Shown here: in pieces, positions 1-64,000 of the stretch
Layout of the letters: the number at the start of each line of letters is the position of its first letter
Position numbering within the stretch: the first letter of the stretch is position 1
Assembly: GCA_013288215.1 (NCBI GenBank)
Contig: JABDCI010000005.1
Coordinates: 2,962-66,961 of the forward strand
Direction: 5' to 3'
DNA length: 64,000 bases
Origin: Verrucomicrobiota bacterium
GTDB lineage: Bacteria; Verrucomicrobiota; Verrucomicrobiia; JABWAM01
Made by a program: the position numbers and the translations under genes
Notes under the pieces: generated by a model
Databases searched by the model: none
Seen by the model: the letters and a program-made list of their open reading frames with translations, nothing else
What the model was told of the DNA's origin: nothing

Positions 1-48
1 AGCCACGAGAAGAACCCTGTTTTGAACATCAAAGTCGCCGATCTGCAT
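1..48 (-). CDS. 5' end of a further CDS running off the window (possibly a second NeuB/PseI-type synthase)
   Basis: There is an ATG at 48-46 on the minus strand, 14 nt after the carbamoyltransferase stop. The 16 visible codons, MQIGDFDVQNRVLLVA, resemble the N-termini of NeuB/PseI-family synthases. This is too short to be certain. Confidence 0.3.
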   Translation of the reverse strand, partial: MQIGDFDVQNRVLLVA

Positions 49-62
49 GGGAAATGAAGATA

Positions 63-1793
63 TTAACAATGCCCTTTTTGCAGCAAACAATCCCCCATCA
101 CGAGCGCGTCCAGGCCGGAAGAGAAAAAGGTGCGCACGGCATCCTGTGGAGAGCAGACCATGGGCTCCCCCTTCAAGTTGAAGCTGGTATTGAGAACAAG
201 AGGAAGTCCCGTGATCTTTCGGAATTCATCAATCAGCTGCCAGTAGAGGGGATTTTGCTTGCGATCCACTGTCTGCAGGCGGCCTGTTCCATCCACGTGT
301 GTCACTGCTGGAATCAGTTTTCGTTTTTCTTCGCGGATCATGAAAACTTTTTCCATGAAAGGCGTGGGAACGGCGTTTTCGAAATAGTCGTTGATGTGTT
401 CCGTCAATATGGAGGGGGCAAAGGGCCGGAACGGCTCGCGGTATTTCACCGTTTCATTGACCCGGTCTTTCATCGAGGCATCCCGGGGATCTGCGAGAAT
501 GCTGCGATTTCCGAGCGCACGGTCGCCGAATTCAAGGCGCCCCTGAAACCAGCCAATGATCTTGTCGGAAGCGACGAGTTTTGCAGCCGTCCGGGCGATA
601 TCCTTGTGGGTGGAATAGTTGATTTTGAATTTGCGCAACAGACTCCTGATTTCCTCATTGGAAAAGCCTGGTCCGAAATAGTTGGAACGCAAAATATGGC
701 ACCGAGGTTGTCCAAAAATCTGGTGATGACAATGATACGCCGCGCCAAGGCTTCCACCGGCGTCATCTGGAACCGGTGGAATGAAAACCTGTCGAAAAGG
801 CGTTTGCTCCAAGATTTTCCCATTGGCGACTGAATTAAAAGCAACGCCGCCTGCCAGCACGAGATTTTTGGAACGAGTCCTGGCGTGAAGCTGCTGCAGG
901 AGCCGGAAATAGACTTCTTCTGTGACGCGTTGTGCTGCGGCTGCAAGATCGTATTGTTCCGCATTCAGCGGTTGATCGCGCCTGTTTGGCGGTATTCCCA
1001 AATGCTGGATGAGCTTTGGAGTGTATCTTGAAGGCCTGTGGAACTGATAATGGTTGAAGTGGGTGAGATCCAATTCAAAGCCGTCGTCATTTTTCCAATG
1101 AATCAGGGAGCGCAGCTTCGGATAAAACCGGTTTGAATCCCCATAGGAACTCGCGCCCATCAATTTCCATTCATCGCTTTGAGCCTGAAAGCCGAGATAT
1201 TCTGTGATCGCAGAATAGAACGAGCCGAGACTGTGCGGGAATTCCTGCGACCAAAGAGATTGAATTTTGTTGGCCTTGCCTTTGTTGAAGGTGACGCAGT
1301 CCTTCTCTCCGAAAGCGTCCACGGTCATGATCGCCGCTTCCTCATAGGGTGAAACGAAAAATGCCGCCGCGTGGGCAAGGTGATGTGTCACATAATGGAC
1401 GCGCACCTGGGCTTCGTCGAGAAAGTGGAGAGTTTGTTCAGCAGCTGCTGCGAAATTGCCTTCCTTGAGCGCCATCAGATAGTTCGGGACACTGTAGAAA
1501 AGCTCGCCCAGGTAGCGGGGGCGCTGAGATTGAGCAAGGTTGAATGCTTCGAGATTGATCGCGGGGTTCCAGGAAACGGCGATCGCATCCAAGTCCTGCA
1601 GGCGGAGTGAAGCTGTTTTAAGCGCTTCGCGGATGCCCTGGACGGGAAAGGAGCGCGTGCGTTTCTCTCGCGTCAGCCGTTCTTCCTCGACGGCAAAGAC
1701 AACCTTGCCATCGACAAGCAGGGTGCAGGAGGTGTTGAAGCCCACCGGGCTGATGCCGAGGATTTTGCGAGAAGACCTGCGTTTGTGCTTCAT
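63..1793 (-). CDS. NodU/CmcH-family carbamoyltransferase
   Basis: 576-aa ORF. The N-terminus ILGISPVGFNTSCTLLVDGKVVFAVEEERLTREK and the motifs HHLAHAA and LNTSFN are typical of NodU/CmcH carbamoyltransferases. Confidence 0.85.
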   Translation of the reverse strand: MKHKRRSSRKILGISPVGFNTSCTLLVDGKVVFAVEEERLTREKRTRSFPVQGIREALKTASLRLQDLDAIAVSWNPAINLEAFNLAQSQRPRYLGELFYSVPNYLMALKEGNFAAAAEQTLHFLDEAQVRVHYVTHHLAHAAAFFVSPYEEAAIMTVDAFGEKDCVTFNKGKANKIQSLWSQEFPHSLGSFYSAITEYLGFQAQSDEWKLMGASSYGDSNRFYPKLRSLIHWKNDDGFELDLTHFNHYQFHRPSRYTPKLIQHLGIPPNRRDQPLNAEQYDLAAAAQRVTEEVYFRLLQQLHARTRSKNLVLAGGVAFNSVANGKILEQTPFRQVFIPPVPDDAGGSLGAAYHCHHQIFGQPRCHILRSNYFGPGFSNEEIRSLLRKFKINYSTHKDIARTAAKLVASDKIIGWFQGRLEFGDRALGNRSILADPRDASMKDRVNETVKYREPFRPFAPSILTEHINDYFENAVPTPFMEKVFMIREEKRKLIPAVTHVDGTGRLQTVDRKQNPLYWQLIDEFRKITGLPLVLNTSFNLKGEPMVCSPQDAVRTFFSSGLDALVMGDCLLQKGHC

Positions 1794-1820
1794 AAAGGAA
1801 CGGATTTCGGGGAAAGCCGA

Positions 1821-2840
1821 TTACGAGGTTTGGCTTTTGTACAGTTCGCGATACCATTTGATGTACTTTGGAAATCCGACTTCAATGGGATTCTGCGGAT
1901 TGTAGTCCAGAAGCGTGCGCGCTTTCGCGATGCTCAGCGTCCCGCGGAATGGAATCAGCTTGTCGCGTTCAGTATGCTCGACCACGGCGCCGGGGAATTC
2001 CTTTTTGACGACTTCGATCAATTCCTTGATCGCGCGGGCGTGGCCCATGGTGAGATTGAAGATTTGATTCTTTGCCTGGGGCTTGGTGAGAACCAGCCGA
2101 ATGCCTTCAATCAGGTCGTCGATGTAGGTGAAATCGATCTTCTCGTCGCCATCGCCTTCAACTCGCAACTTGGCGCCGGCAAACGCGTTTTCGATGAAAA
2201 TCTGGCCCACCCGACGGCTGACACAACGCGATCCGTAAAGAGCCGAAGGTCGGATGATCGTATAAGGCAGATCGAAGACCTGGTTATAAGCAATCACCAG
2301 TTTTTCCCCGGCCAGCTTGAGGGCGCCGTAGACGCCGATGGGATTGAGCGGATGATCCTCATCCACTTCCTCGGACTGGAAATTGCCATAAGCCATGCTT
2401 GATGAGAAATAGATGAAATGTTCGACGTGGCCCCGTGATGCATCGAGCGCATTTTCCAGCGTGCGCAGACTGTGATCGAAGGTGCTGAACGGATCCTTGT
2501 TAGAACGGTTCGCATGGGCGACTGCGGCGAGCTGGATCACGACCTGCGGCTGGACCATGCCGATGATCTTCGACACCGCGCCATAATCCCTCGCGTCCTG
2601 CACGAAGAGCGGGATTCCGGCGGCATTCAACCGATTTAACCGCTCATGGATGATTTGCACGTAAAGATCGCGTCCCACCATTGCGGAGGTGTTGGATGTG
2701 AAGGCGAGGAGGTTGTTGACCTGAAGGCTGTCCATGATGGAGACTTCGGCTCCGGATTCCTTCAGGGCCAGGGCCATGTTGTGTCCAATAAATCCTGCGC
2801 CTCCGATGAGAATGATGCGGCGTCCTTTTAATTCGGTCAT
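1821..2840 (-). CDS. NAD-dependent sugar epimerase/dehydratase (SDR family)
   Basis: It has a Rossmann motif, LIGGAGFIGHNM, at the N-terminus. The 339-aa length fits. It shows a 4-nt overlap with the upstream aminotransferase gene. Confidence 0.85.
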   Translation of the reverse strand: MTELKGRRIILIGGAGFIGHNMALALKESGAEVSIMDSLQVNNLLAFTSNTSAMVGRDLYVQIIHERLNRLNAAGIPLFVQDARDYGAVSKIIGMVQPQVVIQLAAVAHANRSNKDPFSTFDHSLRTLENALDASRGHVEHFIYFSSSMAYGNFQSEEVDEDHPLNPIGVYGALKLAGEKLVIAYNQVFDLPYTIIRPSALYGSRCVSRRVGQIFIENAFAGAKLRVEGDGDEKIDFTYIDDLIEGIRLVLTKPQAKNQIFNLTMGHARAIKELIEVVKKEFPGAVVEHTERDKLIPFRGTLSIAKARTLLDYNPQNPIEVGFPKYIKWYRELYKSQTS

Positions 2841-3994
2841 AAATGCCTTTCTACAACTTCCTTGAATGTGCCAGCGATCTCATCGATCTCCGCTTCGCCG
2901 AGGTGAGGACCAACCGGAAGCGCGATCGACGCGTCGCTGATCAATTCAGCGATAGGATAATGGGCGGCTTCATATCCATATTTATTGCGATAATACGTCA
3001 TGCGCGGGACAGGTTGAGGATAGTAGACGCTCGTTCCGATGCCTGAAGCGTTGAGTTCCAAAACAAGGTCGTTTCGATGGGAGCGGATTTTTTCGGGCAG
3101 GATCGCGCTCAGACAATAGTGGCTGCTCTTCCCATGATTAAAATGGATGTCGGGGACATGCACCCCCAGAATGGAAAGAATCTGAGCTTTCAGGCGCGAA
3201 AAATTCCTTTTCCGCGTGGCGAGGATTTCAGGAAGACGTTCGATTTGTTTGCGTCCGATGGCGGCGTTGATCTCACTCATTCGGTAATTTAATCCCAACT
3301 GGGGGACATCGTAGATTCCAGGAATTTTCCGTTCCTCAAATTTTCGATCGACGCCAAACCCGCGAACTTTGGTCACTTTCTCAGCGAGATCTTTGTGTTT
3401 CGTGACAAACATGCCGCCTTCACCGGTAGTGATATGTTTGGCTGGATAAAAGGAGAAGCATCCGGCGTCACCCCAAAGCCCGGCATGCTTGTCTTGATGG
3501 TATGTCCCGACAGCCAGCGCGCAATCCTCGATCACACGGAGTGAATGCTTGTCCGCGATTTGCATGACCTCGTCCATAGGGCATGGGATTCCGAGAAAAT
3601 GGACAACGATCAATCCCCGGGTTTTTGGACTGATTTTTTTCCTCAGGACAGAAACATCCATGTTTCCGTCCTGCTCGTTGCAATCCACGAACACCGGTTT
3701 GGCGCCCACAAGTTCGACCGCGTGAACCGTGGCCGTGTGGGTTTGTGCAGGCACGAGGACTTCGTCTCCCGGGCCGAAGCCGAGCTGCCAGCAAGCCAGA
3801 TGCAGAGCTGCCATGCAGGAACTGGTGGTCACCGCATGCGCACTGCCACCCATGAATGCGGAAAATTCTTGCTCGAAAGCTTTGTTTTGCGGACCGTGTG
3901 TTAAAACATCTCCGTCGAGTACTTCCAGAACAGCTTGCTTTTCGGAGTCGCCAATCGTGGGGCGCGCAAAAGGAATGGAGGTCTTTGTTTTCAC
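2837..3994 (-). CDS. DegT/DnrJ/EryC1/StrS-family sugar aminotransferase
   Basis: 385 aa. The N-terminus IPFARPTIGDSEKQAVLEVLDGDVLTHGP and the segment FSFYPAKHITTGEGGM, which carries the PLP-lysine context, are typical of the family. Confidence 0.9.
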   Translation of the reverse strand: MKTKTSIPFARPTIGDSEKQAVLEVLDGDVLTHGPQNKAFEQEFSAFMGGSAHAVTTSSCMAALHLACWQLGFGPGDEVLVPAQTHTATVHAVELVGAKPVFVDCNEQDGNMDVSVLRKKISPKTRGLIVVHFLGIPCPMDEVMQIADKHSLRVIEDCALAVGTYHQDKHAGLWGDAGCFSFYPAKHITTGEGGMFVTKHKDLAEKVTKVRGFGVDRKFEERKIPGIYDVPQLGLNYRMSEINAAIGRKQIERLPEILATRKRNFSRLKAQILSILGVHVPDIHFNHGKSSHYCLSAILPEKIRSHRNDLVLELNASGIGTSVYYPQPVPRMTYYRNKYGYEAAHYPIAELISDASIALPVGPHLGEAEIDEIAGTFKEVVERHL

Positions 3995-4998
3995 AAATAA
4001 GAAATGGGAACGGTGGCGCCCTTCTGAAATGCTTCATCCGCCGCGAAACAGACCTTCATGGCATCGAAGAAGCTCATGGTCTCTGACGTCATATCTTCGG
4101 ATGTTTGAATGGCCTGAACAAATCGCGGAATCAGCACGCCTTTGGATAATGGAAGAGATGCAAAGGGCAGGAGAGTGGCGGAAACATCCGGATCCCGCGT
4201 CATATGGAGTCTCGCGCCGGCGTCATCGAAAATACACGTCGCATGCGTTCCGAAAACCCTGATTACGTGATGGTGCCGATGCATGCAACCAAAATTCGCC
4301 GTTACGCGTCCGACTGCTCCGCTCGGAAATGAAAAGGTGGCCGCCATGAAATCGGGATGACGAAAAGCGCTGTCTTTTGTGCATATGCGATTCCCGACGC
4401 AGCTTGCTCTGTTGGGACGTTCGTTGAGCAGCCACATCATCAAATCGATCATGTGAACGCCACCGCCCTGGATTACCGAATAGAAGGGAATCTGCCCGCG
4501 CCATCCCTCGGTTAATTTGTGCACACGTCCGTAAAGATAATCTCCGTCCCATGCATAAACCGAGCCGAAAATGCCTTCCTGAATCTTCTGGTGCAGCTGA
4601 CGATAGAGCTCCGCTCCACGAAGAACCAGATTGGATCCCAATTGAATCTTCCCGCCATGACGTTTCCATGCGTTGTGGATGCGTCGAAGGTCCGCTTCAT
4701 TCTGGCAAAGCGGCTTCTCCAGAAAAATGTGTTTTCCGGCTTCGAGGGCGCGAACCGCCTGGGATGCATGCGCATCGTCATAGCTGGCGATTGCCACGAC
4801 GTCCAAATCGGGGATCCGAAACAGATCATCGGCCGAAGCTGTGATCGTGGCTTGTGGATGGGAGGCATGGACCTTCTGGAGTTTCTCTTCGGAAAAATCA
4901 CAGAGCGCCGCCACTTCACAGCCAGGACACTCTGAGAACGTTCGCGCCAGGGATTCGCCCACTCCAAGCCCGATGATTCCAATTTTCAGGTGTTTCAT
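3991..4998 (-). CDS. Gfo/Idh/MocA-family oxidoreductase
   Basis: MKHLKIGIIGLGVGES is a Rossmann-type N-terminus. I chose the ATG at 4998 rather than the longest ORF start at 5091, because 5091 would overlap the upstream gene, which ends at 5007. Confidence 0.8.
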   Translation of the reverse strand: MKHLKIGIIGLGVGESLARTFSECPGCEVAALCDFSEEKLQKVHASHPQATITASADDLFRIPDLDVVAIASYDDAHASQAVRALEAGKHIFLEKPLCQNEADLRRIHNAWKRHGGKIQLGSNLVLRGAELYRQLHQKIQEGIFGSVYAWDGDYLYGRVHKLTEGWRGQIPFYSVIQGGGVHMIDLMMWLLNERPNRASCVGNRICTKDSAFRHPDFMAATFSFPSGAVGRVTANFGCMHRHHHVIRVFGTHATCIFDDAGARLHMTRDPDVSATLLPFASLPLSKGVLIPRFVQAIQTSEDMTSETMSFFDAMKVCFAADEAFQKGATVPISYL

Positions 4999-5006
4999 GG
5001 AGAGAA

Positions 5007-5687
5007 CTACATTTTTTGCTTCAAGGAAACCAGCTCTTCCAGGCCGTAAGTCCAGTGAGGCCGGATCATATGTTTCAGCATCTCTTCGCATTGCTGAAAA
5101 TCAATCGCGTCATCCACCGAAAACTGCAAATGCGAGAGATCGGGGTTGTGATGAAAATTGAAAATCTGAAGCTCGTGGGGGTTCTGATAGCAATAATACG
5201 TGACGTGTTCCTGATCGTTCGGCGATGTCATTTTGGGCGCAGCTTCCAAAAATGCTGCACGTCGAAGAATTTCCACCGACTGGCCTTTTGGAAAGGATTT
5301 TGGAAAGGTGTTCGTGACGAGGTCGCAAGACTGGCTTTGAAAAATCTTCCAAGCCTGCTGAATGAGATCAATGTCCAGAAGAGGGCTATCGCCATTCACA
5401 CGCACGAAAGCATCCCAATCCTGCGTCTCCAGGGCGGAAACGAATCGTTGGGCGACGTTGTTCAAATCGCCCCGATGCACCGCGATGCCTTGCGATTTGC
5501 CCCATGCGGCGAGTTCGTCATCCGTGGGATCCGTGGAAGTCGCGAGCACGATTTCCGCGAGACAATCGCAATGTTGAAGCCGTTCCACAAGGTAATGAAG
5601 CATCGGACGGCCATTCATCGGCTTGAGGCTCTTGCCGGAAAATCGAACCGAAGACATGCGAGCTTGAATGATGGCGCCGAGCTTCAT
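5007..5687 (-). CDS. SpsF/NeuA-like cytidylyltransferase (CTP_transf_3 family)
   Basis: The N-terminus MKLGAIIQARMSSVRFSGKSLKPMNGRPMLHYLVERL matches the acylneuraminate cytidylyltransferase / SpsF pattern. Confidence 0.8.
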   Translation of the reverse strand: MKLGAIIQARMSSVRFSGKSLKPMNGRPMLHYLVERLQHCDCLAEIVLATSTDPTDDELAAWGKSQGIAVHRGDLNNVAQRFVSALETQDWDAFVRVNGDSPLLDIDLIQQAWKIFQSQSCDLVTNTFPKSFPKGQSVEILRRAAFLEAAPKMTSPNDQEHVTYYCYQNPHELQIFNFHHNPDLSHLQFSVDDAIDFQQCEEMLKHMIRPHWTYGLEELVSLKQKM

Positions 5688-5775
5688 AGGAATCCGCGGT
5701 TTTATGATGTTTCTGCGGACAGCCGCTTGCGAGAAAATTTCGAGTGATTCCCGAGTGAATGAAGGAGGATCCTTT

Positions 5776-6828
5776 TCATCGGAACATGTTCCATTTCAGA
5801 ATAGAGCCTGCCCGCACGTTGCGTGTGACCGTGCGTCCGATGACCTCTTCCCGACGGGAAGGAGGCAGCCCCGTGCCCGGGCGTTTACAGACGAGATGTT
5901 CCCTTGCGATCTTCGTTCCAGCGGGGAGGTTGATGGCGGCAACGAGGCTCTTGCGCATGACATCGGCCATGTGCGACTCGCTTTTTGCGGGTTCCTTTCT
6001 GCCGTTACCGAGTGAACGCTCGACCGTACGAATTCCTCGGACGAGCGCTTGCAGTTCCTTCGGCTCAAGAGAGGCTTTTTGATCAGGTCCAGGGAGATTG
6101 CGGCTCAAGGTGAAATGTTTTTCGATCACGCAAGCACCAAGCGCGACTGCGGCGAGCGAGATTTCGATTCCGAGCGCATGATCGGAGAATCCGATAGGAA
6201 GATTCAATTCCGATGCCATGGTCTTCATGGCGAGGAGATTGGATTCGGCAGGTTCGACAGGATGATTGCTGACGCAATGCAGAAGAATCAGCTCACAGTG
6301 GCGCGTGTTGAGGATGGTTTCCACCGCCGTCCGGATTTCTTTAAGGTCGGACATTCCAGTCGAGAGAATCATCAACCTGCCTTTGCGCGCAAGGTGTTCC
6401 AAAAACGGCAGATTTGTAATTTCACTGGAAGGAACCTTGAATGCCTCGACACCAATCTTCTCGAGCAGATCGGAACTCGCCTCGTCCAGCGCGCTGGAAA
6501 GAAAGAGAATCCCCTTTCGTTTGCAATATTGGGCAAGATCGTGATGAGCCTGCGCGGAAAGCTCCAGCCGCTTCAGCATATCGTAGTGGGATTCCAGTCG
6601 GGGCGAATGCTTGAGTTGATAGTCTGCCTTGGGAGCGCTGCGTGTGACGATGGCGTCCGTTTGAAACGTTTGAAATTTTACCGCGTCCGCTCCCGCCTGG
6701 ACGGCCGCATCGATCATTTGCATCGCCTTTCCCAGGTTGCCGTTGTGATTGACCCCCGCCTCCGCGATGATAAAACAGGGATAACCTCTGCCGATGGCGC
6801 GTTGTCCAAGCCTGACGGTGGTGATCAT
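5776..6828 (-). CDS. NeuB/LegI/PseI-family nonulosonic acid synthase with a C-terminal SAF domain
   Basis: From the internal ATG at 6828 the protein reads MITTVRLGQRAIGRGYPCFIIAEAGVNHNGNLGKAMQMIDAAVQAGADAVKFQ. The tail AGTKIAREHLVCKRPGTG is SAF-like. The upstream 89 codons of the longest ORF look non-coding. Confidence 0.85.
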   Translation of the reverse strand: MITTVRLGQRAIGRGYPCFIIAEAGVNHNGNLGKAMQMIDAAVQAGADAVKFQTFQTDAIVTRSAPKADYQLKHSPRLESHYDMLKRLELSAQAHHDLAQYCKRKGILFLSSALDEASSDLLEKIGVEAFKVPSSEITNLPFLEHLARKGRLMILSTGMSDLKEIRTAVETILNTRHCELILLHCVSNHPVEPAESNLLAMKTMASELNLPIGFSDHALGIEISLAAVALGACVIEKHFTLSRNLPGPDQKASLEPKELQALVRGIRTVERSLGNGRKEPAKSESHMADVMRKSLVAAINLPAGTKIAREHLVCKRPGTGLPPSRREEVIGRTVTRNVRAGSILKWNMFR

Positions 6829-6934
6829 AGGCTGATTTCCGCGGGGCGCATACCGGGAATATCCATAGAAGCGCCAACGGGCCTGTGCGCTTGTGGCGGG
6901 CGAACAACGGTGATGGGGGAGTGAAATTCCATGG

Positions 6935-7951
6935 CTATGCCCAAGGAAAAACTCGTTTGCGGGGGAGTTTGGTAGGTTCGAAGGCCACCGGCACATGGCC
7001 GTTTTCATGGGAAACGTAAGCGGCCACAAGGATTGACACTGTCTGGCGTCCGTCCTCGCCCGTGGGCGCGTTGCGATCGTTGATGAGCGCCTCAAGAACC
7101 GCTTTGGAAGGATCGAGCATTTCCGCCGGCCGAATTTTCAACGATTTTTCGACCGAGGGTGTGGCATAACGCGTGGTGGGAAGTTCGCGTTGCGGCTCCT
7201 CTCGCAAACTGAGGGACATGAGACCCGCGAGTTCGTCCACGACCATTTGGCCGTATGGGCCGGCATAGATCACCTTGGTTCCATGACCGAGATCGGCGCC
7301 GACCTCCATGTAAAAGCGTTTGCCGCTGCTTGTCGTAAAACGCACACATCCCGCCTGATCTTCAAATTGCGGGCCGCGTAAGTTGGGAACTTTTTCCGGC
7401 GAAAACCACGCTGTGACCTCCAGGGGTGTTTCGTTGGTGAGATAACGGAACATCTCGAAAAAGTGAGTTCCATTCATCGCCATGCCGATGTTTCCGGCGA
7501 TCACCGAAACGCTGCGAAGGCCTCCGAAGGAGTCAAGGTTCACGAGACGTTTTGCTTCGGTGTATTGCTGCATGAAGCGCATCTGGTGATTGATCGCGAG
7601 TTTGGTCTGGTGCGCCCGGCAGGCCTGGATCATCTGATCGCATTCGTCGAGTGACGTGGCCATGGGTTTTTCGCATAAAATATAGCGGGCGCCTTTTTCC
7701 GCAGAGCGGCATACGAGATTGCAGTGGGAGGGAGCTGTCGTGGCGACGATGACGCACTCCGGCCGCGCTTTACCGAGAAGAGTCATCGCGTCGGAAAAGC
7801 AGCGTTCCGCGGAAACACCGAGCTCTTCACGCACGGTTTCAAGGGACTTCGGATCACTGTCGCAGACACCCGCCAGCTCGAGGCCAAGATCGCGGACAAT
7901 TTGAATGTGACGCCGTCCCATGCGGCCAGCGCCTATAACGGCAACTCTCAT
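6935..7951 (-). CDS. Gfo/Idh/MocA-family oxidoreductase
   Basis: It has the N-terminus MRVAVIGAGRMGRRHIQI and the motif CEKPMA. It is the first gene of the minus-strand sugar cluster. Confidence 0.85.
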   Translation of the reverse strand: MRVAVIGAGRMGRRHIQIVRDLGLELAGVCDSDPKSLETVREELGVSAERCFSDAMTLLGKARPECVIVATTAPSHCNLVCRSAEKGARYILCEKPMATSLDECDQMIQACRAHQTKLAINHQMRFMQQYTEAKRLVNLDSFGGLRSVSVIAGNIGMAMNGTHFFEMFRYLTNETPLEVTAWFSPEKVPNLRGPQFEDQAGCVRFTTSSGKRFYMEVGADLGHGTKVIYAGPYGQMVVDELAGLMSLSLREEPQRELPTTRYATPSVEKSLKIRPAEMLDPSKAVLEALINDRNAPTGEDGRQTVSILVAAYVSHENGHVPVAFEPTKLPRKRVFPWA

Positions 7952-8139
7952 GTGTGAGATGTAGGTTTCCGCCTGGCTTTCAACAAATCAGTCCTTGACG
8001 GATCTCCATAAGGAAAGCAAGCCATGTGCCAAGAAACCCGCGCTTCAGCGTGAGTGATGTAAAGATCTTATATTGAGAAAAGGCTGTTCCACCTGTTTTC
8101 GAATGGACAGATGCAAGGGGTCGCTTTAAAGGATGCGCA

Positions 8140-9018
8140 GTGATGATGTCCTCTACCAAGGAAGATTCTTCCAAACTGGGTCAATTTATTCCGCTGCATT
8201 ATCACGCGAACATGTTGCGTGACAATGCGCGCATGACAGGGTTCAAGCAGGCGATTGAGAAGGTGGTGCCGCAGGGTGGAAAAGTGGTGGAGTTAGGAGG
8301 CGGCACGGGCGTGCTTTCTTTTTTTGCGGCTCATCGCGCTTCCAAGGTTTGGTGCGTGGAAAAAAATCCAGAGATGGTGCAGGCGGCACGCCGACTCCTT
8401 GCGCTCAATCCCTTTGCGGAAAAAATCGAAGTGGTCGAAGCGGATGCCATGACCTTTTTGCCATCCGAACCGATCGATGCCGTGGTATGTGAGATGTTGC
8501 ATTCCGCGCTCCTGCGCGAGAAGCAGGTCGAAGTGATTGACGGCTTCAAGCGAGCCTATGCGCAGCGTTTTGAAAAACTCCCGATTTTCATTCCGGAAGC
8601 GGTGATTCTGGCTGTGCAGCCAGTGCACCAGAATTTCAAGTTCCAAGGATATTATGCTCCCGTGCCGATGTTTTACGATCCGTTGGTTGCTTCCGACGAA
8701 ACGCAGGGACTCGGCGACCCCGTGAATTATAATATGTTTTTCTACGCTCAAGAATTGCCGAAACAATTCACCTGCGAACTGGAAATGCCGATCCATGCGG
8801 GAGGGACGGTGAATGCGCTGCGCTTTATCACAAAAAATGTCCTCGCAGCGCTCGTTGCGGAGAATTGTACGGTGGATTGGTTCAGCCAATATCTTGTGCT
8901 GCCTCTCTTTAGCCCGATTGTTGTTCAGAAGGGAGACGCAGTAAGGGTGCGTTTCCAATATCAACCAGGCGATTCCATTGAGACACTTACGCGTTCGATC
9001 GCGGCCGTTAAGAAGTAA
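8140..9018 (+). CDS. SAM-dependent methyltransferase with protein arginine methyltransferase (PRMT)-like features
   Basis: It shows HYHANMLRDNARMTGFKQAI, the SAM motif I VVELGGGTGVLS, the post-I motif KVWCVEKN, and an E-x8-E double-E-like loop in VVCEMLHSALLRE. About 150 aa of C-terminal domain follow. The start could be GTG 8140 or ATG 8143. Confidence 0.6.
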   Translation: MMMSSTKEDSSKLGQFIPLHYHANMLRDNARMTGFKQAIEKVVPQGGKVVELGGGTGVLSFFAAHRASKVWCVEKNPEMVQAARRLLALNPFAEKIEVVEADAMTFLPSEPIDAVVCEMLHSALLREKQVEVIDGFKRAYAQRFEKLPIFIPEAVILAVQPVHQNFKFQGYYAPVPMFYDPLVASDETQGLGDPVNYNMFFYAQELPKQFTCELEMPIHAGGTVNALRFITKNVLAALVAENCTVDWFSQYLVLPLFSPIVVQKGDAVRVRFQYQPGDSIETLTRSIAAVKK

Positions 9019-9101
9019 ACTTTTCCAACGACACAAAATCTCCCGTCTCTCGTTTTCCTGCCGCAAAACGGGGCAGGTGGAGGGCCTTGGACAGGCCCGT
9101 C

Positions 9102-9413
9102 TTACGAACCTTCGGGGGTCTTCGGCAGGTTTCCGACAAGGTTGCCGAATCCGGAAACAATCGCGAGGGGCGGATAGCCAACCGAGGAATGAACGGCTGC
9201 CTTTGCCTGACTCACTGTTTCGGGTCGCACATCCGGAACGCCGCGGAGCATATTCATGAATGTCTCGTACTCCTGGCTGAACGCGGATACTTGAGCGGTG
9301 TCCTGCGAGGCCACATCCGATGCCGGGGCGGCACCTTTCGGTGAAGCTCCAGCTGCGGGAGTATTATCCGAGGATCGGACGACACCTGCATTCGGTTGTA
9401 TGGGATTAATCAT
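9102..9413 (-). CDS. flgM: Anti-sigma-28 factor FlgM
   Basis: 103 aa. A Ser/Ala/Pro-rich disordered N-terminal half is followed by DVRPETVSQAKAAV, which is typical of the FlgM C-terminus. A FliA-type promoter lies immediately upstream. Confidence 0.7.
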   Translation of the reverse strand: MINPIQPNAGVVRSSDNTPAAGASPKGAAPASDVASQDTAQVSAFSQEYETFMNMLRGVPDVRPETVSQAKAAVHSSVGYPPLAIVSGFGNLVGNLPKTPEGS

Positions 9414-9437
9414 ATGTCAATACTGCCTCTATTGATC

Positions 9438-9464
9438 GGATCGGCATCCTCCAGATAAACTTGA
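9438..9464 (-). promoter_or_regulatory. Sigma-28 (FliA)-type promoter for flgM
   Basis: The minus strand reads cAAGTTT-N11-GCCGATcc (AAGTTT at 9462-9457, GCCGAT at 9445-9440). The recalled FliA consensus is TAAAGTTT-N11-GCCGATAA. The -10 element ends about 26 nt upstream of the flgM ATG. Confidence 0.6.
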
Positions 9465-9534
9465 GGAAAAAAATACACCAAAACTAGGCATTTTTTGCCC
9501 ATTTTTGGCTTAAACCAGCTTTTTCCTCAAAAAA

Positions 9535-10191
9535 TTAGGGGTTTTCTGGGATTTTAGGAGCTCCCGGCAGGGTGGTAAAGAGTTCGGAAAAGACGTATTG
9601 GAAAAACATACGGGGTGATTCCAGGATGCTTTCGCTTCGGCGATTCGGATAAGCTGCCCTAAATTCGGAGAGATAATAGTTTCGTGCTCCATTGGCCACC
9701 AGGGTGAGCTGGCTATCGAGTGTCTCATCGATGGCCCAAGGCATGGTTTGTTTCGGAATATTCCAAAGCTTCATGGCTGTTCCAAGCAAGAGAGGGCGAT
9801 GGGGAGAACATGACGTGATGCGGCAGATCAAAATTCCGTCGGCCCCTTCTTTCGCGGCCCAAGGCAGTGCTTCCTCGAGCGTGAATTCCTCTTCATTGCG
9901 GCGTGGCTGCACGTCGGCACGGGAGGGGAGGACGACTTCAAAGGCATTGGCTTTTGTCAGTTCCTGGACGAGAAGTTCGTCAATATCCCGCAGCGTCATC
10001 ACGTCCGCCTTGCCAAATGAGGGCAGAACCATCACGCGCCGTGGAAGGGCGTCCCGGCCTTCCGAACTCACGCGGAAATTTTTGGGATGAAAGTAGGGCG
10101 GCATCGTGCGATCGACTTCGATATATTCGGTGCTCACGCAACCGCAGATCAAGAGAGCGGTGACAGCCGGGATCAAGATTCGAATGTTCAT
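9535..10191 (-). CDS. Lipoprotein of unknown function
   Basis: The signal peptide carries a lipobox, ALLICGC. There is a 4-nt ATGA overlap with the upstream REC-HD-GYP gene. Confidence 0.75.
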   Translation of the reverse strand: MNIRILIPAVTALLICGCVSTEYIEVDRTMPPYFHPKNFRVSSEGRDALPRRVMVLPSFGKADVMTLRDIDELLVQELTKANAFEVVLPSRADVQPRRNEEEFTLEEALPWAAKEGADGILICRITSCSPHRPLLLGTAMKLWNIPKQTMPWAIDETLDSQLTLVANGARNYYLSEFRAAYPNRRSESILESPRMFFQYVFSELFTTLPGAPKIPENP

Positions 10192-11399
10192 ACAGAAATG
10201 AAGAGGCGTTGGGTAAGGGGGTCGGACACGTTGTGTTGTAGGATATAGTGGATCAGCTTGGGAGTCAGAATTTGACCTTTCGGCACGAGGAGAACGCCGG
10301 AGGCGCTCGAGACGTTGCAGGAGAGTTTCATGCCGGCTTCGAGTTCACTGATGAGAACTTCGCGTTCGCGCTCGGCCATTTCAGGACGGTCCTGAAGGAT
10401 GCGCAGAAAGGCGCGTCCCACCTCGGGATGAAATCGCGTTCCCAGATTATCCTCGATGAACCGGGCGGCGTCCGTGCGTTCCATGGGCACCTCGTCATAG
10501 GCGTCAGGAATCGCGAGGATCGCGGCAAGGAGAGGAAGGCGGTCTCCCGCGAGCCCATTGGGATAGCCGTTGCCGTTGAACCATTCGTGATGCGCGAGAA
10601 TGATTTCCGGCACGCCCTTTTGCTGGAGAAATTGCACGAGCTCGGAGCCTGTTTTCGGATGGGCATGAAGGGCTGCCTGCTGCGAGGGAGAGAGATCATT
10701 CCAGCCGAGCTGCTGGCAGGAGTGCGCGGAGCGGGAGACGCTGATGAGGCCGATGTCGTGCATCTCAGCGGCCATTTCGAGGCTGTTGAGTTCCTCGGGA
10801 GAAAGTTGAAATGTTTTCCCGATGGCGGTCGCCCATTTGGCGACTCGCGACGAATGGCTGGCAAGGACGTGGTCAAAGTGATCGAGCAAATCGAAGCAGA
10901 GCCTTACCGAATTCGAAAGCGCCTGTTGGAGCGCCATATTTGTCTTCTGAAGCTCTTCGTTTCCTGCAATGAGCGCCGCCTGGAGGCGCTGGTTTTCCTG
11001 CACGAGGCGGAAACGCTCCATGGCTTCCCGAAGCGTGAGTTGCACATTCTCCGCAGTGCAGGGCTTCGTGATGAAGCGGAAGATTTCCCCGTCATTGATG
11101 GCTGTGAGGGCGACCTGCGTTTCGGGGAAGCCGGTGATCAGGATGCGCAGCGTCTCAGGCCTGGAACGTTTCAATTCGCGACAAAAATCGAGCCCGTTGC
11201 CGTCGGGCAGCGCTTGGTCGAAGAGAAGCACGCTGATATTTTTGTTTTCGGCGAGGCATTTGCGTGCCGCCGCGATTGTGGAAGCTTGGAGGCTGATGCA
11301 GCCCATGTCTTGGACGATCTCGCCAAGAAGCTCGAGCAGCTGCTCATCGTCGTCGACGATCAGGACCGTGTTTTTGATTGAAGAAATTTCGGCGCTCAT
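10188..11399 (-). CDS. Response regulator with an HD-GYP (c-di-GMP phosphodiesterase-type) output domain
   Basis: The REC domain reads VLIVDDDEQLL...LLFDQALPDG...KP. The HD-GYP domain reads AAEMHDIGLISV ... HHEWFNGNGYPNGLAG. Confidence 0.9.
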   Translation of the reverse strand: MSAEISSIKNTVLIVDDDEQLLELLGEIVQDMGCISLQASTIAAARKCLAENKNISVLLFDQALPDGNGLDFCRELKRSRPETLRILITGFPETQVALTAINDGEIFRFITKPCTAENVQLTLREAMERFRLVQENQRLQAALIAGNEELQKTNMALQQALSNSVRLCFDLLDHFDHVLASHSSRVAKWATAIGKTFQLSPEELNSLEMAAEMHDIGLISVSRSAHSCQQLGWNDLSPSQQAALHAHPKTGSELVQFLQQKGVPEIILAHHEWFNGNGYPNGLAGDRLPLLAAILAIPDAYDEVPMERTDAARFIEDNLGTRFHPEVGRAFLRILQDRPEMAEREREVLISELEAGMKLSCNVSSASGVLLVPKGQILTPKLIHYILQHNVSDPLTQRLFISV

Positions 11400-12364
11400 G
11401 ATGGATCTCCAAGAGAGGCAGCGCCGTTGCCGGTTGCGGGATCGGCGCGCTTGCGGGGCATGAGGCTGTCGACAAGAGTGCCGATTTTCTGCGCTTCCTC
11501 TTGGATCTGATTCGTAACCACCAACACATCCTCTTTTAATTCAAAGTTTTCGACGAGAAAATTCCAGGCCGGGGTTTCTGTGAAAAAGCCCTGCACCGGT
11601 TCCATGTTCCCGGAGCATCCGACCTGGTGAAGGCGCGCGAGAAAATCAGCGACATTCACGATCGCACCGATTTCCTGGTCCTTCACGGCAAGCTTCCAGT
11701 TGTGATGGCAGCGCACCGCCTCATAGACCGCGGGAGGGACATTTTGTCGTTCAAGGTACCATCCACCGAGCGCTCCGTGGTCGGTGTCGAAATAGAGTCG
11801 TTCGGCCTGATGGAAACTGAGGTTTTCAGCCCGCGCTTTGCTGATGACGAAGCCGAAGCCCTCCGGGGAGAGCATCGCGATCACGAGTTTGCCGACATCG
11901 TGCAGGAGCCCGGACATGTAATCCAGCTCGGGATTGTTTTTGGCGCGTTTGAACCGTTTGCCGAGGGAGCATGAAAATTGTGCGGTGGCGATGCAGTGAC
12001 GCCAGAAATCCTCCCAGACGAAACCTGACCGATCTTGAGGACTCAACACCTCGACACAGTGGGTCGTCATGCTAAGCATGCGAAGCTGTTCGACGCCGAG
12101 AAAAAGGACTGCCTCATCGATGTCCACGACCGGCTCCGGGCGCGCGTAATAAGCGGAGTTGGCCATCCGCAAAAGACGCACGGAAAGCGATGGATCGCGC
12201 GAAATCTCCTGGCCGATCTGCGCAATGGTGGCCTTGGGATCGCTCGTGTAGGCGCCGAGTTTTTTCAGAATACCCTTCAGTGTGGGCAAATGACCCACTG
12301 AACTTTCCTTTTCCAGGCGCTTCCTCAGCGCTGGCATGAGCAAAATGGAGGATGAGGGAACCAC
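11396..12364 (-). CDS. HDOD-domain signalling protein
   Basis: LPTLKGILKKLGAYTSDPKATIAQIGQEISRDPSLSVRLLRMANSAYY and LLHDVGKLV are typical of HDOD domains. There is a 4-nt overlap with the downstream regulator. An alternative ATG start lies at 12337. Confidence 0.85.
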   Translation of the reverse strand: MVPSSSILLMPALRKRLEKESSVGHLPTLKGILKKLGAYTSDPKATIAQIGQEISRDPSLSVRLLRMANSAYYARPEPVVDIDEAVLFLGVEQLRMLSMTTHCVEVLSPQDRSGFVWEDFWRHCIATAQFSCSLGKRFKRAKNNPELDYMSGLLHDVGKLVIAMLSPEGFGFVISKARAENLSFHQAERLYFDTDHGALGGWYLERQNVPPAVYEAVRCHHNWKLAVKDQEIGAIVNVADFLARLHQVGCSGNMEPVQGFFTETPAWNFLVENFELKEDVLVVTNQIQEEAQKIGTLVDSLMPRKRADPATGNGAASLGDPS

Positions 12365-12577
12365 GGTTCATCATCTTGTAAAGCAGGAGGTATGCCAAGG
12401 AATCACAGGTGAGACAGTCTGTCATTCTCCGCTGCCATCCTCGAAAAGGAAGATTTCACGTTTCATGGGTGTGGAAAGGCAGGACAGTCCGCGTTTCCAT
12501 TTCAGGTATTAATTGCCTATTCCTCAGAGGATAGCTGTTGAGTTGACAACCTTTCCCGGGTGGGTCATTTCATCTGC

Positions 12578-13138
12578 ATGGCGCTCACCTATTCAACGAG
12601 GAAAGAAATCGGGAAACCGGCGGTCGATTTTGCTCTGAAAGGGACCGATGACAAGACGTATTCGCTCTCTGATTTCAGCGGCGCGAAGGCGCTTGGGATC
12701 ATTTTTATGTGCAACCATTGTCCGTACGTCATCGCGGTCCAGAAGCGCATCAATGCGCTCGCGAAAGAATATGCTCCCCGGGGTGTGCGCATCGTGGGAA
12801 TCAATTCCAATGATTCGATGTGTTATCAAGAAGACAGTTTTGATGCCATGAAAACCCGCGCCCGGGAAGAAGGATATCGTTTTCCGTATCTTTGGGATGA
12901 GACACAAGACGTCGCGCGTGCGTATGGTGCCGTGTGCACTCCGGATCCCTTTGTATACGAGCGCGTCGGATCCGAATTTCTTCTGCGATATCACGGCCGC
13001 ATTGACGACTCTTGGCAGGATGAAAAATCGGTCCGTCACCGAGAGCTGGCTCTCGCTCTGGACGCGATGCTTCAAGGCAAACCTGCGCCTTCTGATCAAA
13101 AACCATCCATGGGCTGCAGCATCAAATGGAAACGGTGA
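12578..13138 (+). CDS. Thioredoxin-fold AhpC/TSA (redoxin)-family protein
   Basis: It shows AVDFALKGTDDKTYSLSDF, FMCNHCPYV, and GCSIKWK at the C-terminus. I preferred the ATG at 12578 over the GTG at 12560. Confidence 0.8.
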   Translation: MALTYSTRKEIGKPAVDFALKGTDDKTYSLSDFSGAKALGIIFMCNHCPYVIAVQKRINALAKEYAPRGVRIVGINSNDSMCYQEDSFDAMKTRAREEGYRFPYLWDETQDVARAYGAVCTPDPFVYERVGSEFLLRYHGRIDDSWQDEKSVRHRELALALDAMLQGKPAPSDQKPSMGCSIKWKR

Positions 13139-13833
13139 CTTTACGCGCGGCGCGTCTTGTTCTGACCATCGCGTGCCTGGTCATGGGTTCCGTGCGAGCC
13201 TCGGATCATGCGTCCTCGGCGATCTCACCCGATGAGGCGCTCCGTCGATTGGAGGCGGGCAATGAGCGTTTTGCCAGCGGAAAAACAGAGCATCCGGCGC
13301 AGGATGCACATCGCCGGCAGGAACTCATCAGCGGCCAGTCTCCGTTCGCCATCGTGCTCGGATGCAGTGATTCGCGCGTGCCGCCGGAAATTGTCTTCGA
13401 TCAGGGGCTGGGCGAAATTTTCGATGTCCGTGTGGCCGGCAACGTGCTCGATCCAGCCACTCTTGCGAGCCTCGAATATGCGGTCGACCACTTGGGTTCG
13501 CGGCTTATCCTCATTCTCGGGCACGAAAAATGCGGTGCCGTTCAAGCGGCGCTCTCTCTTTCGAAGGGTGCCTCGGCAGGTTCGCCGGATTTGGATTCGC
13601 TTGTCCATTCGATTCAGCTGAATGTCCGCGGCGATCACCTCGATGACCCTTTGCTGCGCCAGCCGGTCCGGCACCAAGTCGACGGCGTTGCCCAGGATTT
13701 ATTAAAACGCTCGAATCTGATCCGGAAAAAAGTGGATGCCGGCGAAGTTCGTGTCGTTCGTGGAATATATGCGCTCAGTTCAGGCCGAGTGGCGTTTTGG
13801 GATGACTCCTTAGCATCTTCGGACAGCCGCTAA
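13126..13833 (+). CDS. Secreted beta-class carbonic anhydrase
   Basis: It has an N-terminal signal peptide, LVLTIACLVMGSVRA. The family motifs are GCSDSRVPPE, HEKCGAV and EYAV. Confidence 0.85.
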   Translation: METVTLRAARLVLTIACLVMGSVRASDHASSAISPDEALRRLEAGNERFASGKTEHPAQDAHRRQELISGQSPFAIVLGCSDSRVPPEIVFDQGLGEIFDVRVAGNVLDPATLASLEYAVDHLGSRLILILGHEKCGAVQAALSLSKGASAGSPDLDSLVHSIQLNVRGDHLDDPLLRQPVRHQVDGVAQDLLKRSNLIRKKVDAGEVRVVRGIYALSSGRVAFWDDSLASSDSR

Positions 13834-14270
13834 CGGTTTTCAAAGGCTTCGCCTGCGACTTCCTCGACGCCGTACCAAAAGGCGTGGGTGCGGCCTTGCT
13901 TGGATAGATCGTCGTGTTTGGCAAGTCGGAAGACGGGTCGGATGCCATTCCAATGGGCGTCGGAGGTCACCTCGAGAAGCGCCCGGTTGATCCGCAGACT
14001 TATGATTTCAAGGATGCCAAGCTCGTGGCTATGCCGTTCTCCCCAGGTAATCTCACCTTGAAGCGTTTTAAAGGCAGCCAGACCTTGTTTTCCCTTCAAA
14101 TCCAGCCAATCGACCTCTAGCAGGTAGGGGGAATGGCAGTCAGCCAGCAGGCAAACTTCAACCCGGATGCGGCTGTAATTCCAATCCTTTTCCGAGTAGC
14201 GCTGAAGAGCTTGATTGATGGCTTCCACCCACGTCTGCATGTGGGAGGGGTTGATCGGATCGACACTCAT
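13830..14270 (-). CDS. Hypothetical protein (146 aa)
   Basis: It is the only long ORF in this interval and has plausible amino-acid composition. I recognise no motif. Confidence 0.55.
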   Translation of the reverse strand: MSVDPINPSHMQTWVEAINQALQRYSEKDWNYSRIRVEVCLLADCHSPYLLEVDWLDLKGKQGLAAFKTLQGEITWGERHSHELGILEIISLRINRALLEVTSDAHWNGIRPVFRLAKHDDLSKQGRTHAFWYGVEEVAGEAFENR

Positions 14271-14335
14271 TCAAAAAATGTGAGTTTTTTTTGAACAAAA
14301 GACAAGGTCCCCTTGTCTTAATTATGGCCTTACTC

Positions 14336-14400
14336 GGGCACCGACGTTTTTGAGAGAATCATGTCTCTCACCTCCTTGGCGTACGGTGCCCGTTTTTTTT
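14336..14400 (+). terminator. Terminator-like nested hairpin with a U8 tract
   Basis: GGGCACCG (14336-14343) pairs with CGGTGCCC (14384-14391). An inner GAGAGA/TCTCTC stem sits inside. The structure is followed by gTTTTTTTT (14392-14400). Confidence 0.45.
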
Positions 14401-14441
14401 AGTTTGAACTGTTCCCGCCGAGTCGGCATTTGTCACAGGAA

Positions 14442-14464
14442 CGCAACAGAGTTGCGCCCTTTTT
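14442..14464 (+). terminator. Second terminator/attenuator-like hairpin in the leader of the response regulator gene
   Basis: CGCAAC (14442-14447), an aga loop, then GTTGCG (14451-14456), followed by cccTTTTT. It lies about 28 nt upstream of the ATG at 14492. Confidence 0.35.
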
Positions 14465-14491
14465 GTAACTTGCTCGCGGCAGGATGGTTTC

Positions 14492-15187
14492 ATGCCAGAT
14501 CTTATATTGATTGTGGAGGATGAGCCGGATGTTTCCGACTTGCTCGTTTTCACGTTTAAAAGCGCTGGATTCGCGGTGGTCTCCACACGGGATGGAGGCG
14601 AGGTGCTGAATCTCATCAAGCAAAAGCCCCCCTCGCTCGTGATTCTGGATCTCATGCTGCCTGGCATGGACGGAACCGATGTCTGTCGCGCCCTGAAACG
14701 TGATTCCAAGTTTTCCTCCATTCCCATCATGATGCTGACGGCAAAGGCTGAAGAAACGGATCGCATTGTGGGGCTGGAGTTGGGGGCTGATGATTATATC
14801 ACGAAACCCTTTAGCCCTCGTGAAATCGTGTTGCGGGCCAAGTCGATTTTGCGTCGGCATCACACGCCGCATCAAACGGGGGACGAAGTCATGCGCGCGG
14901 ATGAGTTGCAGGTCGATCTGGGACGGCACATGGTCACGATCAAAGGAAAGGCTGTCGATTTGACCGCGACGGAATTCAAACTCCTATCGATTCTCTTGGA
15001 ACGGCGCGGCCGGGTGCAGACAAGGGACCGTTTGCTCAGCGATGTTTGGAATTATGATGCAAGCATCGACACTCGAACCGTCGACACTCACGTGCGGCGC
15101 CTTCGAGAAAAAGTGGGTGCCAAGATCGCGCGGCAAATCGAAACAGTGCGCGGGGTGGGATATCGTTTTTCAGAAACCCATTCCTAG
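14492..15187 (+). CDS. OmpR/PhoB-family response regulator
   Basis: The REC domain reads ILIVEDEPDVSDLL ... LDLMLPGMDG ... KP. The winged-helix C-terminus reads TATEFKLLSILLER ... VDTHVRRLREKV ... TVRGVGYRF. Confidence 0.92.
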   Translation: MPDLILIVEDEPDVSDLLVFTFKSAGFAVVSTRDGGEVLNLIKQKPPSLVILDLMLPGMDGTDVCRALKRDSKFSSIPIMMLTAKAEETDRIVGLELGADDYITKPFSPREIVLRAKSILRRHHTPHQTGDEVMRADELQVDLGRHMVTIKGKAVDLTATEFKLLSILLERRGRVQTRDRLLSDVWNYDASIDTRTVDTHVRRLREKVGAKIARQIETVRGVGYRFSETHS

Positions 15188-15225
15188 CATTGCTCAAAGC
15201 GCCGGAGTCTGCTGAGAATATCGAC

Positions 15226-16512
15226 ATGGCCGCGCTCATCGTTTTTGTATTGGCGGTTGCAACGGTGGCCTTGATGTTGGTGAAGACCCGGCGAGTTCTC
15301 GAAACCATCTATCGCCAGATCGGTCGAAGACGCGAGGAGCTGGGGCTGCCTCCGTTGTCGGGCGAGTTTTCCATCTGGAAGGAGCCGGGCCGTCTTTGGG
15401 TGGAAATCGCGGAGTTGCAGGTTGCCGAGAAGCAGTCTGAGCTTCGCGCGAAGAACACGCAATTCGTTCTCTCCGCCCTCCTTCAAGGCATGTTCGAGGG
15501 AGTCGCGGTGGTTGATGCACAGGGGAAAATTCGCGCGGCGAACGAGGCCTTGAAACGCATTTTTGGAGCCACATCCGATGTGGTCGGCCTTTCCCTTTCA
15601 GAAGCATTTCGCAACAAGGAGATTTATGACCTCTTTCAGCGCGCGCTTCAGGAAGGACAGGTATTGCACCACACGATGGAGATTGGCACGCCCGCGCAGA
15701 GGTTGCTCGAGGTGAACGCTTCCGCGGTGCTTGGATCCGATGGAAAGGCGAATGGCACCGTCCTGGTTTTGCATGATCAGACGAGGCTCAAGCATCTCGA
15801 GAACACGCGCAAACAATTTGTTGCGAATGTATCGCATGAGATTCGGACTCCGCTCAGCATTGTGAAAGGCTACCTGGAGGCATTGAATGACAATCCTGGA
15901 CTCGATGCTCCGCAACGAAAGCAATTTATCCAGATCATGCATCGCAACACCGAGCGGATCTCAAGCCTTGTGCGCGATCTTTTGCTTCTTTCCAAGTTGG
16001 AGTCGAAGGAGGCACAGGACTCGTTTGAATCGGTGGATATCCACGCGCTGCTCAAGCAAGCATCGGAAGATTTCAAGCCGGTTTGCGCGGAACAAAAAAT
16101 CGTTTTGAACGTGACGCCCACTCTCGAAAGCTTGCGTGCACGGGGCGATCCGAGCCGGCTGCGACAGGTGATGGACAACCTCCTCGACAACGCGGTCCGC
16201 TACTCGCCGGCCCATTCCAAGATCACGTTGAGCGCGCAATCAGAAAAATCGTTGATTAAGGTTTCTGTGGTGGATCAAGGCTGCGGCATTTCGGAGACGG
16301 ATATCCCGCATCTTTTCGAGCGATTTTATCGCGCAGAAAAATCTCGCGGCCGCGCTCCGGGTTCCAAAGACTCACATGGGGGAACCGGTCTCGGATTGAG
16401 CATCGTGCAGCAGATCGTGCAGCAGCACGGCGGCCAAGTTTGGGTGGAGAGCGAAATCGGCCGTGGATCGACTTTTTTCTTCACGATCCCGCGGCTGGAT
16501 GGCTCAGGCTAG
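15226..16512 (+). CDS. PhoR-like sensor histidine kinase (TM, PAS, HisKA, HATPase_c)
   Basis: The H-box is VSHEIRTPLSIVKGY. The N and G boxes are LDNAVRYSP, VVDQGCGI and GGTGLGLSIV. A PAS-like segment reads FEGVAVVDAQGKIRAANEAL. An alternative TTG start lies at 15190. Confidence 0.9.
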   Translation: MAALIVFVLAVATVALMLVKTRRVLETIYRQIGRRREELGLPPLSGEFSIWKEPGRLWVEIAELQVAEKQSELRAKNTQFVLSALLQGMFEGVAVVDAQGKIRAANEALKRIFGATSDVVGLSLSEAFRNKEIYDLFQRALQEGQVLHHTMEIGTPAQRLLEVNASAVLGSDGKANGTVLVLHDQTRLKHLENTRKQFVANVSHEIRTPLSIVKGYLEALNDNPGLDAPQRKQFIQIMHRNTERISSLVRDLLLLSKLESKEAQDSFESVDIHALLKQASEDFKPVCAEQKIVLNVTPTLESLRARGDPSRLRQVMDNLLDNAVRYSPAHSKITLSAQSEKSLIKVSVVDQGCGISETDIPHLFERFYRAEKSRGRAPGSKDSHGGTGLGLSIVQQIVQQHGGQVWVESEIGRGSTFFFTIPRLDGSG

Positions 16513-17203
16513 TTGCCAAGAGATAGGTTCCGACGAGAAAAATCAGTGCGGAGCTTAGGATGGGAAGATAGCGTGTCCACCTTTGGGCGTTATCCCAGTA
16601 ACGTTCCATCATGCGGGCTGCTTGTTGCATGGCCACACAGGAGGCGAGGACCACCAGGCCGAGGCCCAGGCTAAAGACGGTTACAAGGAGCACTCCTCGT
16701 GCGGGGCTATGGGTCGTCCATGCCATGACCAGGACGGCAAGACCGCTCATGCAAGGAACGGCCCCGCTACAAAAACCAACGAAAAAGATTTCACGAAGCG
16801 AGGATGGAGCGGCGTGGTGATGGTGAAAATCGTGATGATGGAAAAAATGTCCCTGACAGCCATGCTCGCTCAGTTGCTCGTCGGCATGAAAGTGCGCCTT
16901 GCGTTCGCTCCAAAACATCCAGAACCCAATGGCCATCATCAACCCGGCGCCGACACGCATGCTCCATGTTTCCATGGAATCCGAGGAAAAAAGCGGACCG
17001 AGGAAGAAGCCCGCCAGGGCCATGGCGAAGATGGTCACAGTATGAGCAAGAGTGACTGTCAACGCGAAGACAAGAGCTTCCACGAGTGTGCGCCGACGGT
17101 TCAAAAAGTAGGATGCGAGCACGGCCTTGGCATGGCTTGGCTCAAGGCTATGAAGGAGGCCCAGTACGAAAGCGGACACAAGTGTGAGCGAAGGGATGGG
17201 CAT
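16481..17203 (-). CDS. NicO/RcnA-family nickel/cobalt efflux permease
   Basis: The N-terminus LGLLHSLEPSHAK is typical. The protein is multi-TM with a His-rich loop, HFHADEQLSEHGCQGHFFHHHDFHHHH. Confidence 0.75.
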   Translation of the reverse strand: MPIPSLTLVSAFVLGLLHSLEPSHAKAVLASYFLNRRRTLVEALVFALTVTLAHTVTIFAMALAGFFLGPLFSSDSMETWSMRVGAGLMMAIGFWMFWSERKAHFHADEQLSEHGCQGHFFHHHDFHHHHAAPSSLREIFFVGFCSGAVPCMSGLAVLVMAWTTHSPARGVLLVTVFSLGLGLVVLASCVAMQQAARMMERYWDNAQRWTRYLPILSSALIFLVGTYLLATSLSHPAAGS

Positions 17204-17249
17204 GACAATTCAGGATGCCCGTAAAGCAAATCATTTGCAATCGTAATCA

Positions 17250-17284
17250 AAAAGAAAGCCCTTTTCTGGAGAAAAAAGGGCTTT
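17250..17284 (-). terminator. Rho-independent terminator after ORF 17299-17799
   Basis: AAAGCCCTTTT (from 17255) pairs with AAAAGGGCTTT (to 17284). On the minus strand the stem is followed by a TTTCTTTTT run. It lies 15 nt downstream of the stop. Confidence 0.7.
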
Positions 17285-17298
17285 AAAGGACCGGGAAG

Positions 17299-17799
17299 TT
17301 ATTTCGAAGAACTAATCTTCAGATCTTTGACCCAGACGGATTTGCCTTTGCCTTCCACGATAATGACGACGACAAATGACTTTTTGCCGGTCCATCCGGT
17401 GGCGGTCTTGATCTCTCCCTTGGCAATGCCGTCGGCGCTCGAGGGAGGGACGACGATATAAATCTGAGACCAGTCGAGCGGCGCCACTCCAATTTTGAAT
17501 GCGCTTCCTTCGTCCACCTTGTTAATCATCGCTTCGAAAAACGGGGTCTGATCAAGATCAACGTCCTTCACGACGAAGGCGACCTTACCCCATGTGTCCT
17601 TGCCATTTTGAGTCACCTTAATCACTCCGGGTTCCGCCTGCTCGATCGTTGCCATAAACCCAGGATCCTGAACATTGCTATACCAACCCTGCGTCGAGGA
17701 ACAATCTGAATGCCATCCCACGAGCTCTTCCGCCATGGCGACCGATCCTGCTGCCAAACAACCTCCCAAAACCAGTCCTAACCATTTCTTCGAAACCAT
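17299..17799 (-). CDS. Small secreted protein of unknown function (paralog A)
   Basis: The signal peptide is LGLVLGGCLAAGSVAMA. By eye it is roughly two-thirds identical to ORF 18037-18540. Shared blocks include EQAEPGV.KVTQ.GKDTWGK.AFVVKD and ATGWTGKKSF.VVIIVEGKGK. Confidence 0.8.
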   Translation of the reverse strand: MVSKKWLGLVLGGCLAAGSVAMAEELVGWHSDCSSTQGWYSNVQDPGFMATIEQAEPGVIKVTQNGKDTWGKVAFVVKDVDLDQTPFFEAMINKVDEGSAFKIGVAPLDWSQIYIVVPPSSADGIAKGEIKTATGWTGKKSFVVVIIVEGKGKSVWVKDLKISSSK

Positions 17800-18036
17800 T
17801 GTATTACCTTTGTTTTTTTAAGTTTCTGATCCCGAGGTCTTCTCATGAGACGCTCATTGAAACAATAATGTAAAGGAATTCACATGTTTTTGTCAAGATT
17901 CATCAGAAAAATGTGAATGTTGACCTGTTCACAACCCCATGGGATTTTTGCTTTTACTTATTGTATTCGCATTCTGTAAACAACTTACACGAAGACGTTA
18001 CAGGAAAATTGATTAAAAAACCGGCTTTGGAATGGT

Positions 18037-18540
18037 TTATTTGGATGCCGACATAATCCGAATATTATCAACCCAGCTGGCTTTCCCCTTGCCTTCGACG
18101 ATGATCACAACGTTAAAGGATTTTTTGCCTGTCCAACCGGTGGCAGCCTTGATATCGCCCTTTTGGATTCCATCGGCACTGGATCGAGGAATCACCACGA
18201 AAAGGTCACTCCAGTCGAGCGGAGCCACAGCCACTTTAAATGCGCTATCTTGATCGACTTTATTGATTTTCACTTCGAGCATCGGCGTTTGGTCGACGTT
18301 GATGTCTTTCACGACAAACGCAATTTTGCCCCATGTGTCCTTGCCATCCTGCGTGACCTTGAAGACCCCCGGCTCGGCTTGTTCAACTTTCGCTCCAAAG
18401 CTTGGGTCAGTTTTGTTATCGTACCAGTCCTTGGTAGAGGAGCAATCATTCTCCCATCCAATGACTTCTTCAGCGATCAGGGTGACGCCGCCTGCAAGCA
18501 GTCCGGCGAATGTGAGTGTGACGAGGTGTTTATTCAACAT
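18037..18540 (-). CDS. Small secreted protein of unknown function (paralog B)
   Basis: From the ATG at 18540 it reads MLNKHLVTLTFAGLLAGGVTLIA, a signal peptide. It is a paralog of 17299-17799. Confidence 0.8.
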   Translation of the reverse strand: MLNKHLVTLTFAGLLAGGVTLIAEEVIGWENDCSSTKDWYDNKTDPSFGAKVEQAEPGVFKVTQDGKDTWGKIAFVVKDINVDQTPMLEVKINKVDQDSAFKVAVAPLDWSDLFVVIPRSSADGIQKGDIKAATGWTGKKSFNVVIIVEGKGKASWVDNIRIMSASK

Positions 18541-18611
18541 AAGAGATTCCTTTAAGAGGTTGGGATACAAGTTGTAAGACACATTTGAGCGACTGTATAG
18601 AGAACACAAAA

Positions 18612-20399
18612 TCAGGGTGCTTTCAATACTCCAATTTCCCAGAGCGAAAATCCCCAGGAGGTTGCGCGATCCTGCAAGTTCAGGCGAATATAGCGTGCCT
18701 TGACGGATTCAAAGGGGAGCACCTGAAGTCCACCGGTGAAATCCTTGATCGTGTAGATGGTTTTCCAATTCGTGTCGTCATTCGACACGTCAATCGTAAA
18801 TGCCTTTGCGCAAGCCGTTTCCCAGTCAAGAATGATCTTTGAAAACGCCTGACTTTCACCGAGGTCGAGTTTCACCCACTGACCATCCTTGTAGTCGCTG
18901 CCCCATCGCGTCGTCGAATCGGCATCCGTGAGATATTCAGCTTTGGGCACATTGCCTCCAACGTCGGCGGGGTCAATAAAAGTGGAACTCACCGTCACCG
19001 TTTTGCCTTTTGCGATATTGTCGGGAGACTTGAGCAGCTCGTACGCGTCGATCAGCTCCTTGTCTTTCCCACTCGTCGGAAGATAGCGGCCAAATTCCTT
19101 GCTGGCGGGAATTTCGGTGAGCCAAGCCCAGTCTACCTTTTTGGACGTTTCCTCCAGGATTTTATTCGCTTCATCCCCTTTGCCATCCACAAGGGCCAAG
19201 GCCGCGAGGTCGACCGCTTCGTTCTGGGTTCTGAATTGTTCGCCTTTCGGATCATATTTCTTGGCGATCGCTTTGCGCAGCTGGAATATCTTGAACGGCA
19301 GGCTGTTGTCTGAGAGATCGGCTTTGCGTCCGTTGAATTTCTCGATCATCTGTTCGGTTTGATCGAGGTACTGGGTCTTGAACTCAAACGTGGGCTCGAT
19401 CACGGAACCTTCCTGGAAATCATTCCATGTGACGATTTGCACAAGGTCGGGATTCATACGAATGGCCTTGTCCCATTGTCCCGCGTAATAGGCGCCGTTC
19501 ACGCGCGGGATGACCGGATGGTTTTGTCCCCAGGAGGCCACGCCTGAGCTGTCGAATCCGGGACTTGCACCTGCCACGACATAGTTGAGTTTCCCTTTTT
19601 TCTTTTGGTCGTTCGCGGTGTCGGCAAACCACTTCTGGTAGGCGTCATCGCCAACCCATTGGTACGCACCCTTCGCGGAGAGCCAGTAGACAGGATCGAC
19701 GTGCTCGCGAAAAAGCACCCAGTCTGTCGAATTCACCGCCTGTTTGATCTTCGCCAGCTCCATGTAATTGAAGACCGCTTCCTGTCCTGCAAATTGTCCA
19801 CCGCTCAGGAACATGAAGATGGCCGGCTTTCCGTCAACCTTGAGGTAACCCGGCGTGCTGCCGTAGGTTTTCAGGATATAGCTGAAATCCTCGATCCCAA
19901 GTTGAACGGAATCGTCTCGTGTTTTTGGATTGCGATATCCTGGAAACGCCGCTTTTTCCTCATAGCATGCGGCGAAACTGAATTTATATTTGGGGCAGAT
20001 CGTTGCCAGTTCCTGCATTGCCACGTCGCTAATCGAGCCGGGCTGATACCAATCAATGACGAAACCGTCAATGCCGGCGGCTTTGGCGCTGAGGACGTGA
20101 TATTCGATCACGTCAGGATCATTGGAATCGTAAACGCCGAGGAGGGGATAAAAGACCGAGCTGATGTCGCGTTTGCCGCTCTCCAATACTTTTTCCGCGT
20201 CGTGTGGGGTGCCGTGCAGTTTGTACGACCAATGCTCCATGCGAAAACCACCCCGATATGGCCGATTTTCAAACCAGCACATGTAGTGGGCGAGCACTTT
20301 TTTTTCAGTTTTCTTTTCAGGAACACTCTCACCGAGGACGAAGGAGGATAAACCCAAGCAGAGGGTTGATACAGCCAGCACCGCGGTTGGAAATTTCAT
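18612..20399 (-). CDS. Secreted glycoside hydrolase (GH99-like TIM barrel) with a C-terminal F5/8 type C (CBM32/discoidin) domain
   Basis: It has a signal peptide. PLLGVYDSNDPDVIEYHVLSAKAAGIDGFVIDWY and SPGFDSSG...VTWNDFQEGSVIEP resemble GH99 endo-mannosidase-type motifs. The C-terminal segment TRWGSDYKDGQWVKLDLG...ARYIRLNL...WGFSLWEIGV is discoidin-like. Confidence 0.65.
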   Translation of the reverse strand: MKFPTAVLAVSTLCLGLSSFVLGESVPEKKTEKKVLAHYMCWFENRPYRGGFRMEHWSYKLHGTPHDAEKVLESGKRDISSVFYPLLGVYDSNDPDVIEYHVLSAKAAGIDGFVIDWYQPGSISDVAMQELATICPKYKFSFAACYEEKAAFPGYRNPKTRDDSVQLGIEDFSYILKTYGSTPGYLKVDGKPAIFMFLSGGQFAGQEAVFNYMELAKIKQAVNSTDWVLFREHVDPVYWLSAKGAYQWVGDDAYQKWFADTANDQKKKGKLNYVVAGASPGFDSSGVASWGQNHPVIPRVNGAYYAGQWDKAIRMNPDLVQIVTWNDFQEGSVIEPTFEFKTQYLDQTEQMIEKFNGRKADLSDNSLPFKIFQLRKAIAKKYDPKGEQFRTQNEAVDLAALALVDGKGDEANKILEETSKKVDWAWLTEIPASKEFGRYLPTSGKDKELIDAYELLKSPDNIAKGKTVTVSSTFIDPADVGGNVPKAEYLTDADSTTRWGSDYKDGQWVKLDLGESQAFSKIILDWETACAKAFTIDVSNDDTNWKTIYTIKDFTGGLQVLPFESVKARYIRLNLQDRATSWGFSLWEIGVLKAP

Positions 20400-20570
20400 A
20401 GAAGACAGAAAAGAAAAGGACTCGTATCGATTGGATTCATCCGATAATGCGAAATACCACGGATGTCAAGCGAAGCGGACCTCTTGGGATCGATTACATG
20501 GGTGAAACCGCGTTCATAGACCATGATTTCGCCGTTTGTCTCTTTTTGAGTATTGGTTTAGGATGCATGC

Positions 20571-21434
20571 ATGCGAAGCGTTGGGTGCGCGATCGTGGTT
20601 CTTTTTTTTATCTTGTTTCCGGATTTTCGCGTCAGCGCGGAGGAGCGCAACATGGTGGTGGAAGTTTATCCGCTCGCACTTGCGGATTTTGATGCTTCTA
20701 TTGAAATCGCAAGGGGGCTCGTGTCACCTGAAGGCAAGCTTGTTGAAGATCGCCCCGGCAATCGCCTCATCGTGCTCGATTATCCGGAGAAGCAGGCGGA
20801 GCTTCGTATAGCGTTGAAGACTGTCGGCACGCCTCAATACAATGTACGCATCGAAGTAACATTCGATGACAACGGCGAAATCCGTTCCGATGCGATCGGG
20901 GTTCAGGGTGGTTTTCGTGTGGGTCATATTCAGGCTCCAAGCGAGCTTCCTCATGCTTCGGAGACCCACGTGGAAATCAATAGGCTGGAGGAATCACGCG
21001 CTGCGATTGTGCATCAGGAGCTTCTTGTGATGAGCGGATCCAGGGGCCGGTTGCGTGTCGGCACCGACGTGCCTTACGCGGATTGGTTCTGGAACTATGG
21101 CACGCAACTTGGATTGTGGAGCGGCGCGCTCCGATGGAAGGAACTAGGCGCGCAAATGGCGGTCGAACCTTATGTCCTGGGCCAGCGCATCCGTCTGCGT
21201 TTAACGCCGGAATTCAGCTACATGCTCGATGGAGAAAGCATGACCACCAGCGTGGAAAAGTTAATGACGGAACTATGGGTCCAGAATGGCGAGGAGGTAG
21301 ACCTTGGCGGAATATCAGCATCCGACCGGGAATTTTTTTCGCGATTTCTTGTCGGCTATAATCGTCTGGGTGAGAAGCATTCCCTTCGCATCAAGGTCAA
21401 ACCAACCATCGAACCCATCGGGCCGGCTTCTTAG
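20571..21434 (+). CDS. Short secretin-like protein (one NolW/Secretin_N-like domain plus a reduced secretin-like C-terminal region)
   Basis: It has a signal peptide ending VSA. VVEVYPLALADFDASIEIARGLVSPEGKLVEDRPGNRLIVLDYPEKQAELRIAL fits the Secretin_N pattern. NVRIEVTF and ELWVQNGEEVDLGGI...SLRIKVKPTI resemble secretin-domain start and end motifs. The CDS is solid, but the functional call is tentative. Confidence 0.45.
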   Translation: MRSVGCAIVVLFFILFPDFRVSAEERNMVVEVYPLALADFDASIEIARGLVSPEGKLVEDRPGNRLIVLDYPEKQAELRIALKTVGTPQYNVRIEVTFDDNGEIRSDAIGVQGGFRVGHIQAPSELPHASETHVEINRLEESRAAIVHQELLVMSGSRGRLRVGTDVPYADWFWNYGTQLGLWSGALRWKELGAQMAVEPYVLGQRIRLRLTPEFSYMLDGESMTTSVEKLMTELWVQNGEEVDLGGISASDREFFSRFLVGYNRLGEKHSLRIKVKPTIEPIGPAS

Positions 21435-21443
21435 TTCGAGGGA

Positions 21444-22451
21444 TCAATGCTTTAGAAGCCATTCTGCGATCTGGACCGCATTCAGCGCTGCGCCTTTAAG
21501 CAGCTGATCGCCGCTTACGAACATCGCAAGCGCGTTGGGGCTTGAAAGATCGTCACGCAGACGCCCAACAAAGACATCGTACTGGCCGCTGGATTCGATC
21601 GGCATGGGGAAATAGTTTTTTTCGCGGTCATCCACAAGCTTCACGCCCGGCGATCGCGACAAGATCTCGCGCGCTTCGGCGGCCGAAAGCTTTTTCACCG
21701 TCTCGATCATGATGCTTTCCGAATGCGCGCGAAACACAGGCACGCGGATGCACGTGGGACAGATCGCAAGATGAGGTTCGTGGAACATCTTGCGCGTTTC
21801 CTCGATCACCTTGTTTTCCTCCTCGTTATAGCCGTTATCTGCGACTTTTGTATTATGAGAGAACACGTTGAACGCGATCTGGTGCGGCAGCACTTCCTTT
21901 TTCGCGGCTTTGCCGTCAAGCACATCCCGAGCCTGAGATTCCAGTTCGGCCATCGCTTTCGCACCTGCGCCGCTGGCGGCCTGGTAGGTGGAGACAACGA
22001 TGCGCTTGATGCGCGCGCGCTGATGGAGAGGCCAGAGCGGCACGACCATGATCGCAGCGGAGCAATTGGGATTGGCGATGATGCCTTTGTGGCTTTTGAG
22101 GTCGTTGGGATTCACCTCGGGCACCACGAGTGGAACATCGGGGTCCATGCGGAACGCCGAAGAATTATCGACGACAATCGCGCCAGCTCTGACGGCATAG
22201 GGAGCAAATTCCCTCGAGCGAGTCGCGCCTGCGCTGAAAATGGCGATGTCGGCTCCCTGAAAGGATTCGGGCGTCACTTGCTTGACGATATGTTCCTGGC
22301 CCCGAAACTTCATTTTTTTGCCGACGGAACGTTCCGAAGCGAGAAGGGAAAGCTGGCCGACGGGAAAGCGGCGATTTTCGAGCGTTTTCAACACTTCGAC
22401 ACCGACCGCGCCCGTAGCGCCAAGAACTGCAACATGAACGGGCTGTTTCAT
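21444..22451 (-). CDS. asd: Aspartate-semialdehyde dehydrogenase
   Basis: It shows VAVLGATGAVGVEVLKTLE, DNSSAFRMDPDVPLVVPEVN and IIANPNCS, which contains the active-site Cys. Length is 335 aa. Confidence 0.92.
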   Translation of the reverse strand: MKQPVHVAVLGATGAVGVEVLKTLENRRFPVGQLSLLASERSVGKKMKFRGQEHIVKQVTPESFQGADIAIFSAGATRSREFAPYAVRAGAIVVDNSSAFRMDPDVPLVVPEVNPNDLKSHKGIIANPNCSAAIMVVPLWPLHQRARIKRIVVSTYQAASGAGAKAMAELESQARDVLDGKAAKKEVLPHQIAFNVFSHNTKVADNGYNEEENKVIEETRKMFHEPHLAICPTCIRVPVFRAHSESIMIETVKKLSAAEAREILSRSPGVKLVDDREKNYFPMPIESSGQYDVFVGRLRDDLSSPNALAMFVSGDQLLKGAALNAVQIAEWLLKH

Positions 22452-22483
22452 AGGGGAAAATAGTCATTTTCTCCAAGAAAAGA

Positions 22484-22723
22484 ATGAAGTCAACGATGAT
22501 GTATTCGACTTCGCAGTGTCTAGAGGAAACGGAGGAGATTCTTTCCAAAGTGGGTCTCAAGCTTTCGGATGCCGTAAGGCTTCTCTGTTACTAGATCACA
22601 CTGCGTCACGCCTTGCCGTTCGAATTAAAAAATCCAAATCGTGAAACGGTTGACGCAATGAATGAGCCCGTCAGCAGCTTGATCCTTTTTCGAACAGGAT
22701 CACATAGCGAGTTTTTCGAATAA
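22484..22723 (+). pseudogene. Decayed RelB/DinJ-type antitoxin remnant interrupted by an in-frame TAG
   Basis: The frame reads MKSTMMYSTSQCLEETEEILSKVGLKLSDAVRLLCY, then a stop (TAG 22592-22594), then ITLRHALPFELKNPNRETVDAMNE... This matches the DinJ/RelB pattern (..L..lGLs.SdAi.lf..q.....lPFe...PN.eT..Am.E). I recognise no intact toxin downstream. Confidence 0.45.
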
Positions 22724-22840
22724 GTCATGAAGCTATGGGATGAGAGAGTTTTGTTAAGCGAGAAAAAATGGTTGATGATCAGCCATTTTGAGAGCTTCGA
22801 GCCAGCGGCAGCCTGAAGAAACGTTCTCCGAGAACAAATA

Positions 22841-24427
22841 TCAGACTGCGGGAGGTGCATCGTCCTTGCGATAGGACCCTACGACCATTTCGCTTAGAAA
22901 CTTATCGGGCCTGTCGAGCGCGGCGGCCGGGATGATGAATTCGGAGAGACCTGTGTTTTTCTTCACCAAATTGAGTCCGAATTCGTAATCTTTGAAGATG
23001 CCGGCACAGATGTCCCGCACGTTGCGCTTTTCATGGCGGGAACGCTCGATGATGCGGTCCACGGCGTCGGGTTCGAGCTTGAGCGTGAGTCCATGCCGCT
23101 GTGCGAAACGAGCGCAAAAGTCGCGGATGCCCGCGTCGAGCACGCTCTTTTCCTGCAGCAATTCCGCGTCGAGCACATCGCGCAGCGCTTGTTCGGGATG
23201 GAAGATCGTTTCCTCGGTAATTTGAAAATGGTGAATGCCCGAGGAGGGAAGATGGAATTTGAAATCGCGGAAGACCCGCTCGCATACGGTCATCAGGCCG
23301 CGGGCGCCCGTCTGCTCCTTTTCCGACAGGTCTGCGATCGCGCGAAGGGCGGATTCCTTGAATTCCACTTCGATGCCGAACGCATGGAAGCTGCGTTCAT
23401 ATTGCCGCACGATCGAACCTTCGCTGATGCGCAGAATTTCAAAGAGATCCTCCTTGCTCAAAGGATCGCAAATGACGCGAATAGGGAGGCGGCCGATGAA
23501 TTCGGGCTCGAAACCAAATTTCACGAAATCCTGTGTCGTGGCGCTTCGGAAAAGTTCCGTCTGGACGATTTCCTCTTTCGCGTCGGGAGCGTGAAAGCCG
23601 ATGCGCGATTTTTTCAGGCGCGTCTGGATGATTTCCTCGAGGCGATCAAAGGCCCCGGAAACGATGAAGAGAATGTGGCGTGTGTTGAGCGTTTCGCGCT
23701 TGAGCTTGCCTTTGCGCTGGAATTCCATGGCGGCCTGAATTTGGGAGGGCAGGTCGCTCGGGCTGCGGAGCGGCACTTCCGTTTCCTCCATGAGCTTGAG
23801 CAAATTCGTTTGCACGCCGCGGCCACTCACGTCGCGGCCGACGATGCCCGCGGGAGTCGCGATCTTGTCGATTTCGTCGATATAGATGATGCCATATTGC
23901 GCAAGCTTCACATTTCCATCGGCTCGCTGAACAAGTTCGCGCACGAGATCGTCCACATCGCCACCGACATAGCCTGTCTCGCTGAACTTGGTGGCGTCGG
24001 CTTTTACGAACGGAACGCCGATGAGCTGTGCGATGGTTCTCACGAGATATGTTTTGCCGACGCCGGTGGGTCCAAGGAGAATGACGTTTTGCTTGGCGTA
24101 ATCAGAGCGTTTATCTGGAGATTTCTCCTCCTGTTCCGTCTGGCGGATGTGGTTGTAGTGGTCGCACACGGCGATGGACAAGGCCTTCTTGGCATCGTCC
24201 TGACGGATCACAAAGCGGTCGAGGTGTTCTTTGATTTCCTTCGGCTTGAGATGGAAATCGAAGTCCATCGGCGCATCCGGGTCGGATCCTTCAGGGCCGT
24301 CGTTTGTCGAGCCTGATTCCGGCTGCGCCATGACGGTGGAAAAGACGACTTTGTCGCCGAATTGCTGCTTCATGAATTCGGCGAGCTTCTTTTGAAGCTC
24401 TTGCTGGGTAGGGGAATCGTTGCTCAT
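22841..24427 (-). CDS. ClpX/HslU-family AAA+ unfoldase lacking the N-terminal zinc ribbon, with an extended C-terminus
   Basis: Walker A is LLGPTGVGKT. The pore loop is ETGYVGGDV. Walker B is IIYIDEIDKI. RIGF is an IGF-like element. TGARGL marks the sensor-2/small domain. The first ~60 residues contain no Cys. A second small-domain-like repeat, LKLEPDAVDRIIERS, follows. Confidence 0.8.
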   Translation of the reverse strand: MSNDSPTQQELQKKLAEFMKQQFGDKVVFSTVMAQPESGSTNDGPEGSDPDAPMDFDFHLKPKEIKEHLDRFVIRQDDAKKALSIAVCDHYNHIRQTEQEEKSPDKRSDYAKQNVILLGPTGVGKTYLVRTIAQLIGVPFVKADATKFSETGYVGGDVDDLVRELVQRADGNVKLAQYGIIYIDEIDKIATPAGIVGRDVSGRGVQTNLLKLMEETEVPLRSPSDLPSQIQAAMEFQRKGKLKRETLNTRHILFIVSGAFDRLEEIIQTRLKKSRIGFHAPDAKEEIVQTELFRSATTQDFVKFGFEPEFIGRLPIRVICDPLSKEDLFEILRISEGSIVRQYERSFHAFGIEVEFKESALRAIADLSEKEQTGARGLMTVCERVFRDFKFHLPSSGIHHFQITEETIFHPEQALRDVLDAELLQEKSVLDAGIRDFCARFAQRHGLTLKLEPDAVDRIIERSRHEKRNVRDICAGIFKDYEFGLNLVKKNTGLSEFIIPAAALDRPDKFLSEMVVGSYRKDDAPPAV

Positions 24428-24441
24428 CCTGACATTCTACG

Positions 24442-25086
24442 TCACTTCTTCGCCTTTTCCCAATCGGAGAGGAACTTGGCGAGACCGAGATCGGTGAGGG
24501 GATGCTGCACGAGTTGTTTCAGCACGGAGTAGGGGGCCGTAATGACATCGGAGCCGATCTTTGCCGCCTCGACGAAATGCATGGGGCTGCGAGCGGACGC
24601 CGTAAGGATCTGGGTCTTGATGCCATAATTGTCGTAGATCTGGCGAATGTCGCGGATCAGCTGCATGCCGTCGGTCGAAATGTCATCGAGCCGGCCGACA
24701 AAAGGACTGATGTAAGTGGCGCCCGCTTTTGCGGCGAGGAGGGCTTGTGAAGGGCTAAAACAGAGGGTGCAATTTGTCTTGTAGCCTTTTTCGGTGAGGA
24801 TTTTCAACGCCTTTAGGCCTTCGATAATCAGCGGCACCTTAATGACGATGTTCTTGTGGATTTTAGCGTAAGTTTCGCCTTCTTTCACCATCTCGTCGGC
24901 CTTGAGGGCAGTGACCTCTGCCGAGATCGGGCCGTCGACGATGGCGAGGATTTCATCGAGCAACTGACGGAAAGGCTTGCCGCTTTTGGCGGCAAGCGAA
25001 GGATTGGTGGTGACGCCGTCTAAAATACCCCACGACGCCAGTTCGCGGATTTCGTTGATCTCGCCCGTATCAATAAAAATTTTCAT
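24442..25086 (-). CDS. tal: Transaldolase / fructose-6-phosphate aldolase (short Tal type)
   Basis: It shows [38 protein letters not shown] and [10 protein letters not shown]. Length is 214 aa. Confidence 0.9.
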
Positions 25087-25209
25087 GAGAAAAAAACGTG
25101 TCGTTTATAGCTTAGCTCGGATCCTCGTGAGGGCAAATGCGAATTTGCCTCGACCACTTCCTGAATCCTTCTTAGATTAAGTTGAGAAGTCTGGCAGCAA
25201 AGTTCAATC

Positions 25210-26301
25210 ATGAAAGAATACCTGGACGGAATTCTCAAATACGCGGTGAACGTGGGTGCATCGGATATTCATTTGAAGCCGAACAAACAGCCCATTCTTC
25301 GAGTTTCGGCCCAACTGGTTCATGTGGAGGCGGATGCACCCACCGATTCGGACATGATCAAGATCGCTCAGCTGATTGTCCCGGAGTTTTTACGCGAGCG
25401 ATTTAACCATGATCGAGAGGTGGACTTTTCCTATTTCGTGCCGGAGATCGGGCGTTTCCGCACGAACATTTATACTCAGCGCGGACAAGTCAATGTGGCG
25501 ATGCGCTATGTGAAGAGTAAAGTTCCGAATTTCAACGCGCTGAATCTTCCCGAAGTTCTGAAAAAATTGGCGATGAGCGAGCGAGGCATCATTCTGGTGG
25601 CCGGCGCGACGGGCAGCGGCAAATCGACGACGCTCGCGTGCATGCTCGAATACGTCAATTCGCATGACAAATGCCACATCATCACGATGGAGGATCCGAT
25701 CGAATATGTTTTCGAGGATAAGCAGTGCATTATCAACCAACGCGAGGTGGGGCTTGATACTATGTCGTTTGGCGCGGCGCTCAAAAACGTGCTGCGCCAG
25801 GATCCCGATGTGATCATGGTGGGTGAGATGCGCGATGCGGAAAGTTTTTCGGCGGCGATCACCGCTGCTGAGACAGGCCATCTGGTCATGACCACGGTCC
25901 ACTCCAATAATGCCACGCAGACCATCGTCCGCGTGCTCGACTTCTTCCCGATGGAGGAACGTGAGCAGATATTGCGGGCGCTCGCGGGCTGTCTTACGGC
26001 GATCATTTGCCAGCGTATGATTCCCGCGCGTGAAGGTGGCGCGGTGCCGGCGGTGGAAATTCTTATCAACACGCCCGTTGTGCGCAAACTCCTGGAGGAG
26101 CAAAAACTCGAAAAGTTGTCCTCCGCTCTCGAGGCCGGCAGCGATGACGGCATGCAGTCCTTCAATCAATCCATTTATAAATTGATCAAGGCAGGCATGA
26201 TCAGTGAGGAAGATGGGGTGCTTAAGTCGTCCAATCCTGATCAACTTCGCATGAATTTGAAGGGCATCTTCTTGGATGAATCGCGCCGGATCATTGGATA
26301 A
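25210..26301 (+). CDS. pilT: Type IV pilus retraction ATPase PilT/PilU family
   Basis: It shows GASDIHLKPN, Walker A GATGSGKSTT, the Asp box MEDPIEY, Walker B QDPDVIMVGEMRD and the His box GHLVMTTVHSNNA. Length is 363 aa. Confidence 0.9.
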   Translation: MKEYLDGILKYAVNVGASDIHLKPNKQPILRVSAQLVHVEADAPTDSDMIKIAQLIVPEFLRERFNHDREVDFSYFVPEIGRFRTNIYTQRGQVNVAMRYVKSKVPNFNALNLPEVLKKLAMSERGIILVAGATGSGKSTTLACMLEYVNSHDKCHIITMEDPIEYVFEDKQCIINQREVGLDTMSFGAALKNVLRQDPDVIMVGEMRDAESFSAAITAAETGHLVMTTVHSNNATQTIVRVLDFFPMEEREQILRALAGCLTAIICQRMIPAREGGAVPAVEILINTPVVRKLLEEQKLEKLSSALEAGSDDGMQSFNQSIYKLIKAGMISEEDGVLKSSNPDQLRMNLKGIFLDESRRIIG

Positions 26302-26321
26302 GCGGCGCGCATATCTGATTC

Positions 26322-27503
26322 ATGAATTCCTTCCGTTCCCTTTCCTCGAGGTGGCGTGTCGGTTGGGAGGATTGCCTACGCGCGGGACGGTGGCTTTGCC
26401 GCGACCGATTGAGCCTGGTCACCGCGATTTGCCTTGTTTTGGCTTTCCTGGTGCAGTTTGTCGGCATCGCAGGCATCTTTTGGTCGCGCGTTTATTTCGG
26501 AGATCATTTCGATCCTAGCGTCTATCAAACGTTTGAAGAAAAAAGATCGGACGATTCTGTCAGCAAGGTTTTTCGTCAGAAGGAAGCCGAAGCCGCGCGC
26601 CGCGCCGCAGAGTCTCCCATGCAAGACTCGGTTTCTGAGACGGTGGATCGGGCGACCCAGGAGATGGACCAGACTCGCGCCCGCCGAAACGAGGTATCCA
26701 TTATCAAACGCGAGGCTGAAAAACGTGCGGATGCGTTTCTTCGCCAGGCACAGGGATCGATGGATCACGATCTTTCAGAGACCGCCATGGAGCAGATTCA
26801 GAGCGCATTGCGTCTGGTCCCGGACTATCTGCCTGCGATCCGCAAGCTCGCGGATTATTACGAAGCAAGGCATGATTATGCGCAGGCCAGATTTCAGTGG
26901 GAACGCGCTGCTGTTATTGCCCAACCGCAGACACCGGAAATGGAGGAGATCCAGCGCGATCTGGACCGGCTGACAGCGCTTTCTGCCGAAGTGAAGGGCG
27001 AATCGCACCCGGCATCCAATTTTCACGTGGAAGCGCCTGCAGCTCCGCCGAATCCCGGCCGAATTGGAACGAACGAACTTTCCGTCAAAGCGGCTACCCG
27101 GACTGATCTTCCATTGCAGGACCTGTACGACCTTTGCTTTAATTTGCGTCTTTCGCTTGCTTCACGGGGCGAGGAAGCTTCCATGGATTATAACGATACT
27201 CGTGTGGAGATCGTTTTCTATGACCAGTCGCGCACGGCAGGTGGGATGTTAATTCCGCTCAAAGTGCTGAGCACCATTGTGAAGCCGAAGCAAAACTGGA
27301 CGACGGGAACCGAGCAGGTGTTGTCTGTGAAATATTCCGTGCCCAAAGGTTATTTTCGTAAGAAAGAGCAGAGTTTTGGGAATGCCTATTCTTTTTGCGG
27401 ATATATCGTGAATGCCTATTACCGAGGCAAGCTTTTGGACGCTTATGCTTATCCTTCGGAAGTGCTCTCAAGGTATGCGCCTAAGCCAGGAGGAACGTCG
27501 TGA
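26322..27503 (+). CDS. Membrane-anchored protein of unknown function (TM, coiled-coil/TPR-like region, C-terminal beta-rich domain)
   Basis: It has a single TM, LVTAICLVLAFLVQFVGIAGIFW. A charged helical region contains a TPR-like segment, ALRLVPDYLPAIRKLADYYEARHDYAQARFQWERA. It starts 20 nt after pilT and ends in a GTGA overlap with the next gene. Confidence 0.7.
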   Translation: MNSFRSLSSRWRVGWEDCLRAGRWLCRDRLSLVTAICLVLAFLVQFVGIAGIFWSRVYFGDHFDPSVYQTFEEKRSDDSVSKVFRQKEAEAARRAAESPMQDSVSETVDRATQEMDQTRARRNEVSIIKREAEKRADAFLRQAQGSMDHDLSETAMEQIQSALRLVPDYLPAIRKLADYYEARHDYAQARFQWERAAVIAQPQTPEMEEIQRDLDRLTALSAEVKGESHPASNFHVEAPAAPPNPGRIGTNELSVKAATRTDLPLQDLYDLCFNLRLSLASRGEEASMDYNDTRVEIVFYDQSRTAGGMLIPLKVLSTIVKPKQNWTTGTEQVLSVKYSVPKGYFRKKEQSFGNAYSFCGYIVNAYYRGKLLDAYAYPSEVLSRYAPKPGGTS

Positions 27504-29800
27504 AAGTTCTTCTGCTGGACAACGATCCCGCGGCAGCCGTGGATGTCCCGGCGGCATTTCATGGGAGTGCGTTTGACGTGGTTCTCGCTGCCACCCAGGC
27601 AGACGCCCAGTTTTCACTTGAACGAGAGTTTTTTGAAATCCTGATCGTTCACGTCGACGATCAGGATCATTCGCTTGTGCCGTTTGGTCTTCGGATGATT
27701 GCAAAATATCCGCATCTAAAACTCGGTTTTCTCACCGAACATCCTTCGTTGATCGGTTCCGAGGCAGCGCAAAAGGCCCAACTAGGCGTGCTTGAAAAAC
27801 CGCTTTCGCCATCAAAATTGACGCTGATCATCGACACGGCGCATCTCCACTCGCGCCATTACAGCAGTCTCAACGACGTGCGGCAAAAAATGGCCGCGGG
27901 CGGGTTCGGCACGTTCAGTCTCGTCGACGTGATTCAGATGTGTTGTATCAGCCAAAAGACAGGATTGCTTATCGTGCGGTCCAGTGGGCGCGAAGGCGAC
28001 ATGTACGTCCAGAGCGGCGCGATCGTGCATGCAGAGGCGCCTGGCCTTGAGGGCGAAGAGGCTGTCTATGAAATGCTTTCATGGGAGGATGCGCAGTCTT
28101 CGCTGAATGAGAGCGTGCAAGCTCCGAAGATGACAATCCAAGTGGGATGGGAGCACCTCCTGATGGAGGGTGTGCGCCGCAAAGACGAGATGCTTGAGAG
28201 GCAAGATCTCCGCTCCGATGCGGGCGCAGAGCAACTTCTTGGGAAAATGGTGGGTCCCTTCCGCGTCGATCGAAAAATCGCATCCGATTACTGGGGGACG
28301 CTTTACGAAGCGTATCAAGTGGCGGTCAATCGTCCTGTGGCTCTGAAGGTCTTGAATCCCGCTTTTTATGGCGATGGCGACAAGGCACAGCAGTTCATTT
28401 TCTTCGCGAGCGCCATGGCGCGAGCGCAAAATCCGTACATTGTGACCGTCTACGAGGCAGGCCAGGCCAATGGGCTCATCTTTTACGCGCGGGAGCAGGT
28501 GGACGGAGCGGGCCTGAAGGATCGCATTCGCCGGGGTGAGGTAATCTCCGAGGAACTGGCTTTGCGCGTGATTACCAATGTGGGCGAAGCGCTGAAATAT
28601 GAGAAGGACCACAATATTCTGCACCTGCCGCTCCTGATTGATCAAATTTTGATTCCCGACACGGGGGTTCCGAAGCTTTTCAACAATGTCACCATAGAAG
28701 GTGGCGATGTGAGTCCGGGCGAGGTGGATGAGATTCATCGGTTGACGGCCATTATTCGCCAAGCGCTTCCTGCCGAACAAATGACGCCAGGTTTTCGAAA
28801 CTTCGTGGAGCGCATGGAGGGACAAGGGTTTTCGGAATGGTCGAATGTGCTTTTGGAAGCACGCGAAATGGAACTGCATCTGCGTGCGGATCGCGTCGAT
28901 GTCAGCATGAGTTCGGTGCCAGCGGCGGAACCCGAGCCACCTCCTCCCAAAAACGCGAAATGGTGGATTTTCGGCGGAATTTTTCTCGCGCTGCTGTTCG
29001 TAGGTTCGTGGGGTTATTGGTATTGGATCAATTCTTCTCCTGGCGCACAAGATTTGGAATCGATGGTTGAGGTTCCCTCGGGACCTTTTATTTACCAGAC
29101 AGATAAAATGGGATTGCCGACCTACTACATCGACAAATACGAAGTGACGATCGGCCAGTACGGAAAGTTTCTCCAAGCGTGGCAGCACAATCACGCCATC
29201 ATCCAGGAGCATCCGAAACAACGTCCCGGCAAGGACCATACACCTGGACAATGGGACCTCATCCTTTCCGCCATCGAGAAAAAGACACTGCTCAATGGCG
29301 TCAGGATTTATGAAAACACACCTGTTTTCAACGTGGATTACTTCGACGCGTGGGCTTATGCCAAATGGGCGGGCAAGCGCTTGCCCACCGAATATGAGTG
29401 GGAAAAGGCGGCGCGGGGAAAGGATGGATTTCTCTACCCATGGGGCAATGCTTTCGATCCCAAAAAGGCGAATACAGGTGCGGATTTGAGCTACAGTGCG
29501 TCGGATCCCACGTTTGGAAAAATTGACGGCTATGGAATCTGGGCGCCGGTGGGAGCGATTCCGGAGGATAAAAGTCCGTTCGGAGCGATGGATATGGCGG
29601 GCAATGTCAGTGAATGGACAGATTCCTGGGATGCCAATCCTGATTTTCCAACGGAGCAAGTGCCCGTGGTGCGCGGCGGTTCATGGGCGGTTACCGATGT
29701 GCGGCTGACTCTGCGCGATTTGCGCCAGGCTCCTTTGAAGCGCAGTCGCCAAATTGGATTCCGTTGTGCGTCCGATCTGCCGCCGGCTCGCGATCATTAG
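27500..29800 (+). CDS. Multidomain signalling protein: REC-like, DUF4388-like, degenerate Ser/Thr kinase (pseudokinase), TM, and FGE-sulfatase (SUMF1-like) domain
   Basis: The GTG start has an AGGAGG Shine-Dalgarno sequence. REC-like: MKVLLLDNDP...VLEKPLS. DUF4388-like: FSLVDVIQMCCISQKTGLLIVRS...GAIVHAE...GEEAVYEMLSW. Kinase-like: VALKVL is present, but HRD is replaced by HLPLLIDQ and DFG by LFN. The TM is WWIFGGIFLALLFVGSWGYWYWI. FGE domain: YYIDKYEVT, RLPTEYEWEKAARG, GNVSEW and VVRGGSW. Confidence 0.8.
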   Translation: MKVLLLDNDPAAAVDVPAAFHGSAFDVVLAATQADAQFSLEREFFEILIVHVDDQDHSLVPFGLRMIAKYPHLKLGFLTEHPSLIGSEAAQKAQLGVLEKPLSPSKLTLIIDTAHLHSRHYSSLNDVRQKMAAGGFGTFSLVDVIQMCCISQKTGLLIVRSSGREGDMYVQSGAIVHAEAPGLEGEEAVYEMLSWEDAQSSLNESVQAPKMTIQVGWEHLLMEGVRRKDEMLERQDLRSDAGAEQLLGKMVGPFRVDRKIASDYWGTLYEAYQVAVNRPVALKVLNPAFYGDGDKAQQFIFFASAMARAQNPYIVTVYEAGQANGLIFYAREQVDGAGLKDRIRRGEVISEELALRVITNVGEALKYEKDHNILHLPLLIDQILIPDTGVPKLFNNVTIEGGDVSPGEVDEIHRLTAIIRQALPAEQMTPGFRNFVERMEGQGFSEWSNVLLEAREMELHLRADRVDVSMSSVPAAEPEPPPPKNAKWWIFGGIFLALLFVGSWGYWYWINSSPGAQDLESMVEVPSGPFIYQTDKMGLPTYYIDKYEVTIGQYGKFLQAWQHNHAIIQEHPKQRPGKDHTPGQWDLILSAIEKKTLLNGVRIYENTPVFNVDYFDAWAYAKWAGKRLPTEYEWEKAARGKDGFLYPWGNAFDPKKANTGADLSYSASDPTFGKIDGYGIWAPVGAIPEDKSPFGAMDMAGNVSEWTDSWDANPDFPTEQVPVVRGGSWAVTDVRLTLRDLRQAPLKRSRQIGFRCASDLPPARDH

Positions 29801-29905
29801 TCTGAAGTTGTTGCGGCAGAGGAGTTTGTTTGCATTTTGGTTTGTTTGCACTATTTTACTCAAAAAGACGGTGGAAGGACCGATCTCTTCCTTAAGTCGC
29901 TCATC

Positions 29906-30748
29906 ATGGCTAAGCCCAAGCGTTCCAGCGCCGAGTACGAGCAACTGCTCCAGACGGTGCAGATGTTCGAAGTTATTGCCGAGACTCAGCCCAACGACAT
30001 TCAGTCGCTGGAAATCCTAAAAGAAGCGTATTTGAATCTCGATCGCGACGGCGATGCGGTCGTGGTGGCAAAAAAAATCGCGCAGGCTTACGTCAGTCTG
30101 GGACAATTGTCGTCCGCGATTCTCGAATATGAAGGCATTCTCCAGCGCGCGCCGGACGACCCCGACTGCCTTGCGGCACTGGGCGAACTCGAAGGCAAGA
30201 TGACGGGTCTATCCGTGGGGTCGGCTGAAATTGTGGCGGGGAAAGTTGCGGCGGAGCAAGCGCTCGCCGATGCCGAGCAGTTTGAAGACGGCAACGAAGC
30301 CCTTCTTAAATTTTTTCAGGAACAGCAGCTTGTCACGGAAAAGGATGCCAAGACCTTGCTGGCGGGAATTTCTGCGGCAGTTGCGCAGACATCGCCCGAA
30401 CGGCCTGCGCCGTCTCTCATCGCACTTATCAGTGAGCGGGGAATTGCTTCCGAGGAGAAGTGTCTTGGGTTGATCGCGGAGAAAACGCGCATTCCATTCC
30501 TTCCTCTGGGCAGCTACGAGATTGAGAGTGGGCGCGCGCAGTCGCTGGCGAAGGAGTTCAAACTCAAGCATCTCGTGCTTCCTTTTGACCAAATCAGCAA
30601 AACCCTGCTTGTGGCGACCGTGAATCCCTTCGATGCCTTGGCAAAACGGCGCGTGGAAAAAGAAGCTGAAGGGCGCGTGCAATGGTATGTCACTTCGCCG
30701 TTTGATATCACGAAGCAGCTTAAAGATCTTTATCACATTTTGACATGA
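29906..30748 (+). CDS. TPR-like plus T2SSE_N (GspE/MshE N-terminal)-domain protein without an ATPase domain
   Basis: From the ATG at 29906 it reads MAKPKRSSAEYEQLL. The TPR-like helices read LEILKEAYLNLDRDGDAVVVAKKIAQAYVSLGQLSSAILEYEGILQRAPDD. The C-terminus LGLIAEKTRIPFLPLGSYEIE...LKHLVLPFDQISKTLLVATVNPFD is typical of T2SSE_N. It ends in an ATGA overlap with pilB. Confidence 0.7.
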   Translation: MAKPKRSSAEYEQLLQTVQMFEVIAETQPNDIQSLEILKEAYLNLDRDGDAVVVAKKIAQAYVSLGQLSSAILEYEGILQRAPDDPDCLAALGELEGKMTGLSVGSAEIVAGKVAAEQALADAEQFEDGNEALLKFFQEQQLVTEKDAKTLLAGISAAVAQTSPERPAPSLIALISERGIASEEKCLGLIAEKTRIPFLPLGSYEIESGRAQSLAKEFKLKHLVLPFDQISKTLLVATVNPFDALAKRRVEKEAEGRVQWYVTSPFDITKQLKDLYHILT

Positions 30749-32448
30749 AATCCTTTGGTGAGCGCATTGCAGATGCTTTGATTGAGGACGGAGTCCTGCA
30801 AACAGAACAGTTGCAGGAAGTGATGGTGCAGCAAAAAAGTCAGGGAGGACGGCTTCTCAAGATCCTTCTGGATAAATCGTATGTGACAGAGCAGGACATG
30901 ATGGTAAGCATGGGCCGCACGCTGGGTACGCCACCCATTAATCTGAGCCGGTTGAAGGTGGTGAAGGAGGTTGCCGATCTCGTGCCCCGCGATGTTGCCA
31001 GGAATCACCATCTTCTTCCCTTCGCCAAGCTCAACAATACGCTTTACGTGGCAATGGCTGATCCGTTGAACGTGCTGGCACTCGATGACGTGCGTCAGAT
31101 CACGCATCTGGAGGTGTTTCCGATGATCACCACGGAACGCATGGTGCTCGACGCGATCGCGAACATCGACGCCCAGGCGAGCCAGGGAATGGAGGAGATC
31201 ATTAAGGACGAGTCCGTTGACATTGAAGTTTCCGACACCCCTGCGGAGGAGGAGGCCGATGTGACGTCAACGGATTCTTCCGCCGCGCCCGTTGTCAAAA
31301 TTGCCAACCTCATGTTCGCCACGGCGGTGAAGGACAAGGCGAGCGACATCCATCTTGAGTGTTACGAGCGCAGCATGAAATTGCGCTACCGCATCGATGG
31401 TTCCCTTTACGATTATCCACCGCCTCCGAAAGGCATGCAGGCTGCGTTGATTTCGCGCCTCAAAATCATGGCCCATCTCGACATCTCCGAACGCCGTTTG
31501 CCGCAAGACGGTCGCGTGCGCATCAAGATGGCGGGGCGTGACATCGATTTTCGTATGTCGTTTCTTCCCACCAAATATGGGGAAAAGGTCGTCGGTCGTA
31601 TTCTCGACAAAACATCCATTAGCGGAAGCATCGCGGAAATCGGGATGGATCCAGACTCGATGAAGATTTTCAAGGATGCGCTCGATGAACCCCAGGGAAT
31701 GATTCTCGTGACGGGCCCCACCGGATCCGGAAAAACACGCACGCTTTATTCAGCTTTGGCCGAATTGAACAAACCCCAATACAATATTGTCACGGTCGAG
31801 GATCCGATCGAATATGAATTGCCGGGCATCAATCAGGTGCAGGTGAAATCGGACATCGGATTCACGTTTGCCGCTGCTCTGCGATCGATTTTACGCCAAG
31901 ATCCGGACATCGTGATGATTGGTGAAATGCGCGACCAGGAGACGGCGCATATCGGCGTCGAAGCAGCCCTGACCGGCCACCAGGTATTAAGCACGCTTCA
32001 TACCAATGACGCTGCCAGCGCTGTGACTCGTCTGACCGATATGGACATTGAGCCCTTTCTGACGACATCCAGCCTCTCGCTCGCCTGCGCTCAGCGGCTC
32101 CTGCGCCGCGTCTGCACCTCGTGCAAGGAAGCGGTGAAGGTTCCTGACAAATTATGGGAGCAGCTGCGCATCAATCCGAAGGAAGAGGCGGCGTTTACGT
32201 TCTATAAAGGGCGCGGTTGCGATCGCTGCAAAAACAAAGGCTACTCCGGACGGTGCGCCGTGATCGAGCTGATTCGCATCAACGACGACCTTCGCAAACT
32301 CATCCTCGAGCGCACGAGTGCCGCGGAAATCAAGACGCTTGCGCTCAAACAGGGGATGCGCACGTTACGCATCAATGGTATTCTTAAGGCGCGCGAAGGC
32401 ATTACCACCCTCGAAGAAGTTCTGGCAAATACGGCGAGCGATCTGTGA
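30745..32448 (+). CDS. pilB: Type IV pilus assembly ATPase PilB (GspE family)
   Basis: It has an N-terminal T2SSE_N domain, Walker A GPTGSGKTRT, VEDPIEY, Walker B QDPDIVMIGEMRD, GHQVLSTLHTND, and a tetracysteine motif CTSC...CDRC. Length is 567 aa. Confidence 0.92.
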   Translation: MKSFGERIADALIEDGVLQTEQLQEVMVQQKSQGGRLLKILLDKSYVTEQDMMVSMGRTLGTPPINLSRLKVVKEVADLVPRDVARNHHLLPFAKLNNTLYVAMADPLNVLALDDVRQITHLEVFPMITTERMVLDAIANIDAQASQGMEEIIKDESVDIEVSDTPAEEEADVTSTDSSAAPVVKIANLMFATAVKDKASDIHLECYERSMKLRYRIDGSLYDYPPPPKGMQAALISRLKIMAHLDISERRLPQDGRVRIKMAGRDIDFRMSFLPTKYGEKVVGRILDKTSISGSIAEIGMDPDSMKIFKDALDEPQGMILVTGPTGSGKTRTLYSALAELNKPQYNIVTVEDPIEYELPGINQVQVKSDIGFTFAAALRSILRQDPDIVMIGEMRDQETAHIGVEAALTGHQVLSTLHTNDAASAVTRLTDMDIEPFLTTSSLSLACAQRLLRRVCTSCKEAVKVPDKLWEQLRINPKEEAAFTFYKGRGCDRCKNKGYSGRCAVIELIRINDDLRKLILERTSAAEIKTLALKQGMRTLRINGILKAREGITTLEEVLANTASDL

Positions 32449-32516
32449 TTTGTCTTCGCCTGCTTAAGAATTTGATTCATTTTCAGCTTCTTCTTGGCTT
32501 TAAATAGCGCAGTTCA

Positions 32517-34298
32517 ATGGCCTTCCGGCTTCCATTTTTTAAGTCCAAAGCACCCGCCCAGCCCGCGGCGGGGGCTCCTGCACTGCCACCACCGGCGACG
32601 CCTCCGGCATCTGCATCCAGCCCCAGCGAATCGGTGGTTCGCTCTCCTGCACATACGCAACTAGCCCCATCCCTTGCGAGAAAGGTTCCACCGCGCCAGG
32701 GCAATCTGGCTGCCGCTCTCCAGGCTGCCTCTCAACTTCATCCGGCCGGAACTCAATCCGCTGTTTTCAAACCGAAGGTGAGCGTCGTCGTGAAGGCCCC
32801 ACCCGCTTCGGAGATCCCATCCATTTCGCGTGTGCCGGAACCTGTGATGGAGCAATCCGCCCCGCCGCCTGTCGAAATTCCTTCGACGGTGGATATTCCG
32901 ACATCGGAGATCCTTCCTCTGCTTCCTGAAAACGTGTTGAAACTCGGCTATACCGGAGGATTTCCATCGACTGTTTCGTTGTCTGTCACGGACATTCTAC
33001 CGCAATTGGCGAAGGGACGCGTGCTCTTTTCAATGAGTACGCTCCTGGCTTCGTTTCCGCCGGATTCCATTGAGGCGTCCGTCGTGGAAAGCGGCGACAT
33101 CCAGATCAAGATGCCTCTTCATCAAATCGTTCCCCGTCTTCCTGAGAGTGTGATGCAGCTTCCCACGGGGCAGGTAAAACAGCAAATCGACTCCACGATT
33201 GAGGTTCCATTTTCCGAAAAAGGAAACAAACCCGCGGTTCCGGCGCCCAAAGAAGCCTGGTCTGGACCTAAGCAACCCGAGCCTCCAGCTCTGCCTCCAA
33301 GGCCAATGGCACCCCCGCTTTCCCCTGCAAATTCCCCTTCAGAATCGAAGAGTCCGCTGCTCAAGGACAAACTTGCCGCCGCGACAGCGCTTACTCCGCT
33401 GACATCGCTTTCGCCCTCTGAGGCGACCAGCGCCCTAACCACCTCGATCAAGCTGCCGCTGAAGCCCACCGCTTCCGCGAAGATCCCGCTTCCTGGAATT
33501 CCAAGTCCGGCGCCTCTTCCATCGCCCTCGAAGTCATCGCCCACGATTCGCAAGCCGGATCCCGAGGATCCCATGATGGCTGCGACCATCAAATTTCAGC
33601 CGCCTTCGAATCTCAGAGAGCTGCCTTCGATCAAATTGCCGCATCCCATTGTGTCTCATGCTGAGACGCCTTCGTCGGCTCCTGCACCGATCATCTCTCC
33701 GTCGACGACCACGGGCGATGCCGGATTGTTTGGCACGAATGCCATTCCTCCGGCAGCTCTTCCCATGCTTCCTCGTCCCATCATCAAGTCTGCATCTGCG
33801 ATCATTCCCGTGCCGGACAAGCCCGTCCCACTTCCCCCGGTCGAGAACAAGTTGGTTACGCCCTCAAAACCAGTCGAATCCGTCTCCCAAGGATTGCGTT
33901 CTTTACTCGACATCCCGCAGCAGGACCCCATCCGCTTGCAGGACGTGGCGGCGAAGATTCGAACGCGCCTTAATTCGTTGGGGGTGTTAGTGGCTACCGA
34001 GGATGGTTTGCCGCTTGTCTCGGCAATGCCGGCCGGCGCCGATCTCAACGGCTGGAGCAGCATTGGCACCCACGTATTCCGCAAGTTGGAGCAAGTGAGC
34101 CATAAGCTCTCCTTCGGCACCCCCCAGCGTTGCCTGTTGAGTATCGACGATTGCTGGATTACTGTTTGGCATGACCATGGGGTCTACATGGTTGTGCGCC
34201 ACGGACTCGAACAGATCTCTCCGGAATTTGAAATGCAGATCTCCGAATTAGGAAAGGCAATTGCCGAACATTGCCGCACGCAGCACGCTGCCTCTTAG
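32517..34298 (+). CDS. Proline-rich protein with a C-terminal Roadblock/LC7 (MglB/MglC-like) domain
   Basis: About 480 aa are Pro/Ser/Ala-rich and low in complexity, with three copies of an ILPxLPExV-like motif. The C-terminal ~110 aa (LNSLGVLVATEDGLPLVSAMPAG...CLLSIDDCWITVWHDHGVYMVVRH) fit the Roadblock/LC7 pattern. The stop lies 3 nt before mglA. Confidence 0.7.
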   Translation: MAFRLPFFKSKAPAQPAAGAPALPPPATPPASASSPSESVVRSPAHTQLAPSLARKVPPRQGNLAAALQAASQLHPAGTQSAVFKPKVSVVVKAPPASEIPSISRVPEPVMEQSAPPPVEIPSTVDIPTSEILPLLPENVLKLGYTGGFPSTVSLSVTDILPQLAKGRVLFSMSTLLASFPPDSIEASVVESGDIQIKMPLHQIVPRLPESVMQLPTGQVKQQIDSTIEVPFSEKGNKPAVPAPKEAWSGPKQPEPPALPPRPMAPPLSPANSPSESKSPLLKDKLAAATALTPLTSLSPSEATSALTTSIKLPLKPTASAKIPLPGIPSPAPLPSPSKSSPTIRKPDPEDPMMAATIKFQPPSNLRELPSIKLPHPIVSHAETPSSAPAPIISPSTTTGDAGLFGTNAIPPAALPMLPRPIIKSASAIIPVPDKPVPLPPVENKLVTPSKPVESVSQGLRSLLDIPQQDPIRLQDVAAKIRTRLNSLGVLVATEDGLPLVSAMPAGADLNGWSSIGTHVFRKLEQVSHKLSFGTPQRCLLSIDDCWITVWHDHGVYMVVRHGLEQISPEFEMQISELGKAIAEHCRTQHAAS

Positions 34299-34301
34299 AT
34301 C

Positions 34302-34946
34302 ATGTCGATCATTAATTACGCCAACAAAGAGATCCAGTTTAAGATCGTCTACTACGGCCCCGCACTTTGCGGAAAAACCACCAATCTGTCCTACATCCAT
34401 TCCCAGGTCGCGCCTGAAAACAAAGGAGATCTCGTCTCCCTTGCCACAGCCGCCGACCGCACGCTTTTCTTCGATTTCCTTCCGCTCAATGCCGTTGTGA
34501 TCAAAGGCTTCAAGACCAAGTTCCAACTTTATACGGTGCCGGGCCAAGTCATCTACAACATCACGCGCCAACTTGTGCTGCGCAGTGTCGATGGCATTGT
34601 CTTCGTTGCCGATTCGCAGTGGGAAAAAATGGAGGAAAACATCGAGAGCTTCAAAAACCTCGAAGAAAATCTCACCAAACAGAATCTGAGCCTCGACACC
34701 GTTCCCTACGTGCTTCAATACAACAAGAGAGATATGCCGCATGTCGCGCCGATCAATTATATGGAGTATGTTCTCAACAACCGAAAGGTGAGGGTGCAGT
34801 CGTTCGAATCCGTGGCGAGCACCGGACAGAACGTGTTTTCGACGCTGAACGCCATCTCACGGCTTTTACTCTATAAGTTCACCAAAGAAAGCGACCTTGC
34901 CAACAAACGGTCCAAGACCACCGTGTTGATGTCGACAGTTCGGTAA
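34302..34946 (+). CDS. mglA: MglA-type Ras-like small GTPase
   Basis: [29 protein letters not shown]...[10 protein letters not shown]...YTVPGQV...VFVADSQ...QYNKRD closely parallels Myxococcus MglA as recalled from memory ([29 protein letters not shown]...). Confidence 0.9.
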   Translation: [214 protein letters not shown]

Positions 34947-34960
34947 CCTGGAAACCAATT

Positions 34961-35434
34961 ATGGAAACCATCCCCTTCTTGACCAAGGAAGACGTTGCCG
35001 CCCTCGACAGTCTTCTCATGCACTATCTTGAAAAAACGAGCGGTACGCTGACGCTTGTGATCGACAAAGGTGGGACCATCATTGCGCAGCAGGGCGAAAT
35101 AGAATCCATCGACATCGTCATTGTTTCCGCTCTCGCAGCAGGATCCTTCGCGGCGACCAAGGAATTGGCCCGCCGCATCGGTGAAAATGAATTCAGCGCT
35201 CTCTATCATCAGGGTGTAGACCGTCATATCTTCATGGCCGCGCTGGATGAGCACACCGTCATCGTGACGGTGTTTGGCGACCGCACCACGATAGGACTCG
35301 TACGCCTGTTTACGGTCAACGTCGCCGCCCAGCTTCGTACGCTGCTCAATCAGCTCCGGCAGCGCGACGGCCTCGAGCCGAAACTGGTTCTTGAAGAAGA
35401 TCTTCCCGTCGTCGGAGAGAATATTTTTGGCTAA
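34961..35434 (+). CDS. mglB: MglB-type Roadblock/LC7 protein (predicted MglA GAP)
   Basis: LVIDKGGTIIAQQG, IGENEF and TTIGLVRL match recalled MglB motifs (FLVDKNGQLIS, IGENEF, SLGLVRL). It starts 14 nt after mglA. Confidence 0.85.
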   Translation: METIPFLTKEDVAALDSLLMHYLEKTSGTLTLVIDKGGTIIAQQGEIESIDIVIVSALAAGSFAATKELARRIGENEFSALYHQGVDRHIFMAALDEHTVIVTVFGDRTTIGLVRLFTVNVAAQLRTLLNQLRQRDGLEPKLVLEEDLPVVGENIFG

Positions 35435-35494
35435 CCGCCGTTCCTTTGTTGCCACCAAAAGACGCCGGGCGGCTTGGCGCATTGTTTTGTTCGG

Positions 35495-36277
35495 TCATTT
35501 ACCTCTCTGCCAACCGTTCTTCTTCGAGGATAAACGTCTGTAAAGGAGCGCCAATCCCTTCAGGGTCAGGTGCGGATCGATTTTTTCGATCTCGGCAATT
35601 CCTGAGGCAATCAAGGAACTGTGCCCGCCTGTGGCGATGATGTGAACCTTTTTTCGTGTTTTGCCCTCAAGCTCACGTTTCACGGAGCTCAGGATCGTCC
35701 GGATGAGTCCTCGATAACCAATCACAGCGCCCGCACGCATCGCTTCCACCGTGCTTTTGCCGATCGCACGCCTTGGTTCTGACAATGAAATGTGGGGGAG
35801 GAGAGCCGTATGATCGTGAAGATAATTGGTGAGCACGCGCACGCCCGGGGCAATCACGCCCCCAAGGTAGTCGCCTCGTGCGGAGATGACGTCAAACGTC
35901 ACTGCCGTTCCAAAATCCACGACAATGGCAGGCGTGCGATAAAGAGCCGCCGCCGCGACGGCATTGACGAGGCGGTCGGCGCCAATTGATTTTGGATTCG
36001 GGTAGCGAATGCCGATTCCAAGATCAAGTTTGGATGAAACGACGATGGGGTGAGACACGCCGGCTTTTTTGAGCAACCGGCGCAAGGGTAAAAGTGCGTG
36101 GGGCACGACAGAAGCAATGATCGCTCCTTCGGCCTGTTTTACGAAGGGGAGTTTTGATTTCGATCGAAGGATGTTCGCGGTCAACATTTCGACTTCCCGG
36201 ACGATTCCTTTTGATCCGACGAGTCCCACTTTTGTGGACGTGTTTCCAACGTCGATGACGAGAAATTGGGCCATCAT
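35495..36277 (-). CDS. coaX: Type III pantothenate kinase
   Basis: It shows FLVIDVGNTSTKVGL, VVDFGTAVTFD and IATGG. There is a 4-nt overlap with birA upstream. Confidence 0.9.
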   Translation of the reverse strand: MMAQFLVIDVGNTSTKVGLVGSKGIVREVEMLTANILRSKSKLPFVKQAEGAIIASVVPHALLPLRRLLKKAGVSHPIVVSSKLDLGIGIRYPNPKSIGADRLVNAVAAAALYRTPAIVVDFGTAVTFDVISARGDYLGGVIAPGVRVLTNYLHDHTALLPHISLSEPRRAIGKSTVEAMRAGAVIGYRGLIRTILSSVKRELEGKTRKKVHIIATGGHSSLIASGIAEIEKIDPHLTLKGLALLYRRLSSKKNGWQRGK

Positions 36278-37311
36278 TTCATTTTCTCCATGGTCACGTC
36301 GCCTGCAATGACTTTCTCGATCTGACCCGAGTCTGTTCTGACAAGCAGGGCACCATCGGTGTCCAGGCTGAGAGCCAGCCCGCGCAGCGGCGGCTTGCCG
36401 GCTGAGTGAACGCAGACCTGTGTCCCCACGGTTTCATCGAGCTCGCTCCATGCGTCGAGCAGCTTTGGAAAATCTGCGTCGTTCACGCTTGGACTCCATC
36501 TCTCCAGCTCGGACAATAGATCGGCGCAAAGGGAAGGACGATGAAAACTCCGCCCGGCTTCCAGCTTCAAGGAGGTGGCGACCTCGCGAAGTTCCACGGG
36601 GAAATCATTTTCTTCGAGATGGACGTTGATACCAATCCCGATGGCGACGGACTGAATCCGGCCGCTGTTCGCCGAGAGGTCAATTAGGATGCCGGCAAGT
36701 TTTTTGCCTTGGCAGAGGATGTCGTTCGGCCACTTGATTCGAAGCGGAAGACGCGTCATGCGCCGTAGCGATTGAGCCACGGCCACGGCGGTCATCACCG
36801 TGACGCGCGGCATGGAATGCATGGGCAGGGTGGGCCGCAGCAGAATGGTAAACCAGAGCCCCTTGCCAGCCGGAGAAATCCAGGAACGCGCGTGACGGCC
36901 CCGTCCTGCGGTTTGCGACTCCGCGAAGACCACAAGCCCTTCCGGATGGCCTTGAGAGCTGAGCTTTTGAACCACATCATTCGTGGATTCTGTTTTTTGA
37001 AAGACCACGATACGGTTCCCGATCAGAAAGGATTCGGATGGGTGAACTGCTCTCAACCGGGCGTGAAGATCATCGGGAATGAGCGAATCGGGGCTTTCCA
37101 TGAGACGATGGCCGCGTTGGGGGTGTTTTTCGATCACAAAGCCGAGTTCGCGCAGATCATCGAACGATTTGGCCAACTCTTTCTGCGGAATGTGATGCGT
37201 GTGGAGAAAACGCTCCTCCAACACGCCGGATCCCGAGCGATGGAGTTCAAACAGGATTTTTTCTTCGTTTGTCACCATCGATTTCGCGGGGAAGTTAAAG
37301 GTGGCGCTCAA
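36274..37311 (-). CDS. birA: Biotin-[acetyl-CoA-carboxylase] ligase with an N-terminal HTH (BirA)
   Basis: It shows QTAGRGRHARSWISPAGKGLWFT, KWPNDI and GIGINV. The start is uncertain: 37311 overlaps cbiX, and an alternative ATG lies at 37278. Confidence 0.85.
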   Translation of the reverse strand: MSATFNFPAKSMVTNEEKILFELHRSGSGVLEERFLHTHHIPQKELAKSFDDLRELGFVIEKHPQRGHRLMESPDSLIPDDLHARLRAVHPSESFLIGNRIVVFQKTESTNDVVQKLSSQGHPEGLVVFAESQTAGRGRHARSWISPAGKGLWFTILLRPTLPMHSMPRVTVMTAVAVAQSLRRMTRLPLRIKWPNDILCQGKKLAGILIDLSANSGRIQSVAIGIGINVHLEENDFPVELREVATSLKLEAGRSFHRPSLCADLLSELERWSPSVNDADFPKLLDAWSELDETVGTQVCVHSAGKPPLRGLALSLDTDGALLVRTDSGQIEKVIAGDVTMEKMK

Positions 37312-38104
37312 GGTCGCGGCACCGGTCGAGGATCACGTCCGCCATGGAAGGTTCCGATCCGATCGCATGAGCATACCAGAGCCACTGGGGGCCACACGGA
37401 AATTTCGATCCGATCGCAACGGGATTTTGCCAGGTTTCGCCCTGCTTTGCGAAGCCTATGTTCACGGGCACATCGTGGCGCGAATGCAAGCCGTCACTGA
37501 TGAAAAACGGCACTACGACGACAAAGGGGGTTCGCACCCGGGAAAGCACATCACGATCGAAAGGCGCCTGTTCCATGAACGCCGGCAGGACCGCGGCGAA
37601 AGAGGCTTCTTTCTCAAGGAGCGAGATTTGTTGAAGGAGAGCTTCCCCAGATTGTTCATTTTTGGTCGTTCCATGCCCCACGAGAACCAGGGTGACTTCC
37701 CGATGGGCGGGGATGCGTCCGTGGATGGGGCTGAGGATGTTTTCCGCCGCATGACGAAGTGAGCGGGTCATGGAGGGATGGGTGCCAACGGGAGCGCCAT
37801 ACACAATCCTGCGCGAGTCGCGGACCGTCACCGTGCCGGTAAGCTGCAGTTCACGTGGAATGACTTGCTGGGTGAAGTAACCGTCGCTCATGAAAAATGG
37901 AATGACGAAAACATCGTCGCTGACGACGAGTTGGAGCGCTTGCCGCCAATGCGGGTCCTCTCTCCAGAAGGAGGCGACGACTTCTTGGAAGATCTGACGC
38001 CGGCGAATGAACTCCGCATGGATGTAAGCGGGGCGGCTCGAATCGGGATTGCTCTTGGCGCCATGCGCGAGCAGAAGCAGCGCGCGGGAACGCGACGAAG
38101 TCAT
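37295..38104 (-). CDS. cbiX: CbiX-type (sirohydrochlorin) cobalto/ferrochelatase, two-domain form
   Basis: It contains two CbiX-like repeats, LLLAHGAKS... and LVLVGHGTTKNEQSGE...VVPFFISDGLH. Confidence 0.7.
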   Translation of the reverse strand: MTSSRSRALLLLAHGAKSNPDSSRPAYIHAEFIRRRQIFQEVVASFWREDPHWRQALQLVVSDDVFVIPFFMSDGYFTQQVIPRELQLTGTVTVRDSRRIVYGAPVGTHPSMTRSLRHAAENILSPIHGRIPAHREVTLVLVGHGTTKNEQSGEALLQQISLLEKEASFAAVLPAFMEQAPFDRDVLSRVRTPFVVVVPFFISDGLHSRHDVPVNIGFAKQGETWQNPVAIGSKFPCGPQWLWYAHAIGSEPSMADVILDRCRDLERHL

Positions 38105-38466
38105 GATGCGGACTCGATTTTCGAATCGCGTTGCTCAATGAACTTCCAGAACTTGGCGGTTTCCTCAAATTCCTCGTCGTTCTGGACGTCGAGATTGGAG
38201 CGGACAAAAAAATCCCGCAAGGTATTGCGATGCAAGACGTGGTGGACGACGAGTTGATCCGCCTGTTTTTCGAAGTAGATGCGGTAATCCTTGAACCGGC
38301 AGCGATAGATGGTGCGATTGCTCTTTCGGATTTCACCGACTCCCTTCAATCCCTCAAACTTTTCCCGGCGAAGACGCGAAAACTCCGAGACAACTTCAAG
38401 CTGTTCGAGCTTGCCGAGTTGGGAGAGCTCGGTCGCGGCGCTGTCGCTGAGCACAATTTGATGCAT
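38101..38466 (-). CDS. RelE/ParE-fold protein with an acidic C-terminal extension and no adjacent antitoxin
   Basis: From the ATG at 38466 it reads MHQIVLSDSAATELSQL...TIYRCRFKDYRIYFEKQADQLVVHHVLHRN. This fits the RelE/ParE pattern (yRlRvGdYRviY..d...l.v..i.hR). The longest ORF start at 38568 would overlap fbaB by 47 nt. There is a 4-nt overlap with cbiX downstream. Confidence 0.55.
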   Translation of the reverse strand: MHQIVLSDSAATELSQLGKLEQLEVVSEFSRLRREKFEGLKGVGEIRKSNRTIYRCRFKDYRIYFEKQADQLVVHHVLHRNTLRDFFVRSNLDVQNDEEFEETAKFWKFIEQRDSKIESAS

Positions 38467-38521
38467 CTGCACAGAGGCATTTTCTTTGAAACTTCCCGCG
38501 TCAAGAAGGGGAGGGAAAGGA

Positions 38522-39577
38522 TCAGGCAACGGCGATCTCCTTTGCGAGATAGACGTCTTGGATGGCATTCAGAAGTTTTACGCCTTCATTCATGGGTTTT
38601 TGGAAGGCTTTGCGGCCGGAGATAAGCCCCGATCCGCCAGCGATCTTGTTGATCACGGCTGTTTTTACGGCTTCCTTCATGTCGTTTTCGCCGGAAGCTC
38701 CACCCGAATTGATGAGTCCCATGCGGCCTGAATAACAGTTGAGGACCTGGTAGCGGCAGAGATCGACGGGATGGTCGCTGGTGAGCTCGGAATAGACGCG
38801 TTTATCAGTCTTTCCGTAACTCTTTCCGACGGCCATGTAACCGCCATTGTTTTCAGGGAGCTTCTGCTTGATGATGTCGGCCTGGATCGTGACGCCGAGA
38901 TGGTTGGCCTGGCCGGTGAGGTCGGCGGAAACATGGTAATCCTTGTCTTTCTTGAATTCTGGATTGCGGATATAGCACCAGAGGATGGTGGCCATGCCGA
39001 GCTGATGGGCTTCCTCGAACATCCTCGCCACCTCCACGATCTGACGGCCACTTTCCGCAGAGCCGAAATAAATCGTTGCGCCCACGGCGACTGCGCCCAT
39101 TTCATAGGCGGAACGGATCGTGCCGAAGGGAATCTGGTCGAACTTGTTCGGGCAGGTCATCAGTTCGTTGTGATTGAACTTCACAATAAAAGGAATCTTA
39201 TGCGCGTATTTGCGCGCGACGGAAGCAAGCACTCCGTAAGTCGAGGCCACGGCATTACAACCGCCTTCGATCGCAAGTTTCACGATGTTTTCACCATCGA
39301 AATAGATTGGGTTGGGTGCGAAGGAAGCGCCTGCGCTATGCTCAATGCCTTGGTCGACGGGCAGGATGCTCAGGTAGCCGGTATTCGCAAGGCGGCCCGC
39401 ACCATAAAGTTGCTGCAGGTTGCGGATAACGGGGATGGAACGGTTCGAAGGACCGTAGATACGGTCGACGACATCGGAACTCGGAATATGAAGGGAAGAC
39501 TTGGGAACCTTGGGTTTGACGGAAACGAGTTGGTCGTATTCGGCACCAAGGAGCGATTGGATTTCTTTGGAAGTCAT
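38522..39577 (-). CDS. fbaB: Class I fructose-bisphosphate aldolase (FbaB/DhnA type)
   Basis: 351 aa. It shows [15 protein letters not shown] and IIKQKLP, with overall similarity to E. coli FbaB-type aldolases as recalled. Confidence 0.8.
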
Positions 39578-39731
39578 AAAGTGGCTCGAATGAATTTGGA
39601 TGTGAAGCCAACCATGCTACGGCGTTTATTGGATGAATTCAAGCCTTGGTGGAACTTGATTGATATCGATAGTTTGCAATGATAAGCTGATCGACTCATT
39701 TTGACCACCGTCGCTGCCCGGACCTCATCAC

Positions 39732-41159
39732 TCAGCTGGCGCTGAACTCGCGTTTGATGCCGAATTTTTCAACACGCTTGCGCAGCGTGGCGCGGGTGAT
39801 GCCCAGCATGTTTGCGGCCTGAACCTGGTTGCCGTGAGTCTTTGAAAGCGCGCGTGTGATGAGCATCCGTTCGCACCAGGGAAGGAGTTTAAGCTTCGGA
39901 TCGCGACGCGCTTCCTCGAAAAGCATGTCAAGCGCATCGTCGAGAGGATGTTCCGAGGGTGCGGCGAGTGAGGGAGCGGGAGGCTTGTCGGAGGGAGCGG
40001 CGTCTTGAAAAAGGTCCTTGGATGTAATCGTGTTGGCTTTACACACCACGAAAGCGCGTTCGATGATATTTTGGAGCTCGCGCACGTTGCCGGGCCAGCG
40101 ATGGGCGGCGATTGCGTCGAGAACGTCGCGTGTGATCGAAGGAGGAGGGGATCCTTTGCGTTTGGAAAGCCGCTTGAGAAAATATTCAACGAGCAGGGGA
40201 ATATCCTCCGTTCTTTCACGCAACGGCGGCAGATGGATGCGAACGACATTGAGGCGATAGTAGAGGTCTTCTCGAAACGTTTTTGCCGCGACACTTTTTT
40301 CGAGCTCCTGATTTGTCGCGGCGATGAAACGAACGTTGACCTGGATGGTCTGGTTGGAACCGAGCCGGACAAGTTCCCCCTCCTGAAGCACGCGCAGCAG
40401 TTTGGCCTGGGTGGCCATCGGCATTTCACCAATTTCGTCGAGGAAAAGCGTGCCTTTGTCGCATTGTTCGAACTTTCCGATGCGGCGCTCCGTGGCACCC
40501 GTGAAAGCACCTTTTTCATGGCCGAAGAGTTCGCTTTCGAGCAGATTTTCCGGAATGGCGGCGCAGTTGATGGCAAGGAACGGCTGATTTGTCCGCAAGC
40601 TATGTTGGACAATGGCGCGCGCGACGAGTTCTTTGCCGGTGCCGGTCTCGCCGGTAATCATGACTGGAACGTCGCTGCCGGAGACTTGACCGATGAGTTT
40701 GTAAACCTTCTGCATCGCCTCGGTTTTGCCAATGATGCCTTCGTCATATTCCTCGCTTTGCAGGAGCGGTTGGTAGGAAACTTTCTCCCGCATGTCGTGG
40801 GAGGCTTTCAGCGCCTGGTTGATAACCTGCTGCATGCGTTCGACATCGAAGGGTTTGATCAGATAATCGAAGGCGCCGTATTTCATCGCCTCGATGGCGG
40901 TTTGTGTCGTTCCGTGAGCGGTCATGATGATCACGGGCAGGTGAGCATACGACTGGCGGATCTGTTTCAGTGTCTCGAGTCCATCCATTCCCGCCATGCG
41001 CACATCCATCACGACGACGGAAGGCGACTGTTTTGCGATCACCTTGAGGCCTTCCTCTCCGCTGGAGGCGAAGAGAAGATTCCATCCCACGGTGCTGAAA
41101 TTGCGTTGGAAAGAATAGTGAATGTCTCCTTCGTCATCGATGACGAGAACGGTACTCAT
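39732..41159 (-). CDS. Sigma-54-dependent response regulator (NtrC/PilR family)
   Basis: The REC domain reads VLVIDDEGD...[13 protein letters not shown]...KP. The AAA+ domain has GETGTGKE and the GAFTGA motif. The C-terminal HTH is Fis-type ([17 protein letters not shown]). I chose the ATG at 41159 because the upstream gene ends at 41170. Confidence 0.9.
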
Positions 41160-41169
41160 AAAACGGACA

Positions 41170-42132
41170 TCATACTGGCTTGGAACGGGAATGGGAAGCA
41201 TCGCTTCGCAGGTAACGCTCGCAGAGTTGGAGCATATCGATCGGGATCGGCGCTTCGCAGGAAACTTCCGTTTGATGGATCGGATGTTGGAATTTCAACT
41301 TCCAAGCATGGAGCATCTGCCGGCCATGTTGAGCCGGCCGAGGGTTCCCATAGGCCTTGTCGCCCACGATGGGATGCTTCATCGATGCCAAATGAACTCG
41401 GATTTGGTGCGTGCGTCCCGTGTGGAGATGGCATTCCAGAAGCGCATAGGATTCTCCCCGTTGCCTTACGATCCATGTGGTAAGAGCAGGACGTCCTCTT
41501 TCTGTAATGGCCATTTTACTCCGATGAACGGGGTGGCGTCCGATTGGTTGGTTAATACGTCCCGAGGGCATGCGCGGCGCCCCCCAAACGAGGGCGAGAT
41601 AGCGTTTTTCGACTGAGCGCGATTGGAATTGCTCCGCCAGCCGGCGGTGGGTGAGATCGTTTTTCGCGACGACAAGGCATCCACTCGTATCCTTGTCAAG
41701 CCGGTGAACGATTCCTGGACGTTCCACGCCCCCGATGCCGCTGAGCTCTCCGCGACAGTGATGGAGAAGAGCGTTGACGAGCGTGTGTTCCGCATTTCCG
41801 GCACCGGAATGCACCACTAGGCCCGGCGGCTTGTTGAGAACAAGAAGATGTTCATCCTCAAACAAAACATCGAGAGGAATATCCTCTGCAGTTGGAGACG
41901 CCGGCTTGGGATCCGGAAAGGTGACGTGGATGGTGTCGCCAAGACGGACCTGCGATTTGGGATCAGCAGGGGCTTCTCGGAGCAGGACATGACCTTCCCG
42001 AATAAGCCTTTGAAGCATGGAACGGGAGTGCATCGGGAACCGGTTCAAAAGGCAGCGATCGAGCCGGTCCCACGCCATTTCCGCTTGAAAAGTTGTCAAA
42101 GTCCTTGATGCGTAACATAAAAGGGATTGCAC
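41170..42132 (-). CDS. rluD: RluA/RluD-family 23S rRNA pseudouridine synthase
   Basis: It has an S4-like N-terminus, HRLDKDTSGCLVVAKN, and HTGRTHQIRVHL. Confidence 0.88.
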   Translation of the reverse strand: MQSLLCYASRTLTTFQAEMAWDRLDRCLLNRFPMHSRSMLQRLIREGHVLLREAPADPKSQVRLGDTIHVTFPDPKPASPTAEDIPLDVLFEDEHLLVLNKPPGLVVHSGAGNAEHTLVNALLHHCRGELSGIGGVERPGIVHRLDKDTSGCLVVAKNDLTHRRLAEQFQSRSVEKRYLALVWGAPRMPSGRINQPIGRHPVHRSKMAITERGRPALTTWIVRQRGESYALLECHLHTGRTHQIRVHLASMKHPIVGDKAYGNPRPAQHGRQMLHAWKLKFQHPIHQTEVSCEAPIPIDMLQLCERYLRSDASHSRSKPV

Positions 42133-42218
42133 GCCAATATTAAAAACTCATTGACAAATCATTTAAAAAGCTGGGCAACGCGCTGTTTTCCCCCCAGTGC
42201 GAACCAAGGTTGGACGGC

Positions 42219-43022
42219 TCACGCTCGAGCTTCTCTGGTTTCCGCGCGCAGCGAGGCGATGCGAGCTTTGGCGGCACGCCTTGCCGCGCGTGCCATGGCG
42301 AGCCATGCCACGACAAAAATGAGAGCTGAAACAACCTGTGCCAGAGTAAAGTGCCGCAAGATGTCGTGGGGCACATCTCCCCGCCAGAACTCCACGAAAA
42401 AACGGAGCATCGAGTAAAGAATGCAATAGGACCAGGCGACCTGGCCCGGATAGCGCGCGATCCGTTCGATCACGATCAGCGTCAAGACGATGTCGAGCAA
42501 GCCAACGAATTCATAGATTTGCGTGGGATGAATGGGCATGCCTGCCACTTCTGGGGGAGCTTCCGGACGCACGGCCCAAAAGTAATCACACGGTTTCCCA
42601 TAGCAACAGCCGTTCATGAAGCAACCCAGCCTTCCAAAAGCTTGCCCCAGCGCGAGCGAAGGCGACAGTGCGTCGGCGACCTGAGCGAGGGGTTTTTTCT
42701 GATATTTCGTCCAGATCACAAGGGTCGCGCAAGCAGCAAGGAATCCTCCGAAAAACACGAGGCCGCCATGTTGAATCATGACGATTTCCCGGAGATTGTC
42801 GGCAAAGAAGGAATTCCAATTCCAAATGACGAAATAGACGCGCGCTCCCGCCACACCGCTGAAAAAAAGAAGAAAGAGCAGATTGGACGCTTGCGGTTCG
42901 GACAATCCGAGTCGGAGCGCCCGTTTCTTGAACAAATGGTAGGCGGCCATTAATCCGATGGCGATGAGAACTCCGTACCAGCGCAGCACGAAAAATCCGA
43001 AATCATGGATGATAGGATGCAT
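42219..43022 (-). CDS. lgt: Prolipoprotein diacylglyceryl transferase
   Basis: It shows LRWYGVLIAIG, GRLGCFMNGCCYG and HPTQIYE. Length is 267 aa and it is multi-TM. Confidence 0.9.
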   Translation of the reverse strand: MHPIIHDFGFFVLRWYGVLIAIGLMAAYHLFKKRALRLGLSEPQASNLLFLLFFSGVAGARVYFVIWNWNSFFADNLREIVMIQHGGLVFFGGFLAACATLVIWTKYQKKPLAQVADALSPSLALGQAFGRLGCFMNGCCYGKPCDYFWAVRPEAPPEVAGMPIHPTQIYEFVGLLDIVLTLIVIERIARYPGQVAWSYCILYSMLRFFVEFWRGDVPHDILRHFTLAQVVSALIFVVAWLAMARAARRAAKARIASLRAETREARA

Positions 43023-43103
43023 GGGAAATTCAGGTTAGCTGACGCCCCGGATTGTGGCAATATCGTGGTCAGGTCAAAATAAACCTGCTACAAATTCCGA
43101 GAG

Positions 43104-45575
43104 ATGCAGAACCAGCCCAGCGAAGCCGGTCCGAGTCTGAAGCCGTGTCCTCAGTGCGGGACCATGGTGCAATTTAATTTGCAGGATGGCCGACACATCT
43201 GTCCGCAATGCGGGTACCTTCTTCCCGAACAGGTTGCCCACTACAAGCTGCTTCAGATCATCGGCACCGGCGGCATGGGGGCGGTTTACCGGGGCCTCGA
43301 TATCTCGCTCGAGCGAAACGTGGCAGTCAAGGTGATGCGCGAGGAATTCGCGAAAAATCCCCAATTTGTGGAAAGCTTTCTTCGTGAGGCGCGTGCCGCG
43401 GCTTCCCTCAACCATCCCAACGTTGCGCAAATTTATTCCTTCGGCGAGCAGGAGGGACGCTATTATCTTGTCATGGAACTGCTTCCTGGTGGAAGTCTCG
43501 ATGATCGTATCGAGAAAGAGCATCATGTATCGGAGGTGGATGTTTTGGATGTGGGAATCCAAGTGGCAAGCGGCTTGCGCGCGGCCTACGAGCGTGGATT
43601 GATCCATCGCGACATCAAGCCGGGCAACATTCTTTTTTCACAGGACGGAACGGCAAAGGTTGTGGATTTTGGCTTGGCGCGGTTCGTGACGAAGGCTGCT
43701 GCGCAGCACCAAGAAGAAGGCATTTGGGGAACTCCCTATTATATTGCACCCGAGAAGGTTTCGCAGAACAAAGAGGATTTCCGAAGCGATATTTACAGCC
43801 TTGGCGGCACGCTCTTTCATGCGTTGGCGGGACGTCCTCCTTTTGATGCCGGCACTTCGACCGAAGTCGTTCTCAAGCACCTGCATTCTCCCGCGGTTTC
43901 CCTCAAGACTTTCGCTCCCGACAGCACCGATCAGACTGCGGAAGTGATCGGGCGCATGCTTCGGCGCGATCCCGCTGACCGGCCGAAAAGCTACGACGAG
44001 TTGATCAATGCGCTGGCTTATGCGAAACGTTTTGCTCTCGAAAAAAGACCGCGTGCGGCTCTCGCTGAAGAGGACAGGGATCTTCCGATTGGCATGCTCG
44101 TGAGCACGGTGGCCATGATCGCTCTCACGCTGGCCCTTCTCGTATGGGGCTGGTATCACCGAAGCAAGATTTTCGGCGAGAGTCCGGGGTCTGCAGCGGT
44201 TTCGACAAATTCAATAACTCCGACCGCAAACACGGAAGCTGTTTCTCCTGCGCCGCAGCCTCAGGTTGCCACGCGTGACGAGTTCCTGATCGACATTGAC
44301 AACGCGCATGAGATCGCTAATCGCGAGGGCGCTTCTTCCGCCATCCCGCGTTTTGAGGACATTTTAAACCGCTTGCCCCCCAATCATGAGCTTCGACCGT
44401 GGGTCAAGTTGCACCTGGCTCGTGCCAAATTGATGACGGGCCGCGACGCTCCTGAGCTTGTGGAGCTGAGTGGCACGCGCACGGCTGACAGCTACGCCAA
44501 TGGTGTTAGCCCGGCAGACTACCCATTCTTTCTTGCGCTTTTGCTTCAAGGCAAAGTGCCTCAGGATGTATTCAGTCGTGCCATTTCAGGAATGCCCAGC
44601 TGGATGCAGGCGATCTCTCATTTCGACGCGGGCTTCGCCGCCCAAAAGCTGGACCGTCTCACAGACACTGCACGCTATTGGCGCGCTTACTCGGACATGA
44701 CGAAGGGCCCAGATGAAGAATGGGCCTTCGCGTATCAAACGCTCGCCCTCAATTTCGTGAATGAATACGAGCAGTACCAAACGATGGCGTCGGACATCAT
44801 GACCCTCCAAAATGCGGGAAGAGTCGAACAAGTTGCGACGCTCCTGAAAGAAAAGCAGGTTATCTGGCAAAATCCTTCCATTCGCACGCGCGTGGACAAG
44901 CTCACGGAGGTCAACCACGCTGCCCTTGCCAGGAAACGGGCGGACCAAGAGGAGAAAGCCCGACAAGAGGCGGCCCGACAGCAGGAGATCGACGCAGAAA
45001 ACCGATTGGTCGAAAATGCCCGCAGGCAGCGTGTCGGCTATCTCCAGGGATATCAATTCGATGCGCTTCTGGATTCCTGGCAAAAGCTTTCTTCTCAAGT
45101 GAAGTCGGATTCCAATCGCAAAGTGGTCCAGTATCATATCGAAGTGGACAAGTTGCTTGAGGAGTTCAAGCAGGTTCTGACGGAGGACATCCAGGATCAT
45201 CCTTATGAGGATCAGAATATCACCACCAAAACCAACTTGAAAATGGTCGGCATCCTTTCTGAAGTACGGGAAGAAAAGTTGATTTTCCGCACTCAATTTG
45301 CGCCAGGGCAAATCGCAGAAACTGCCTGCAAATGGTCGGATCTTTATCCCTCAACCATTTTGGAAATCGCCGAATATTATCTTGATCGCGATGAAAAAAC
45401 TTCCGGAGCGAATGCGAATGATCTGGCGCGGCGCGCGCTTATGATTGCGGTGTTCACTCGGGAATATGCTCTCTCCGAGGGCAAGATGCAAAAATATTTG
45501 GCCTATGCGATGAACGCCCAGGCTAATATTCGAAATCAAGTCGATCTGCTCTTTCCACCGGTCGTGCCGCGTTAA
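43104..45575 (+). CDS. Ser/Thr protein kinase with an N-terminal zinc ribbon, one TM and a large C-terminal domain of unknown function
   Basis: The zinc ribbon is CPQCG...CPQCG. The kinase motifs are intact: GTGGMGAVY, VAVKVM, HRDIKPGNIL, DFGLAR and GTPYYIAPE. The TM is IGMLVSTVAMIALTLALLVWGWY. About 470 aa of tail contain a coiled coil, RKRADQEEKARQEAARQQE. Confidence 0.9.
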   Translation: MQNQPSEAGPSLKPCPQCGTMVQFNLQDGRHICPQCGYLLPEQVAHYKLLQIIGTGGMGAVYRGLDISLERNVAVKVMREEFAKNPQFVESFLREARAAASLNHPNVAQIYSFGEQEGRYYLVMELLPGGSLDDRIEKEHHVSEVDVLDVGIQVASGLRAAYERGLIHRDIKPGNILFSQDGTAKVVDFGLARFVTKAAAQHQEEGIWGTPYYIAPEKVSQNKEDFRSDIYSLGGTLFHALAGRPPFDAGTSTEVVLKHLHSPAVSLKTFAPDSTDQTAEVIGRMLRRDPADRPKSYDELINALAYAKRFALEKRPRAALAEEDRDLPIGMLVSTVAMIALTLALLVWGWYHRSKIFGESPGSAAVSTNSITPTANTEAVSPAPQPQVATRDEFLIDIDNAHEIANREGASSAIPRFEDILNRLPPNHELRPWVKLHLARAKLMTGRDAPELVELSGTRTADSYANGVSPADYPFFLALLLQGKVPQDVFSRAISGMPSWMQAISHFDAGFAAQKLDRLTDTARYWRAYSDMTKGPDEEWAFAYQTLALNFVNEYEQYQTMASDIMTLQNAGRVEQVATLLKEKQVIWQNPSIRTRVDKLTEVNHAALARKRADQEEKARQEAARQQEIDAENRLVENARRQRVGYLQGYQFDALLDSWQKLSSQVKSDSNRKVVQYHIEVDKLLEEFKQVLTEDIQDHPYEDQNITTKTNLKMVGILSEVREEKLIFRTQFAPGQIAETACKWSDLYPSTILEIAEYYLDRDEKTSGANANDLARRALMIAVFTREYALSEGKMQKYLAYAMNAQANIRNQVDLLFPPVVPR

Positions 45576-45661
45576 GGTTCTCGGGAACTCCATGAGAAGG
45601 AGGATGGCTTTCTTCACCACCTGCCGTCGCGGGATGGTCTGACGTGATGCTTCCCTTCCTT

Positions 45662-47920
45662 TCAGTAAGGCAGTGGAAATCGGCGCGTGAGCTGTTTGAC
45701 ACTTTCGCGCACCTCGGCGAGCTTCGGTTCATCCTCGATGCTCACGAGCACGGTGGAAATGAGCGTTGCGATTTCGCGCATCTCGGCTTCTTTCATCCCG
45801 CGCGTCGTCACAGCAGGGGTGCCGATTCGGATGCCGCTCGTCACGAGCGGTTTTTCAGGGTCATACGGAATCAGATTTTTGTTCACGGTGATGCCTCCCT
45901 TGTCGAGGGCGATCTGAGCTTCTTTTCCTGTCACCTTTTGGTTGCGAAGATCGACGAGCATCAAATGATTGTCCGTGCCGCCGCTGACAATGCGGCAGCC
46001 ATTTTTATGGAGGCAATCGGCAAGCGTCTGAGCGTTTTTAACGATTTGCTCCTGGTAATCCTTAAATGAAGGCTGGAGGGCTTCTTGAAAGCAGACGGCT
46101 TTGGCGGCGATCACGTGCATCAAGGGGCCACCTTGGATGCCAGGCAGCACCATCGAATCGATCTCTTTGGCGAAACGTTCGCGGCAGAGGATAAGGCCGC
46201 CGCGAGGTCCGCGAAGGGTCTTATGCGTGGTCGTGGTGACGAAATCGGCATGCGGAACGGGGCTTGGATGAACACCGGTCGCGACCAAGCCGGCAATGTG
46301 GGCCATGTCGACGAAGAGCAAAGCATTCACCGAATTGGCGATTTGGCGCATTTTCTGAAAATCGATGATGCGAGGATAGGCGCTCGCGCCCACGGTGATG
46401 AGCTTTGGTTTATGTTCCTGCGCCAATTTCGCGGCGGTATCATAATCAATCCGCTCGTCTTCCTTCCGTACACCGTAGTGCACGACCTGATAAAATTGAC
46501 CTGAGAAGTTTCTGCTGAACCCATGCGTGAGATGGCCGCCGTGGGCGAGTTCCATCGTGAGGATCTTGTCGCCGGGCTTCAGGACGCTAAAGTAAACTGC
46601 CATATTGGCCTGGCTTCCGGAATGCGGCTGCACGTTGGCGTGTTCTGCTCCAAAGAGCTTTTTGGCGCGCTCGATGGCGAGCGATTCGGCAATGTCGACG
46701 AACTCGCATCCACCGTAATAGCGCTTTCCTGGATAACCTTCTGCATATTTGTTCGTCAGCACACTCCCCTGGGCCTCCAGGATGGCGGGGCTGGCGAAGT
46801 TTTCACTTGCGATGAGTTCGATGTTTTCCTGCTGACGCGTCTTTTCCTGTTGAATCGCGCGATAGATGGCCGGATCCGCATCGCGCAATACGGAGGAATC
46901 TCCCAGAGGCCTGTCCATTTTTTGGATTCGCTGCTCGTGGCGGCCACCCTCGAAGTGCGCCGTGAGCCAGCTATCAAGGATGCGCACCGCCTTGTCCGGA
47001 CCCGTCTCCATGGCTGCAAGACAGAGCACGTTGGCGTCGTTATGTTGGCGGCTCAGGCGAGCGGTGTTTTCGTCGTGCACCAGGGCGGCACGCGCGCCGG
47101 GGATGCGGTTGGCGGCCATGCTCATGCCGATGCCTGTCTTACAGATGAGCACGCCCAGATCGGCGCGCTGCTGAGCGACATCGCGGGCGACTGCCTGCCC
47201 GAAATCCGGATAATCTACGGATTCGGGCGTGAAAGTGCCGAGATCGGCGACCGGATATTGATTCTCTTCGAGATAAGATTTGAGAGCGTGTTTGAGCTCG
47301 ACTCCTCCATGATCGGCAGCAATGACAATGCTGGGTTTGTCCGTGCGTGAGCGTGAAGGTTTCGTGGAAGTTTGATTTTGCATAAATTTCAGGAGCGATG
47401 GAAGCGCGGATTGAATGGCATCCCGGCACGTTTGATACGTGAAATAGGATTGACCGATCGGATCGGGCACTTCGCGCTCAAACTCGGAAAGACCCTCTTC
47501 GAATTCCTTCACCAGGAAGAGTTTGTTGGCAGCCTCGGGATAAAGGGAAACGAGCGACCGAAAATGCGAGTGAGTCATCACAAAGATCGCATGGGCTTCC
47601 TGGATGAGCTTGTCGGTGACGGGCTGGGAGCGATGGTTTGAAATATCAAGGCCGATTTCACGCAACGCCCGCACCGCATTGTCGCTGGGGTGCTGTCCAG
47701 GATAGGCGCTTAAGCCGGCGGAAACGATTCGGATGCCGCCGCGATCTTGAACGAGTTGGCGCATTAAGCCTTCGGCCATCGGGCTGCGGCAGATGTTGCC
47801 TGTGCAAACAAAAAGAATGGTCTTCACGTATTCGGCGGCTGATCGGTTCCTCGCGCGTCCCAAAGAACGAAGCGGTTCCAGCAACCCGATAACTATTCCC
47901 TCCCATCCACTTGTCCGCAA
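45662..47920 (-). CDS. Tri-functional fusion: LMW protein (Tyr/Arg) phosphatase, ribose-5-phosphate isomerase B and serine hydroxymethyltransferase
   Basis: It is a single uninterrupted 752-codon ORF. Residues ~33-180 carry CTGNICRS (CX5R P-loop) and DP. Residues ~197-335 read [11 protein letters not shown]...[14 protein letters not shown]...FEGGRH (RpiB/LacAB). Residues ~345-752 read IELIASENF...[14 protein letters not shown]...[13 protein letters not shown] (GlyA). Confidence 0.85.
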
Positions 47921-47957
47921 GGCGAAACTGACGATTTACAGAGGGAAAATGTTTTTT

Positions 47958-48725
47958 TCAGCGCGCGCGGAAGATAAGGACGTTGCGAACGGGCCAATGA
48001 GGCGGAAGATCGATTTTGACTTCTTTCGAGTCCAAACAAAGCCCGCTTGAAGGCCCGCCATCCAGGTTTAACGCCCGGTCGATGGTCATGTCCAAGGAAT
48101 CGCACTTCTTTTTCAGGCAGAAAGCCAGGTTGAACAATGAAACCTCTGATGTGACGATCACGCCGAACTTGTCCTCCGCCTGCACGAGGACGGTGCGTTT
48201 GGCGATGGGACCGTCCGCTGGTAAAACGCCTATCACACCTCCCGGTTCGATCAAAAAAGGGCCGCCTTGGAGGGCGTTGGGAGCCGGATGATCGTTTCGG
48301 TTGAACCAATGAAGGGATGGCATGCCGCGTTTGTCGATCAACAGCATGCCGGAAAAGATCGATTTGCGGCTGGGATTGGAAACCTGTGTTCCATCGATGA
48401 CGCAGAGTCCTTCGGGTTCAAATCGGGAAGAAAAACAACCTCCGTTACACCCGAGGAAGGCGTGGTGATCATGTGTGAGCTGAGCGATGGTGGATCGACC
48501 TTCATTTTCCTCCTTTGGTTGGTCGATGATCGAAGCCACATAACAAGAAGCATTCATGAACACCGCATGGAGGGTGAAGGATTCCTCTTCGCGCTGGAAG
48601 CGCATTTTGAAGAAATGCGCTTCCAGCGAGATGGGCGTGCTCTCCAAAGTTTCGACTCTCCAATCCCCAGCACTGCAGGAGGAGGCAAAAAAGAGGCCGA
48701 GGACGACCGCTGTGCGAACATGCAT
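47958..48725 (-). CDS. Secreted phosphodiester glycosidase-family (DUF2233) protein
   Basis: It has a signal peptide, VVLGLFFASSCSA. The C-terminal ALNLDGGPSSGL motif is typical of the NAGPA/DUF2233 family. Confidence 0.65.
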   Translation of the reverse strand: MHVRTAVVLGLFFASSCSAGDWRVETLESTPISLEAHFFKMRFQREEESFTLHAVFMNASCYVASIIDQPKEENEGRSTIAQLTHDHHAFLGCNGGCFSSRFEPEGLCVIDGTQVSNPSRKSIFSGMLLIDKRGMPSLHWFNRNDHPAPNALQGGPFLIEPGGVIGVLPADGPIAKRTVLVQAEDKFGVIVTSEVSLFNLAFCLKKKCDSLDMTIDRALNLDGGPSSGLCLDSKEVKIDLPPHWPVRNVLIFRAR

Positions 48726-48806
48726 TCATCCAATATCACGATCCGGAAGCCGTCTTTTCAAGCAGCGATTCTTTCTTTTGGCGCACGCGGCTGCTATGGA
48801 GGAGTG

Positions 48807-49619
48807 ATGTTCGGAAGGTTGTCAAAATATATCCATGTGATGGGCGTCGGGTTTCAGAACACGTTTGTTTATCGTTGGAACTTCCTCCTGCGTGTCCTCT
48901 TCAGCTTCATCCCCCTCATGGGAACGTTTTATCTTTGGACAGCGATCTTCAAGAATCCTTCCGTGCAGATGGGTGGCTATGCCTTCCGGCAAATGATCTC
49001 GTACTTTCTGGCGCTTGTGCTGCTCGACTCGCTGGCCTCGCCTACGGAGGATGATTTCCAGATCGCGAGTGATATTCGTGACGGATTGATCAACCAATTT
49101 TTGCTCAAGCCCATCAATTATTTGGGATATCGTTTCAGTCTCTTCTGTTCGGCGCGGCTCATTTACACGGCGACCACCATCCTGCCGGTCCTGGCAGTTC
49201 TCTGGTATATGCGTTCCTATCTCGCCTTTCCGATGGAACCATCGACATGGTTCATGGCGGCTCTGGCGACTTTTTTTTCGGCTACCCTGCAATTTCTGAT
49301 GGCGTTTTGTTCGGCCATGATGGCGTTCTGGTTGTTGGATGTTTCCGCTCCGATTTTTATTATTTTTTCGATCGAATATCTGGCCGGGGGCCACATGTTC
49401 CCACTCGATTTGATGTCAAAACGACTTTACCAGTTGCTCATGTTGACGCCTTTTCCGTACGAATATTGGTTTCCGCTGGGAGTCTTTCTCTCTCGCTTTT
49501 CGTCGCGCCAGCTTTGGCTGGGATTTGGAATGCAGATTTTGTGGTGCTTGCTCTTTTTCGGCATCTCGAGGCTGATCTGGGGACGTGGGATCCGCAAATA
49601 CACGGCGGTGGGAGGGTGA
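48807..49619 (+). CDS. ABC-2-type transporter permease (ABC2_membrane_6-like)
   Basis: From the ATG at 48807 it reads MFGRLSKYIHVMGVGFQNTFVYRWNFLLRV. It is polytopic and hydrophobic. The upstream part of the long ORF is antisense to the DUF2233 gene. Confidence 0.7.
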   Translation: MFGRLSKYIHVMGVGFQNTFVYRWNFLLRVLFSFIPLMGTFYLWTAIFKNPSVQMGGYAFRQMISYFLALVLLDSLASPTEDDFQIASDIRDGLINQFLLKPINYLGYRFSLFCSARLIYTATTILPVLAVLWYMRSYLAFPMEPSTWFMAALATFFSATLQFLMAFCSAMMAFWLLDVSAPIFIIFSIEYLAGGHMFPLDLMSKRLYQLLMLTPFPYEYWFPLGVFLSRFSSRQLWLGFGMQILWCLLFFGISRLIWGRGIRKYTAVGG

Positions 49620-49620
49620 G

Positions 49621-50409
49621 ATGAAACGTTATCTGCGACTGGCGATCGCATTGTTTCGCTACAGTCTCACGCGCGAGATGATGTTCAAGGCGAATTTCCT
49701 CCTCTGGATCATTGTGGAGATCGCCTGGTTCGGCATCCAACTCGCATTCGTCGAGGTGATTTTTGCGAACGTCCATTCCGTGGCCGGTTGGACGAAATAT
49801 GAAATGATTCTTTTGGTTGGAACGAGTCATTTGGTGCAGCAGGCCTTTCAGTTCGTGTTCATGGTGAATTGCATGGAGCTTCCGGAAAACGTGCGCACCG
49901 GAAAACTGGATTTCGCGCTCTTACAGCCTGCGAGCAGCCAGTTTCTCATTTCCGTGCGCAAGTTCGACATTGGCGCTTTGGTGAATGCCACCATCGGCCT
50001 TGGTTTCGCGGTCTACGCGATTGGCAAATTGAATGTGCCGGTCGGGCCGGAACAGGCATTTCTTTATTCCGCTCTCGTCGTCAACGGGGTCGTGATCCAT
50101 TACGCATTGATGCTTATGATCGTCACGCTCTCCTTCTGGATTATCCGCGCACAGGGACTCGTCTATGGTTATTACAACCTTTTCCAGCTGACGCGCATTC
50201 CACGTGAAGCATTCCGCGGCGGCGTGCGGTTTTTTTTCTCCTTTGTGGTCCCGATGTTGGTGGTCGCGAACTATCCTGCCGAAGTGCTTGGACGCGATCT
50301 GCAGGGTTGGGGCATGCTCTGGGTGTTCGGACTTTCCTTTGCGCTTTTGGGAGTGGCGAGCCTCTGGTTCCAATTCGCACTGCGCTTTTACACCAGCGCC
50401 AGCTCCTAG
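49621..50409 (+). CDS. ABC-2-type transporter permease (ABC2_membrane_6-like), second subunit
   Basis: It reads MKRYLRLAIALFRYSLTREMMFKANFLLWIIVE. It is polytopic. It starts 1 nt after the previous stop. Confidence 0.7.
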   Translation: MKRYLRLAIALFRYSLTREMMFKANFLLWIIVEIAWFGIQLAFVEVIFANVHSVAGWTKYEMILLVGTSHLVQQAFQFVFMVNCMELPENVRTGKLDFALLQPASSQFLISVRKFDIGALVNATIGLGFAVYAIGKLNVPVGPEQAFLYSALVVNGVVIHYALMLMIVTLSFWIIRAQGLVYGYYNLFQLTRIPREAFRGGVRFFFSFVVPMLVVANYPAEVLGRDLQGWGMLWVFGLSFALLGVASLWFQFALRFYTSASS

Positions 50410-50419
50410 GTCGAAAGTT

Positions 50420-52282
50420 TTAGAGGGAGTTTCCGTGCTGCCGGCGCAGCAAGAGGATGAGGAAACCGAGTCCCCCCACAAGGCTGGTCAAGATTCCAAC
50501 AGGAACTTCAGCGCCATGTCCTCCGATGGAGAGGCAGCGCGCTGAGGCGTCGGCAACGGCAAGAATCGCACCTCCGGCAAACATGGAGCATGGGATCACT
50601 AAACGCTGATCTGTGCCCACGAGATGCCGTACGATGTGAGGTATAAGAAGACCCACAAATCCGATCGGTCCCGCTACGGAAACGACGGCGGCAGTTGCGA
50701 GTGATCCGCCGAGGAGCACGCGTTTCTGAACGCGTGAGACATGCACGCCGCGACCCTGCGCCACTTCCTCCCCGAACGCGATCTGATGGAGATCCCGGCA
50801 ATGCCTTAGGATGAGGATGAGTCCCAGGACCAGAAAAGGAAGGCATGCGATGACGTCCGTCCAGGACGAACCTTCCAGTCCGCCGACCATCCACTGGTCC
50901 ATGGCCCGGAGGGTCAGCGGATTTGCGATAAAACGTACAAGCATGATCGCGGCCCCGGAAATGAGACCCAGTGCGATGCCCGCGAGTAGCAGCCCCATCT
51001 TGTTTCTGCCGGCGAGCGAACTCATCCGGATTCGCCAAAGAAAAGCGACATTGGCGAGTGCAAATGTCAGCGCCCAGATTTGTACGCCGGAAAAAGGACC
51101 CCAGACGGGAGAAAGTGCGGGGAAACTCAGAGCAATGACGGCTCCGAGCGAAGACGTGCTCGCAATGCCGAGCGTGTAGGGTTCCGCCAGTGGATTGCGC
51201 AATAAGCATTGGAAGGCGGCTCCGGCGCTTCCAAGCGCCATTCCAGCCATTAATCCCAGAAAAACGCGCGGCAGTCGAAGTGCAAGAATCTGTGCAGAAA
51301 TCGTGCGATGTCCCGGCGTTGACGTGAGCATTTGGTGGATCGCCGCGGGAATGTGAATGGTTTCCATGCCGAATGCAGGAGAGAGGATGAGCCCGATCAA
51401 AGCCAGGAGGCCAAAAACCCCGACTGTCCCGATGAAACGGGAAAAAGTTAATGTTAAAAGAGCGGGCGAATGGACAAGCGGCGGGATAGGGTTCTCTTCT
51501 TCAAGCAGGGACGTTTCGATGTTTGGAATCACCTGCGGTGCGCCGGCTCCGGTCAATAAGCGGATCTCCTTCCCATAAACCTTCTCGAGATATTCGGTGC
51601 GGAAAACTTCGTGAACCGAGCCTGTCACAATGCGCTTGCCGTGATCGAGAAGCGTGACCCGGTTGGCGAAGTGCGATGCGAGCGTGAGATCATGTGTGGA
51701 AAAAAGGATCGCGGTTCCACGCTCTGCTTCATCGCGAAGAAGTCGAAGAAGACTGATCTGGTGGTGGATATCGAGGGCGCTGGTAGGTTCATCCAGGAGC
51801 ACCGCACGCGGTTGCTGTGCGAGGACGGAGGCGAGCAGCACGCGTTGGCGTTCTCCTCCTGAAAGTGTTGCAAAGTCGCGGTCGCGAAACGCCAGCGATT
51901 GCATGCGTTTCAAGCTTTGTTCGGCCACGTTCAAGTCCTCGAGGCCGGGCAGGCCGAGTCCTTTCATATGGGCATAACGCCCCATCAGCACCACTTCCAT
52001 CGCGGTCATCGAAAATTGCGGAGTCACTTGCTGCGGCAGAAAGGCGAGCGTTCGCGCGAGTTCGGTTTTCGTGAAGCACGAAAGCGGTCGATCATTCCAT
52101 TGGATCATCCCGTGGACAGGAATGAGATTCACCGCCAAAAGCTGCAGCACCGTGCTTTTGCCGCATCCGTTGGGGCCGATCAATGCGTGCACCTCGCCTT
52201 CTCGAACGTCGAGCGCATCGATTTCCAGACAAAACGTGTTCTTGTAAGAAAAGCGCACATCGCGCGCCACCAGCGTGTTCAT
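50420..52282 (-). CDS. Fused ABC ATPase (BtuD/FecE-like) and FecCD-family permease (BtuC-like)
   Basis: The N-terminal ~255 aa carry Walker A GPNGCGKST, the signature LSGGERQR and Walker B LLDEPTSALD. The C-terminal ~350 aa are polytopic with the FecCD-type motif GPIGFVGLLIPHIVRHLVG. Confidence 0.85.
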   Translation of the reverse strand: MNTLVARDVRFSYKNTFCLEIDALDVREGEVHALIGPNGCGKSTVLQLLAVNLIPVHGMIQWNDRPLSCFTKTELARTLAFLPQQVTPQFSMTAMEVVLMGRYAHMKGLGLPGLEDLNVAEQSLKRMQSLAFRDRDFATLSGGERQRVLLASVLAQQPRAVLLDEPTSALDIHHQISLLRLLRDEAERGTAILFSTHDLTLASHFANRVTLLDHGKRIVTGSVHEVFRTEYLEKVYGKEIRLLTGAGAPQVIPNIETSLLEEENPIPPLVHSPALLTLTFSRFIGTVGVFGLLALIGLILSPAFGMETIHIPAAIHQMLTSTPGHRTISAQILALRLPRVFLGLMAGMALGSAGAAFQCLLRNPLAEPYTLGIASTSSLGAVIALSFPALSPVWGPFSGVQIWALTFALANVAFLWRIRMSSLAGRNKMGLLLAGIALGLISGAAIMLVRFIANPLTLRAMDQWMVGGLEGSSWTDVIACLPFLVLGLILILRHCRDLHQIAFGEEVAQGRGVHVSRVQKRVLLGGSLATAAVVSVAGPIGFVGLLIPHIVRHLVGTDQRLVIPCSMFAGGAILAVADASARCLSIGGHGAEVPVGILTSLVGGLGFLILLLRRQHGNSL

Positions 52283-53148
52283 GGTGTTTTCCGATCCTCT
52301 TCGCTGAATTTACGAAAACAGGCCTCGAACCATTCGGCAATCTGGACCATCCGTGGTCCCGGGATCGTGGCAAAGTCCTCGGTCACGTAGACAATCCGAT
52401 GATGATGCGATGCCGGCGTGTCGGCCGTTGAAAGCCAGTCGGGAACGTCCTTTTTTCCCTGAACACTCCCGCGGAATTCGAAAATCGCATCGGGTTGAAG
52501 AGCGAGAATCGATTCGCGGCTTGGGATGAAGTAAGGAAGCCGCTGTTCGCTAAAAATATTGACGCCGTGCGCGGCCTCCATCATTTCGCTGATGAAGGAG
52601 TTTTTGCCTGCCGCCATCAAGCTGCGGCTGCTTTCCGCTTCTCCGTCGAGCAGGGCGAGCGCCTTGTAGGCTGGAAGCGACGCGCTCCTTTTGCGAACCG
52701 CATCCAGGCGCACTTGAAGCTCGGCAACGAGTGCGCGGGCGGTGTTGCCCTTTCCAAGGAGATCCCCCACGCGGATCGTCTCTTCGGTGAGCTCATGAAA
52801 ACTTTCGATCGTGACGGAGAGGCATTGGATCTCGTTGTTTTCGGCGAAGCGACGCACACGATCCATGCGTCCAAGGACGAAAAGGAGGGTGGGATGGAGC
52901 GCAAGAATCCGCTCGAAATTGGGATTGAGCAATCCTCCGCAGCGGGGTTCCGAAACCCCCTCCGGAAGCTGGCAATAGTCCGAAACGCCGACGAGCGAAT
53001 TCGTGGCGCCAAGCGCGAGTATGATTTCGGTGACGTTGGGAGTCATGCTCACGACGCGCGGGTCGTGGGGTGCCGCGCTCACTCGGGACATCAGGATGAA
53101 GGCAAAAAAAAGCGCGCCTGTCCTGCGCCAAAAATGCCCGATCTTCAT
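52279..53148 (-). CDS. btuF: Periplasmic corrinoid/siderophore-binding protein (BtuF/FecB family)
   Basis: It has a signal peptide, MKIGHFWRRTGALFFAFILMSRVSA. RVVSMTPNVTEIILALGATNSLVGVSDYC is typical of BtuF-like proteins. There is a 4-nt overlap with the downstream ATPase-permease gene. Confidence 0.75.
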   Translation of the reverse strand: MKIGHFWRRTGALFFAFILMSRVSAAPHDPRVVSMTPNVTEIILALGATNSLVGVSDYCQLPEGVSEPRCGGLLNPNFERILALHPTLLFVLGRMDRVRRFAENNEIQCLSVTIESFHELTEETIRVGDLLGKGNTARALVAELQVRLDAVRKRSASLPAYKALALLDGEAESSRSLMAAGKNSFISEMMEAAHGVNIFSEQRLPYFIPSRESILALQPDAIFEFRGSVQGKKDVPDWLSTADTPASHHHRIVYVTEDFATIPGPRMVQIAEWFEACFRKFSEEDRKTP

Positions 53149-53220
53149 AGGTTTGCGGCAACCTGCGAGCAAATCTGCATGGATGGAAGGAATTCTTTCA
53201 CACCGGACAACAAGCTTCTG

Positions 53221-53958
53221 TCATTTCAACACCGTAAGATCGCAAAACCAAAAACCGCGAGTTGTGGGACGCGGTGCTTGGGCGGGAAGTGGACAGACGG
53301 TGGAGTCAGGATGCGTTTGCTCCAGCGGACGATAAACTCGAGGGCCGATCTGAATCTGAAGTGGTTTGCGGAAGATGGGGCCGGCGTAGGCGAATGAATG
53401 ATATTCGCCATTTTCGCCGCACGGGTCGACATTGGACGGAAGATTGGAAACAAATGCTGAATCGATGTTCTTTCCAAGGCTTTCCTGGTCAAGATAGGCA
53501 TCGTTCACACAGCAGATGACGGATTGGAATTGCAGATCGATGAATTCCTGAATCAGCTTGCGCGTGTCTATTTTCCAAAGGGGAAAGAGGCCTTGCAATC
53601 CAATCTGCGCAAGGTTGGATTCGCGCCAGCGTTTCAAATCCTCGAGAAAGATGTCTCCAAAAACCACCTGTTTGACTCCCTGTTCCTGATATTTTTTCAG
53701 GATACGCGTCATTTTCTCAGCGTATTCTTCGTTTGAGCTGCGCCGGCTGACCTGCATTTTCTCGAGAGGCAGGCCGATGGCCGCGGCCTGTTTTTCAAGG
53801 AGCGCCTCGCGAATGCCGTGCATCGAAACACGCCGGTAATATTCGTTGAAAGTCGTCAGAAGCCCCACCACCTCGTATTGGCCGGAGCACAACACTTTGT
53901 GAAGGCAAAGCGCCGAATCTTTGCCTCCACTCCAGCACATAAGAACTTTTTCTTTCAT
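53221..53958 (-). CDS. Dph6/MJ0570-type PP-loop ATP pyrophosphatase (diphthine-ammonia ligase-like), paralog 1
   Basis: The PP-loop is CWSGGKDSAL. It also shows FGDIFLEDLKRWRE, FPLW and CGENGEYHSF. It lies between btuB and btuF on the same strand. Confidence 0.75.
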   Translation of the reverse strand: MKEKVLMCWSGGKDSALCLHKVLCSGQYEVVGLLTTFNEYYRRVSMHGIREALLEKQAAAIGLPLEKMQVSRRSSNEEYAEKMTRILKKYQEQGVKQVVFGDIFLEDLKRWRESNLAQIGLQGLFPLWKIDTRKLIQEFIDLQFQSVICCVNDAYLDQESLGKNIDSAFVSNLPSNVDPCGENGEYHSFAYAGPIFRKPLQIQIGPRVYRPLEQTHPDSTVCPLPAQAPRPTTRGFWFCDLTVLK

Positions 53959-54072
53959 AAGGCTTGTTCGGTTGGAGCGACGTTTTATATCCCATGGTGA
54001 CGCTTCATGCGAACATATCCCTCCATTGGGTCTTCACCCCGAGTTGAATGTTCATCCTTCGCGTCTTTGGTA

Positions 54073-55935
54073 TCAATAATCGAATTCCAATCCGGCGTAA
54101 AAAGTGCGGCCCAAGGCCGGATAACCAGCCGCTTGCTGATAGCGGTAGCCCAGCAGATTTTCGCCTTTGGCGAACGTTTTTAAATGCCGATTGATCTGGT
54201 AGTTCACATCAAGGTCAAGGCGGTTAAATTCACTCAATGTTTGCGTATTGCCCTGATCGTCAAAACTTTGGCCCGTGAAGCTGTAAATCAGGACAAGCCC
54301 CAATTCATCCAGAGCCTGCCATGTGGTGGCAACACTGGCGGTTTGCCGAGGGATGCGCGCCAGATTATTGCCCGTGAAACGGGGATCCTTGTCGGTCGTT
54401 GAAGTGAGGGTGTAAGCTATCCGAAACGAAAGATTGGTGGTGGCGTTCCAATCCGCCGAGTTTTCGACACCTTCGGTGCGAACTTTGGCCAGGTTTTGAA
54501 ACACAAATGCATTGTCCGCTGCAATCAGGTTGACAACGTCGTTATAGAAATAAGTGGAATCCACCTTCAGCTTGTTATCCAAGAGCGGTTGAGTGACCCC
54601 GACGTCGTAGCCTTCGGTTGTTTCAGGGATCAGATTGGGATTCGCTCCCGAGTTGGGGCCGAAAAGAGGCTGAAGTTCGGAGATGGCGGGCGCACGAAAC
54701 GCCGTGCCGAAGGACATGTGGATGCGGGAATCCGTGACAGGGGTCTTGAAAAACTGGCTTGCCCGGTATGTGAAGGCGTCTCGAAACCCTTCATTATCGT
54801 CGAAGCGGCCGGAAAGGGTGAAACCCCATTGATCCTCCAAACGGATATTATCCGAGAGATAAACGGCATCCGTGGCACGATTGAACACATTGTTGCCGTT
54901 GGAGGCTTCGGTCGTGGTATGGTCGTTGTAAGCTTGGATTCCGGCGACGAAAGTATTCCACTCCGCCACGTTCATGGTATTTTGCCAATCGAGCTGGAGG
55001 CTTTGGCTGTGATCGACATATTCCGCGGGAGGGGAATCAGATCGCTGGCCAATGCCGATGTAACCCAGTGTGAGTTTGCTTTGCCAGATCTCGAACGGTG
55101 TCACTGTCAAGGAGGGAGAAATCATGGTCATGCGGCGAATCAGTCTGGAGGCAGGATCGTTTGCACCGAAGCCCGTGATGCCATTGGGAGTTCCGACCGT
55201 ATAGTCGGTCCACCTGGTGACCAGATCCAGACGAGCTGTGTCGGAGATGTCATATCCGAAGCGTCCTGCAGCGGCATTTTGGCGAAAGTTATTGTTGGGT
55301 CGTTCCTGATCCGTATCAAGACGCGCATATTCGGCATTCCAATCGAATTGTTTTTCCTTGCCCTGGGTAAAGATGCGCTCCCGTCGTGTGTCGAAAGTTC
55401 CCGCCTCAAAAGAAGTGCCAAACGTGGGTTTCCCCTGTCCTTGAGGAGCGAAGAGGGAAACCACGCCCCCCTGGGCCATGGAGCCATAGAGGGAACTCTG
55501 GGGTCCCCGCAAGATTTCCAGGTTGCCGGTAAGCAAAGGGGGGAGATCGGCAAGATCGGCAATGCCATCGATGGACCGGTTGAAATTCAAGCCATCGACT
55601 TGAACAAGGGTGCGGCTAAAAGGCAGGCCACGGATGGAGATCTGTGACACGCCCCCCTGCGCACCCGTGCCGTTGTTCACTTCCGTGCCGGCTTGCCCGC
55701 GCAGGATTTCTTCGGTCGTGAAGGGATGCTGTGCCTGGATGAATTTTTCGCTCACGACCGAGATGCTCGAACCTGATTTCCACGCCTCCTCCTCGAATTT
55801 CGAGGCCGACACCACAATTTCGTCCATTTGGGCGTCTGTTTTTGAGGCGCTCTCGACGTTGTTGGTGTTTTGTGCGTAGAGCGGAAGGGTGAGGGCCGCG
55901 AAACTTAGGCCGGCATAATAAACGAAACGATTCAT
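54073..55935 (-). CDS. btuB: TonB-dependent outer-membrane receptor (BtuB-like)
   Basis: From the ATG at 55935 it has a signal peptide, FAALTLPLYA. The TonB box is DEIVVSAS. It has a plug and barrel, and the C-terminus reads YAGLEFDY. It lies directly downstream of a cobalamin riboswitch. Confidence 0.85.
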   Translation of the reverse strand: MNRFVYYAGLSFAALTLPLYAQNTNNVESASKTDAQMDEIVVSASKFEEEAWKSGSSISVVSEKFIQAQHPFTTEEILRGQAGTEVNNGTGAQGGVSQISIRGLPFSRTLVQVDGLNFNRSIDGIADLADLPPLLTGNLEILRGPQSSLYGSMAQGGVVSLFAPQGQGKPTFGTSFEAGTFDTRRERIFTQGKEKQFDWNAEYARLDTDQERPNNNFRQNAAAGRFGYDISDTARLDLVTRWTDYTVGTPNGITGFGANDPASRLIRRMTMISPSLTVTPFEIWQSKLTLGYIGIGQRSDSPPAEYVDHSQSLQLDWQNTMNVAEWNTFVAGIQAYNDHTTTEASNGNNVFNRATDAVYLSDNIRLEDQWGFTLSGRFDDNEGFRDAFTYRASQFFKTPVTDSRIHMSFGTAFRAPAISELQPLFGPNSGANPNLIPETTEGYDVGVTQPLLDNKLKVDSTYFYNDVVNLIAADNAFVFQNLAKVRTEGVENSADWNATTNLSFRIAYTLTSTTDKDPRFTGNNLARIPRQTASVATTWQALDELGLVLIYSFTGQSFDDQGNTQTLSEFNRLDLDVNYQINRHLKTFAKGENLLGYRYQQAAGYPALGRTFYAGLEFDY

Positions 55936-56063
55936 AGGGCTGATGCTCCGATTGAATGAGAGACCAGCTGGCGACTTTGCAAAGACGACAGTTGACACTC
56001 CCAATCTTGTTTTTAGCGAACAAGGTTTTTCGACGACTTCCCAAGAAGCTGCCGTATTGAGAA

Positions 56064-56210
56064 CATCGCAGCCGTTATCCTGACTTCAGGCTTCAAACCT
56101 TGCCCCCGCCTTCACTCTCGAACACGTTCGGAGTTGGCATTTGAGAGCTCGTAGCCTGTTACAGTGGCGCAACCGTTCCCGATTTTCACGGGATTCCCTG
56201 CGCTGCGATG
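56064..56210 (-). promoter_or_regulatory. Cobalamin (B12) riboswitch aptamer
   Basis: The minus strand reads CATCGCAGCgcAGGGAAtcccGTGAAAAtcGGGaaCgGttGCGCCACTGT...gtgAAGGCg...GAAGTCAGGAtAACgGCTGCGATG. It has the conserved AGGGAA/GTGAAA/GCCACTG core and a B12-box-like AGTCAGGA. The closing P1 helix is CATCGCAGC (56210-56202) paired with GCTGCGATG (56072-56064). Confidence 0.8.
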
Positions 56211-56375
56211 CATTCCGGATTTCCGGAAAAAACCTGCAAAGAACAACCGGCCCGACTCTGCCACGACTCTTCAGCCAAGACAATGGGATTTTATTGCTCG
56301 GCATTGAACTCGCGTTACCATGGATGCCATGCGAATCGAATGTCGAACCCTGATGAAAGCAGGCTCGAGGTAGGG

Positions 56376-57050
56376 ATGCCGAAACGTGTGGCGGTCTTAT
56401 GGACGGGCGGCAAGGATTCCTGTTTCGTCCTTCATCAGATGGCGGCGGCGGGAAACGAGATTCAACTTCTGGCCACCTTCGTTCCTAAAAACACCTCGTT
56501 TCTGGCGCATCCTCTTGCGATCATGAAGGCTCAGGCTGAAGCTCTTGGTGTTTCCCACCTGGAAATTCCCGTTGAAGAGCCATACCGTGAAGGTTACGAG
56601 CGGGGGCTGAGAGCACTCCAGGAAGAGCATCGGATCGATGCGGTGACGACGGGCGATATCTCCGAAGTGGATGGATTGCCGAATTGGATCCGCGAATGCA
56701 GTGGTTCCATGGGGCTGGAAGTGATCACGCCGCTCTGGGGGATCGATCGGTTCGATCACATGCGCCGCCTGATTGAAGAAGGATATGACGTGCTTTTTTC
56801 GTGCGTGAAGCATTGCTGGCTCGCGCCTGAATGGACGGGCAGAAGCCTCAATATGAAATGGCTCGATGAATTGGGTTCCGTGCGGAAGAAAAACGGGCTC
56901 GACCTTTGCGGAGAGCAGGGGGAATTTCACACGCTCGTCACTTTGGCTCCTCGTTTTAAACAACGCATTGTGCTGCAGCGGACATCCATCGAATCGCGGG
57001 CAGAATTCAGCTTCCTGCGAGTTGGAGGGGTTCATTTATGCATCCCTTAA
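56376..57050 (+). CDS. Dph6/MJ0570-type PP-loop ATP pyrophosphatase, paralog 2
   Basis: From the ATG at 56376, which has a GAGGTAGGG Shine-Dalgarno sequence, it reads MPKRVAVLWTGGKDSCFVL. It also shows TPLWG and CGEQGEFHTLV. It is divergent from the riboswitch/btuB promoter region. Confidence 0.75.
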   Translation: MPKRVAVLWTGGKDSCFVLHQMAAAGNEIQLLATFVPKNTSFLAHPLAIMKAQAEALGVSHLEIPVEEPYREGYERGLRALQEEHRIDAVTTGDISEVDGLPNWIRECSGSMGLEVITPLWGIDRFDHMRRLIEEGYDVLFSCVKHCWLAPEWTGRSLNMKWLDELGSVRKKNGLDLCGEQGEFHTLVTLAPRFKQRIVLQRTSIESRAEFSFLRVGGVHLCIP

Positions 57051-57093
57051 ACTTTTGATTGTGCAGCGGGTGGTCTATGGCAGAATGGGAGGA

Positions 57094-58086
57094 ATGCACT
57101 GCTTTCAGTCCAACCGTTTTATAAACCGAAGGTTGCTGGTCCTTCTTTGCGTCTTATTTCTGTCCTACGGGAGTTTTGCTCGCGGCGACCTGGTCGACGG
57201 CATTGCCGCCATCGTGAATCAGGACATCATCACGTTTACGGATGTGAAGAACATGGTGGGACAGACGGAGGATTCGTTGCGGAAAGCTTATTCGCCGGGC
57301 GATCCCCAGCTTGGCGAAAAAATCCAGCAGGCCTACAAGGAAGCCCTCGATCAGCTGATTGAACGTCAACTTATCATCCAACAGTTTAACAGCAAAGGGG
57401 GCAAGGTTCCCGAAACCCTCATTGAAGAAGAAATTCAGCAAACGATTGATGATCAATATGGGCACGATCGGAGTGTCTTTATCAAGACGCTTGAAGCGCT
57501 TGGCTTGGATCTTGAGACCTACAAGGAACGTATCCGAGACAAGATTGTCGTTCGTTACATGCAGCAGACCGAGGTCAGCAACGAAATCATTATTTCTCCC
57601 TATAAGATTGAAAAATATTACGAGGAGCATCCTTCGGAGTTCCAAGAGGGCGAAAAAGTGAAACTGCGCATGATTTACGTCAAAAAAGGAAGTACGGATG
57701 AAGAAACCGCGGGTGCCAAAAGTCTGGTCCAGGAAATTTTATTGAAGCTGACGACCGGGTCGGATTTCGCCTCATTGGCATCCGTTTATTCTGAAGGATC
57801 CGAAAAGAACCAGGGAGGCGATCTTGGCTTCGTCGGACGCGACAGCCTCAGGAAAGAACTTGCGGATGCGGCGTTTGCACTCGATGCCGGCCAGCTTAGC
57901 AAAGTGATTGAAACGAAGGAGGGTTTCTACTTGGTGCAGGTGGAGGATAAAAAACCTGCCAAGGTGAGTACTTTGGAGGAATCGCGCGATCTTATCGAGC
58001 GCCTGCTTATTGCTCAGGAACGCGCACGGCTTCAAAAGCGATGGGTCCAGTCTCTCAGGCGCAAGGCGTATATTCGAATGTATTAG
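57094..58086 (+). CDS. SurA-like periplasmic chaperone / PpiC-type peptidyl-prolyl isomerase
   Basis: It has a signal peptide. The SurA_N-like segment is DGIAAIVNQDIITFTDV. The rotamase domain reads KVKLRMIYV...GGDLGFVGRDSLRKELADAAFAL...GFYLVQVED. An alternative start lies at 57085. Confidence 0.8.
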   Translation: MHCFQSNRFINRRLLVLLCVLFLSYGSFARGDLVDGIAAIVNQDIITFTDVKNMVGQTEDSLRKAYSPGDPQLGEKIQQAYKEALDQLIERQLIIQQFNSKGGKVPETLIEEEIQQTIDDQYGHDRSVFIKTLEALGLDLETYKERIRDKIVVRYMQQTEVSNEIIISPYKIEKYYEEHPSEFQEGEKVKLRMIYVKKGSTDEETAGAKSLVQEILLKLTTGSDFASLASVYSEGSEKNQGGDLGFVGRDSLRKELADAAFALDAGQLSKVIETKEGFYLVQVEDKKPAKVSTLEESRDLIERLLIAQERARLQKRWVQSLRRKAYIRMY

Positions 58087-58129
58087 TCGCTCAGGGTTGA
58101 GAGGCTGACCCATGGGTGGTCCCAAGCGA

Positions 58130-59002
58130 ATGAAAACGATCGCAATCACACTCGGGGATGTGGCGGGTATTGGACCCGAGGTTGTTCGAAAAGCCTTGGG
58201 TTCTGGAAAACTTGATTCCCGCTTTCGTTATCATGTTCTCATTCCGAATGAAGCCCCTGTTCTCAAACCAGGCAAATTATCGCGGTTGGCCGCGCAATTT
58301 GCACTTCGTTCGCTCGAAGCGGGCGTCGTAGGTTGCCTGAGCGGTGACTTCATGGCCCTTGTGACGGCGCCCGTCAGCAAGGCAGGTCTGAAACTTGCCG
58401 GATTTCCTTTTCCTGGCCAGACGGAGTTCCTCGCTCATCGCACGCGCACGCGGCGCTTCGCCATGATGCTTATGGGCGGAGGATTGCGGGTGACGCTTGT
58501 GACCATTCATATTCCGATCCGAAAAATCAGCAGGCTTTTAACGCGTCGTTTGATTTCAGAAAAGATCGAGCTCACGCACATGATGTTGAAACGGCTTGGC
58601 ATGCGTCAACCGCGCATCGCGGTGGCAGGACTCAATCCCCACGGTGGCGTGCCTGGAGAGCAGGATGAAGAGGAACGCCGGATGATCGTCCCCGCGGTGC
58701 GTGCCTCCGTGAAACGGTTCGGTTCAAACGTCACTGGACCGCACTCTCCTGACCATGTCTTCTGGCTTGCGAAACAAGGGAAGGTGGATGCGGTTGTGTG
58801 CATGTACCACGACCAGGGATTGATTCCTCTGAAAATGTTAGCTTTTGATTCAGGAGTGAATGTGACATTGGGACTTCCCATCGTCCGCACCTCTCCGGAT
58901 CATGGCACTGCCTATGACATCGCCGGCAAAAACCGTGCGAATCCAAAAAGCATGATTGAGGCAATCAACCTCGCCGCGAGACTCGTCTTGTCACGTGCCT
59001 GA
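58130..59002 (+). CDS. pdxA: 4-hydroxythreonine-4-phosphate dehydrogenase
   Basis: It shows IAITLGDVAGIGPEV, TAPVSK, GQTEFLA, GLNPHGG, MYHDQGLIPLK, VRTSPDHGTA. Alternative start at 58112. Confidence 0.9.
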   Translation: MKTIAITLGDVAGIGPEVVRKALGSGKLDSRFRYHVLIPNEAPVLKPGKLSRLAAQFALRSLEAGVVGCLSGDFMALVTAPVSKAGLKLAGFPFPGQTEFLAHRTRTRRFAMMLMGGGLRVTLVTIHIPIRKISRLLTRRLISEKIELTHMMLKRLGMRQPRIAVAGLNPHGGVPGEQDEEERRMIVPAVRASVKRFGSNVTGPHSPDHVFWLAKQGKVDAVVCMYHDQGLIPLKMLAFDSGVNVTLGLPIVRTSPDHGTAYDIAGKNRANPKSMIEAINLAARLVLSRA

Positions 59003-59028
59003 AGAGATGTTCTGATTTTCCTCGAGCC

Positions 59029-59772
59029 ATGAAGCTTCTCATCGTTATCCCCGCGCGATATGGTTCCACGCGATTTCCTGGAAAACCGCTTGTGTGCATC
59101 GGGGGCATTTCGTTAATCGAGCGCGTCTATCGCAATTGTTCCGGCGTGAAGAACGCTCAAGTCGTTGTCGCGACGGATGACCGGCGCATTGAGTCGCATG
59201 TGCGGGAATTTGGCGGGGAGGCGATGATGACCTCCAAGCATCATCCCAGCGGCACGGATCGCGCCGCAGAGGTTGCGCGGCGGCATGCATGTGATGTCGT
59301 GATCAATGTTCAGGGAGACGAGCCGCTATTGCCGGCTTCCGTCATTCGAAGGATCGCCGATGTGATGCTTCGTGAAAAAAAATTGGAGATGGCGACTCTG
59401 GCTCATCCGATTACAAGATCGCAGGATTACCAGGATCCCAATGTGGTGAAAGTCGTTTTGGATCGTGATAGTGATGCTCTTTACTTTTCACGTTCGCCTA
59501 TTCCGCACTTGTGGGACGCTTGGCACTCGATGCTTGGCGTTTATCGTCATGTGGGCATTTACGCTTACCAACGCTCCTTTCTGCTTCACTATGTGAAATG
59601 GCCGCAATCGTTATTGGAGAAAGCAGAGAAGCTCGAGCAGCTTCGTGCGCTGGACCGGGGCATTAAAATTCATGTGTTAAAGACAACATATGAAGCGATT
59701 GGCGTGGATGTTCCGTCGGATGTGAAGAAAGTCGAACGTATCCTGAAAGGCGCACGCATTCGTTTGAAATAG
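59029..59772 (+). CDS. kdsB: 3-deoxy-manno-octulosonate cytidylyltransferase (CMP-KDO synthetase)
   Basis: It shows [27 protein letters not shown] and LEQLR. Confidence 0.9.
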
Positions 59773-59798
59773 AGCAGGCTCCCGCTAAGATGGAAGGG

Positions 59799-61850
59799 AT
59801 GCCCGATTTTAAGCTTGTAGCTCCCTATTTGCCGAGCGGTGACCAGCCACGCGCCATTGAGGAACTGGTTCATTCCATTGAAAAAAGGACGTTTTGCCAG
59901 ACGCTTTTGGGGGTCACGGGTTCAGGCAAGACATTCACGATGGCCAGCGTCATCAACCGCCTGCAACGGCCGACGCTTGTCATCACTCACAACAAGACGC
60001 TTGCAGCGCAGCTTTTTGCGGAGTTCCGGACCTTTTTTCCTGAGAACGCGGTGGAATATTTTGTCAGCTACTTCGACTACTATCAGCCCGAGGCGTACCT
60101 TCCTCAAACCGATACATTTATCGAAAAGGATTCGTCGATCAATGAAGAGATTGAGCGACTTCGGCTGTCGGCCACGAGCTCCCTTTTATCGCGCCGTGAT
60201 GCGATTATTGTGGCCAGCGTTTCATGCATCTATGGCCTCGGTTCACCTGAGGATTATCAGTCACTCGTCCTGCGGCTGCGCGTGAATGAGGAGATGGATC
60301 GCCAGACTTTGCTCAGCCGGCTCGTCGACATGCAATACAGCCGCAACGACATTGATTTTTCCCGCGGCAAGTTCCGCGTGCGCGGCGACGTCGTTGAGCT
60401 CTGCCCTTCGGATTCTGAAAAAGCGATCCGTGTGGAACTTTTCGGCGATACGATCGAGCGGCTAACCTATTTTGACCCGCTGACCGGGGACAAAACTCAG
60501 ACATGCGACGAAACCACTCTTTTCCCCGCAAAACATTTTGTGACTCCCTATGGCAAAATTCAGCGAGCGGTGGAGGGAATTAAAATCGAGCTCGAGAGCC
60601 GCCTGAAAGAATTCGAGAGCCAGGGCAAGCTGATCGAGGCGCAACGTTTGAAAATGCGCACGACCTATGACATCGAGATGATGCAGGAAATGGGGTTTTG
60701 CAATGGGATTGAGAATTACTCGCGCCATCTGACGGGGCGGGCGCCTGGTTCTCCGCCCTACACGCTGCTTGATTTCTTTCCAGATGATTTTCTGACGATC
60801 ATCGATGAGTCGCACGCGACCGTGCCGCAAATTGGCGGCATGTATGCGGGCGATCAGGCGCGCAAGAAGGTGCTCGTCGAGTTTGGCTTCCGACTGCCAT
60901 CCGCACTCGATAACCGGCCCTTGAATTTTAATGAATTTCTCGCGCGACAAAAACAGATTGTCTGCGTCTCGGCCACGCCGGGAAATTGGGAGCTCCAGCA
61001 AAATCCCAGTGTGATCGAGCAGATTATTCGTCCGACAGGACTCATCGATCCCACCGTGACCGTCAAACCGTTGAAAGGCCAGATCGACGATCTGCTCGCG
61101 CGCATTCGCGAGCGCGTCGAAAAAAAGGAGCGGATTCTTGTCACGACACTGACCAAGAGGACGGCCGAGGATTTGACGGATTACCTGCGTGATTTCGGCG
61201 TCAAAGTGCGTTATCTCCATTCTGAGATCGATACGATCGAACGCGTGGAAATTTTGCGCGGATTGCGCAAGGCCGAGTTCGATGTGCTCGTCGGCATCAA
61301 TTTGTTAAGGGAAGGACTCGATTTGCCAGAGGTTTCGCTTGTGGCGATTCTGGACGCGGACAAGGAGGGCTATCTGCGTTCCGAGAAATCTCTCATTCAG
61401 ACAGCGGGACGCGCGGCGCGCCACTTGAATGGCGAAGTGATCCTTTACGCCGATCAAATGACCCCGTCGATTCAAACTCTGTTGAAGGTGACTGAATACC
61501 GCCGTTCCAAACAACTTGCGCACAATCAGAAAAACGGGATCACCCCACGGAGCGTGACGCGTGCCCTTGAGGAGAGCCTCGCGATTTATCAGGAGGCGGA
61601 GAAGATTGAATCCAGCGTCATTTCCGAATCAGGAGGCGATTTCGAGATCAGCGAATGGATTTATGAACTCGAAGAGCAAATGGAAAAGGCGGCGCGTGAT
61701 CTTGAATTCGAAAAGGCGGCCCTTTTGCGCGATCAAATCGCAGAACTTAAAAAACGCATGCAGGGGAAGGAATCGGATCAAGTGGAGCCCAAGGGATCCC
61801 CAGGCAAAAAATCACGCAAGTTCACACCCAAGTTGGGTCAAAGTTCCTGA
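59799..61850 (+). CDS. uvrB: Excinuclease ABC subunit B
   Basis: It shows [35 protein letters not shown], the helicase C motifs, and the C-terminal UVR motif [11 protein letters not shown]. An alternative start lies at 59790. Confidence 0.93.
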
Positions 61851-61878
61851 CAGGCGAAAAAGACGCCCAACATTTTCT

Positions 61879-62643
61879 TCAGGGGGAGGGTTCCGGGCTT
61901 TTGTCAGAATTGGTTCGAGGAGCCTCTGAAGAGGTCGAACTCCCACCGGAGTCGGAGCTTCCCGTTCCCGAGTTCTTTGTCTCTCCTTCCGGAGCTTTTC
62001 CTCCTTCGCGTCGTGGCCTGCGGCCACGGCCTCCCCGGCTTCCGCGGGTGGCGCGGCGCGCACGCCGTTGTCGGCTGCGATTTTTTACGTCGTCAGGCGC
62101 GCCTTCGGGAACGATTTCCGGTCCGGCGACGACAATCATGTCCTCAATGGAGGCAAGCTGGTCTCCGGAAAAATCAAAAATTCCAAAATCCACGTCGTCA
62201 TTGATCTTGCCGGAAAAGGATCCAGCTTCGCTCTGGATGATCTCTTCGATGCTCATGCCGCGATGCACCTTGGCTGCAACAAAGCCGTTCACCACGCCGA
62301 TGGCGGCAAGCAGGTCGTCCTGTTCAGGTTTCACGTCGCCCTCTGTTGGATGCGAGAACCAGAGTTCGCTATCGAAGACGCGACCGTCCTCGGAAATCAC
62401 CTGGACGGAGTTGGATCCCATGTGCGGGAACGTGCGCATGAGTCGCTCCATGAGGACGGGCATGGTCTCGCTGGGCTTGACTGGACCGGAGCGCACGATG
62501 CAACCGTCAATGATGCAGATCCAAATGTGTCGCATGAGAACGCCAAGAGTAACACTTTCAGTGCGAGAATCAACAGAAGAGCGCGAGACTTGGAAGAGCA
62601 GCGGGTCCTGGATTTCCCAATCCGGGATTGTAGAGCCCCGCAT
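61879..62643 (-). CDS. Hypothetical protein with an acidic globular region and an Arg/Gly-rich (RGG-like), Ser-rich C-terminal tail
   Basis: Its composition looks more protein-like than the overlapping plus-strand ORFs. The tail reads RSRQRRARRATRGSRGGRGRRPRREGG...SGTGSSDSGGSSTSS. I recognise no family. Confidence 0.55.
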   Translation of the reverse strand: MRGSTIPDWEIQDPLLFQVSRSSVDSRTESVTLGVLMRHIWICIIDGCIVRSGPVKPSETMPVLMERLMRTFPHMGSNSVQVISEDGRVFDSELWFSHPTEGDVKPEQDDLLAAIGVVNGFVAAKVHRGMSIEEIIQSEAGSFSGKINDDVDFGIFDFSGDQLASIEDMIVVAGPEIVPEGAPDDVKNRSRQRRARRATRGSRGGRGRRPRREGGKAPEGETKNSGTGSSDSGGSSTSSEAPRTNSDKSPEPSP

Positions 62644-62704
62644 CCATCAAAGAATGGAAGCGGGGATGCTTCCGATCCGGGCATCGGAAAAAATCAGCTA
62701 TGGA

Positions 62705-63085
62705 CTACCTGTCATGATGATCGTGTCGAGAGTCACCTTTCCGTGATCGATCATCACGGTCTCTCCAAGAGCCCTGGACCCAAAACCAGCCCTCGTGGCT
62801 TCTGGCCCAGCGACCTGGAGCCCAAACGACAGTTTCTCGAGGCGGATATTCCCAGTAGCCAGAATACCATACCCAAGAATCTCCTCGCCGTATCCAGTGT
62901 CCAGACACCCAAATATAACCCGGCCCAGGCGCCGCATACATGACCTCTTCACGCAGTGGAGGCGGTGCTTCTTGGACCACCACAACTCCAGCCGGCCTTG
63001 TTTCGAACCCAATGTTGACTTCAACGGCTTGAGCGCCGCGCATTAAACCGAAGATCAGGAAGAAGAAAAAAACAAGTCGTTTCAT
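62705..63085 (-). CDS. Small secreted YXWGXW/WxxGxW-repeat protein
   Basis: It has a signal peptide, LVFFFFLIFGLMRGAQA. The Trp-Gly repeats read YIWVSGHWIRRGDSWVWYSGYW...WAPGRW...GWFWVQGSW. Confidence 0.7.
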   Translation of the reverse strand: MKRLVFFFFLIFGLMRGAQAVEVNIGFETRPAGVVVVQEAPPPLREEVMYAAPGPGYIWVSGHWIRRGDSWVWYSGYWEYPPRETVVWAPGRWARSHEGWFWVQGSWRDRDDRSRKGDSRHDHHDR

Positions 63086-63394
63086 ATGAGTTCCGGATTT
63101 TAAAGGTTTTAGCCGTTTTCACTTTGGCAGTCATACAGCCTTTTTTTTAAGTGGATTTACCTATTCATAAAATATCCGTTTGGATCGCAACTGCAATCAG
63201 GACGAGCTATGAAAGTCCAATGGAGCTTTTCCCACAAGAAGGATGGGGCAAACCTCTACAAACCCCACGGCATGCCTGTTGGGCGCTTTAGAGATGGCAG
63301 GCGGCCCGGCAAAATATCAAACATGGGGCAGGATTTCCCGCTTGAGGTTCGTCCTGCGGAAGGTTCATCGGAAAATGACTTCCGGAAGAAAATC

Positions 63395-64000
63395 CTATGC
63401 TTTGATGCCTGCCCGCTTGCGCGCTGTGGGGTTGAGCAGGCGCTTGCGAAAGCGGATCGATTTGGGGGTGACTTCGACGTATTCATCAGGAGCAATATAT
63501 TCGATTGCGCGCTCAAGCGACATTTTCAGGGCGGGTTCGAGCATGATGCCTTTGCCTTCTCCCACGCTGCGCATATTCGTCAAATGCTTCGTCTTGCATG
63601 GATTGACATTCAAATCCTCGGCCCGTGGACATTCGCCCACAATCATTCCGACATAGATGGGATCGCCGGGCTCCACAAAAAGGCGGCCGCGTTCTTGAAG
63701 CTGGTCTAGGGCATAGGCGGTGGCGATTCCTTCCTCCATCGCGACCAGTGTGCCGGTGCTGCGCGTCATGATCTCGCCAGAGTAGGGGCGGTATTCTTTG
63801 AAAAGATGGCTCATGATTCCGGTGCCGCTTGTAACATTCACGAGTTCGGTCTCAAAACCGATCAATCCGCGCGTCGGAATGTCCGCCGAAACGGTGACAT
63901 TATTGCCGTGGTGCTGCATGTTCGTGACAAGTCCTTTTCTTCCGGCGATCGATTGGAGGATGGCGCCTAGCACGTCGTTGCTGACATCGACCGAGAGCTC
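63395..64000 (-). CDS. typA: Translational GTPase TypA/BipA, C-terminal part (the 5' end lies beyond the window)
   Basis: The frame is open to the window edge. It reads ELSVDVSNDVLGAILQSIAGRKG...IPTRGLIGF...LFVEPGDPIYVGMIVGE...VNPCKTKHLTNMR...EYVEVTPKSIRFRK, matching the BipA C-terminal domains. Confidence 0.88.
   Translation of the reverse strand, partial: ELSVDVSNDVLGAILQSIAGRKGLVTNMQHHGNNVTVSADIPTRGLIGFETELVNVTSGTGIMSHLFKEYRPYSGEIMTRSTGTLVAMEEGIATAYALDQLQERGRLFVEPGDPIYVGMIVGECPRAEDLNVNPCKTKHLTNMRSVGEGKGIMLEPALKMSLERAIEYIAPDEYVEVTPKSIRFRKRLLNPTARKRAGIKA

Follow-up and report, generated by a model that had tools for sequence, protein, structure and literature searches.

The window examined here, a stretch of 64,000 nucleotides from a Verrucomicrobiota genome, contains an open frame in which a low-molecular-weight protein phosphatase (LMW-PTP), ribose 5-phosphate isomerase B (RpiB) and serine hydroxymethyltransferase (SHMT, GlyA) follow one another. 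This raises two questions: whether such a protein is genuine, and whether the joining of three enzymes reflects a functional connection between them or the merger of genes that had long been neighbours.

Reading frame and start of the gene

An initial annotation of the locus had reported a single uninterrupted frame of 752 codons at 45662-47920 and left out its strand. The frame exists as described; it is encoded on the minus strand, opening with TTG 47920 and ending with the stop codon at 45662-45664. The true start is most likely GTG 47827-47825, giving a protein of 721 rather than 752 residues, since the homologues begin at query residue ~30-34, and the position of V32 is occupied by M, V or L. 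In the 31 codons upstream of this GTG the relatives show unrelated sequence or a stop codon. Two numberings are thereby in use, the 752-numbering counted from TTG 47920 and the 721-numbering counted from GTG 47827; residues below follow the former unless marked otherwise. No Shine-Dalgarno motif was seen by eye at a usable distance before GTG 47827, and a promoter and terminator scan around the gene returned matches no more frequently than shuffled sequence. The database gene call (P0002, 700 aa) is too short, because its start at Met53 removes the phosphatase P-loop. The features of the locus are as follows.

45662..47827, minus strand: fusion gene in its best limits, GTG start 47827-47825, stop 45662-45664, 721 aa (homology, 64-sequence alignment A1)
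47828..47920, minus strand: upstream in-frame extension (TTG 47920, TTG 47884), probably untranslated leader, 31 codons not conserved
47390..47818, minus strand: LMW-PTP (YwlE-like) domain, residues 35-177 in the 752-numbering (PF01451, LMWPc, profile 1-144/144, E 3.5e-31)
47333..47380, minus strand: 16-residue linker rich in Ser, Thr, Lys and Pro, residues 181-196, variable in length and sequence among relatives
46916..47329, minus strand: RpiB domain, residues 198-335 (PF02502, LacAB_rpiB, profile 1-138/138, E 1.3e-55)
46889..46915, minus strand: short RpiB-SHMT connector (HEQRIQKMD...) including Met344 (alignment of relatives)
45665..46888, minus strand: SHMT (GlyA) domain, residues 345-752 (PF00464 at residues 345-721, profile 1-399/399, E 1.6e-170)

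Domain organization

Pfam places LMWPc, LacAB_rpiB and SHMT at full length in the one frame, and NCBIfam concurs for SHMT and rpiB, so that the earlier reading of three domains is confirmed; the motifs quoted with it (CTGNICRS, a DP acid loop, a Ser/Thr/Lys-rich linker and the PLP lysine) are each present in the translation. The N-terminal domain shows the features of the LMW-PTP superfamily: (i) a C-X5-R-[ST] P-loop, here CTGNICRS at residues 39-46 (47783-47806); (ii) a DP acid loop at residues 153-154, the corresponding D122/P123 of the 721-numbering being invariant in the 64 sequences of A1; (iii) a full-length profile match of 108.8 bits against a cut-off of 23.2. The RpiB domain exceeds the equivalog cut-off of TIGR01120 (161.5 bits, cut-off 138.65) and retains DH, CKT, HN and RHEQR, with the codon of Cys260 at 47141-47143. 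These positions (DH, C-x-T/S, HN, R-H-x-x-R), whose catalytic roles we take to be those of E. coli RpiB, are shared by 27 of 30 triple fusions scored. The SHMT domain matches NF000586 over profile 1-403/404 with 664.5 bits (cut-off 335) and carries the PLP lysine, Lys567 (codon 46220-46222), in a 13-residue motif. In A1 the columns of this motif are invariant, apart from the penultimate Gly and a Thr that varies little: T533-T534-H535-K536-T537-L538-R539-G540-P541-R542 and G544 (721-numbering) do not vary, and T532 hardly does.

An AlphaFold2 model of the 721-aa protein has well-folded domains (mean pLDDT 84.9, pTM 0.57) and low confidence at both junctions, with a pLDDT of ~43 in the linker and below 50 at residues 307-310 of the model; no fixed arrangement of the domains is indicated by this prediction. 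The RpiB-SHMT connector is the shortest of the family in the source genome and its congener, other members having ~13 to 15 residues more. The dN/dS ratio is 0.03-0.04 in the SHMT domain, 0.11-0.28 in the phosphatase, 0.15-0.20 in RpiB and 0.2-1.2 in the linker, all of them rough values, finite for some pairs only, with dS nearly saturated even against the congener.

Distribution of the fusion among relatives

The source genome is a metagenome-assembled genome (MAG) of only 52% completeness, which gives some ground for suspecting that an assembly, binning or frameshift artefact has joined three separate genes. This suspicion is effectively refuted, because the single frame is conserved among relatives: the congener has it at 84% identity, and it recurs in ten members of the family, the source among them, and across classes of the phylum. 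In the search for the same architecture, proposed together with the initial annotation, more than 8000 cluster representatives matched, and every one of the best 120 combines PF01451, PF02502 and PF00464 at 62-84% identity. Of the 30 related genomes searched, 23 encode all three domains in a single frame.

Attention had been drawn in 2008 to the same three domains in a single protein of the same phylum, Minf_1669 of Methylacidiphilum infernorum V4 (Hou et al. 2008, Biol Direct 3:26, PMC2474590), in the sole paper found on the fusion. The earlier statement that no characterised fusion of all three was known thus stands as far as biochemistry is concerned, none having been found in the literature, and falls as regards the architecture itself. 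By its three domains, their order, the single frame and the conservation among relatives, the present gene is the usual phosphatase-RpiB-SHMT fusion of Verrucomicrobiota, of the Minf_1669 type, genuine and not new.

The relatives also bear on the proposal that internal starts are used as well, with separate RpiB-SHMT or SHMT as the main products and the full-length protein a minor one. Triple fusions of other classes keep the ancestral Met of RpiB (..M-KIAIGADHGG; loci L013-L017), and the source gene has an in-frame ATG (Met344) 9 codons ahead of the SHMT core. In the source family, however, Ser, Arg or Phe occupies the position of the ancestral RpiB Met, and no in-frame start codon lies nearby. 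Met344, which is replaced by I or L in some relatives, forms part of the C-terminal helix of RpiB (RRVxK[MIL]); nor does the sequence before it contain a Shine-Dalgarno-like motif. Internal initiation is accordingly regarded as improbable.

Origin and later rearrangements

In B. subtilis, ywlE, ywlF (rpiB) and glyA lie close together in one region, and the initial annotation had concluded that this neighbourhood is ancient. The comparison agrees with that view: phosphatase, rpiB and glyA occur in this order as unfused genes in Bacillaceae (Exiguobacterium, Jeotgalibacillus and a Bacillaceae MAG), Planctomycetia and Omnitrophota. The string ywlE - ywlF(rpiB) - (ywlG) - glyA of Bacillus and its relatives has the same genes in the same order as the source fusion; in contrast to it, the genes are separate, and 0.7-1.5 kb lie between rpiB and glyA in Bacillaceae. 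In S. aureus, ptpB is situated just upstream of glyA, likewise as a separate gene (PMC8001253). The comparative data support an origin of the fusion from such a string, in which three adjacent housekeeping genes of an old operon (a ywlE-like phosphatase, rpiB and glyA) merged through loss of stop codons and the short gaps between them. The linker marks the exact site at which the phosphatase gene ends with its stop codon in unfused relatives.

Several arrangements accompany the triple fusion, and the SHMT tree, which follows taxonomy, places the fusion states nested within it. In Lentisphaeria and Victivallaceae a phosphatase gene, with its stop codon at the linker position, precedes an RpiB-SHMT fusion. 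In Akkermansia the fused gene comprises RpiB-SHMT only. The RpiB-SHMT junction of these proteins is that of the source gene and, by their SHMT parts, they group within one Verrucomicrobiota clade with it, whereas the phosphatase is encoded apart, elsewhere in Akkermansia-type genomes and by the separate upstream gene in Lentisphaeria. The Chthoniobacterales (Udaeobacter, Terrimicrobiaceae) possess phosphatase-SHMT proteins with the same two enzymes and the same CTGN[IV]CRS P-loop; RpiB has been deleted in frame, a short Ser/Thr/Pro-rich linker stands in its place, and the genome carries a standalone rpiB at another site. These proteins form a large clade nested among triple fusions in the SHMT tree. 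In methanotrophic Verrucomicrobia the middle domain is without the Cys, Thr, His-Asn and Arg-His-Arg positions while the rest of the fusion persists, and this RpiB domain is, judging by its residues, catalytically dead. The loss was seen in the sampled methanotroph family (five genomes, all pmoA-positive), in contrast to the intact RpiB of the source gene; in one of these genomes the gene is split inside the RpiB domain.

Proposed metabolic coupling or channelling between the domains

The initial annotation had read the three-way fusion as an indication of functional coupling, possibly by phosphatase control of pentose-phosphate and one-carbon metabolism or by channelling between the two, and the same coupling had been inferred for Minf_1669 (Hou et al. 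2008, PMC2474590). Many phyla have rpiB next to glyA, and RpiB-SHMT fusions arose independently at least four times, in Verrucomicrobiota, Deferrimicrobia, Nitrospirota and Acidobacteriota, both of which would suit such a link. RpiB and SHMT, moreover, both supply nucleotide precursors. However, no intermediate is common to the isomerisation of ribose 5-phosphate (R5P) and the serine/glycine/folate reaction, the AlphaFold2 model shows flexible junctions (low-confidence linkers, pTM 0.57), and entire lineages, including the methanotrophs for which the idea was first put forward, have a deleted or dead RpiB and keep the remainder. This reading is therefore left without support: a fusion alone is no proof of catalytic coupling or channelling, channelling between these domains is unlikely, and we consider coupling as an explanation of the fusion very improbable.

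Character of the phosphatase domain

Among the solved structures that their depositors named LMW phosphatases, the best relatives of the N-terminal domain are the YwlE arginine phosphatases 4kk3, 1zgg and 4pic (79-88 bits), with YfkJ at 44 bits. The closest sequence relatives are thus YwlE proteins, the position is upstream of rpiB and glyA, and the source genome encodes a McsB kinase; by position and sequence the domain is assigned as a YwlE/PtpB orthologue, and it is probably a regulatory protein phosphatase carried along from the operon. It differs from YwlE/PtpB at P-loop position 5, where Ile replaces Thr. That Thr (C-x-G-N-T-C-R) is needed for phospho-arginine preference according to PMC7772506, citing Fuhrmann 2013. 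Position 5 is I, V or L in most Verrucomicrobiae.

A switch of specificity linked to fusion (Thr or Ser to Ile, Val or Leu) was considered and rejected. In the first sample position 5 was hydrophobic in 51 of 55 fused Verrucomicrobiae forms and polar in 19 of 22 unfused ones, a contrast comprising only 6 independent comparisons (sign test, p about 0.125). Twenty loci added from other classes broke the pattern, with five fused genes carrying S or T and two unfused genes carrying I, so that the difference is an effect of lineage and not of fusion. Two further candidates were discarded. A pairing of the phosphatase with the convergent Ser/Thr kinase gene at 43104-45575 has no conserved link, the adjacency being confined to the two closest relatives. 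A role of the domain in binding PLP or delivering it to SHMT is a remote idea, its sole support being an entry in a reference list on PLP analogues as known LMW-PTP ligands.

Alternatively, the tie between phosphatase and SHMT may serve a specific purpose, the YwlE-type phosphatase of the cell acting in cis or locally on the enzymes fused to it. Removal of phospho-arginine made by McsB (or of phospho-tyrosine) could, for example, protect or regulate SHMT and RpiB against ClpC-dependent turnover, in which case RpiB would serve chiefly as a spacer or for oligomerisation. The RpiB-less clade of Chthoniobacterales and the retention of a dead middle domain by the methanotrophs point in this direction, as does the kinship with YwlE. 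A McsB-type kinase (PF00217) was detected in all 31 Verrucomicrobiae genomes searched and, of 14 control genomes, in B. subtilis only, and the source genome has a mcsA-like/mcsB/clpC operon on contig C7. In the source genome and its congener no YwlE-type phosphatase besides the fused domain was detected; the other LMW-PTP-like matches, with P-loops CTGNSxRS in the former and CTGNSCRS in the latter, are read as ArsC-type, and a further short LMWPc-like ORF lies on contig C42 of the source genome. Against the tether stand the Ile at position 5 in place of the Thr required for phospho-arginine preference (PMC7772506), the situation in Akkermansia, where phosphatase and RpiB-SHMT were split and both kept, and the lack of any confident phosphatase-SHMT contact in the AlphaFold2 model. 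Taken together, a specific tether appears unlikely. Its most explicit form is doubtful: the phosphatase would be the verrucomicrobial YwlE of a Gram-negative-type McsA-McsB-ClpC system, with a tie to SHMT that selection preserves even where RpiB is dead or deleted and that provides in-cis shielding or regulation against phospho-arginine tagging and ClpC-dependent degradation. If this were true, the SHMT fusion would be a self-protecting metabolic enzyme.

Probable co-expression of three enzymes

The explanation preferred here, to which we give a probability of roughly 60%, is that of an ordinary fusion of the Minf_1669 type, derived from operon merger, in which three independent enzymes on flexible linkers are co-expressed. 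The product would probably consist of three enzymes, each folding on its own and catalytically competent, with a flexible linker at one junction and a short connector at the other. Its benefit would most likely be the obligatory 1:1 co-expression of enzymes feeding nucleotide synthesis, RpiB by way of R5P to PRPP and SHMT through glycine and one-carbon units. No glyA-type match other than the SHMT part was found in the source genome. RpiA (PF06026) was absent from 30 of the 31 genomes searched, the source included, the same search recovering it in 11 of 14 named control genomes, and no second RpiB or SHMT match was found in five near-complete genomes of the same family (G001, G002, G004, G005 and G008, each at least 92% complete). 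In the source genome, contig C42 encodes another RpiB that stands alone, and therefore the term "sole isomerase" is not strictly true of this genome.

Two observations count against co-expression of independent enzymes as the whole explanation. The tether between phosphatase and SHMT is kept where RpiB is deleted or dead, which hints at more than co-expression, and the separate RpiB-SHMT fusions outside Verrucomicrobiota could mean selection rather than accident.

Relevance of the fusion family

The source gene itself adds nothing new, as its architecture is standard for the phylum, stands in public databases under single-enzyme names and was described in 2008 (PMC2474590). It is of value for annotation, where such fusions are named solely "ribose 5-phosphate isomerase B" or "glycine hydroxymethyltransferase", and where gene callers can truncate the phosphatase P-loop, as in the 700-aa call. 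The triple, RpiB-SHMT, phosphatase-SHMT and dead-RpiB forms constitute a natural series for asking whether fusions of operon neighbours are selected or merely tolerated, and the family lends itself to testing whether phosphatases of the YwlE type cooperate with McsB in bacteria other than Gram-positive ones.

The fusion gene and its reading frame

In silico analysis revealed a minus-strand open frame of 752 uninterrupted codons, from TTG 47920 to the stop codon at 45662-45664. As the initial annotation had proposed, this single ORF joins a low-molecular-weight phosphatase (LMW-PTP), RpiB and serine hydroxymethyltransferase (SHMT, GlyA): three complete Pfam domains follow in the claimed order, and the motifs quoted earlier are all present in the frame. 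The NCBIfam scores are 161.5 for rpiB (TIGR01120) vs a curated cut-off of 138.65, and 664.5 for SHMT (NF000586) vs 335.

Domains and flanking genes of the fusion gene (window coordinates; residues of the 752-codon frame)
Residues 35-177, minus strand: LMWPc, complete Pfam domain
Residues 198-335, minus strand: LacAB_rpiB, complete Pfam domain
Residues 345-721, minus strand: SHMT, complete Pfam domain
47958-48725, minus strand: secreted NAGPA/DUF2233 phosphodiester glycosidase, upstream on the same strand, 130-nt gap
43104-45575, plus strand: zinc-ribbon Ser/Thr kinase, convergent with the fusion gene

The adjacency of the Ser/Thr kinase is kept in the two closest relatives only.

The homologues have their N-termini at query residue ~30-34 and place Met, Val or Leu opposite V32; the 31 codons upstream of GTG 47827 are without conservation in relatives. 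The position of these N-termini points to GTG 47827 as the likely true start, giving 721 residues with the N-terminus [15 protein letters not shown]. The recorded gene call (P0002, 700 aa, window 45665-47762) is too short, because its start at Met53 removes the catalytic P-loop. Several calls in relatives (700-713 aa) look shortened in the same manner.

Distribution of the triple fusion

All of the best 120 of at least 8000 matches in the protein collection carry the three Pfam domains (62-84% identity, 700-750 aa); they originate from Verrucomicrobiota MAGs, an Akkermansiaceae MAG and Pedosphaera, and their source names are only “ribose 5-phosphate isomerase B” or “glycine hydroxymethyltransferase”. 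Besides the window's own genome, the single-frame architecture was found in 23 genomes (31 related genomes searched); among them are the congener, at 84% identity, and the nine members of the same family without exception. Across the phylum, 301 genomes with a completeness of 85% or more were sampled, and the architecture recurs in many Verrucomicrobiota families spread over several classes. Given this conservation in best matches, relatives and phylum sample, an assembly or frameshift artefact can be regarded as excluded for practical purposes.

Hou et al. described the same architecture in 2008, in Minf_1669 of Methylacidiphilum infernorum V4 (PMC2474590). A literature search found no biochemical study of the triple fusion. 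The gene in the window belongs to this already known fusion family as a typical and intact representative.

Constraint and predicted structure

In a 64-sequence alignment, invariant columns comprise the DP acid loop, the positions Asp-His, Cys, His-Asn and His/Arg of RpiB, and the SHMT lysine motif; nearly all of the fused Verrucomicrobiae proteins have CTGN[IVL]CRS as their P-loop. Synonymous sites are saturated even in the comparison with the congener, so that only some dN/dS values are finite: 0.03-0.04 (SHMT), 0.11-0.28 (phosphatase), 0.15-0.20 (RpiB) and 0.2-1.2 (linker). These values indicate purifying selection on all three domains but not on the linker. AlphaFold2 on the same alignment gave a mean pLDDT of 84.9 and a pTM of 0.57, with confidence falling at residues 153-162 (linker), 307-310 (RpiB-SHMT connector) and 357-373 of the 721-residue protein; the model suggests beads that are well folded but whose mutual arrangement is not confidently fixed, at least in the monomer.

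As for internal starts, the ancestral RpiB Met, kept in triple fusions of other classes (loci L013-L017), is replaced by Ser, Arg or Phe in the window's family. Relatives have Ile or Leu opposite Met344, a residue of the RpiB-SHMT connector that forms part of the RpiB C-terminal helix, and no Shine-Dalgarno-like motif is seen before it in the window's sequence. An obligate full-length product is most likely in the window's lineage.

Origin and variants of the fusion

Gene order was compared at 137 loci. Separate, adjacent phosphatase, rpiB and glyA genes occur in Bacillaceae (Exiguobacterium and Jeotgalibacillus, rpiB-to-glyA spacing 0.7-1.5 kb), a Planctomycetia MAG and an Omnitrophota MAG (named records), and many Thermodesulfobacteriota, Acidobacteriota, Ignavibacteriota and Nitrospirota have rpiB next to glyA. 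S. aureus carries its arginine phosphatase gene, ptpB, directly upstream of glyA (PMC8001253). The ywlE/rpiB/glyA neighbourhood noted for Bacillus is therefore real and, as had been supposed, old.

Arrangements of the three domains in the compared loci
Phosphatase gene next to RpiB-SHMT fusion: Lentisphaeria, Victivallaceae; the phosphatase stop codon falls exactly at the window's linker position
Triple fusion: within Verrucomicrobiota
RpiB-SHMT alone: Akkermansia
Phosphatase-SHMT without RpiB: a large Chthoniobacterales/Udaeobacter/Terrimicrobiaceae group (L030, L031, L081-L101, L107, L108, L111, L114-L116)
Phosphatase and SHMT as separate adjacent genes: within Verrucomicrobiota

The SHMT-domain tree (117 rows, quick IQ-TREE, root not inferred) tracks taxonomy. 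The Verrucomicrobiota/Lentisphaerota SHMT sequences group together with a support of 93, triple fusions lying on both sides, and the phosphatase-SHMT and Akkermansia forms fall within the starred clade (98), alongside triple-fusion Chthoniobacteraceae. These two forms are best read as domain losses from the triple fusion, a direction that the unrooted tree leaves to inference. RpiB-SHMT fusions outside Verrucomicrobiota (L050 and L055, Deferrimicrobiaceae; L053, an Acidobacteriota MAG; L069, a Nitrospirota MAG) each nest with the unfused rpiB and glyA of their own phylum and are therefore independent, recurrent events. In the Verrucomicrobiota MAG JAKQHR010000012.1 (L044), a 364-aa frame upstream of RpiB-SHMT contains the phosphatase, which is thus fused at its N-terminal side to another element; this may be TsaC/Sua5.

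The RpiB domain and the proposed metabolic coupling

Of the 31 relatives searched, 30 gave no RpiA (PF06026) match (the control search detected it in 11 of 14 named genomes), and near-complete genomes of the window's family gave no second RpiB or SHMT match; this would leave the fused protein to supply both functions there. The window's own genome has an extra standalone RpiB, with about 39-40% identity and its catalytic positions in place, on another contig:

C42 (locus L127), 160-540 and 1617-2204: standalone RpiB and a nearby small ORF whose LMWPc-like P-loop, CALNKWRS, is atypical

Its surroundings are unrelated (methyladenine glycosylase, glyoxalase and CHAD genes). Because the congener is without such a copy, it may be strain-specific or mis-binned.

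The initial annotation took the fusion as a sign of functional coupling, possibly of pentose-phosphate and one-carbon metabolism, a link first proposed for the methanotroph lineage (Hou et al., PMC2474590). In the methanotroph family sampled (pmoA in 5 of 5 genomes), the middle domain is without the Cys, Thr, His-Asn and Arg-His-Arg positions (L019 of G016, L020 of G154), and one genus has also lost the His of Asp-His. The fusion gene of G301 is split into two frames inside the RpiB domain (L117/L118), and a standalone RpiB is present in all three genomes checked (G016, G026, G301). In Chthoniobacterales RpiB is removed entirely, with phosphatase and SHMT still in one frame. Dead or deleted RpiB thus weakens the coupling idea, most of all in the methanotroph lineage, and its loss with both partners kept suggests that what the fusion conserves may be the tether between phosphatase and SHMT.

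Identity of the phosphatase and the McsB context

Protein-arginine phosphorylation is usually described in Gram-positives. Every one of the 31 Verrucomicrobiae genomes searched has a McsB-type kinase (PF00217); of 14 controls, only B. subtilis does. Outside the window, contig C7 of the same genome (L123, 3347-7591) carries an operon of mcsA-like (UVR motif), McsB-type ATP:guanido phosphotransferase (mcsB) and clpC genes; such a system appears to be general in the class. PDB 4egs aside, the solved structures nearest to the window's phosphatase domain are the YwlE arginine phosphatases 4kk3, 1zgg and 4pic (79-88 bits). Tyrosine phosphatases score lower, with 44 bits for YfkJ, 64 bits for Wzb and 49 bits for PtpA. 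Other LMW-PTP-like matches in the window's genome and its congener have CTGNSxRS or CTGNSCRS P-loops and are read as ArsC-type; aside from the short C42 ORF, no YwlE-type phosphatase other than the fused domain was detected in either genome. The top solved match, 4egs (a chain of 180 aa), carries the deposited name “Ribose 5-phosphate isomerase RpiB”. It aligns to the LMW-PTP domain, not to RpiB; the name was probably carried over from a neighbour or fusion annotation.

The main rival explanation, considered unlikely, is that phosphatase and SHMT are specifically related, possibly through McsB; it would draw on this context and on the retained tether. Speaking against an arginine-phosphatase assignment, P-loop position 5 is Ile and not Thr, the residue shown to confer phospho-arginine preference (PMC7772506). 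A Thr-to-Ile/Val/Leu change tied to the fusion was also considered and rejected, as it fails with more lineages sampled.

The preferred reading, to which as a whole a probability of roughly 0.6 is given, is that ancient operon neighbours fused into one gene, that its single chain carries three independent enzymes, and that the fusion is favoured or tolerated for fixing the co-expression of nucleotide-precursor enzymes.

Follow-up and report, generated by a model that had tools for sequence, protein, structure and literature searches.

The locus described here is a cobalamin-riboswitch-repressible corrinoid import operon, consisting of an outer-membrane receptor, a PP-loop ATPase (C1), a binding protein and a fused ABC ATPase-permease, with a second PP-loop ATPase (C2) encoded divergently on the other side of the riboswitch. 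C1 is a member of DUF71-B12, a previously described subgroup of Dph6-like PP-loop ATP pyrophosphatases, and C2 represents a second, separate subfamily whose link to B12 is confined to part of its members. The best explanation overall, to which we give a probability of roughly 45%, is that C1 and C2 would serve this import operon as ATP-dependent enzymes modifying corrinoid carboxylates. The features, numbered within the window (the whole stretch of DNA analysed, 64 kb from a Verrucomicrobiota bacterium), are the following:

50420-52282, minus strand: fused BtuD-BtuC, one open reading frame of 620 aa (ABC_tran at residues 23-168, FecCD at 294-613)
52279-53172, minus strand: BtuF-like periplasmic corrinoid-binding protein (PF01497 Peripla_BP_2, E=1.4e-23)
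53221-53958, minus strand: C1, PP-loop ATPase of the DUF71-B12 subgroup (PF01902, E=6.4e-39, 134.2 bits, cutoff 23.2)
54073-55935, minus strand: BtuB-like TonB-dependent outer-membrane receptor (Pfam Plug and TonB_dep_Rec_b-barrel)
55936-56053, minus strand: putative leader/expression platform, the stretch separating the aptamer from the btuB-like start codon
56054-56252, minus strand: cobalamin riboswitch aptamer (Rfam RF00174), heading the uptake operon
56253-56375, no strand assigned: putative divergent promoter region of about 123 bp, placed by geometry only, common to the riboswitch operon and C2
56376-57050, plus strand: C2, PP-loop ATPase of a distinct PF01902 subfamily (E=1.5e-35, 123.2 bits, cutoff 23.2)

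The original prediction placed a cobalamin riboswitch at 56064-56210 on the minus strand; the covariance model bears out the element itself and shows these coordinates to be slightly narrow. With 52.2 bits (gathering score 31.5; E=4e-10), the aptamer is matched over the full model (1-189), and it lies upstream of the btuB-like gene on the same strand. It is also detected, at 112.6 bits, by our own covariance model R1, which was built from a 13-sequence riboswitch subset (alignment A4) and recovered all Rfam riboswitch matches in the C1 sample, six of them outside its training set. From the end of the aptamer to the start codon of the btuB-like reading frame, for which an alternative TTG start is possible at 56004, the distance is 50-118 nt. 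On the opposite strand, C2 starts 124 nt past the 5′ end of the aptamer and is thus outside the riboswitch transcript. Scanning 50200-57300 for consensus promoters and terminators returned sites no commoner than in shuffled sequence, with no consensus promoter match in 56253-56375, and is therefore uninformative on transcript boundaries.

The predicted gene series (btuB-like receptor, C1, btuF-like gene, fused btuD-btuC) was recovered by Pfam at or near the positions first proposed, in this order on the minus strand and with tight spacing (successive genes are 114 nt and 48 nt apart, and the last two overlap by 4 nt). In the fused protein the BtuD part (ABC ATPase) is N-terminal and the BtuC part (FecCD permease) C-terminal, and the same fusion is present in a relative (L162). 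The best NCBIfam match of the receptor is TIGR01779 (TonB-dependent B12 receptor), but its scores fall below the BtuB equivalog cutoffs (210.6 bits against 599.7 for TIGR01779, 163.2 against 836 for NF007926), so that its probable B12 specificity follows from the riboswitch and operon context and not from equivalog membership. The BtuF-like protein likewise scores under the cutoffs of the NCBIfam models for BtuF, IsdE and related proteins. Pfam scans of positions 1-48 kb of the 64-kb window for more B12 genes yielded only a CbiX-like chelatase at 37295-38104, and neither cbiZ nor cbiB.

C1 combines an SGGKDS PP-loop with the motif CGENGEYHSF, in which ENGEYH matches exactly the ENGE[FY]H signature of DUF71-B12, with His at the position of Glu188 in Dph6; the Dph6 counterpart of this signature is EGGE/DxE (de Crecy-Lagard et al. 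2012, Biol Direct 7:32, PMC3541065). The subgroup, part of the DUF71/COG2102/PF01902 family, was defined in that work by clustering with btuCDF and cbiB (75 of 102 members adjoin btuCDF-type transporter genes, 18 of 102 adjoin cbiB), and C1 shares this habit along with the domain, lying between btuB-like and btuF-like genes in a riboswitch-headed operon. Among the 120 C1 homologues listed, SGGKDS is present in all and GENGE[FY]H in 116; C1 has matches in more than 8000 database clusters, and an exact-sequence look-up of the protein found no record, C2 and relatives being used in its place. The AF2 model of C1 (pLDDT 90.6) has PH1257 and PF0828 as its best PDB fold matches.

There is good support, from the signature and the context counts given below, for the claim that a Dph6-like enzyme acts here on B12 or corrinoids, though an interpretation as a B12-related enzyme was largely published already in 2012 (PMC3541065). 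Specifically, that paper reported a strict anticorrelation of DUF71-B12 with bacterial CbiZ as well as co-occurrence and adjacency with CbiB, cautiously proposed that the subgroup acts on pseudo-B12 as an amidohydrolase in the manner of CbiZ or has some other part in salvage, listed the ATP-phosphate contact residues, and noted that the EF2-binding residues of Dph6 are not conserved in DUF71-B12. It found DUF71 absent from the 4 Verrucomicrobia genomes then available, and mentions neither riboswitches nor tandem or paired copies. The bacterial members had been called functionally unassigned in the original prediction, which is right as regards experiment, no biochemical or genetic test of any DUF71-B12 member having been found in the literature searched, and wrong as regards prediction, given the salvage role proposed in 2012. 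What is added here is direct riboswitch-level evidence for the link of DUF71-B12 to B12, and the C2 subfamily as a recurrent partner of C1.

A same-strand cobalamin riboswitch lies 1.0-4.9 kb upstream in 14 of the 37 C1-type metagenome loci whose upstream sequence extends to 2.5 kb or more, and 29 of 36 riboswitches (in 1.75 Mb) are located upstream of a DUF71 gene; the enrichment that the original prediction called for is indeed found. Same-strand BtuF, TonB-receptor, FecCD, DUF6580, CobU or CobS genes occur at most 5 kb away in 31/80 C1-type loci. Neighbour genes were identified by iterated HMM searches and clustering, with Pfam annotation of cluster representatives; single-query BLASTP for btu neighbours was dropped for insufficient sensitivity. 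The arrangement recurs in the relatives L162 and L164 and in many unrelated lineages, and given this recurrence the joint occurrence of riboswitch, btu and PP-loop genes is not due to chance. C1 and C2 are very probably tied to B12 uptake and salvage.

The divergent gene at 56376-57050 was verified as a PF01902 protein with the motifs TGGKDS and CGEQGEFHTLV. Its description as a paralogue of C1 holds in that the two proteins are 30% identical, and needs correction in that C2 falls in a distinct subfamily, B12-linked in part only. Compared with the DUF71-B12 signature, EQGEFH keeps the His and replaces Asn by Gln, agreeing with it in the His alone; more generally, DUF71-B12 proteins (SGGKDS, ENGE[FY]H) and C2 proteins (TGGKDS, E[QE]GE[FY]H) form separate clades. 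In a neighbour-joining tree that left out the reference sequences of the published tree (PMC3541065, with its bacterial ‘cluster 2’), the C1 clade stands apart from the C2 clade and both window copies fall inside B12-context subclades, C2 grouping with C2 genes that adjoin C1 in riboswitch-headed btu operons. B12 context is absent from large C2-like clades (Aeromonas, Zobellella, Tenacibaculum, Glaciecola and locus L167). The AF2 model of C2 has a pLDDT of 93.7, and both models confidently share the fold of PF0828 and PH1257. The ATP-phosphate contacts are kept in C1 and C2 (SGGKD, the His48 equivalent, G-x-G-E-[FY] and T/S189), and neither subfamily shows any variation in its catalytic motifs.

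The pairing of C1 with C2 appears to be the new part of the finding. The two genes stand in tandem, frequently overlapping by 4 nt, in L004, L006, L009, L013, L048, L165 and L168, and share one operon in L015 and L166; further pairs are found in about 10 Poribacteria loci and in L084. Of these loci, L013, L015, L165, L166 and L168 have a riboswitch upstream. Taxonomically, riboswitch-headed operons carrying C1 and a C2 gene of the B12-context subclade in tandem occur in Verrucomicrobiota, Planctomycetota and Bacteroidota (Chitinophaga); Poribacteria have the tandem outside such operons. Across the relatives of the window and several other phyla, C2 adjoins C1, mostly within one riboswitch-controlled operon. 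Most C1-type genes have no C2, which is a neighbour in 1/80 C1-type loci; C2 is therefore not generally required, and an obligate C1-C2 heterodimer was rejected as a general rule of the family.

The closest characterised system is Dph6 (EC 6.3.1.14), represented by PF0828 (PDB 3RJZ/3RK0/3RK1), PH1257 (2D13) and yeast Dph6. C1 and C2 resemble it in fold (Foldseek probability 1.0, target-normalised TM-score 0.75-0.81) and in ATP-binding residues, at about 21% identity to the Dph6 structures in structural alignment. PF0828, whose fold the C1 and C2 models share, has been crystallised with ATP and AMP. The first half-reaction, carboxylate adenylation, is probably the same as in Dph6. Weaker structure-search matches include GMP synthetase, TilS, argininosuccinate synthase and MnmA, enzymes in which a substrate oxygen is activated by adenylation. 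An identity as Dph6 proper was nevertheless rejected, with the NCBIfam Dph6 model TIGR03679 scoring C1 at 92.6 and C2 at 122.1 against a cutoff of 197.3, and with the EGGE/DxE motif replaced (His for Glu). Moreover, the host of C1 and C2 is bacterial, without the diphthamide pathway. Because of these differences in score, motif, host and EF2-binding residues, the PGAP label ‘diphthine--ammonia ligase’ on bacterial homologues is probably a misannotation, by which a widespread and strongly B12-linked group is routinely misnamed in bacterial genomes.

C1 and C2 are both presumably cytoplasmic, since no signal peptide is evident on reading their N-termini. Most likely they would spend ATP on adenylating a carboxylate of a freshly imported corrinoid, and the AMP would then be displaced by ammonia or another amine, turning an incompletely amidated or de-amidated, carboxylate-bearing corrinoid into a usable precursor, with C1 and C2 probably taking different positions or substrates. 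The amidation hypothesis draws on a functional analogy with CbiA/CobB and CbiP/CobQ, a pair of enzymes of different regiospecificity that use ATP to amidate corrinoid side-chain carboxylates. Those enzymes, however, have an unrelated fold, an ADP-forming phosphoryl intermediate and a glutaminase domain, whereas C1 and C2 are predicted AMP-forming PP-loop proteins with no glutaminase domain (Pfam). Re-amidation of salvaged corrinoid carboxylates would fit PP-loop chemistry and the kept ATP-site residues, and differs from the CbiZ-like or salvage proposal of PMC3541065; adenylation plus amidation is a tentative assignment, somewhat short of even odds. The replacement of the catalytic Glu188 of Dph6 by His means that the chemistry may differ. 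A two-enzyme, ATP- and ammonia-dependent module for corrinoid repair or completion, in which each paralogue would re-amidate different side-chain carboxylates of scavenged corrinoids that are partly de-amidated or not fully amidated, is distinctly unlikely; if true, it would parallel the CbiA/CbiP pair on the salvage side, and B12 auxotrophs could exploit otherwise useless or inhibitory corrinoid carboxylic acids. The DUF71-B12 reaction, once identified, would fill a gap in the processing of scavenged corrinoids by B12-auxotrophic environmental and gut bacteria.

The strict anticorrelation with CbiZ counts against amidation and favours CbiZ-like remodelling, in which DUF71-B12 would act on imported cobamides (pseudo-B12, for example) to remove or replace their lower-ligand arm, through cleavage of the f-side-chain amide to adenosylcobyric acid or by another route, and so feed CbiB, CobU and CobS. 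From its distribution, CbiZ (an adenosylcobinamide/pseudo-B12 amidohydrolase) was proposed in 2012 as a functional alternative to DUF71-B12, and co-occurrence and adjacency with CbiB, like the hint of altered chemistry in the Glu-to-His change (PMC3541065), agree with such a role, as does the position of C1 genes between cobU and cobS in L015, L078, L123, L145 and L147. Yet CbiZ has no sequence or fold relationship to C1 and C2 and is a hydrolase that is not ATP-dependent, and an amidohydrolase role, essentially unprecedented for an ATP-consuming PP-loop ligase fold, drew an objection from reviewer 3 of the 2012 paper because PP-loop relatives activate a substrate oxygen by adenylation (PMC3541065). 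ATP use is implied by strict conservation of the PP-loop and phosphate contacts, and cbiB was not recognised among the recurrent neighbours sampled, a weak point as no cbiB profile was applied. On balance this role is unlikely.

A longer shot is an adenylating ligase with a nucleophile other than ammonia, which could join aminopropanol or its phosphate to cobyric acid at the f-carboxylate in a soluble CbiB-like step, or thiolate or otherwise derivatise a corrinoid carboxylate. Nucleophiles vary across the PP-loop superfamily (TilS, MnmA and argininosuccinate synthase, all matched by structure, are examples), C1 is found amid nucleotide-loop genes, and in some loci C1 or C2 is fused to, or adjoined by, small Cys-rich domains (CWC and DUF1289); against this, Dph6, the closest characterised relative, uses ammonia. 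Adjacency to cbiB in 18/102 cases speaks for such a ligase, but DUF71-B12 accompanies CbiB and does not replace it (PMC3541065). Very unlikely, finally, is a non-catalytic or indirect relation to corrinoids, with C1 and C2 as an ATP-dependent chaperone or agent of transporter release, or with C2 as an unrelated housekeeping neighbour. The separate transcription of C2 in the window and in L162, and the many C2-like proteins outside any B12 context, would be in keeping with this, but the invariant motifs and the subclade of the window C2 argue otherwise. The closest relatives of the window have three different, independent layouts, in each of which C2 stays beside btu genes while the other neighbours change, and in L164 it overlaps a btuF-like gene. 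As for carboxylate modification by C1 and C2, the question is experimentally tractable, since Chitinophaga polysaccharea, a cultured species, carries the whole module in a single operon.

A riboswitch-headed uptake operon with two PP-loop ATPase paralogues, one inside it (C1) and one transcribed divergently from it (C2), is confirmed in the window, where the cobalamin riboswitch is the only Rfam match. The original prediction had called this riboswitch from the sequence alone, and the call holds under a covariance model; its gene coordinates and motif readings were likewise correct. A single point needs amending: C2 is not placed under the riboswitch, lying on the opposite strand and starting 124 nt past the 5′ end of the aptamer. 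The features (window positions) are:

56054-56252, minus strand: cobalamin riboswitch, full-length match to Rfam RF00174 (52.2 bits, gathering score 31.5)
54073-55935, minus strand: TonB-dependent receptor with plug and beta-barrel domains, downstream of the riboswitch
53221-53958, minus strand: C1, 245 aa, PF01902 (E=6e-39)
52279-53172, minus strand: BtuF-like protein (Peripla_BP_2)
50420-52282, minus strand: ABC ATPase-FecCD permease fusion, 620 aa, by domain match
From 56376, plus strand (opposite to the operon): C2, 224 aa, PF01902 (E=1.5e-35)

From the receptor to the fusion gene, neighbours are separated by 114 nt, 48 nt and then a 4-nt overlap, and the four genes therefore form a single operon. 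The top NCBIfam match of the receptor is a B12 receptor, at a score far under the equivalog cutoff. C1 shares only 30% identity with C2, which is followed by surA-like, pdxA, kdsB and uvrB genes. The fusion protein joins an N-terminal B12-type ABC ATPase to a C-terminal FecCD permease in one polypeptide of ~620 aa, and the fusion is kept in a related locus (L162, 1596-3470). Apart from these, the window shows just one gene with a tetrapyrrole or B12 link: it adjoins biotin ligase and pantothenate kinase genes and encodes a CbiX-type chelatase (37295-38104, minus strand), which could equally be a sirohaem ferrochelatase. A 752-aa ORF (45662-47920, minus strand) matches Pfam low-molecular-weight phosphotyrosine phosphatase, RpiB-type ribose-5-phosphate isomerase and serine hydroxymethyltransferase, and may be a true triple fusion or neighbouring genes sharing a frame with no stop between them.

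The family to which both proteins belong (DUF71/COG2102/PF01902) has been divided into the diphthine-ammonia ligase Dph6 proper and a group named DUF71-B12, which holds the bacterial members and second archaeal copies, adjoins B12 transporter genes for 75 of 102 members and cbiB for 18 of 102, and carries ENGE[F/Y]H where Dph6 has EGGE/DxE (de Crecy-Lagard et al. 2012, PMC3541065). The motifs of C1 are SGGKDS and ENGEYH, the latter an exact match to this signature; among the matches listed for its homologues (n=120, 60-73% identical), SGGKDS occurs in 120/120 and GENGE[FY]H in 116/120. C1 adds a further member to a kind already known from computational prediction. Assignment to Dph6 proper was rejected, as the NCBIfam score lies under the cutoff and the motif differs. 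Bacterial homologues are annotated in their source records as "diphthine--ammonia ligase" or "TIGR00290 family", and the first of these names is probably wrong. The 2012 survey recorded DUF71 in 0/4 Verrucomicrobia genomes (PMC3541065), and a full-text literature search found no experimental follow-up on DUF71-B12 function. The present analysis adds a quantification of the B12 link at the riboswitch level, the definition of the partner subfamily represented by C2, and a cultured model organism for experiments, Chitinophaga polysaccharea (NZ_VIWO01000009.1, 124256-144909).

Eighty metagenome loci encoding C1-type proteins were all scanned with Rfam, and in 14 of them a same-strand cobalamin riboswitch precedes the DUF71 gene by 1.0-4.9 kb. 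Since the sequence upstream reaches 2.5 kb or more in only 37 of the 80, the rate is best stated as 14/37; one more riboswitch, truncated at the contig end of L082, was detected solely by the analysis's own covariance model. A gene for a BtuF-like protein, TonB receptor, FecCD, DUF6580, CobU or CobS lies on the same strand within 5 kb in 31/80. Across 1.75 Mb of loci, 36 riboswitches were detected (30 loci with at least one), 29 of them upstream of a DUF71 gene on the same strand and the remaining seven all in one conserved Poribacteria block, while C2-type loci without B12 context (~0.9 Mb, a rough estimate) yielded none. By these counts the family is enriched in B12 regulons by a wide margin. 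The original interpretation as a whole finds partial support, and the 2012 paper had already anticipated most of it.

Five high-GC loci (L140, L144, L150, L151, L159) have a pair of cobalamin riboswitches on the same strand: a short one of ~110 nt lies ahead of btuF-btuC-btuD, and one of full length ahead of the TonB receptor and C1. An Acido-Lenti-1 RNA match is also present in L150 (420-465). In three C1-type loci without btu genes (L103, L106, L108), a B12-dependent mutase of the IcmF-like fused type, with B12-binding, MeaB and methylmalonyl-CoA mutase domains, is encoded no more than 5 kb from the DUF71 gene (e.g. L108 1110-4457).

The C2 homologues are marked by TGGKDS and GE[EQ]GE[YF]H. 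Fetching 80 genome loci with the C2 alignment as query gave true C2-type proteins in 71, and in 15 of these a C1-type gene lies no more than 3 kb away; a C2 neighbour is rare in the C1-type sample (1/80). The pairing takes several forms:

L004, L006, L013 (Verrucomicrobiota): btuB-C1-C2, with 4-nt overlaps
L009 (Planctomycetia): btuB-C2-C1
L048 (Planctomycetaceae): C1-C2-btuF-btuD
About ten loci (Poribacteria): hisI-trpE-trpG-C1-C2
L015 (Chitinophaga polysaccharea), one strand: riboswitch, TonB receptor, DUF6580, C2, BtuF, CobU, C1, CobS, CobC-like phosphatase
L165, riboswitch-headed: receptor, DUF6580, C2, C1
L166, riboswitch-headed: receptor, C1, DUF1289, BtuF, two unannotated genes, C2
L168, riboswitch-headed: receptor, C2, C1, TonB, BtuF, BtuD, BtuC

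Three of the four nearest database homologues of C2 on long contigs (L165, L166 and L168) lie within riboswitch-headed operons with C1, and in a neighbour-joining tree the window C2 clusters with these B12-context sequences. In the closest relatives of the window C2 stays beside btu genes in varying layouts: L162 is divergent like the window, though the genes beyond C2 are unrelated, and L164 places btuB-C1 on one strand and mutually overlapping btuF-C2 on the other. Within 10 kb of the genes for C2-like proteins in Aeromonas, Zobellella, Tenacibaculum, Glaciecola, Elusimicrobia and many Bathyarchaeia, no riboswitch and no btu or cob gene occurs; these genes adjoin unrelated ones (LysR, Lrp, 2-oxoadipate dioxygenase, FAD oxidase). 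It follows that C2 is an accessory partner in certain lineages rather than a universal subunit. The 2012 paper mentions neither riboswitches nor tandem copies (PMC3541065), and as far as we could find, the repeated pairing of C1 with C2 in riboswitch-controlled operons of several phyla is undescribed. Given this pairing, the window locus is a variant of a known arrangement and no new category.

Both proteins retain the PP-loop and the residues placed around the ATP phosphates by the 2012 structural analysis (PMC3541065). They also share a CGExGE[FY]H motif, in which the Cys and the His are conserved. AlphaFold predicts both structures with confidence (pLDDT 90.6 for C1, 93.7 for C2). The sole close solved relatives of the C1 model are the Dph6-type PH1257 and PF0828, the latter with crystal structures holding ATP and AMP; remoter PDB matches (TilS, MnmA, GMP synthetase, argininosuccinate synthase) are other adenylating PP-loop enzymes. 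No signal peptide is evident in C1 or C2, so they would work in the cytoplasm on a transporter-delivered substrate. The most economical reading, with a probability of roughly 0.4, is that they would adenylate a corrinoid carboxylate, which ammonia or another amine would then attack to give the amide.

Such a reaction accords with the carboxylate activation first suggested for this locus, and also with the question raised by reviewer 3 of the 2012 paper, namely why a PP-loop ligase would serve as a hydrolase (PMC3541065). The same question weighs against a CbiZ-like remodelling of imported cobamides, close to the pseudo-B12 amidohydrolase or other pseudo-B12 salvage role cautiously proposed by the 2012 authors (PMC3541065), and we regard such remodelling as unlikely. 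Adenylation and amidation must in turn face the published anticorrelation of DUF71-B12 with bacterial CbiZ (PMC3541065) and the replacement of the presumed catalytic Glu by His. Ligation with a different nucleophile seems slightly more doubtful than remodelling, and a non-catalytic or unrelated role is the least probable of all.

In cobalamin-riboswitch operons, the genes for the TonB-dependent receptor and for DUF71 are repeatedly separated by one for a small DUF6580 protein (PF20221; L015 9374-9994; L012 903-1472; L165 5470-5997; 18/80 C1-type loci), often with no btuCD genes seen nearby. This protein may be a so far uncharacterised transporter of corrinoids in the inner membrane. In some loci, genes of C1 or C2 type are fused to or directly followed by small cysteine-rich domains, Cys_rich_CWC (PF14375) or DUF1289 (PF06945) (L165 7429-7656; L166 3001-4097; protein P0184), a possible sign of a metal, Fe-S or redox accessory. 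In Poribacteria the trpG preceding the C1-C2 pair encodes a class-I glutamine amidotransferase, and on the opposite strand, 3-4 kb off, a cobalamin riboswitch precedes the gene of a ~490-aa protein with a dockerin domain, otherwise unannotated (L051 5793-6025, minus strand, with 4341-5816-type genes; L053, L061, L063, L064, L066, L072; also L002).
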